Assembly (NCBI RefSeq): GCF_000400465.1
Contig: NW_008806285.1
Location: 240,001-272,000 of the forward strand
DNA: 32,000 nt
DNA from: Wallemia ichthyophaga EXF-994
Taxonomy: Eukaryota; Fungi; Basidiomycota
Direction: 5' to 3'
Part shown: positions 1 to 32,000 of the stretch, piece by piece
Layout of the letters: every line of letters begins with the position of its first letter
How positions within the stretch are numbered: the stretch's first letter is position 1
The notes under the pieces: model-generated
Told to the model about the DNA's origin: nothing
The model's input: only the letters and a program-made list of their open reading frames with translations
Database searches by the model: none
Made by a program: the position numbers and the translations under genes

Positions 1-262
1 AGTAAAATTTGCAGGTACAAACGTCTCAAATGATCGTTGCGTGTTCAAGGCTAGAATTAAAGGCTACGATTATATTTACGTCTGTTCTGATATTTCGCCG
101 CGTTGCGTGACATCTTTGATCGTGCACAGGGAATGCTTTGGGCACATAAAGGATATACCTTACATATATATTGCACTAGAAGAGCTACTACAGAGTGTAT
201 CGCTGCTTTTCACATCGTTTTCGCGTCAGAAAGGCTGATAATACTTCTTCAACTGCCCTTCC

Positions 263-3200
263 ATGAGCCAGAATAATATAAAGGTAGTTGCGCGGTTTAG
301 ACCTGTAAATAAGGTCGAGCAACAACAATATCCACCAGATGGAAAACCCATCATCGACATCAACGATACCAACACTCAAGTAAATCTCTACAACGAATCA
401 AACAACTATTCTTTCGATAGAGTGTTCGATAGACAGTCCAAGCAGGAAGACGTTTTCGAATACGGCGTTAGGGGTATCGTTGACGATGTCATTTCTGGCT
501 ACAATGGTACTGTCTTCGCCTACGGTCAGACCGGCTCTGGTAAAACGTACACTATGATGGGCTCTGATATCGACGACAACAACTCAAAGGGTATCATACC
601 TCGCATCACCGAACAGATCTTTGAATCCATTCTTACCTCTCCTCCAAACATGGAGTACCTTGTCAAGGTCAGTTACATGGAAATCTACATGGAAAGAATC
701 AGAGACCTCTTGTCCCCAAATAATGATAATCTTCAAGTTCACGAGGATAAAGTAAGAGGCGTTTACGTCAAGAACCTTTCAGACTACTACGTTGGTGATG
801 CAAATGAAGTCTACGAGATTATGAGACAAGGCAGTCAAGCAAGAGCTGTCTCTTCAACAAACATGAACGCTGAATCTTCTCGCTCTCACTCAATCTTTCT
901 TATCTCTATCGTACAGAAAAACATCGAGACTGGCTCCCAAAAAACTGGTAACCTCTATCTCGTCGATTTGGCTGGTTCAGAAAAAATTGGTAAAACTGGT
1001 GCAACCGGACAAACCTTAGAAGAAGCAAAGAAGATCAACAAAAGTTTATCAGCACTTGGTATGGTTATCAATGCCTTGACTGATGGAAAATCAACCCATA
1101 TACCCTATCGTGACTCCAAACTGACAAGAATCTTGCAAGAATCTCTCGGAGGTAACTCCAGAACTACCTTGATAGTTAAGTACGTTGATTTTCGGCTTTG
1201 GGATTTCGATCTAACTCAAATACAGCTGTTCGCCTTCCGAATATAACGCTGACGAGACTATGTCGACCTTGAGATTTGGTATCAGAGCAAAGTCGATCAA
1301 GAATTCTGCTCGTGTCAACACTGAATTATCTCCTGCTGAACTTAAGAACCTTCTCAAGAAATCGCAAAGAGATCGCACTCTTTATGAAAACTTTGTCACT
1401 GCACTTGAAGCTGAGTTGAAACAATGGAGGGCAGGAAAGACAGTCCCAAAGGAAGATTGGACAACTAAAGACTCAACACCAAAGGAGAATATACCTTTAA
1501 ATACCACAATACCATCTACACCTACCAAACCAATCAATCAAAACCTAGAAGTTGCTCGTGATGAAGCACGCCCAGCTACCCCGGTGCCGCTCAACTTGGA
1601 TAAAGATGAGAGGGAAGACTTCTTGAAACACGAGAACGAATTGAGTGACCAGTTGGCAGACAAGGAAAAAGCGATGACTTCACTCGAAAAGGTTCTCAAA
1701 GAGCTGCGCGACGAGCTTGATTTCTATAAAACCTCTCATCAAACACTCAACGAGGAGAACTCTGACTTCCAAACGCAATTATCAGATCTCCGCCTACAAT
1801 TTGAAAGATTAGAGTTTGATAACAAGGACAACATCATCAATATGGATGTTCTACGCGACAGAAATACAGAATTGACAGCTTCAGTGAATGACTTGAACAG
1901 ATCTCTTGAAGAAGCCAAGAATGCTCAGAAAGACTCCCTTGCGGAAGACTTTGAAAAGAAGAAGGCTGAAAAGATGGCACAGATGATGGCTAAGTTTGAT
2001 GCTACTGGTTTTTCAGAGAAGGACGATGTTTTACGAGACTTAGTGTCAAAGATTGACAGCATTGACAACGACGAAAGACTCAGCGGTGGCACATTGACAT
2101 CTGACGATCTTTCTGCTATCCGCCGCCAACTCCTTGAATCCCAATCTCTTGCTCGCGAATCCCAGGACAAGCTTCGCAACAGTGAACATGATAACCAAAC
2201 CTTGGTTATCAAGAGGGAGGAGGTTGAGTCTCGTTTGCATGGTCTTGAAAGCGAGTTCGAAGAGCTTCTAGAGAAATCGATCAAAGAAGAAGAAGCCAAT
2301 AATCTAGACTTGCAGGAGTCTATCAATGGAATCAAGGACAAGCTTGAAGCACAATACAATTCAAAGCGTGAAAAGAACGAAGTGGAAGTTAATGATCTGC
2401 GTCAGCAGATAGAGAATAAAAATCAAGATATTACCTCGCTCAAAGACGACGTACAGAATCTGATGGGCCTCAATGACGAACTTAAGCGAGCCTTCGCTGT
2501 CACATCAGCTGGTATAGAAGGCGGTAAGAACCTAGTAGATTCAGCAAGAGATCTGGAAAAAACTCGCAAGAGCCTCGCATCCCAGTTAAATGACTTTGAA
2601 GGTATGAAGAAGTCACTGATGAAAGATTTACAAGATCGCTGCGAGAAAGTCGTTGAACTTGAGATTGAACTTGATCAGTATAAAGAGCAGTATGCTCAAG
2701 TGTTGCGTAGCACCAACAACAAGGCAGCTCAGAAGAAAATGGCCTTCTTGGAGCGCAATCTGGAGCAATTGACCCTCGTTCAGAAGGGACTTGTTGATCA
2801 GAACCAATCACTGAAAAAGGAAGTCGCGATTGCTGAGCGCAAGCTGCTTGCTAGATCCGAAAGGATTAACAACTTGGAGCACTTACTACAGGAAGCAGAC
2901 AAGAGGCTCGTCATCTCTAATGCTAAGTTTGAGGGGCAACTACAAGCCGTACGAGAGCGCCTTGAGCATGCTAGATGTGAGTACTAACGATTGAATAACA
3001 CATCCACTGACAGTAACCTTAGCTCAAAAAGAATCCACAAATGCGTCCATAAACTTCGGTAGAATCGCTAAGCCTCTCAGAGTGAGAACTTTACTTTTCA
3101 GGAAAATACTACTGACATCATAAACCAGGGTGGTGGTGGTAGCGGATCAGCATCTGCTTCTCCGACGAACAAGAAAACGATAGACTTATCTGGTGCGTCA

Positions 3201-3307
3201 GACCATGACAGCGGATCGTCGAGTAAGTTGATGAGTGTGCGGTGAGATTGTTAACTGACTCCGCTACAGCTAAACGTGCTTCTTGGTTCTTTTCATCTGG
3301 AAAATGA
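263..3307 (+). CDS. Kinesin-1 heavy chain (conventional kinesin), ~952 aa, 5 exons
   Basis: Motor motifs GQTGSGKT, NAESSRSH, DLAGSE; long coiled-coil stalk; tail IAKPLRGGG autoinhibitory motif and C-terminal KRASWF. Exons 263-1179, 1226-2976, 3023-3081, 3129-3222, 3270-3307; four GT-AG introns of 46-47 nt; spliced length 2859 nt is divisible by 3. Confidence 0.97.
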
Positions 3308-3573
3308 TTTCCTGTGCTTTTATCTTCACACACTATATATCAGCAGTCATCCAAAGCAGCTTTTGACTTGTATCTATCATACACCCTTCTTAATATAGCA
3401 CTAGTGAGACGCATGTGCAGTATGCCAGTGATGCAATCAGATGCAAACTTTTTTTCCAATACCTCTTCACAATGGTATTTCGACCATGCAAATCATGCGT
3501 GCATGTCTCTGATGATATGACCAACTATGCATGTATACACCCGTGAACGACAGAAAGTTGAAATCGTATAATC

Positions 3574-4026
3574 TCAGCTCGAAGCGACCACTGATTTCGC
3601 TTGCTTTGCCTGATGTGCTCATTGAGTTAATTTATCGAAATCTCGAAAGCTAACTCACGGCGACCTTGGCAGCCAAAGCTTGAGCATCTCTTGGAAAATG
3701 TCAGATTATTACTTCTAGTGCTCAATGACCCACGCTTCACGCTTGTTCGAAAGCCTCTGAGTGCTTTGTTTGGGCGCTGGTCAAGAATGTCAGAAACCTT
3801 ATAAAAGGAGATGCTGCATACCTTTATTGTTGGCAGCGGCCTTCTTCTGCGCGCGTTCTATGCCATTTTAGAACATAAGGACGATCAAACAGCTACATAC
3901 CCCGATCCCTACGCGACTTTAGTATCCGCTCATTGAGAATGCTACGAGCTTACTTTTCTCTTTGATTCCCTCCTGAATCTAAATGTCAGAATATCCCAAT
4001 GCATTAACTGCATCCTTACTGCTCAT
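3574..4026 (-). CDS. SERF/4F5 family small EDRK-rich factor, 59 aa, 7 coding exons (absent from ORF track)
   Basis: Exons 4026-4020, 3972-3954, 3908-3901, 3857-3822, 3776-3734, 3689-3659, 3609-3574; six GT-AG introns of 43-49 nt; 180 nt total. Translation MSRGNQREKDRERAQKKAAANNKAPKQSTQRLSNKREADAQALAAKVAAKQAKSVVASS* carries the 4F5 signature M(T/S)RGNQRExxRER. Confidence 0.93.
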
Positions 4027-5306
4027 CTGGCCCGTGGTAAGTGATCAACGAGCATGCGGCTCAAAAGAAGCTACAATTTCAGCGCAGTGTGAGCTTTCAC
4101 AGTTTTCTAATTGCTTTGCATTTGCATCATCTGTAAGTTATCATCGCGCTGCTCGATAACGTATAATTACTCAATTCCAAGAATGTCAAACACATGTTTC
4201 ATTTACAACGCATGTGCATGTTTATAGTACACAATTATTTCCCATATGTATCCCGGTAAAATCTATCTAAGCATCTTTAAGCGTGAAGCTAATATTACAT
4301 CTTCTGTCTGCGGACTACCTCGTCTTAGTGGTGGAGGTTAGCAAGATCAAGTGATGATAGCAAACGTATTAGGAGTATCGCTCAAAGCGGACTTTAAACG
4401 GACTGCCAGGTCTTATTGAAGGTTAGAGAGAGGCAAACGAATGAGATAAAGCTTAATGGGAGTAGCGCAGACTATTTACATGGAAAGGTTATACCGGCCT
4501 TACTATAGCCCCAAGATGTTGTATCGCAAGGAGAAGAGGAAAGGAGTGTGGGCTGTTTAAATACCGTAGCGGCGACCGAGAATCACGTGGCTCGCGTTTT
4601 GTGTTTGTTATTGTGTTTTACGAACACAGCTACCCTCGTTCCCAGTCAAGCATCTAACGGCGTAGACACAATTATTAGATGGCTATGACTGGTGATATAG
4701 ATGAATATCAAGTAGCTCGATACTGCGTTTCTGATGGCTTTAAAGGTATATCGGAGTGATTCAGCAGCTTTGAAGATTTAGATATTAGTATTATACGACT
4801 TTCCGTGCATGCTCGACCATTTGCGGTTTGAGTTGAGTAGAAACAATTAGATTGGGAGATAAACAAGATCGAGAGCAGCGTAAGATATTCAGTAGGACAC
4901 TCAAGTCACCCTCACTCAGTCTTTCACAGGGTGCCTTGAGCATATTTAATTCAGCACAATAACTTATACTATTGAAATTTTCCACAAGTACTAGAAATAG
5001 GTATGCAAATCACACTGCCATCCATTAAACACACCTTGATGTCATCAGAAATGTAGATACAAGTACCAGATTGAACCTTTGTGGGTGGCGACAGAATAAA
5101 TCACTTTAGTGATATATCCAAGCGCTCATTAATGTACTAAAAAGGTGTGATAAAATCCTTAATTACCGTAATTCTGTAACAGACCGGAGGTAACAATGAA
5201 GGTCAAGAATGTCCGATTGAATCTGAACAAAGAACAATGGACACTTTAAAGTCAACATAAATTTATTATTGTTACAACGATGTGATTTTAAATAAAATAA
5301 TATAAT

Positions 5307-8300
5307 TTAGCAATCACTCAATGCTGATGAAGAGGTAGGAGAACCACTGGTTTCTCGTCTCATTCTTGCTTCAAGCAGTTTGCGCGTACGTGGAGCGACA
5401 GCGGCACCCCTTCTGCGTGGAGGGCCTTCTTCTAAATCATCCGAGTTGACTCTCGAGCTCCAAGACGTTGTCAGGATATCGTCGACTTTTGCGAGTGCTT
5501 TATCTGAATCCTCTTGGGAATGTGAATAAGGCTGATCTGAATACTTTGATTCATTTTGGCCTTTACCAATAAAGTTATACTTATGGTTCCCGCTGTCATA
5601 GCTGTCATACATCGGTGACGGTAATGCTTCACCGTTGACTGTATTGATTCCAAGTGATCCCATACCAGTTGATTGTCTCATCGATGGCAGTCTCATGAGG
5701 TAGTTCTTCATTGTAGACGATCTCGCTAATTCTGGTGTAGCCTCGATTGTTGGCAGGAAGTCTGACGAAGCAGGTGACTTTAATTTAGGTGAAGCGACTT
5801 CAGATCCCTTGAAGGCATTAGACATTGGCGATCTAAAGTCTTCATCTGTATGTTTTGAAGGTGAGTTGTTCTCCCCGCTATATGGAGATGTGAAGTGTTC
5901 GTCGCTTTGAGGAGACACTGCAATGTCGGACTTATCCACAACAGGCGGAGCTGAGGAGTCCATTCTACTGTTTTCAATGTTCTTCCAATCGTCAACAACC
6001 ATTTGCTGCTGCTCTACATTATTATTCACGTGTTGTGCATTCTCTTCCATCAAGGCAGATGTTGTCATTTGAGAAGCTCTGTATCTTGTACTGGTAGACA
6101 TGGCACTCCTACGCGTTTTGTATCTACGCACTTTAGACCTTGTTGATGAACCTCCAATTGAGTCATTCCTCGACGATTCATTCGAAGCATCGTTGCTCCT
6201 ACCTATGTTGATTATTCCATCGTCCTCATATGTTTCATCCTCATAAAACACTGTTGATCCACTACCTTCACTCCATGTCTCTATCTCTTGTCCGATCGAT
6301 TCATCCTCATTCTCATTTTCTTCCGGTTTCTGTTGATCCTTTTCTTTACTCTGCATGTTTGGTTGAATACTCAAAGCAGCTCCAAATGATTGCGGTGGCT
6401 CTTGTTTAGCGTTTGCTTGGAAGATCATTTCGGACCTAACAGCCTGTGGCGGAGGAGAGCGTAAAGTTTCAGGAAGGCTCTGCCAATCTGGTACTGGTGG
6501 AGGACTGACGACTTTGGGAGGTGAACTGACTGCATTTGGTGGAGGCGACACTACCCGTGGGACTTGAGCTTCAAGTGACCAAGAGGGTGGATGCACTTTC
6601 TTGCCAGCAAGTGGAGGTGATGGCAAGAATGGCAACTGAGCTAGTTCTGCGTCTTCAGGCAAAGGAGATGCCACCTGCGGCTCAGGCGACAGACCAGGTG
6701 GCGTCAACTGTGATTCATTTTGCTTCATTGCAGTATGGATACTACTATCAGCTCCATTTTTGTCGTCTTGGCCCTTGACAAATGGAGTGATAGCCATCTC
6801 ACGAAGTCTGGCAGCTTCGTCGTTGAACTCATCGCGAATGTTGTTCATGTCTTTGACGGTGTAGAACTTAGATTGACCAGCTATTTTTTCGGTGAACGGT
6901 CCATCGTCAACCTCCTCACTCTTGTCGCTCCTGGCTAATTCCGCGAAGTTTGGACTGAGAGGAACAGGAGATCTTGCCAACTTTTCAAGCAAAGGGGAGT
7001 GAGGTGACTTGAAATATGTAAGCGTGCATTGCAAGTTTTATTATGTCTTACCTTTTCTTTGCTCCTCGCAGACTTTTCAGGGTACTGCTGATTGCCAATG
7101 TCAAAATTTTCATTGACAACAGCGTTCATGGTTATAGGAGATGAGAAGCTGATTCTATCTTTCAGATCTTTGCTCTTGGATTTAGATAATTTAAACTTTT
7201 TGCTCCGTTTAGCGTGTCTGTCGGGTGATTTTGGCAACGGTGGGGGCGGCGAATCCATCTTTTTGGTGTCCTTAGCATCTTTAGTGCCCTCAGCGGTTGA
7301 ATTTGAGTCCGATTTGAGCTGTTCGTAGGAGATTGGAACTGGTGACTGTAAATCCTTGCTGATTGGAGTTAAGACATTGTCCACAGGTGACTTTGTTTGC
7401 TTAACATCTTCCATTTCAATCTCTCTTGGAGCATTGGCGGGAACAATAGAGTTTCTAAGCCATCCAGCAGCAGCAGGAGTTGGTTCACGCTTTGGTGGGT
7501 GGAAAGCCGTTTTGATAGCTTGGCTAAAGTCACCCCAAGGCGTTGAGCTGCGAAGCGGTGGCGAAAATGCAGATGGGATGTAATTGCTTTCGTCATTATC
7601 CACTATCTGTTGAGCATTCTTGTCCGATGTCTTACGCTGTCTGATTTGCGCGTCGCGGGCATTGTCAATCTGAGGAGAAGGTCTCTGCGAAAATATCTTG
7701 TTACCAATGACGCCAGATTTGTAGCGTTCACCATCTAAAGCCGACTTCATTGCATTGGCGTAAAATGCCATTGAGCCTGAGTTGTGATTCTTGCTATCTG
7801 ACATTTCGTCCAGTCTGCGATCGACGTCATAAGAAGAGGCATCTTGGAAACCCTCAGGCAATGGGGACTTTAGAATTTGATCCGTGATTTCGCTAGGAGG
7901 CTGGAATGATGAGTTTGTACGCTGGAAGACTGGCCTTGGTGATTGCTTTGGAGTGTTATTGTTTGAGGGCCATTTCCAAGGCTCATTGCGGAAAGAAGGA
8001 GAGGCAAGTCCAGAAGGTTGATAGCCCCAAGGCCTTTCAGCTCTTTCCTCTGGAGGGTTTGAGAAAGGCAGCGCATTTGGAGACATCATCTGAGCATCGT
8101 CGTCCGTTTGCCAGCTTGAATGACGGGGCTCTTCATCTAAATGACCTTCTGAGGTCTTGATAGCAGCTGGTTTGTCTATCTCCGAGATAGAGTCTGAAGA
8201 CCCATTCTCCATCGAGATTTGACGCTCTTTGGCGAGCCGACTGCGACGACGTTTGCGATAAATGAGACCCATGATAGTGAAGGCTGCGACCAAGCCACTA

Positions 8301-9071
8301 ATAATAAAAATGGGAGAGAGATATGCAACTTTGAAATCAGTGGAGCTGGAGTCGGAGATGGATTGCTGAGCATCTTCTGCGTTGTTGGTTGAAGGAGGGC
8401 TAGGTTGGACATCGTCGGTAGACTGGTCAATATCTTCGTCTTGGTTATTGTCTTGCTCTTGCAGCTCTTCTGGTTCATCGTTGATCTGGTCTATCGCCGA
8501 ATCGATGTCATCATTTGGCTGGTTGTCTTGATTTTCTTGATTCGACTCGGCATCGTCATCATTTGGAGACTAAAATTGGTTAGGATGACCCGAAAAAGCT
8601 TAGTGACTCACAGAGGAGGACTCCTGGTCGTCAGGTGCGGGATTGTCTTCGATATTTGAAGAATCCATATCATTCGGGAGTTGTAGAGGCGGACTAGTGG
8701 AACCACGGGTGTCGTCTAGACTACCAATGCCATGATAAGTACCGTCGTTGTATTTTTGACGCTTTTGTAAAGTGTGCTGACAGTTGTTATCCATATTGTG
8801 TACACAGCCAACGACCAAATTAACGTCGTCGTTGACTGCAGAGAAGTTTGAACGCGTTTTATCCAGTGTGTTCCTAATTGCTGGTTAGGTTTCTGACAAG
8901 ACATTTCTCTCTCACTCACAAATGAGCGTCTTGCTTATAAAAGTGGGGCTGTATGACCTCTGGGTCTTTAATCAAAGCTTGTCTGTTGAATGGGGGCACG
9001 ATGAAAGCGTGATTGAGAGTAAAGAGTGTGAATGTAGTTATAAAGGAGTTCAAATCCTTTATAAATTTCAA
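5307..9071 (-). CDS. Uncharacterised single-pass (type I) membrane protein, ~1210 aa; start codon uncertain
   Basis: Exons 9071-8920, 8873-8612, 8569-7052, 7007-5307, joined by GT-AG introns of 46, 42 and 44 nt into one frame (3633 nt). N-terminal hydrophobic stretch FITTFTLFTLNHA, LQKR dibasic site, D/N/Q-rich ectodomain, TM VAYLSPIFIISGLVAAFTIMGLIY followed by RKRRR, then ~950 aa of Ser/Pro-rich tail. No in-frame ATG in exon 1; 9071 is a TTG. Confidence 0.75.
9038..9064. repeat. Perfect 10-bp inverted repeat (TTATAAAGGA / TCCTTTATAA) with a 7-nt loop overlapping a B-box-like GTTCAAATC
   Basis: Arms 9038-9047 and 9055-9064 read directly from the sequence; GTTCAAATC at 9048-9056 fits the GTTCRANYC consensus; no tRNA cloverleaf around it. 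Confidence 0.6.
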
Positions 9072-9268
9072 TCGAGATGGTTCTTTATCAAGTAAATATT
9101 GAAATCGCGTTTTCGGATAGACGCGCTAAATAAAATACCTTCCTTATTAAGACGTGTGTAAGATCCTGTTTAATTTAACACTCGGATATGGCAATTTACT
9201 TTGTAAGACATTCATCGGCGTACACTGCTGCTACACTGTTGCTATTCCGCGTTTGTCAAAATTTGCAC

Positions 9269-9905
9269 CTAGACTTTGCTAGCTGAAATCCTTGTCTTGT
9301 TGAGCGACTGGGATGTAAAGTAGTATAACGATGTTATAATCATATATAAGCCGCCATCAACTGCCTATATCGCGTTATTTAGAAAAGCCTGCGTATGTTA
9401 GTAGTCACCTGGTAGACTAGTATAGCGAACCAGCCGTTGAGGAACAATGAGTACATCTTGAAATTGAAAGAATCGTCATTTGAGAATAGCTTGATTGGAT
9501 AAAACAAGAGCAGATTGAATAGGCTATGTAGGAGCACTAATATCTGTATCAGGGGTACTGTGACCGTGATTAAGATGATAACGTTAATCTTATCATTCGG
9601 TCTGTTTAGCCGGAGTGAGAATAGCCTGTACCTCGCTTCCGCGCTAGCTCACTCGATTCCATTCGCAGCAAGGGCTCCTCCCATCATGTCGAAAAAGAAT
9701 TTGCGGTAGACGAGTCCCCCTTGCACGATTCAATAAGCATTTTAACTCTAAGCATTTCGGCTTTACTGACAGAGGCATGCGTAACAGACGTCTGAAGCGG
9801 TTATCAAAACAGAACAGCACACGGAAGCAACTCACAAGTAGTTGCCACCAGGGCAAACAGGCGGCAGACATCAATGCTGACTTTAGCATCGACAGCGACT
9901 TTCAT
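9269..9905 (-). CDS. noxD: NoxD/Pro41-like NADPH oxidase membrane subunit (fungal p22phox counterpart), 148 aa, 5 exons
   Basis: Exons 9905-9836, 9791-9771, 9719-9653, 9601-9409, 9364-9269; introns 44, 51, 51, 44 nt; 447 nt. Translation MKVAVDAKVSIDVCRLFALVATTYVCYACLWGLVYRKFFFDMMGG...VPLIQILVLL...FYPIKLF...AILVYQAVDGGLYMII... matches the family pattern RL..L.A..Y / RKFFWDF / PI(L/I)QI / E(W/Y)P / LYQ.T.AA.Y, recalled from memory. Confidence 0.8.
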
Positions 9906-9955
9906 TCTGTGCTAGTCCACGTGGTCGTTCCTCACAGACAGCGAGATCGATCGAG

Positions 9956-10633
9956 ATGAAAGTTATCTACTACGCAATAAGGTAGATAATACATCAGTAA
10001 AGTACTCAAAAGCATCTGCTAACGTTGTCTAGCTTTTTCATGCTTGTTATTTCCGCTGCATCCACGCTGAGCGGCTTATTTAAGGTGTCGTGGGTTTTCA
10101 AACGCTCTGTGAACAACATAGGGCTGTTCAGAATCTGTTACGATAAATTAGGCGTGCAAGAATGTCAGAGATTCCCTAATCAAGGCACTTGCGACGAACT
10201 TGGTGAAGCGTTCTGCACAGTGTGGTCCTCCGCAGGCTACACCATACAATTATCCTTTATATTTCTCGTCCCTTGTCTTTGTGCGATTACGCTCATCGCT
10301 TGTATCGGTCGCAAGGGCGGCAAGAAACGTCGTGAAGGGTGGAGATTGATGACATGCTTAATGGTTCTGTATTCCTCGCTTCAGCTCTTCACCGTCATAA
10401 CCGTGGCTGTCTTCAGCAAGACTAAGAATCTCGGCCACCTAGGCACTGGATTCTACATGACGCTCGTCGCTGTTTTACTTTCTTTCACGGCATGCTTCAT
10501 TCAGATCATAGCCGGATTCTCAGCTTCACGTAATTATGCATGGGCTAAAGAAGAGAAAGATTACTGGTTCACTGGACGCAGGTCAAGTAGTCTTACTGCA
10601 GATGAACACACGCCATTGATCAGCCACGGTTGA
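9956..10633 (+). CDS. Claudin/PMP22/Sur7-like four-TM membrane protein, 208 aa
   Basis: Exons 9956-9981 and 10033-10633 (51-nt intron). MKVIYYAISFFMLVISAASTLSGLF TM1, extracellular GLFRIC..C..FP....C......C loop (claudin W-GLW-C-C-like), three further hydrophobic helices, C-terminal EHTPLI. Confidence 0.75.
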
Positions 10634-10650
10634 GGCGTGTGGTGCTGTAA

Positions 10651-11392
10651 TTAGCTGTGAATGATTTCCCCTCTGTTGTTTTCGACTTTGCTAAAGTACT
10701 GGGGTGACAATGTGTTTTCTATTCCACTTGTGAGTATAACACCGTTCAAGGATTTGTACAGTTTGATGTCATCTGGGTGGGAGTGAGTTTAAGTGTACAT
10801 CGCAGCAAGCAACAAACCTCTAAGAACTTTGCCAACGTCAACGTATATGAAGACTGTCGAAGAATTACGCATTCCGCTCACAACTCCGGCCTCTTTGGGC
10901 ATACCAGCAGCCAGATGAATGTACTGCCTCCCCATTGTCTTGAGGCCACTGACCTTTATGCTACTCCAAGCATCATCGTTTGTGCCGTGTATCACGACAG
11001 GTGCCTCATCTGTGCTCAATATCTGAGATAACTCCAACTGTGTCGTGTCTAAGGAGTGGCCCTGAACGGCCCTTATAAACCAAACACCAGACTCTGACAC
11101 CAGCTGGTAACGCTTTTTGTCGTTGTTCAAGACTAGTTGCTGCAACAGCTCGAAATCCAGTCCGCGCAATTTAGGCCTGCTTAGCTGTAAAGACTAATTA
11201 GAACGGACGGCTGGATGCGCACCACCCACGCACCAAATCATCCACCCTGATAAAGCCATCATTTCTCATTTCCAGTCCCTCCTTGATGGCACCATGCCTC
11301 AGAATATACGACAGCGTTTTCGAGTAGCGCACTTCTGGGGAATCTGTGGGCCTGCCTCTAGCGTTCTTTGGTGGCTGCTTTGGGTCCATCAT
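10651..11392 (-). CDS. TPT1: tRNA 2'-phosphotransferase (Tpt1/KptA), ~215 aa, 3 exons
   Basis: SKTLSYILRHGA, KKRY, IRAVQGHS, HGT, MGRQYIHLA, SGMR and SLNGVILT motifs; exons 11392-11234, 11184-10818, 10772-10651. Confidence 0.95.
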
Positions 11393-11471
11393 ATCATTTA
11401 ATTTTCTGAAGTTTTTACGTCGAGCCCCGCCTTCGCTTGCTTCTTCAAAGGTCTTTTAGGATATAATCAGG

Positions 11472-12135
11472 ATGAGCGTAAGATCTAAAATTTAAGCAGT
11501 AGGCGTAGTACTGAGAAATGCAATCAGTTAAGATTATTCAACCCACGCGTTATCAGCCGAGCTGCACTGCCGTAAGACGAGCCACAGCTGGCTTCTCTTT
11601 TCAATTAACCTCAGTTTTAGTTCAACAAGCCGCACTTTTATTCCTTCAATACGTAGACTGCAGGACTCTAGCAGCGATGCACCCGCCAACCCAAAGCTCG
11701 AGTCGATCGTCGATCAAATAGCATCACTTAACTTGGTTGAAGCTGCTGATTTGGCTCAATTGTTGAAGGTACATGGCTGTGCCTACAATTTTACGCCTAC
11801 TAACACCCAAGCAGACCAAATTGAACATCCAAGACGTCGCCATGCCTGCTGTTGCCGCTGCACCTGCTGCCTCTGCCGACGCCGCTGCTGAGGCCGAAGA
11901 GGACAAGCCAAAGGAGAAGACTATATTCTCAGTCAAGCTGGAATCTATTGATCAGACCGCTAAAGCAAAGGTTATCAAGGAAGTCAAGGCTTTGAATCCA
12001 ACCATGAACTTGGTCGAGGCAAAGAAGTTCGTTGAAAGCGCACCACAAGTTCTTAAGGAGGGTTTGACAAAGGAGGATGCTGAGAAGCTTCAAAAGGCAC
12101 TTGAAGCCGCAGGTGCAAAGATTGTCCTTGAGTAG
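11472..12135 (+). CDS. MRPL12: Mitochondrial ribosomal protein bL12m (L7/L12), 174 aa, 4 exons
   Basis: Exons 11472-11477, 11528-11571, 11615-11768, 11815-12135; Arg/Ser-rich presequence MSLRLFNPRVISRAALPFSSTSR; IVDQIASLNLVEAADL dimerisation helix; KAKVIKEVK..NLVEAKKFVESAP..AEKLQKALEAAGAKIVLE C-terminal domain. Confidence 0.93.
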
Positions 12136-12185
12136 ACAATAAGTAGACAATGTATAAATTTCATTTCCTTCTTACTATTACTACA

Positions 12186-14003
12186 TTACTTCTCTTTAGC
12201 CACCTCTCTCACGCTCTCTTTGAATATTTTACATCCCAGCTCCATTTCGTCCTTTGTGATGGTCAGTGGTGGGATGAATCTGATAACATCAAATGCAGAT
12301 GTCGTGAGCAGCATCAGTCCCTTTTCCAAGCACCTCTTCTGCACTCTGCCGCCGACGTTGTTTGGTGTCGCATTGCTTATGCTAGCATTTGGGATTGGAT
12401 GCTTTGATGAGCTGACAAACTCGACGCCGATCATCAAACCCAATCCACGGACTTTTTAGGTATTTAAATAAGCGCGTTGAGTGAGAATCTTACTCACCAT
12501 CAGCAAACAAGTGCTTTGTCTCACTATCAGTCTGCAGTTCCTTCAAAGCAGCCAGCAACTCAGCTGAACGAGCCTTCACGTTGTCGAGTATCTTCTCTTC
12601 TCTCATGATGTTAGCACACTCAACTCCAGCTGCACATGAGATGGCGTTTCCTGAGTATGTTCCACCCAATGAACCCTGTAGCGTGTGTCAGAGTCAGCCT
12701 ATTGCACTGATTCGATGAGACACACCTTTGGCATTTTGTCGGTAAGCTCCTTGCGAGTCACAACGCCTGAGAGCGGGAAGCCGTTTGCAATTCCCTTGGC
12801 TATGACGAGGATATCTGGACGGACACCGGAGTACTCTGAGGCAAAGTATTTACCAGTACGACCGAAACCACTCTGCACTTCGTCACTGATAGTATTGTGA
12901 GCATACTTTTACTGTGTACTGCGAATACGCACATGATAAGCATGATATTGTTATCGTCGCAAATTTGACGCAGACCATGGAGATATGAAGAAGGAGCTGG
13001 GACGTAGCCTCTGTAAAGCATTATAATGAGCTTGTGTTGTGATGTAACTCTCGAAAACTCACCCCTCTCCAATGACCGGCTCGAGAATAATAGCAGCGGT
13101 ATCAGCAGGCGCGCTCTGCTGGGCAAGGAGCATCTCGAGCTGGAATAGACATTGCTTGACAAGTTCGTCTTCGGGTGTGGATTGTGGGAGACCCATTTGG
13201 TGTGCGTAAGGGAATGGTGTTGCGAAAATACCAGGCTGCGTGGTCTCAGTGAGGTACATCTCGTGTTAGACGACGCAAACTCACCATGCCGTGGCCAACT
13301 TGCTCTGCATAGATGGTCTTGGACTTGGTAAGTGCGGATGCACCGTACGTACGTCTGTCGAGTGTTAGATAAGTAACCAGCTGCATTCGACCAACACACC
13401 CGTGATAAGATCCTTGCATACAGATAATGTTGCCGTGCGTCTTTCCAGACGACTTTCTTGCGATCTTGACTGCATTTTCTACAGCTTCACTGCCAGAGTT
13501 GAGCTTGAGAAATATGAGCTCATTGAAGAGATAAGAAGCGGCGACTAACGAAGAAGAATGAGTCGAGCGAAGGATGTGGCATGACTGGGAGTAATTTCTC
13601 AATGAGCTGTACACTAGCGCAGCGTTAGAGGTGAAGCTGTTGCCGTCAGTACCGGCAAACCCACTATGGACGGTGGAATCCAATGCTGCACTGGCCGTGT
13701 ACGAGCGTGGCTACCTGCTCTTGTGCAGCCTTGGTGACACGTGGGTGGCAGTGGCCGAGGTTCGTCACGCCTGATATCACATTAAGTGGGCGAACGATAA
13801 GATAAGACAGACGCACCAATACCACAGGTAAAGTCGAGATACTTGGTCTCATTCTGGGCCACATCGTCAGCGCCACTATACCATTTATGCCGCTAACATA
13901 CAGTGTGAAGCCAGCTGCCTTCTCCCTTCTCAATCATATGGTCTTTAATACGGCCACAGCCGCTGGCAACATGCTTTTGTCCAGTTTTAATCAAATCAGT
14001 CAT
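12186..14003 (-). CDS. Class-III PLP-dependent aminotransferase (4-aminobutyrate/acetylornithine transaminase-like), 11 exons
   Basis: After removing ten short GT-AG introns: [70 protein letters not shown] (PLP lysine), [26 protein letters not shown]. Substrate cannot be fixed from sequence alone. Confidence 0.93.
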
Positions 14004-14100
14004 CGTTTCTGTTCAACACTCAAATCCTTGCGTGGTTCTTATTGCCTTCTAAGCGAGCAAATTAAGCGATGAGCCTGATTTACTAGCTTAGCGATACATC

Positions 14101-14122
14101 TTACCGATAAATTTACCGATAG
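14101..14122 (+). promoter_or_regulatory. Tandem TTACCGATA repeat giving two HGATAR (GATA-factor) sites upstream of the aminotransferase
   Basis: CGATAA 14105-14110 and CGATAG 14117-14122, 12 bp apart, about 100 bp upstream of the ATG at 14003. Confidence 0.35.
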
Positions 14123-14449
14123 GGCAGTAGTGATGATGTTAAATATCCGCTGGAACTATTCACGTGTACAAGAGCCGCGAGTGACTGTTTGTTGTGGTAA
14201 CCGGAGAAGCCATCCTCCTTCTTTTCTTATGTTGCATAGTAAATCTTACAGATGCTTATTAGAGTTTATATACCTTCCCTATCACTCCTCCCAATCTTCC
14301 TGATTTGAGCTTGCGTCAAAAATTGCGTCGGTCAAGACTTGGCTTCAGCGAGATGGCGTCGACCAAGTGATGCACGACTATGATCTTATTATTTATATTG
14401 TACTCTTAACATTTAAATACATTCGTTAGCTTTTATTTTACAACCAAGT

Positions 14450-17400
14450 TTATATATGATGTTTGTTGCTCGAGCGTATACTCTGTCCTAGCTTGCTGTC
14501 TTTGAAGTTCCATTCTTTGTCTATCTTCAGAAAGTCATCTTCAAGCAACTGTGATGCTGTTGGCCGCTCGCGCGGTTCAGCCTTGAAGCACGTGTCCTTG
14601 AATCTCACAGCGCTCTCACTCATCTTGATGCTCTCTTTAACTGGGGGTGCTGATCGTTTTTGTCCAACCTAAAAGGGTTAAACGAGTACTGAATGTCATG
14701 TTCAACTCACCTCCATCACTATCTGCACCATCGTCATCTTGGGCCATGGTCTTTCAGCCGTAAACATTTCCAGGAAAACACATCCCAAACTCCATATGTC
14801 GCACTTAGCTGAGTACCCAGTCATTCCAACTGAGTCTATTACTTCAGGCTGCACTGACATTAGCATTACGCTCGGATAATTATCACTTATCACTCACAGC
14901 CATCCAGTAGAAGGTCCCCTTCATGTTAGTGGCTCCGGCATTTGTACCATACGCATCAGAATCTGTTTATTTGTCAATCCTGCAATACACTACACTCGCC
15001 ACTCACCAGCAGCTTTAGAAACACCAAAGTCGGAAATTTTGCAGTTGCCCTCGAAATCGACGAGCAAATTATCCGCTTTGAGATCCCTGTGCCACACACC
15101 GCTATCATGAAGGTAAACTAGACCGTCCAACACCTGCTTCATGAAGAATCTAACCAAATTTTCTTCAAACGGACCGTGTCTCCTAAGACAGCGCATAACA
15201 GAGCCACCAGGAACATATTCAAGGAAGCTGTGCGAGGGGAGTTGGTTATAATAAAGCATTTCAACTACATTTACTCACATTGAAAAGTACTTTTCCGTTC
15301 TCTCGAAGCCTAAATAACTGACGATTCGATCATGATCGAGATCCTTGAGCAACTCAATCTCATACTTAATACTATCAACTAATTTGTTATCACCATCGTT
15401 TTCTTCTTCAGAATGAGCAGTCAAAGCAACCTGCTTTACAGCTAGCGGTTCACCAGTGTTGGCGTTGAGTGCCAGATACACATGACCGAACGATCCTTTC
15501 CCGATAAGGTCACCTTTGACCCACTTTATCGTAGATGGCTCATCTGTTACCGGTGAGAGGATATGATATTCTTTTTCCCTTTCATTCGGCTGGACCTGCA
15601 CAACTTTATTACCCCAGAACACCGTCGAGCGACGCCTCAACCCGTTCTTATCGTCTGCACTGTGTGCCTTTCTAATTGGAATGTTCTGATCTGGATTTGC
15701 TAAGTTTTCCTCTGAACTTAGCATCTTCTGCTCTTTCTGCTCTAAAGTTGGTTGCTCCAATTGGCTCTGATCTGTCTCATCTTCTCTTTGCCTGTATTTG
15801 GCGTTGGCATCTTGGAGATCTTTCATGGTATCTTCTCTCGCAATCTCAGCTGGTTCTTCATAGATAACTGATGAACGGTCGTTCGATTGATAGGAAGCGT
15901 CATCACCGACCCTGAACGACCTCGCTCTGTCCAATGCTTTGCGATGATCTTGAGCTACGTGTCTAATAGTTCTCGTCCTACGCATTCTCGAAGGAAGAGC
16001 TGTATGGCTAACGTTCTTGGGTATTTCTTTCTCCTTGACATTCTCGTTTTTCTCGTTATTTTGATTATTCTCACGCTTAGTGTTGTTTTTCTCATTTGTT
16101 GGTGAAAATTGCATCCTTGACTCCAATGTAGCACTTTCATCACCATTGTTCGACACTATAGGTCTGTCTAGATCATGTCCAGGGAAATACAGCTCCAAAT
16201 TATCAATCAAATCTTCCGGATTAGGTCTGAACAGAGCATTCTCATTTCGTTTGTCCCGAATACTTGAACCTCTATTCAATCTCCTTCTGTTCAGCAAGTG
16301 AGGTGATATTTTATTCGAACGCAATTGAGTTTGGGCAGGTGAACCTGAATCAGAAGCTGAAGTTGCAGTCGCTGTTGTAGTCTGCGGTTCGGAAGTAATT
16401 GTATTATTTTCTGGTATAATTAATTGTAATTTTCTTTTGTCTTGCTTTGAGGCATGAGTATCAGATCCACTAAGATACTCCGTGGTCGATTTAGGAGGCC
16501 TTTGCCAAGTAGCCACTCCTTCATCATCACTGTAGCTCTCTTCATTTTTATCATCTTTAATTGTTTCCGATGACAATGACTTTTGCGGCTGCTCATCTAC
16601 TATACTCCCTCTGCCAGGTATGATGGTTGCCATTTCTGGCGAAGTTGGTGTGACATTATGCCATGATTTCGTTGCAGTGTTTTGCTGATCCGCAGGCTTA
16701 ATCTTCCAGCCAAACTCATCGTCGTCATCATCAGTTGCTGATGAATAGTCCTCACCTGATGCCATCATACCATTGTCTGACTCAGCGCCATCAGGCTGTC
16801 TAGCGTGCGTGTTCGTTCCATCATCCAGTAAAAACTCCTGATCATCTTCAGCCGTAAACCTATCCTGACTATTCAAATCTGACGCTGGAGTCAACGGATC
16901 AACACTCGCTGTAGAAGACCTATTGGAAGATGAAGTGTGCTCATCAGGTATACTAGATACAGAGCTGTGCTGGTTGTGTTGGTGTGGTCTAGTATGCGAT
17001 GAGTTAGTTACAGACTGCGGCGAGATTGCATCGTTGGTTGGAATGTTCCCGTTCGCAGAAGGTGAAAAAAGTAATGTAGATTCCTCGCGTCCAAATCTAT
17101 CAATTGTAAAATCGTCATACTTGGCGTAAAAACCTTGATTTCCAGGTTTTGGCGTCGGCATGTTAGAAGGTTGTGGCATGCCGTCACTGGATACTGGCGT
17201 TACAAGTGTTGAGCGCGATTGCTGGTCTGAGGTTGGGCTTTGGTGCTTCGATGGAAGACTGCTGGTGCTCCACCCCGGTGATGCCAGTCTAGCTGAGTTT
17301 GGTGGGGATGCGTATGGTGGGGATGCGTATGGTGGGGATACGTATGGCTGTTGAGGGGGTGCGTTGTTCCTATACTGCTGCTGGTCGATTTGCTGATTCA

Positions 17401-18873
17401 TTCGGTACATCCAATTGAGCTCCTCTTCAGAATAAGGCCTTGAAGGTGGTTTGGCGGTACTAGATGAGGGTGACGTTGGCATCACATAGGGAGAGTCGGG
17501 GGGAGGTGGATGCGAAGGGTGGTTGACTAGGGTCTGCTGGTGCACTGGAAATGGGCTAGGTTGCACCTGACGAGAAGGTATCTTAATATTCGACTGAGAA
17601 TAAGTTTTTGGAGGCAGCGGTTTCATTTGAGTACCTGGCGATGTCACTTGTGGCTGAGGTGGAGCGTATACTTGTGCACCACCTTGCCTATGTTTGACAT
17701 AATTCGCTGGTATATTTGGTGGTACGGCAGGATAAACCGCAGGATTGTCCGAGTGATGGTAGCCGTCATACATATTAGAAATACTCCTTGCGCCTTGCAA
17801 TGGTTTTCGGTTGTGAGTAGTTGGTGGCACGCCAAGACTAGGAACTGGCATTTGCAACTGACGCTGAGTGGGATATGGGTGGTTATAGGGTTGTTGAGTT
17901 GATGGAGGTGGTCTTGAGCTCCACGAAGGCGAAGCCATTGCTGGGTATGGTGAATGTCGGGTTGATTTTTGTAAGCTTCTGTGATCTGCGGTATACGAAG
18001 ACAACGGTTTCCTATCAGTGTGCTGTTGCTGCTGTTGCACTCTCTCACGCTCCCTTAGAAGTAACAATCTTTCACGTTCCCTGTTTCTCCTGCGAACCAG
18101 GTCCACTTCGGAGCGAGGCATTTCACTACCGGCGACCTGTTCCGCCCATTGTCGCTGCTGACGCTCTATCTGTCTATTTTGCACCTCGCGTGCACGCTCG
18201 TCCTCAATCCGTAGATCCTCCTGTAGCTTCTGTGCTAACTCATGATCGCGCTGCTCTTGCTCGAATTTCGACATAAGGACATGCTGCTCTTGTTCTACAG
18301 ATGAGGAGGACATCGGTACACCGAAATTGTCAAGTCTAGTTCCAGTGCTGACGCTGCGTGAAGGCGCTGTGCCTCGGCTGCTCGGTCTTGGCTGTCTGCC
18401 AGGTCTCAAACTGAGCGGCAAGTTGAAATCAGTGTTGGTAACAGCTTGTGGACGCTCTACCTTGACTAGAATATGCGCGAGTACGTTTTGGGTTGAGTTC
18501 CTGGACGTCTGAGTGTTCAAAATTGCGTCCAATTCGCGATTGGAGATGGCTTTGGGAGAGGTCTGGCGAAGGAATAGATCTGTGAGGTAGAAATTGCAAT
18601 ATGGGTAGTCGTCTTCGTAGATAGGCAGCTGCGCTTTGAGATTAGCGCTAGTTGAACGTACACAGCGAGACTCACACAAGTAAGCACTGAGACTCTAGCT
18701 CTGTTGTAGCTGAACACGTTGCTGACGTCTACTGGATTCCAGCTGCCACCAACGATAGATACCATCAGGATTCTGATCTCTGCGGGATTGTCGAGTGACG
18801 CCTTGTGCTTGTGGTAGCTCATTTGCTTGTGGTGATTCGCGCTTTCGTCACTGTTTACTCTGAAATGTTTCAT
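14450..18873 (-). CDS. BCK1: MAP kinase kinase kinase of the cell-wall-integrity pathway (Bck1/Mkh1)
   Basis: Kinase domain WVKGDLIGKGSFGHVYLALN..AVKQV, HRDLKADNLLVD, KISDFGVSK, MKGTFYWMAPE, GYSAKCDIWSLGC; Bck1-type pre-kinase blocks PNPEDLIDNLELYFPGHDLDRPI and RRRSTVFWG. One 5' intron (18675-18629) and four introns in the kinase domain. The start at 18873 is the most likely, not certain. Confidence 0.92.
17301..17345 (-). repeat. 15-bp coding tandem repeat x3 (YVSPP-YASPP-YASPP) in BCK1
   Basis: Plus strand GGTGGGGATGCGTAT x2 followed by GGTGGGGATACGTAT. Confidence 0.85.
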
Positions 18874-18949
18874 CTATTCCCACTATCTCAGCATCAACGT
18901 CGTCTGCAAGAGATAGGCTGAGCACACAAAATAAATTTTATAAGCAAAA

Positions 18950-20143
18950 CTAATTATCTCTATTCCTGGCAGCTACGAATCTCTTAAGTACAACCTCCTT
19001 CACTCTATACTCGGCCAGCAGTTTAGCCGGGTCATCGAGGTTGCGAACCTTTTCTTGGGATGGTATTTGCACGTACGCGAGAATTAAAGTCTTTTTAGCT
19101 TGTCCATTCACCCTATTTATGGTGTTGAGCCACTGCCAGCTGAGCTTGTCCGAATTGTGCAGGTCAAATGGACTCGACTCTTTGTCTCGTTGATCCTCGT
19201 ATGTTGGACAAATGACGACAGCAAATTCTGCGTGGTGGAAGACTGGGCCACGCTTATAGAGCACAATGTCTACGCAGAACTTGATACCACTCTTTATCAC
19301 CCATCCTAGCGATCTGTAGTAGTGATAGATGGCATAATTGACTAGGAATGGGTTATCGAGGCGCTGCAGGCAAGTGTCTCTTGAATCCGGAGCGTTTTGA
19401 AGGAACATTGAAGCTAGTCTGCACTCCTTCCAGAGCTGATTGATGGGTATCACCGCGTCCGTGTATGGATCCACAATCTTCAGACAGCCAATCCCCCAAG
19501 CCAAGAAAAAGGCCTCTGGAAGAGTGAGTTGGAGATGCTCAGCATTGGACAAATCTTGTTGTTCTTCTTGTGTATCAGGCTCTAGAGGTTCCCACTTCGG
19601 TGGACTAGACGGCTCAATCGGATTAGAGCTTTTTTCATTTAAAGGCAGGTTATCGTTGTCATCTGCAGGCATTGGTGGAGACAGTTTTATACTATCAGAG
19701 CCCTCCAAAGCAGCCTCAGCGGCCAACTGAGCTTCAGATAAGACCTTTGCTCTTTCAATCTTCATTTTGTTCCTCTCTATACGTCTCTTGGAGGTAATTT
19801 CTTCAGCAGTTGGCTGTGGTTTGTCACCAACGGCCAATTTACGCTGACGGTCATTCCAAGTTGGCTCAGAGCGGCTAAGTGAACCTTTGCCAAAGAATCC
19901 TCTAGTCCAGAGCACTCTGACGTCTCTCTCGTTGATAACCCACACGGATTGGGTTTGCTTGATGTACACGCCCACGCATTGCGGATTAATTAGCGATTTC
20001 TGTCCAAATCTACTCAAACCGGCCAAGAAAGTCGACGGCCTCTGATCGATGAGAACTGGGAGTGGATTGGCGTATATTCTATTCTGATGCTGTTTTATTC
20101 TTTTATGCGCTGTATTGTTTCTTGGTGGTGGATTTGCAGCCAT
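18950..20143 (-). CDS. SEN2: tRNA-splicing endonuclease catalytic subunit Sen2, ~397 aa, intronless
   Basis: LWTRGFFGKGSLSRSEPTW, EHLQLTLPEAFFL, YHYYRSLGWVIKSGIKFCVDIVLYKRGPVFHHAEFA and KKTLIL (Tyr/His/Lys triad present); first in-frame ATG at 20143. Confidence 0.95.
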   Translation of the reverse strand: MAANPPPRNNTAHKRIKQHQNRIYANPLPVLIDQRPSTFLAGLSRFGQKSLINPQCVGVYIKQTQSVWVINERDVRVLWTRGFFGKGSLSRSEPTWNDRQRKLAVGDKPQPTAEEITSKRRIERNKMKIERAKVLSEAQLAAEAALEGSDSIKLSPPMPADDNDNLPLNEKSSNPIEPSSPPKWEPLEPDTQEEQQDLSNAEHLQLTLPEAFFLAWGIGCLKIVDPYTDAVIPINQLWKECRLASMFLQNAPDSRDTCLQRLDNPFLVNYAIYHYYRSLGWVIKSGIKFCVDIVLYKRGPVFHHAEFAVVICPTYEDQRDKESSPFDLHNSDKLSWQWLNTINRVNGQAKKTLILAYVQIPSQEKVRNLDDPAKLLAEYRVKEVVLKRFVAARNRDN

Positions 20144-20196
20144 TGTGATGGCGTCGTGGCTGTTTGGGTAGAAGCGATCGTTAAGAGTTATCAACC

Positions 20197-21099
20197 ATGT
20201 CTTCTCTGTGTGAGTCTATGCTACCAGCGTACATCACAAGCATTTCTAATTCCTGGTACAGCTTCAGCGCCACCAAAATTACTAGCGCTGTACATAACAG
20301 TACCAATTGTTAGTTGTACCTTGGGTGATGATCTGATGATCTGCGCGAAATACTGACGCTACCACAAAGCTCGCATTCGGTATGGGATATTTGCTAGGCA
20401 GACCAAGTGGATCACAGCTGCGCACAACTACCGATTCGGAGGAAGAAGACAGTGACGATGAACCTCAGGAGGGGCTTGGATCGGTGAAGCCGAGTATTTT
20501 AGAGCCATGCAAGATGGTCAGTGGTGTTTTTATTATCGTTACTCCCTTTAACGTGATAATGCGACACAAAAGGTTTTAGTCGTTAGAACTGATTTAGGTA
20601 TGACCAAAGGCAAAATAGCAGCGCAATGCAGGTGAGATCGGATTATGAAGCTCGTTATATGCTTACATATCCAGCCACGCCACTTTGGCTTGCTACAAGG
20701 CACTCCAGCAGTCAAATCCAGCCGTAAGTGTGTTCTGAGGCGGCTGCAACGACCTGACAATCTAAAGCTGCTTCGTCACTGGGAGCGTACTGGGTGAGTT
20801 TGGAATATCTCTTGGCACTCCCAACTTGCTTAGATGACGATACAGCCAAGCAAAGATAACAGTACAAGCAAAGTCAGAAGAGGAGCTTATGATACTGCAA
20901 GCACAAGCACAGTCTGTGAATGTATGTGCAAAGACCATTCAGGATGCGTGAGTGCTTTGTTTATCGCGGTGATTGGTGGCTCACTAAGCACCACAGTGGG
21001 CGCACACAGATAGAAGCCGGATCAACTACAGTGCTAGGCGTTGGACCAGCACCTGTAGATCTTGTCAACGTGGTGACTTCCGAGCAGAAGCTGTTGTAG
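20197..21099 (+). CDS. PTH2: Peptidyl-tRNA hydrolase 2, 8 exons
   Basis: After seven short introns (starting 20210, 20309, 20517 and four more): N-terminal TM LALYITVPILAFGMGYLLG, then [58 protein letters not shown]..KLL*. Confidence 0.95.
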
Positions 21100-21236
21100 A
21101 ATGACCAAATGTGTTTTGTAAATCTTCCAAAGGAAAAGAAAGCAGCCAACAAATGCCAAGGATCAAATGGATGAAACTGAGTTTACAATCATGTACGTAA
21201 GTTGAGTAGATCGAAACCTGAGAAACGACGCTAAGT

Positions 21237-21622
21237 TTAATCAGCGTGAACATCACGGAGACGACGGATGGTGCTGTGAAAATGGTTAGCATATCATTGG
21301 AATCACTTAAGATCACTCCACCCACCTACGGACAGTGGTTGCTGCTGGAGTAGCCAAAGCATAGGCACCACCTGCAATAACCTTACGACAGGCCTTACAG
21401 TTCCAGATACCGGTAGCGGTACGCTTTACTGAATCTTTACCACAGAAGGTGCATGTGTAACGTGCGTGCTGTGAGATTTCCATCTTTTTTACTTGCTTAC
21501 GCAAGGAAGCACCATAGCGGACACCGTATTTTCCTGTGACACCGACCTTACGAGTACCTGTGGGCGTATACGATTTGAGTGGTTGCACTTAATTTAAATA
21601 TATTTCACTAACGCTTGACCAT
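21237..21622 (-). CDS. RPL43: 60S ribosomal protein eL43 (L37a), 92 aa, 3 exons
   Basis: [26 protein letters not shown]-x2-C zinc knuckle CTFCGK..WNCKAC, TVRSTIRRLR; exons 21622-21613, 21557-21326, 21273-21237. Confidence 0.98.
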
Positions 21623-22026
21623 TTTTGGAACCTGTGTGTACTTGAAAGACGAGTGCCCAATTCGAAATTTTACACTGAATGCGAGGATTTTTCGCAATAT
21701 AAAATTACCAAGAAAGTGCTGAAAAGGGAGCATCAAGGGGTTTTTAGGGGCGCTTGAGGTGCTTGGGATGGTCTACAGTCCACTCCAGCTGTCTTCTCTG
21801 TTGAAGTTTGTGACGTTGATTGAAGATTTGAACCTAGGCTAGAGCGCAGAAGGACAACTATATTGTGATATACGCGTCATGCTCCTTACTACACACATTC
21901 CCTTTGACTCCCTTGAAATTAAAAATTTTAGACAGATTTTAGCGGATTCTCGCATCTTGTCCTTCACGCTTAACGTCGACGAGATTTAAACCGCTTTACT
22001 TCAATAAAAGTAACTGCAATCTCACA

Positions 22027-23141
22027 ATGGGTGCCAACAAGATCGAGAAAGAGAACTACTTCAACCGTCTCCAAGAGCTCATTGAGACGTACCCATCCAT
22101 CTTCATTGTCAACATCGACAACGTGTCTTCCAACCAAATGCACCAGATCCGTCAAGCCCTCCGTGGCAAGGGTCAAGTGCTTATGGGTAAGAACACCATG
22201 GTCCGTAGAGCCTTGAAGATTTTCATCCAATCAAACCCACAATACGAGCGTCTTTTGACACACGTTAAGGGTAACATTGGTTACGTCTTCACCTCTGGCG
22301 ACTTAAAGGACATCAGGGACATCATTGTCGCCAACAAGGTCAGAGCCCCAGCCAGAGCTGGTCTCTACTCACCAGAAGATGTCTACATTCCTGCTGGTAA
22401 CACTGGTATGGAGCCAGGTAAGACTTCTTTCTTCCAAGCTCTCGGTGTCCCAACCAAGATTGCCCGTGGTACCATTGAAATCATCAGTGACATCAGAGTT
22501 GTTGAGAACAACACCCGTGTCGGTGCTTCTGAGGCTACTTTGCTCAACATGCTCAACATCTCTCCATTCACCTTCGGTATGACATGTGTGCAAGTTTACG
22601 ACAACGGTCAAATCTTCTCACCAACTGTTCTCGATGTCACTGAGGAGACTCTCATCGGCAGATTAATGACCGCTGGTAACCAAATCGCTGCCATCTCATT
22701 GGCCATCAACTACCCAACCTTGCCAGCAGCTATGCACTCGTTCATCAACTCATTCAAGAACATCATGGCTGTTTCTGTTGCAACTGACTACACTGTCAGC
22801 TACACTGAAAAGGTGAGTCTATTAAGCGCTCTATTCTTATGGCGGTCAGTTCTACGTGATGATTTCTTACTTATGTCAACACTGAAAATTCTTACACTGA
22901 AAAGTGGTGGTGAAAAACCAAGACGGGTCGCTGACTAGAACCCCGCCATGAGGAAGCGCGTGTGCTCATGCACTAACGCTAACACGATACACAGGTCAAG
23001 GACATGATCGCCAACCCAGATGCGTACGCTGCTGCTGCCCCAGCTGCTGCCACTGGTGGTGAAGCTGCCCCAGCTGCTGAGGAGAAGAAGGAGGAGGAAG
23101 AGGAAGAGGATGAAGACATGGGTCTCGGTCTCTTTGACTAA
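22027..23141 (+). CDS. RPP0: 60S acidic ribosomal protein P0 (uL10), 310 aa, 2 exons
   Basis: VLMGKNTM(V)[30 protein letters not shown]-terminal [13 protein letters not shown]; exons 22027-22812 and 22995-23141 with a 182-nt intron. Confidence 0.98.
22849..22941 (+). ncRNA. Intronic box C/D snoRNA in RPP0 with a guide complementary to 25S rRNA (U21/SNORD21-like antisense element)
   Basis: Box C GTGATGA 22856-22862, candidate D' CTGA 22882 or 22897, C' GTGGTGA 22907-22913, box D CTGA 22931-22934. Terminal stem GTTCTA/TAGAAC plus outer stem ATGGCGG/CCGCCAT. The 12-nt guide CAAGACGGGTCG (22919-22930) is antisense to LSU rRNA CGACCCGUCUUG. Confidence 0.9.
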
Positions 23142-23285
23142 ACTGTTTGAAGAGCGTTTATTGTACTATGAATGTTTTGCTGCAGTAATGAAAAGTGTGC
23201 CCGGTTTTTTTTGTGTGTCCTAAACGTTGTATTTGTTAACAATCGAATCTCCACATTGTGCTGCCCTTGCTCACTATCAATCAGG

Positions 23286-24101
23286 ATGCCCAACCCCACG
23301 CAACAATCGTACCGAATCAGAAACTGGGAAATAAAGACGCAAAAGTCGACGATACCTTCAATGCCCGAAAGCGACGCCTTGGCTGCTGAACTCGGGATCC
23401 CAATACCAGAGATGACATTCCTATCGAGTGGAGTGGAGGTGCTAGACACAGATAGCGGATTTAAGTTAAGTTTCAATGCGCGTGATGCACTACGTGGAGT
23501 GAGCAAACAGAATGAATTGAGGGTATCTTACGCCGATCACTGGCGAAGCAGTCGACAACCGCACGAAGCATCCACCATACAGCCTAGTCAGCCATGGGAC
23601 TGGACTTACAGTACGACATACAGCGGCAGCACAGAAAGTGAAAGAGCACACTGGCAGCCCATCCCCACCACTACACCAGTCATTCCCATCGATAAACTCA
23701 GTGACACCACCCAGCCTATCCTCTTCTACGACGATGTGCAACTTTACGAAGACGAACTAGGCGACAACGGTCAAGTAGGTCTTAATGTGAAAATACGCGT
23801 TATGCCTTTCGCTTGGTTCATCCTTCAGCGCTTCTTCCTCCGTGTGGATGACGTCCTCTTTCGCATGTACGACGTGCGCGTTTATCACGATTTCAGCGGC
23901 AATGTCGTCTCGCGTGAGTGTGCGGGCTGGGAGGCGGGTTGGGAGGCTATGAAGCAGTGTCTGCCCCCTCATACACCTAACATTCTTTCAGATGAACCTG
24001 TCATCCAGGCAACGCTGCGCACTATGGAGAAATACAACACGCATACTAATTGCACGCAATGGAAGGGACTGGGGTGTGTGAAGGAGGTGTGTGAGTTGTG
24101 A
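23286..24101 (+). CDS. TIP41: TIP41/TIPRL PP2A-family phosphatase regulator, intronless
   Basis: LGIPIPEMTF, FNARDAL, WDWTYSTTYSG, IPIDKL, PILFYDDVQLYEDELGDNG, VKIRVMP, RFFLRVDDVLFRMYDVRVY. Confidence 0.95.
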   Translation: MPNPTQQSYRIRNWEIKTQKSTIPSMPESDALAAELGIPIPEMTFLSSGVEVLDTDSGFKLSFNARDALRGVSKQNELRVSYADHWRSSRQPHEASTIQPSQPWDWTYSTTYSGSTESERAHWQPIPTTTPVIPIDKLSDTTQPILFYDDVQLYEDELGDNGQVGLNVKIRVMPFAWFILQRFFLRVDDVLFRMYDVRVYHDFSGNVVSRECAGWEAGWEAMKQCLPPHTPNILSDEPVIQATLRTMEKYNTHTNCTQWKGLGCVKEVCEL

Positions 24102-24254
24102 GTTGTGAGAGTTGAACGGTGATGGTATTCATGTTGATTGATTATGCGACTATTTAATACAAAGCTTGTAGAGCTTGAGTGTTTGTGGGTGTGTGAGGAG
24201 TGTTAGATGTGCAAGAGGTGTGCATACGCTTGTGTATTGCTTATAGATTTCACC

Positions 24255-25538
24255 CTACACCAACCCCTTTTCCTCAATCTTGGCAGCTGTAGCTTCGATC
24301 TGCGCCAGTGTGTTAGACAAGCACTCCATACCATAATACAATACGAAACCCACCAAAGAAGCGACCGATTTGATTTGTGCATCCCACCCATGTGTGTGTG
24401 GAGCATAAGCAGCTTCAAATTGTCTATCATCTTCCTGCGCAGCAGCCACATGCGCCGCACCACCCAAGTCGCCTTCGTGGGTAGCATGTGAAGGAGTGAA
24501 CACGATAACGGCATCGACCTGATCAATATAAGCTTCTAATCTCGACTGTACTATCATAGTGGATGCAATAGTTTCAGCACCGTAGGACGATAAATTGAGT
24601 AATGCACCTAGACGCGTGAAGGTGATGTTATCGAATATCTTACTAGCTGCCAACAAATTATGCTCAATCATCGCACGTTCGAGCACATTCGTAGGCGTAT
24701 GTTTTGCCCCTTGCTCGTCCACGTTATTGTGCGTGTAGCTGATCTGCGCTATTTGATGTGCAGATAGGTGTTCAGCAAAAGATGCTATGTCGTCTGCTGA
24801 TAAAATTCGCTCGAGGAATACCTTCTCGAGTATTATGTGGTGTTGTGTAGAACGACTCCTTTCGTCGCGGTAGAGTGATGCGAGGATGCGACTGCGTTTA
24901 GGACCAGCTGGTGCAAGTATAGCAGTAACTATCGCAGCCGAAAGAGAACTTAGTCTATCTTCATAATCGAGATCAGCTTCATAGCTCAGTTGCTGGAAGA
25001 TAGTGGCAGATCTTATAAAGTCGCGCTTGTAGTCGAGAATTCTAGCCTGACTCAGTTTGAAAGACAGGATAAGTGATTTATTCGTCGTGGTGTGTATCAC
25101 TGTCGCGGCCTTGTTGAGATAAGACTCGGAACTTATAGAGTCATCGACTTCCAAATACAGTCTGACAATCTTGATGTACGTGTCGAGCTTACTATCGATA
25201 CTCTCAAGTAAATCGAAGTTCAGCTTCGTTAATTCGTTCGCAGCGCTCGACAAATCGTCAGCGTTGAAGTACAAATCGGATGCTTGGATATGGAGCTGAT
25301 TGTTCAGATGATCGTAGAGGCTGTAATGGCTAAGAATATCACACGCAGAAGCGATATTCTTCACCAAGCCAGATTTGATGAGGTGCTCTGTACATTGTTC
25401 AACAACAGACTTCTTCTGAATGAGGTTGTAGTTTGAGCTGAGAATTGAGTTGAGCGTATCTGCGATGTTTCCATCCAACTGCTCAAATAGCAGAGTATAA
25501 TTTTTGGCGTCGATTATCTCCTCAATACTCGTCATCAT
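24255..25538 (-). CDS. CSN4: COP9 signalosome subunit 4 (PCI domain), ~409 aa, 2 exons
   Basis: KIVRLYLE.DD...ESYLNKA, QARILDYKR.F, APAGPKRSRILASLYRDER, LERAMIEHNLLAASKIFDNITF..LGALL, AETIASTMI...RL..IDQVD; 54-nt intron 24353-24300. Confidence 0.93.
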   Translation of the reverse strand: MMTSIEEIIDAKNYTLLFEQLDGNIADTLNSILSSNYNLIQKKSVVEQCTEHLIKSGLVKNIASACDILSHYSLYDHLNNQLHIQASDLYFNADDLSSAANELTKLNFDLLESIDSKLDTYIKIVRLYLEVDDSISSESYLNKAATVIHTTTNKSLILSFKLSQARILDYKRDFIRSATIFQQLSYEADLDYEDRLSSLSAAIVTAILAPAGPKRSRILASLYRDERSRSTQHHIILEKVFLERILSADDIASFAEHLSAHQIAQISYTHNNVDEQGAKHTPTNVLERAMIEHNLLAASKIFDNITFTRLGALLNLSSYGAETIASTMIVQSRLEAYIDQVDAVIVFTPSHATHEGDLGGAAHVAAAQEDDRQFEAAYAPHTHGWDAQIKSVASLVGFVLYYGMECLSNTLAQIEATAAKIEEKGLV

Positions 25539-25561
25539 CGGTAGACCTAGAGAGAGGGAAA

Positions 25562-26110
25562 ATGACTTCAATTCAGAAAGCAATGGGTCTTGAATTTTTG
25601 AAGTACAAGGTTAGTAACCTCGAAGGCAGCGTGGAGTACAAGCAGAGCGTCGTTGTCGATGTTACAGCGCTGTTATATGGGATAGAGGTGCTGAAGCGGT
25701 GGATACATGATAAAACCCATGTAATTATGATACCACTGCACGCAATAAACAGCCTGGATGTGTTCAAGGGGATGGGTGATGACGATATCCAGTACAGATC
25801 CCGCAATGCATCTGCGTTTATCGAAAAGGAGTTGAAGAAGCAGACGATAAAGCTGCAGGAGTCTATCCCACTCACCAGCAACCACTACACAAACATAATA
25901 AATTCACTTAAACTGACTTCAAACGCGTCCAAGCTGGTCGTCGTTGGTACTGGCGCGGACGTGGACAGACTCAATACAGATGAAATCACACAGCACACGC
26001 AGCAATCTGGCTACGACGTCGACTTGCTTTTGCCTGCAGAAATTGAAGATGCTGCACTGTGGTCAAAACAGAGGAAATTGAAATATTTGAATAAAAGTAA
26101 GAAGAAGTAA
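25562..26110 (+). CDS. Small PIN-domain protein (Smg5/6-Swt1-like PIN fold), 182 aa, probably degenerate active site
   Basis: VVVDVTALL (first PIN Asp), IMIPLHAINSLDVFK (VP..V..ELD.LK position), RSRNASAFIE helix; intronless ORF. Could instead start at the ATG at 25583. Confidence 0.6.
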   Translation: MTSIQKAMGLEFLKYKVSNLEGSVEYKQSVVVDVTALLYGIEVLKRWIHDKTHVIMIPLHAINSLDVFKGMGDDDIQYRSRNASAFIEKELKKQTIKLQESIPLTSNHYTNIINSLKLTSNASKLVVVGTGADVDRLNTDEITQHTQQSGYDVDLLLPAEIEDAALWSKQRKLKYLNKSKKK

Positions 26111-26237
26111 GAGGTTAGGGTCTGAGGACTACGAAACAAGATGAATGAGTGTCCATCCGCACTCAAGATAATCACACCACAGCCACAGCGCACACTTTTA
26201 GATTAGAGGAGATTGATCTTGTGTATATCAATTAAGT

Positions 26238-26465
26238 TTAAAATGCAGGCACCTTTAAATACGGTTAGAGCGTCTACAGCGCAGCTATCCAACTCACCAA
26301 CAAATCACCAGCGACTCTGATAAAACCAATTGATCCAATGAAGAAGGCTGATCCCCATACGATTGGCATGTTCTCTGGTGCGAAAGATGACTTCAAGTAC
26401 TTCCTGATAGTCGACTCATTGGTTGCTCCTTCGCTTGTCGTGAGGTAGGCTGGCTTGTCACTCAT
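26238..26465 (-). CDS. Tom6-like small mitochondrial outer-membrane translocase subunit, 60 aa, 2 exons
   Basis: Exons 26465-26298 and 26252-26238 (45-nt intron). MSDKPAYL...KSSFAPENMPIVWGSAFFIGSIGFIRVAGDLLVPAF*: size, tail-anchor TM and PEN..V / GDLLVP pattern resemble fungal Tom6. Confidence 0.6.
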
Positions 26466-26560
26466 TTTGCGTTCTGGGAAGACGGACAGGGACAAACAGA
26501 CATATTCAAGATAACCGACGTAACAAAATATTATGACAAAAATTTAACAACAAAAACATT

Positions 26561-27400
26561 TTACAGCTTTTGCATAGCAGCAATATCAGTGGATTGGACG
26601 TGGTCCTCATCTGCCTCGACTTGCTCTTGGAGTTCTTCCAAACCGACCTTCTCGTCCTCAACGACGAGAGTAACTTGCAACTTGTTTACACCGTATCCAA
26701 CTGGGACAAGCTTGGAGAGACCCCAGGTAAGTCCATCAATCTCAATTGATCTCATGTTCTCCTCCAATTTCTTCATGTCTGTCTCGTTGTCCCATGGCTT
26801 CACGTCGAAGGTAACGACAGACTTCTGCACGGTCTTTGGCTTCTTTGACTTCTTCTCGTTGTACATAGCAACTCTCTCTGACTTGATACGCTCAGCTTCT
26901 GGGTCCTCATCGTCGGAGCCGAAGAGGTCAACGTCATCGTCCTCCTCCTTGGACTCGGCAGCTGGTGCTGGTGCTGCTGGTGCGCTACCTGCTGGGGCTG
27001 AGCCGTACAAGGAAGCAGCGAAAGCGCCACCGCCAAGAACATCAAATTGGTCCTTGAAGGTGCTGATGTGGTTGAACCATCTGCTGACGTTCTGGTATTG
27101 AGCTGGAGCGCTGCCTACTTGCTTGTAGACAAAGACGTCAGCTTGGGATGGGTTGTGTCTGGGGCTTGTTAGACGGGTGTAACGTGTGTAAGAGCGTATC
27201 AAGACAACAGCACACAATGCTCAGTAGTATTGGATTGTTTATCTGCATAAAAAGCGGGGTCTTAATCCGCACTAGGAAACACGGACCAATAGTAGAATCA
27301 TCATGTTGTGTGCTGTATGCCACGCTCTCCAGTTCTCCACTTACGCATCAACGTATGAGTTGTTTTGGAGGTGTTGATCGAGCTGCTTCAAATCAACCAT
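26561..27400 (-). CDS. EFB1: Translation elongation factor 1-beta (eEF1B), 217 aa, 2 exons
   Basis: [69 protein letters not shown]; exons 27400-27345 and 27158-26561 with a 186-nt intron. Confidence 0.98.
27209..27314 (-). ncRNA. U18: U18 (SNORD18/snR18) box C/D snoRNA in the EF1-beta intron
   Basis: Minus strand: box C ATGATGA (27304-27298), guide GGTCCGTGTTTC (27287-27276) antisense to 25S GAAACACGGACC, degenerate D' (CCTA), C'-like ATGCAGA, box D CTGA (27224-27221), 9-bp terminal stem AGCACACAA/TTGTGTGCT. Confidence 0.93.
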
Positions 27401-27497
27401 CTTGTTATTTGTCTGAATGAAGAGAGAGAAGCCAGCGCAATCGCGAAGACTACATGTTGGAAAAATTTCTGCAAGAATTAAAAATCTTTTTTGTGAA

Positions 27498-28559
27498 ATG
27501 TTGAGCGAGAGTAGTGTAGCTTATAATAATAAGGTGTGTTTAATTCGTGCTTTCTGCCCAGCTAACGACGCAGCACTCGTTCGTCACTGGTGGCTCGCAA
27601 GGTCTAGGGATAGCGCTAGCCAGTGAGCTAGTGAATCGCGGGAGCAGTGTAACGATTTGTGCGCGCAACGAGTCCAAGCTTGCTGCCGCCGTTGCACAAA
27701 TCGAGGTGGGCAATGAGTGATGATATCGCGGGTGATATGCTCAACGCACAGCGCAGAAACACAGAAGCAATGACAATCAATTCATACACTACGTTTCTGC
27801 CGATCTGACAAAATATACGCAGGCTCTGCACGCTATAGAAAGAGCCACTGAGTTAGCATTAGCGACACAGAAGATGCCACCATCTCTCTTCTTCGCCTGC
27901 GCAGGATGCTCGACACCCGGCTGGTTTGCAGAGATGTCCATTGAGGAATTCGAGTGGGACATGCAGGCCAACTACTTCTCCGCATTGCATACTGCCAAGG
28001 TGGGAAGATTGCGTGGGTTTTGCTATATGCTTACAAGACGCAGGCAGCTACGCAGAATGTACTCCAGCATACCACACCACACGCACACATCACTCTTGTC
28101 TCTTCCGTGCTAGGTTTCCCGCTCGGGGTACCTGGATACTCGGCTTACACGCCCTCCAAACACGCCGTGCGTGGATTAGGAGATGCCCTGCGTACGGAAC
28201 TTCTTCTACATGATATAACCACACACGTTTACTTTCCTGGCACCATCTACTCCCCCGGCTACGAAAAGGAGAATCAGACAAAACCTGCGCTGACTAAAAA
28301 GATAGAGGGCGCTGCAGATGGACTGACGCCGGAGCAGTGTGCACGTGCGCTACTCAAAGGTATCGACAAGGGGGAGTACCAAATCACATCCGATTTCGTA
28401 GGCAGCCTGATCAAAAATCTTAGCAGAGGTGCTTCTCCTTCGAACAACCTGCTAATAGACACCCTGCTTTTTTTCGTAGCTGCAATTGCATTTCCCTTCT
28501 GGAGAATTTATATGGATTATTTGGTGAAAAAGGAGAGGAAAACTAAGACAGCTAAATAG
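27498..28559 (+). CDS. TSC10: 3-ketodihydrosphingosine reductase (SDR family), ~308 aa, 4 exons
   Basis: VTGGSQGLG cofactor motif, NYFSALHT, GYSAYTPSKHAVRGLGDALRTEL (YxxxK), FPGTIYSPGYEKENQTKP..TKKIEG, C-terminal TM; exons 27498-27533, 27574-27705, 27757-27999, 28044-28559. Confidence 0.9.
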
Positions 28560-28738
28560 AAAATTATCATTCATATCAAGTAAATAAGTAAGAAGTAGAC
28601 ATAATTTGTATATAATTCATTTAGTTTTCTTTTCATTAAATTAACGCTTTACGCTGAATGCGTTGCATATGTTGCATTTGCATCTGATCCACCTGATACA
28701 TCTCACCCACCTCGTCATCTATCTTCTCACACCCACTC

Positions 28739-31700
28739 TCATGCGAATGGATTTCCACAGTAGCACTTCAAGATGGGAGGTGAGGCTGAAAAGTCAGCAG
28801 TGACGATGATCTGTGGAATGTTAGGAAAGCACGACGCAACACATGTTAACCTACATCAACAGTCATGCTGTCCTTAATAGTCTGTATATACTTGCCATTC
28901 TCCACCCTGACGTTCTCATACTTCGGTTGGTAAGCAAGCTTCGACTTATTATGCTGAACCGTGTCCATGTCGTTATTCTTCTTGTTAACCATATCGTTAT
29001 CGTTATCGTTATCATTGTCCTCATCACTCTCATCACTGTCACTCTCATCAAACAGCGCCTGCTCATCCTGGGTAGATCTCGAAGTCATATGCGCTGGGGC
29101 GTGTTTCTGAGCAGCTTCTTGAATACACTGAAGATGGCCATCTGAGCTATTCTCAACCAACCACGATATAACATCGACGCCCTTCTTCCAATACAGATCG
29201 AGTGTCTTATGCTGCTCGCTATACTTGTGTTCGTTGACTGGTATCTGGTCGACGTGCACTCTCTTCTCGATGCCCATATCGTTGACGAGCACATCGAAAG
29301 CCCTATCGAGCACACCAATTACAGTCGCCTGTCTCACTACCGGTCCATATCTCTTTGTGAGATCTGAAATCAACAGACAGAGGTAGAGATGCTGCGAGCT
29401 CTCCTGCGCTTGTTTCGAAGCCTCCTTCTTGACATTGCACTGCTGTGCTGTCTTGGCTACAGTCTCCCTGTCCATCTGGAAGTTCTTCTCAGCTTCCTCT
29501 CCATACTCGAGAACTGTCTGCAGCTGGCGATGCACCACCACATCCGCATACCTTCTGATAGGCGATGTGAAGTGCGTGTAGAGAGGAACATTGAGTGCGT
29601 AGTGTCGGTACGAACTGATATCTATAGCTCCTGAGCAGAAGTACTTGGCTCTGCACATTCCCTTCACGGCCAATACTTGCAGCATCTTTCTCGCCTCCTC
29701 ATCCTCAACAGCAAGGAACGAACTCTGGAGTGCCTTGGACGAGGATACGTCAATGTCAAATCCTAACTCCTTCGCTCTCTCTTGGAATGCATCCAGTCTC
29801 TTCGGAATTGGATCTTCGTGACGTCTCAACAACGATTGCTCAGGTAAACTGGCTGCTATTTCTGACGCGACTGTGATATTCGTTATCAACATAAACTCCT
29901 CAATCAGGTTGTTCGCCTCTCTTGACTGATATGCCATGCAATCAATAGGCGTGCCATGCTCATCAAGCTGGAATGCTAACTTCATCGTCTGGATCTTAAG
30001 TGCTCCCTCATCGAATCTACGTTGGCGCATCTTCTGCGACAACTTGTATAGTATCTTTATATCTCCGCCAATCTCTTCACTAGTGTACTTGTCACTCTTT
30101 CTGCCCTCAACCACATCAAGTTGTCTACCCTCGATGATGTTCTGGGCATTGCCATACGACAATTGTGCGCAAGATTTGATTATCGTACGCCCAAACCATG
30201 TCTTAAGCACCTTGGCGTCTTTGTCCATAGTAAAGGTGACAGAGAAGGCTAGTCTTTCTCTGTCGGGAAGCAATGAACACAGGTCTGACGACAAGATCGA
30301 TGGTAACATTGGCAGAGCTTTTTGCACCAAATACACACTAGTTGCTCTCTTTCTAGCATCTTTATCCAGTGGCGAATTTGGTTTGATGAAGTAGCTAACG
30401 TCCGCAATTGAGACTGTTATATCATAAGTATCATCGCTATTGACTTTAACAGAGACAGCATCATCTAAATCTTTCGCAGTGTCTGGATCTATAGTAAAAG
30501 TCCTCTCATTTCTCATATCTCTCCTCTTTCCATACTCCTCTTGTGGAATGTGCCAAGGCAATGCAGGAAGACACCTGAGAGCAGAATCTGGGAAATCTTC
30601 AGAAGATGTTGCATTGGAGTCTTTCAATAATGCACTAGTCTCAACTTGGACGTCACCAATCGGTCCGAGCTTCTCAACCAATGTACCGAATGGATGCAAC
30701 GAAGTAATTGGCCAGCGCTTGATGCAAGAAACGAACAGTTGATTCTGATAATGCTCAGAATTACTCAAGAAATCTTTTGGAGCTTGTTCAGTTGGAATAG
30801 CAATAAGTGGCACTCTCTTATCAGTTGGCTTGAACCACACAATCTTTGGCCTCTGTGCTGGTTTTTCTTGTGCCTCTGGTATTCCACCTTCACGCTCACG
30901 TCTTTCAGCATCCTGTTTTTCTTTAGTGGCAGCTGAACTTGGTCTGAGTATACCAAGTGTACCTGAGAACAACTGTCCAGGCATGCGCTCAACAATCGCG
31001 ACAACGTGACCAGCATATTTAGGTTTCTGATCGTCGTTAACCTCCTCATCTGCAATCAAAAATAAACCCTGTCCTTCAACTTGCACATCATCTCTATTCT
31101 TGGCCTGCTGTTTAGTTTCAATTGAGGGATTGATTGCGCGCAATGCATCATACTGTGCATTTTCTTCTTTACGTCTCTTCTTATCCTCCTTCTCCTTCTT
31201 CGTACCCCAGACCTCATCGACATTTAGTAATTCGACTGCAACTATATCACCCTCTAATGCACGGTTACGATCTTTGCTACCACAGATATAGACATCGGCA
31301 TCCAAGACCTCGGTGGATATGTAGGCATCCGATCTATTGCGTTTGTTTACACGCAACATACCAACTACCAGCTTACCAGCAGTGAGGAGCGGAGGTAATG
31401 AAGCTTGTGGAAGGTATGGAGCAAATAGAGACTTGCGTTGAGGGCCCCCATGGTTGCTTGGTTGTTGGATTTGTAAATTGAACGCTTGTTGTTGCTGGAG
31501 AGCGTAGTTGATGCCGTTGTCAAATTTACCCATCTGATTGCCACCAAGTGCAGCAGACAAGGAAGCGGCAGCTACCATGTTTTGGAATGAATTAGGGAAT
31601 GCGAATGATTGGGCCCTGTTGTGACCACCTGCACCGACACCAACACGGAATTGAGCCAATGAAGCTAATTGAGATTGAGCTTGTGCAAGATCAGGTACTC

Positions 31701-32000
31701 CTGATTGATTGTTGTTAGGAATAGGTTGCTGGATGGCTGAAAAGGTTAGAAATGCAAGTAAGAGACATTAATTCTCACCTTGACCAGTGCTAATTCTTCT
31801 ACCATGACCACTTTGAGCACTTTGTGGAGACATCTTGTTAACAGTGTTGGATGGGGGGAAGGAAAAGTCATTAAGGTCTTTAGTAACTTTTGAGACATTG
31901 ACAGAATGACGTCTTCCATGACCTTTTGGGGGAATGTTTTTCATTTGTGGAGAGCCTTGTGGGTTGTAGAGGTTTGGTGAGTGAGGGGAGTACTGAGTGA
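28739..32000 (-). CDS. RNase II/RNB-family Dis3L2/Ssd1(Sts5)-like protein, 5' end outside the window
   Basis: [102 protein letters not shown]; introns 31778-31737 and 28854-28811; ends IIVTADFSASPPILKCYCGNPFA*. Confidence 0.93.

Follow-up and report, generated by a model that had tools for sequence, protein, structure and literature searches.

An intron-encoded box C/D snoRNA in Wallemia RPP0 with two candidate guides and a predicted new methylation site in 25S rRNA

Results

The RPP0 locus and its intron

The window analyzed herein, a 32,000-nucleotide stretch of the genome of the extremely halophilic basidiomycete Wallemia ichthyophaga (G+C content 45%), contains RPP0, the gene for the ribosomal stalk protein P0 (uL10). 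The spliced product, 310 amino acids in length, matched EOR00397.1 of W. ichthyophaga EXF-994 exactly. Genes neighboring RPP0 are TIP41 and a PCI/PSMD12-like gene, the latter encoded by the minus strand, and the gene order was the same in W. hederae; in W. mellicola the locus was compared up to TIP41. A sole intron interrupts the coding sequence (Table 1), and its position was common to the RPP0 genes of W. hederae, W. mellicola, Schizophyllum, Tulasnella, Fomitiporia, and Daedalea. Additionally, the orthologous intron of W. mellicola was missing, exactly at the predicted junction, from a spliced transcript-like contig (L011; 1,098 nt and 98.5% identical to W. mellicola), from which it follows that the RPP0 intron really is spliced within the genus.

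Comparisons within Wallemia covered four lineages, specifically W. ichthyophaga, W. hederae (L136), W. mellicola (L137, L138), and a Wallemia-like metagenome lineage (L001–L010), which is AT-rich and abundant in one series of ENA metagenome assemblies. The RPP0 protein of this metagenome lineage was ~87% identical to that encoded in the window, and exon DNA was ~84–88% identical among the Wallemia lineages. Beyond the genus, a C/D snoRNA was present in the RPP0 intron, at the same codon position, in four Agaricomycetes: Schizophyllum commune, Tulasnella sp., Fomitiporia mediterranea, and Daedalea quercina.

Table 1. Features of the RPP0 locus and of its intronic snoRNA, in window coordinates
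Feature	Positions	Strand	Sequence	Basis or remark
RPP0 (uL10/P0) exon 1	22027–22812	+		Translation; Pfam Ribosomal_L10/RL10P_insert on homologs
RPP0 sole intron (182 nt, phase 0)	22813–22994	+	GTGAGT...CACAG	
Outer (precursor) stem	22841–22845 / 22944–22948	+	GGCGG/CCGCC	Folding
Inner terminal stem	22849–22854 / 22936–22941	+	GTTCTA/TAGAAC	Folding
Box C	22856–22862	+	GTGATGA	Read from sequence; alignment
D′ guide	22875–22890	+	GTCAACACTGAAAATT	Match to snR67 guide
D′-guide core	22879–22889	+	ACACTGAAAAT	Antisense to 25S U2724 region
D′ box (degenerate)	22891–22894	+	CTTA	Aligned to CTTA/CTGA of relatives
D′-C′ linker hairpin	22895–22906	+	CACT-GAAA-AGTG	Folding
C′ box (degenerate)	22907–22913	+	GTGGTGA	Alignment; family consensus UGNUGA
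D guide	22918–22930	+	CCAAGACGGGTCG	Directly abuts box D
Box D	22931–22934	+	CTGA	Invariant across Wallemia lineages
Branch-point motif	22971–22977	+	CACTAAC	
Branch-point motif	22978–22984	+	GCTAACA	
RPP0 exon 2 (incl. stop codon)	22995–23141	+		Translation
TIP41	23172–24101			Neighbor of RPP0

Anatomy of the intronic snoRNA

The original prediction, read from the letters of the DNA, was that the RPP0 intron carries a box C/D snoRNA at 22849–22941, and the boxes and stems recovered here, together with the splicing evidence from L011, bear this out. A box C of the form RUGAUGA and a CUGA box D were joined by a terminal stem, and the antisense complementarity to rRNA that ended at box D exceeded the minimum of 10 nt for the class. 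The two nested terminal stems that had been proposed were recovered by folding, the outer and inner duplexes together reaching −25.8 kcal/mol. Clear C, C′, and D boxes had also been claimed, and this held for box C (GTGATGA) and box D (CTGA), but the C′ box is degenerate (GTGGTGA). Box C aligned to ATGATGA in W. hederae and W. mellicola and to xGGATGA in the metagenome lineage and in Schizophyllum, that of the metagenome lineage being off-consensus at position 2, and its GATG was invariant in all eight sequences.

An internal C′/D′ pair was present, both members of which are degenerate and align to the UGNUGA and CTGA of relatives. The D′ box read CTTA in W. ichthyophaga, W. hederae, and W. 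mellicola, and CTGA in the metagenome lineage and the four Agaricomycetes. Position 4 of C′ and position 3 of D′ covaried, with the combination G/U in three Wallemia lineages, C/G in the metagenome lineage, Tulasnella, Daedalea, and Fomitiporia (the C′ box of which is TGCTGC), and U/G in Schizophyllum. This covariation supports the box assignment; the sequences also suggest that the internal C′/D′ motif is slightly unusual. The hairpin that links D′ to C′ recurred at the same place in the Agaricomycetes with other sequences, for example GCGCC/GGCGC and CGTC/GACG.

Two further CTGA motifs were considered as D′ boxes and rejected. The one at 22882 falls inside the conserved antisense core, where it would pair with rRNA UCAG. 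The other, at 22897, is part of the linker hairpin, is missing in W. mellicola, and was not accompanied by the required rRNA complementarity. With both motifs ruled out, the D′ box is the CTTA listed in Table 1.

The D guide and its predicted 25S site

The antisense element that had been predicted directly before box D was indeed located there, and its bases 22919–22930 were antisense to 25S CGACCCGUCUUG. Pairing was evaluated against the LSU rDNA of another fungus (L019) and that of a eukaryote outside the fungi (L055), both of which came from the metagenome scan described below. The guide formed 12 of 12 consecutive Watson-Crick pairs with the fungal LSU rDNA (...CAGCGACCCGTCTTGAAACACGG), ending at box D, and its next-best rRNA matches reached at most 9 bp with wobbles included. 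CTGA occurs ~340 times in the window when both strands are counted, and only the motif at 22931 combined at least 10 nt of rRNA antisense with an upstream box C, which argues that the pattern is not due to chance. The corresponding 16-mer had a single occurrence in the window.

Under the canonical rule for box C/D snoRNAs, 2′-O-methylation falls on the rRNA nucleotide that pairs with the fifth base upstream of box D. Here the fifth base is G22926, the middle G of GGG, and it pairs with the middle C of CCC, an alignment that had been put forward originally and that held against the fungal LSU. The nucleotide predicted to be methylated is hence the middle C in CCCGUCUUG, the equivalent of yeast C637. 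The duplex spans what we take to be the equivalents of yeast 633–644 and would end just before A645, the m1A site.

The same rRNA stretch is addressed by human SNORD21, which has been assigned to 28S Gm1316 (G1303 in the older numbering). Yeast Am649 has been given as equivalent to human Am1313, again in the older numbering. With human Am1326 as the yeast Am649 equivalent, the SNORD21-target G corresponds to yeast G639, and the C opposite position 5 of the Wallemia guide lies two bases 5′ of it. Hence it is the middle C (C637 equivalent), and not the neighboring G used by SNORD21, that is predicted to be 2′-O-methylated.

For the equivalent C, no 2′-O-methylation was listed in human between Am400 and Gm1316, nor in Arabidopsis between G399 and A661; in Dictyostelium, only Am841 and Am844 were listed in the stretch, and the C was absent from the predicted targets of Neurospora crassa. 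Yeast is not known to be 2′-O-methylated at C637. Furthermore, a full-text literature search under the obvious names for a methylated C at the equivalent position returned nothing relevant. Given that it was not listed in the organisms checked, the C637-equivalent site is new as a prediction.

The D′ guide and Um2724

A second antisense element precedes the D′ box. Its A22886, the fifth base upstream of D′, points at the equivalent of 25S U2724, and ACACTGAAAATT with the D′ box behind it keeps exactly the register of the Rfam snR67 model (CACUGAAAAUU-CUGA), snR67 being a guide for 25S Um2724. Weak local matches to this model fell exactly on the D′ guide, because the 3′ guide of the model is CAAACACUGAAAAUU-CUGA. 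The D′ target was assigned from the snR67 model and the literature, since L019 ends before the region and L055 is too diverged there. The D′ guide of W. ichthyophaga carries a 2-nt deletion. Its core was invariant in all eight basidiomycete orthologs, and ACACTGAAAATNCTNA was present in 17 of 17 RPP0-intron loci and in 0 of 123 other loci. Guiding of Um2724 via D′ is thus presumably the older, ancestral role of the RPP0-intron snoRNA. Both D′ (CUUA) and C′ (GUGGUGA) are off consensus, rendering the activity of the D′ half less certain in W. ichthyophaga. The D′ guide had been overlooked in the original prediction.

Conservation across Wallemia

The D guide was identical to those of the three other Wallemia lineages at 13 of 13, 11 of 13, and 12 of 13 positions, and box D at 4 of 4 positions in each, while the intron flanks were only ~40–55% identical. 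All four lineages kept the guide in the form CC[A/G]AGACGGGTC[G/T]-CTGA and in the same register. The spacing of GGG, TC, one further base, and CTGA was likewise found in four of four, such that position 5 was always the middle G, and the retention of these two bases suggests that the register matters. Only one internal change to the guide was detected, an A to G in W. mellicola (CCGAGACGGG), and since it lies opposite a target U, pairing is kept as a G-U wobble. The other change among lineages was at position 1, adjoining box D, which is G in W. ichthyophaga and W. hederae but U in W. mellicola and the metagenome lineage.

Terminal stems closing boxes C and D were present in all four lineages, although their sequences were wholly different: TACTCTC/GAGAGTA in W. 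hederae, for example, and AT-rich pairings in W. mellicola and the metagenome lineage. Conservation of boxes and guides accompanied by compensatory change in the stem was observed across the four Wallemia lineages and the four Agaricomycetes. The retention of boxes and guides, with stems replaced and flanks diverged, points to selection on the RNA structure and on the two antisense elements.

Orthologs in Agaricomycetes and the origin of the second guide

The four Agaricomycete snoRNAs shared with that of Wallemia the host gene, the intron position, and the order of the boxes, as well as the D′ guide (ACACTGAAAAT-N-CTGA), the D′-C′ hairpin, and a C′ box of UGNUGA. On these features we regard them as true orthologs of the Wallemia snoRNA. 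They differed from it in having a canonical CTGA as D′ box and in being without the CAAGACGGG guide. Instead, their D-side spacers were short and different in each species (TCTATACCCTTT in Schizophyllum, ACCCTTCTGC in Tulasnella, AACCCTTTTAACCCTT in Fomitiporia, and TCCATGATTTCTGTTCT in Daedalea). No convincing rRNA match was found for these spacers in references that lack the 3′ third of a fungal LSU; the matches comprised only 8–10 bp with wobbles, and the spacers were therefore treated as non-guides. The original prediction had envisaged a possibly lineage-specific guide, which fits with its retention in four Wallemia lineages and its absence from the four Agaricomycete orthologs.

This comparison with other basidiomycetes covered RPP0 loci. 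The RPP0 gene of Ustilago has no intron, and the motif was not found at the RPP0 locus of Microbotryomycetes. A metagenome scan for CAAGACGGGT-N0-2-CTGA recovered at least 120 loci; among the matches listed there were only rDNA or chance hits, mostly on bacterial contigs, and none had a snoRNA-like context.

The simplest reading is that an ancestor shared by Wallemiomycetes and Agaricomycetes carried a single-guide Um2724 snoRNA in its RPP0 intron, and that the Wallemia lineage would have turned an idle D-side spacer into a second guide. Canzler et al. reported that lineage-specific second targets are common in fungi, and that the Um2724 guide is carried by different snoRNA families according to lineage, three in all.

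Discussion

A probable two-guide methylation snoRNA

We consider it probable that the RPP0 intron of Wallemia encodes a functional box C/D methylation-guide snoRNA with two guides, an ancestral one for Um2724 at D′ and a Wallemia-gained one for the C637 equivalent at D. From the anatomy, complementarity, and conservation described above, we infer its expression, its assembly into a snoRNP, and the methylation that it directs. Following established snoRNP biology, the snoRNA would be transcribed within the RPP0 pre-mRNA, and through its nested terminal stems boxes C and D would meet in a kink-turn that recruits Snu13, Nop56, Nop58, and the methylase Nop1/fibrillarin, with an RNA of ~85–95 nt being trimmed from the spliced intron. 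The D′ guide (ACACUGAAAAUU, then CUUA) would pair with 25S near the equivalent of yeast U2724, placing that U at the fifth position. The D guide (CAAGACGGGUCG, then CUGA) would form a 12-bp duplex with its 25S target, placing the middle C of CCC at the fifth position, an action that presupposes GACCCGUCUUG at the equivalent place in the Wallemia 25S. This second guide probably arose in the Wallemia lineage from a spacer that in Agaricomycetes is variable and without a recognizable guide.

Three other readings were weighed against this one. The snoRNA could be real while its D guide either chaperones 25S folding or assembly, or modifies a neighbor of the predicted nucleotide, be it C638 at position 6 or G639. 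The C in question was unmethylated in every organism checked, and some yeast guides act on position 6 in addition to position 5, such that the exact methylated nucleotide is not guaranteed. It is also conceivable that a duplex abutting the m1A645 position would interact with the base methylation there. Against these points, the guide abuts a canonical CUGA box D and lies near a canonical box C and terminal stem, which is the setting in which the fifth-position rule is most reliable, and the exact two-base spacing has been kept in four lineages. Modification of G639 would in addition take a shift of two positions, for which we saw no precedent. We therefore view a role other than methylation of the C637 equivalent as unlikely. 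The chance that the site or the guide is not specific to Wallemia seems to us slightly better, though still on the low side. Here, other fungi would methylate the same C via another snoRNA, and Wallemia would have moved the guide to the RPP0 snoRNA. Hopping of guides between fungal snoRNA families is known, as the three families bearing the Um2724 guide illustrate; basidiomycete snoRNAs have been surveyed only by homology to those of ascomycetes, and the other basidiomycetes were compared here at RPP0 loci as opposed to genome-wide. Yet the same C is not a listed target in N. crassa, Arabidopsis, Dictyostelium, or human, the literature search produced no methylated C named at the equivalent position, and the metagenome scan for the guide and box D returned, among the matches listed, rDNA and chance matches only.

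By far the least probable reading, to the point of being barely credible, is that the conserved block is a decaying relic, or an intron or splicing element of RPP0, with coincidental complementarity to rRNA. The degenerate C′ and D′ boxes and the lack of an Rfam family at gathering score might be taken in its favor. However, the antisense pairing runs for 12 nt without a mismatch, exactly up to box D, both guides and all boxes were conserved while the intron flanks are barely alignable, and the terminal stems were kept through wholesale compensatory change. Moreover, the same RNA occupies the same intron in Agaricomycetes and Wallemia. The two-guide snoRNA thus remains our preferred reading.

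Implications

Taken at its fullest, the two-guide reading would imply a genus-specific 2′-O-methylcytidine in Wallemia ribosomes at the C637 equivalent, beside the m1A645 position at the base of expansion segment 7, born when a single-guide snoRNA gained a second guide in an extreme xerophile and halophile lineage. We judge the odds of this to be about even. If true, it would represent a clean, datable birth of an rRNA modification site, with a possible link to ribosome stability at low water activity. The gain of the guide is well bounded, in that the RNA occupies one and the same intron in both groups, with a single guide in Agaricomycetes and two in Wallemia. The rRNA around the predicted new site is universally conserved, and the site itself is two bases away from that of vertebrate U21 and adjoins a conserved m1A; the prediction is one that RiboMeth-seq in Wallemia could address directly and cheaply. 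Catalogs of basidiomycete snoRNAs have been built almost entirely on homology with their ascomycete counterparts, and lineage-specific guides such as the Wallemia D guide are therefore invisible to surveys of that type. The mechanism of C/D snoRNAs as currently known is unchanged by our results and in this regard they are not surprising; what they add is an RPP0-intron snoRNA family that would supply the Um2724 guide in basidiomycetes.

Relationship to known snoRNA families

The guide had originally been described as U21-like, and a comparison with Rfam was among the checks proposed at the time. No family was recovered in the window at Rfam gathering thresholds, and at E ≤ 10, over a 231-nt region, only weak, sub-threshold matches to snR47, snoR53Y, and snR67 were obtained, with no match to SNORD21. 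The likeness to U21 lies in the complementarity of the box-D-side guide to one universally conserved LSU stretch, shifted by two bases, but it does not extend to the snoRNA backbone, which is a different one.

Like SNORD21, the Wallemia RNA is encoded in an intron of a ribosomal protein gene and would act by box C/D guided ribose methylation. U21 itself resides in an RPL5 intron, and thus in another host gene. Unlike in SNORD21, there are two extra bases (UC) between GGG and box D of the Wallemia guide, which put position 5 on the middle C (C637 equivalent) and not on the G of the target stretch (Gm1316, the yeast G639 equivalent). The two RNAs had no sequence or structure likeness outside the guide, and the Wallemia RNA also bears the D′ guide for Um2724. 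Additionally, the pairing of U21 continues across AAA, whereas the Wallemia guide ends before A645. We interpret the overlap as convergence on one accessible, conserved stretch of rRNA, and not as common descent.

Yeast snR67 (RF01177) guides 25S Gm2619 through D′ and Um2724 through D. Its model scored 16.0 bits in the window and 24.6 and 21.5 bits in relatives, below the gathering score of 55. The likeness to snR67 consists of a near-identical antisense element that directly precedes a D-type box, with matching register and the same predicted U2724 at position 5. In Wallemia, in contrast, this element is found at D′, a Gm2619 guide is lacking, and the RNA is intronic in RPP0. Nc CD49 of Neurospora crassa, a member of the snR54 family, is similarly an intron-encoded C/D snoRNA that combines a guide for the U2724 equivalent (26S-Um2682) with an unrelated second guide. 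It differs in that its Um2724 guide is on the D side and its other guide targets 18S Am971, and no similarity between the two RNAs was detected.

Judged by these sequence comparisons, the Wallemia RNA is a member of neither SNORD21 nor snR67. Its real family would be one that is absent from Rfam 15 and is defined here, the basidiomycete RPP0-intron snoRNA, the hallmarks of which were all found in Wallemia: a phase 0 intron before VKD/VKE codons, the D′-guide core followed by N-CT[G/T]A, and a C′ box of UGNUGA.

Genomic context of the RPP0 locus

We identified the multi-exon gene on the opposite strand upstream of RPP0 in the window as a ribosomal protein gene because of its position and its synteny with Wallemia hederae and W. 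mellicola, both of which carry, upstream of RPP0 and on the strand opposite to it, a gene for a ribosomal protein of the L37ae family. A crude test for CTGA plus an rRNA 10-mer found no snoRNAs in its introns. The AT-rich, Wallemia-like fungus (L001-L010), recovered from ENA assemblies 'KERN20-1_SAMEA54100xx-54103xx' and Logan run ERR3209915, was abundant in many samples of one metagenome series and had an RPP0 ~87% identical to that of the window. Its RPP0 neighbors were unlike those in W. ichthyophaga, W. hederae, and W. mellicola, with an aminotransferase gene upstream and a gene for the complex I 51-kDa subunit, not TIP41, downstream.

A gene for the U2 spliceosomal snRNA lay ~530 nt 3′ of RPP0 in Schizophyllum commune. 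The SSU rRNA on L019, the fungal metagenome contig used as LSU reference, was longer than the model (1,831 positions) and thus probably contains inserted sequence, for example a group I intron.

Features located in the window and at reference loci
Feature	Sequence	Coordinates	Strand	Details
Multi-exon ribosomal protein gene	Window	21230-21620	Minus	Position and synteny with W. hederae, W. mellicola
Covarying pair	Window	22910 (C′ position 4); 22893 (D′ position 3)		Also in L136 (W. hederae), L137 (W. mellicola), L001, L012, and L015, L139, L140 (other Agaricomycetes)
Second box-C-like AGATGA and snR67 match region	L001	3804-3879		
U2 spliceosomal snRNA gene	L012 (S. commune)	3668-3856	Minus	110.5 bits, E 7e-22
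SSU rRNA	L019	1989-4150		Span 2,162 nt

Variation within the snoRNA

The 5′ end of the snoRNA was ambiguous in the L001 species, since AGATGA occurred ~30 nt 5′ of the assigned box C (AGGATGA) and a full-length, sub-threshold Rfam snR67 match (24.6 bits) spanned AGATGA to the D′ box. At window 22879-22882, the W. ichthyophaga D′ guide was missing two bases, AC, that were present in all three other Wallemia lineages (L136, L137, L001; CAACACACTG). Its 25S may carry a matching deletion, or the guide without AC may simply form a shorter duplex with 25S.

Finally, C′ position 4 and D′ position 3 were always pairable in the window and the loci tabulated with it, and their bases changed together. 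Three Wallemia lineages had G:U and four species had C:G, with U:G in Schizophyllum alone. Such co-change suggests that the internal kink motif of the RPP0-intron snoRNA family is non-standard; in a normal C′/D′ motif, these positions form the second sheared A-G pair.
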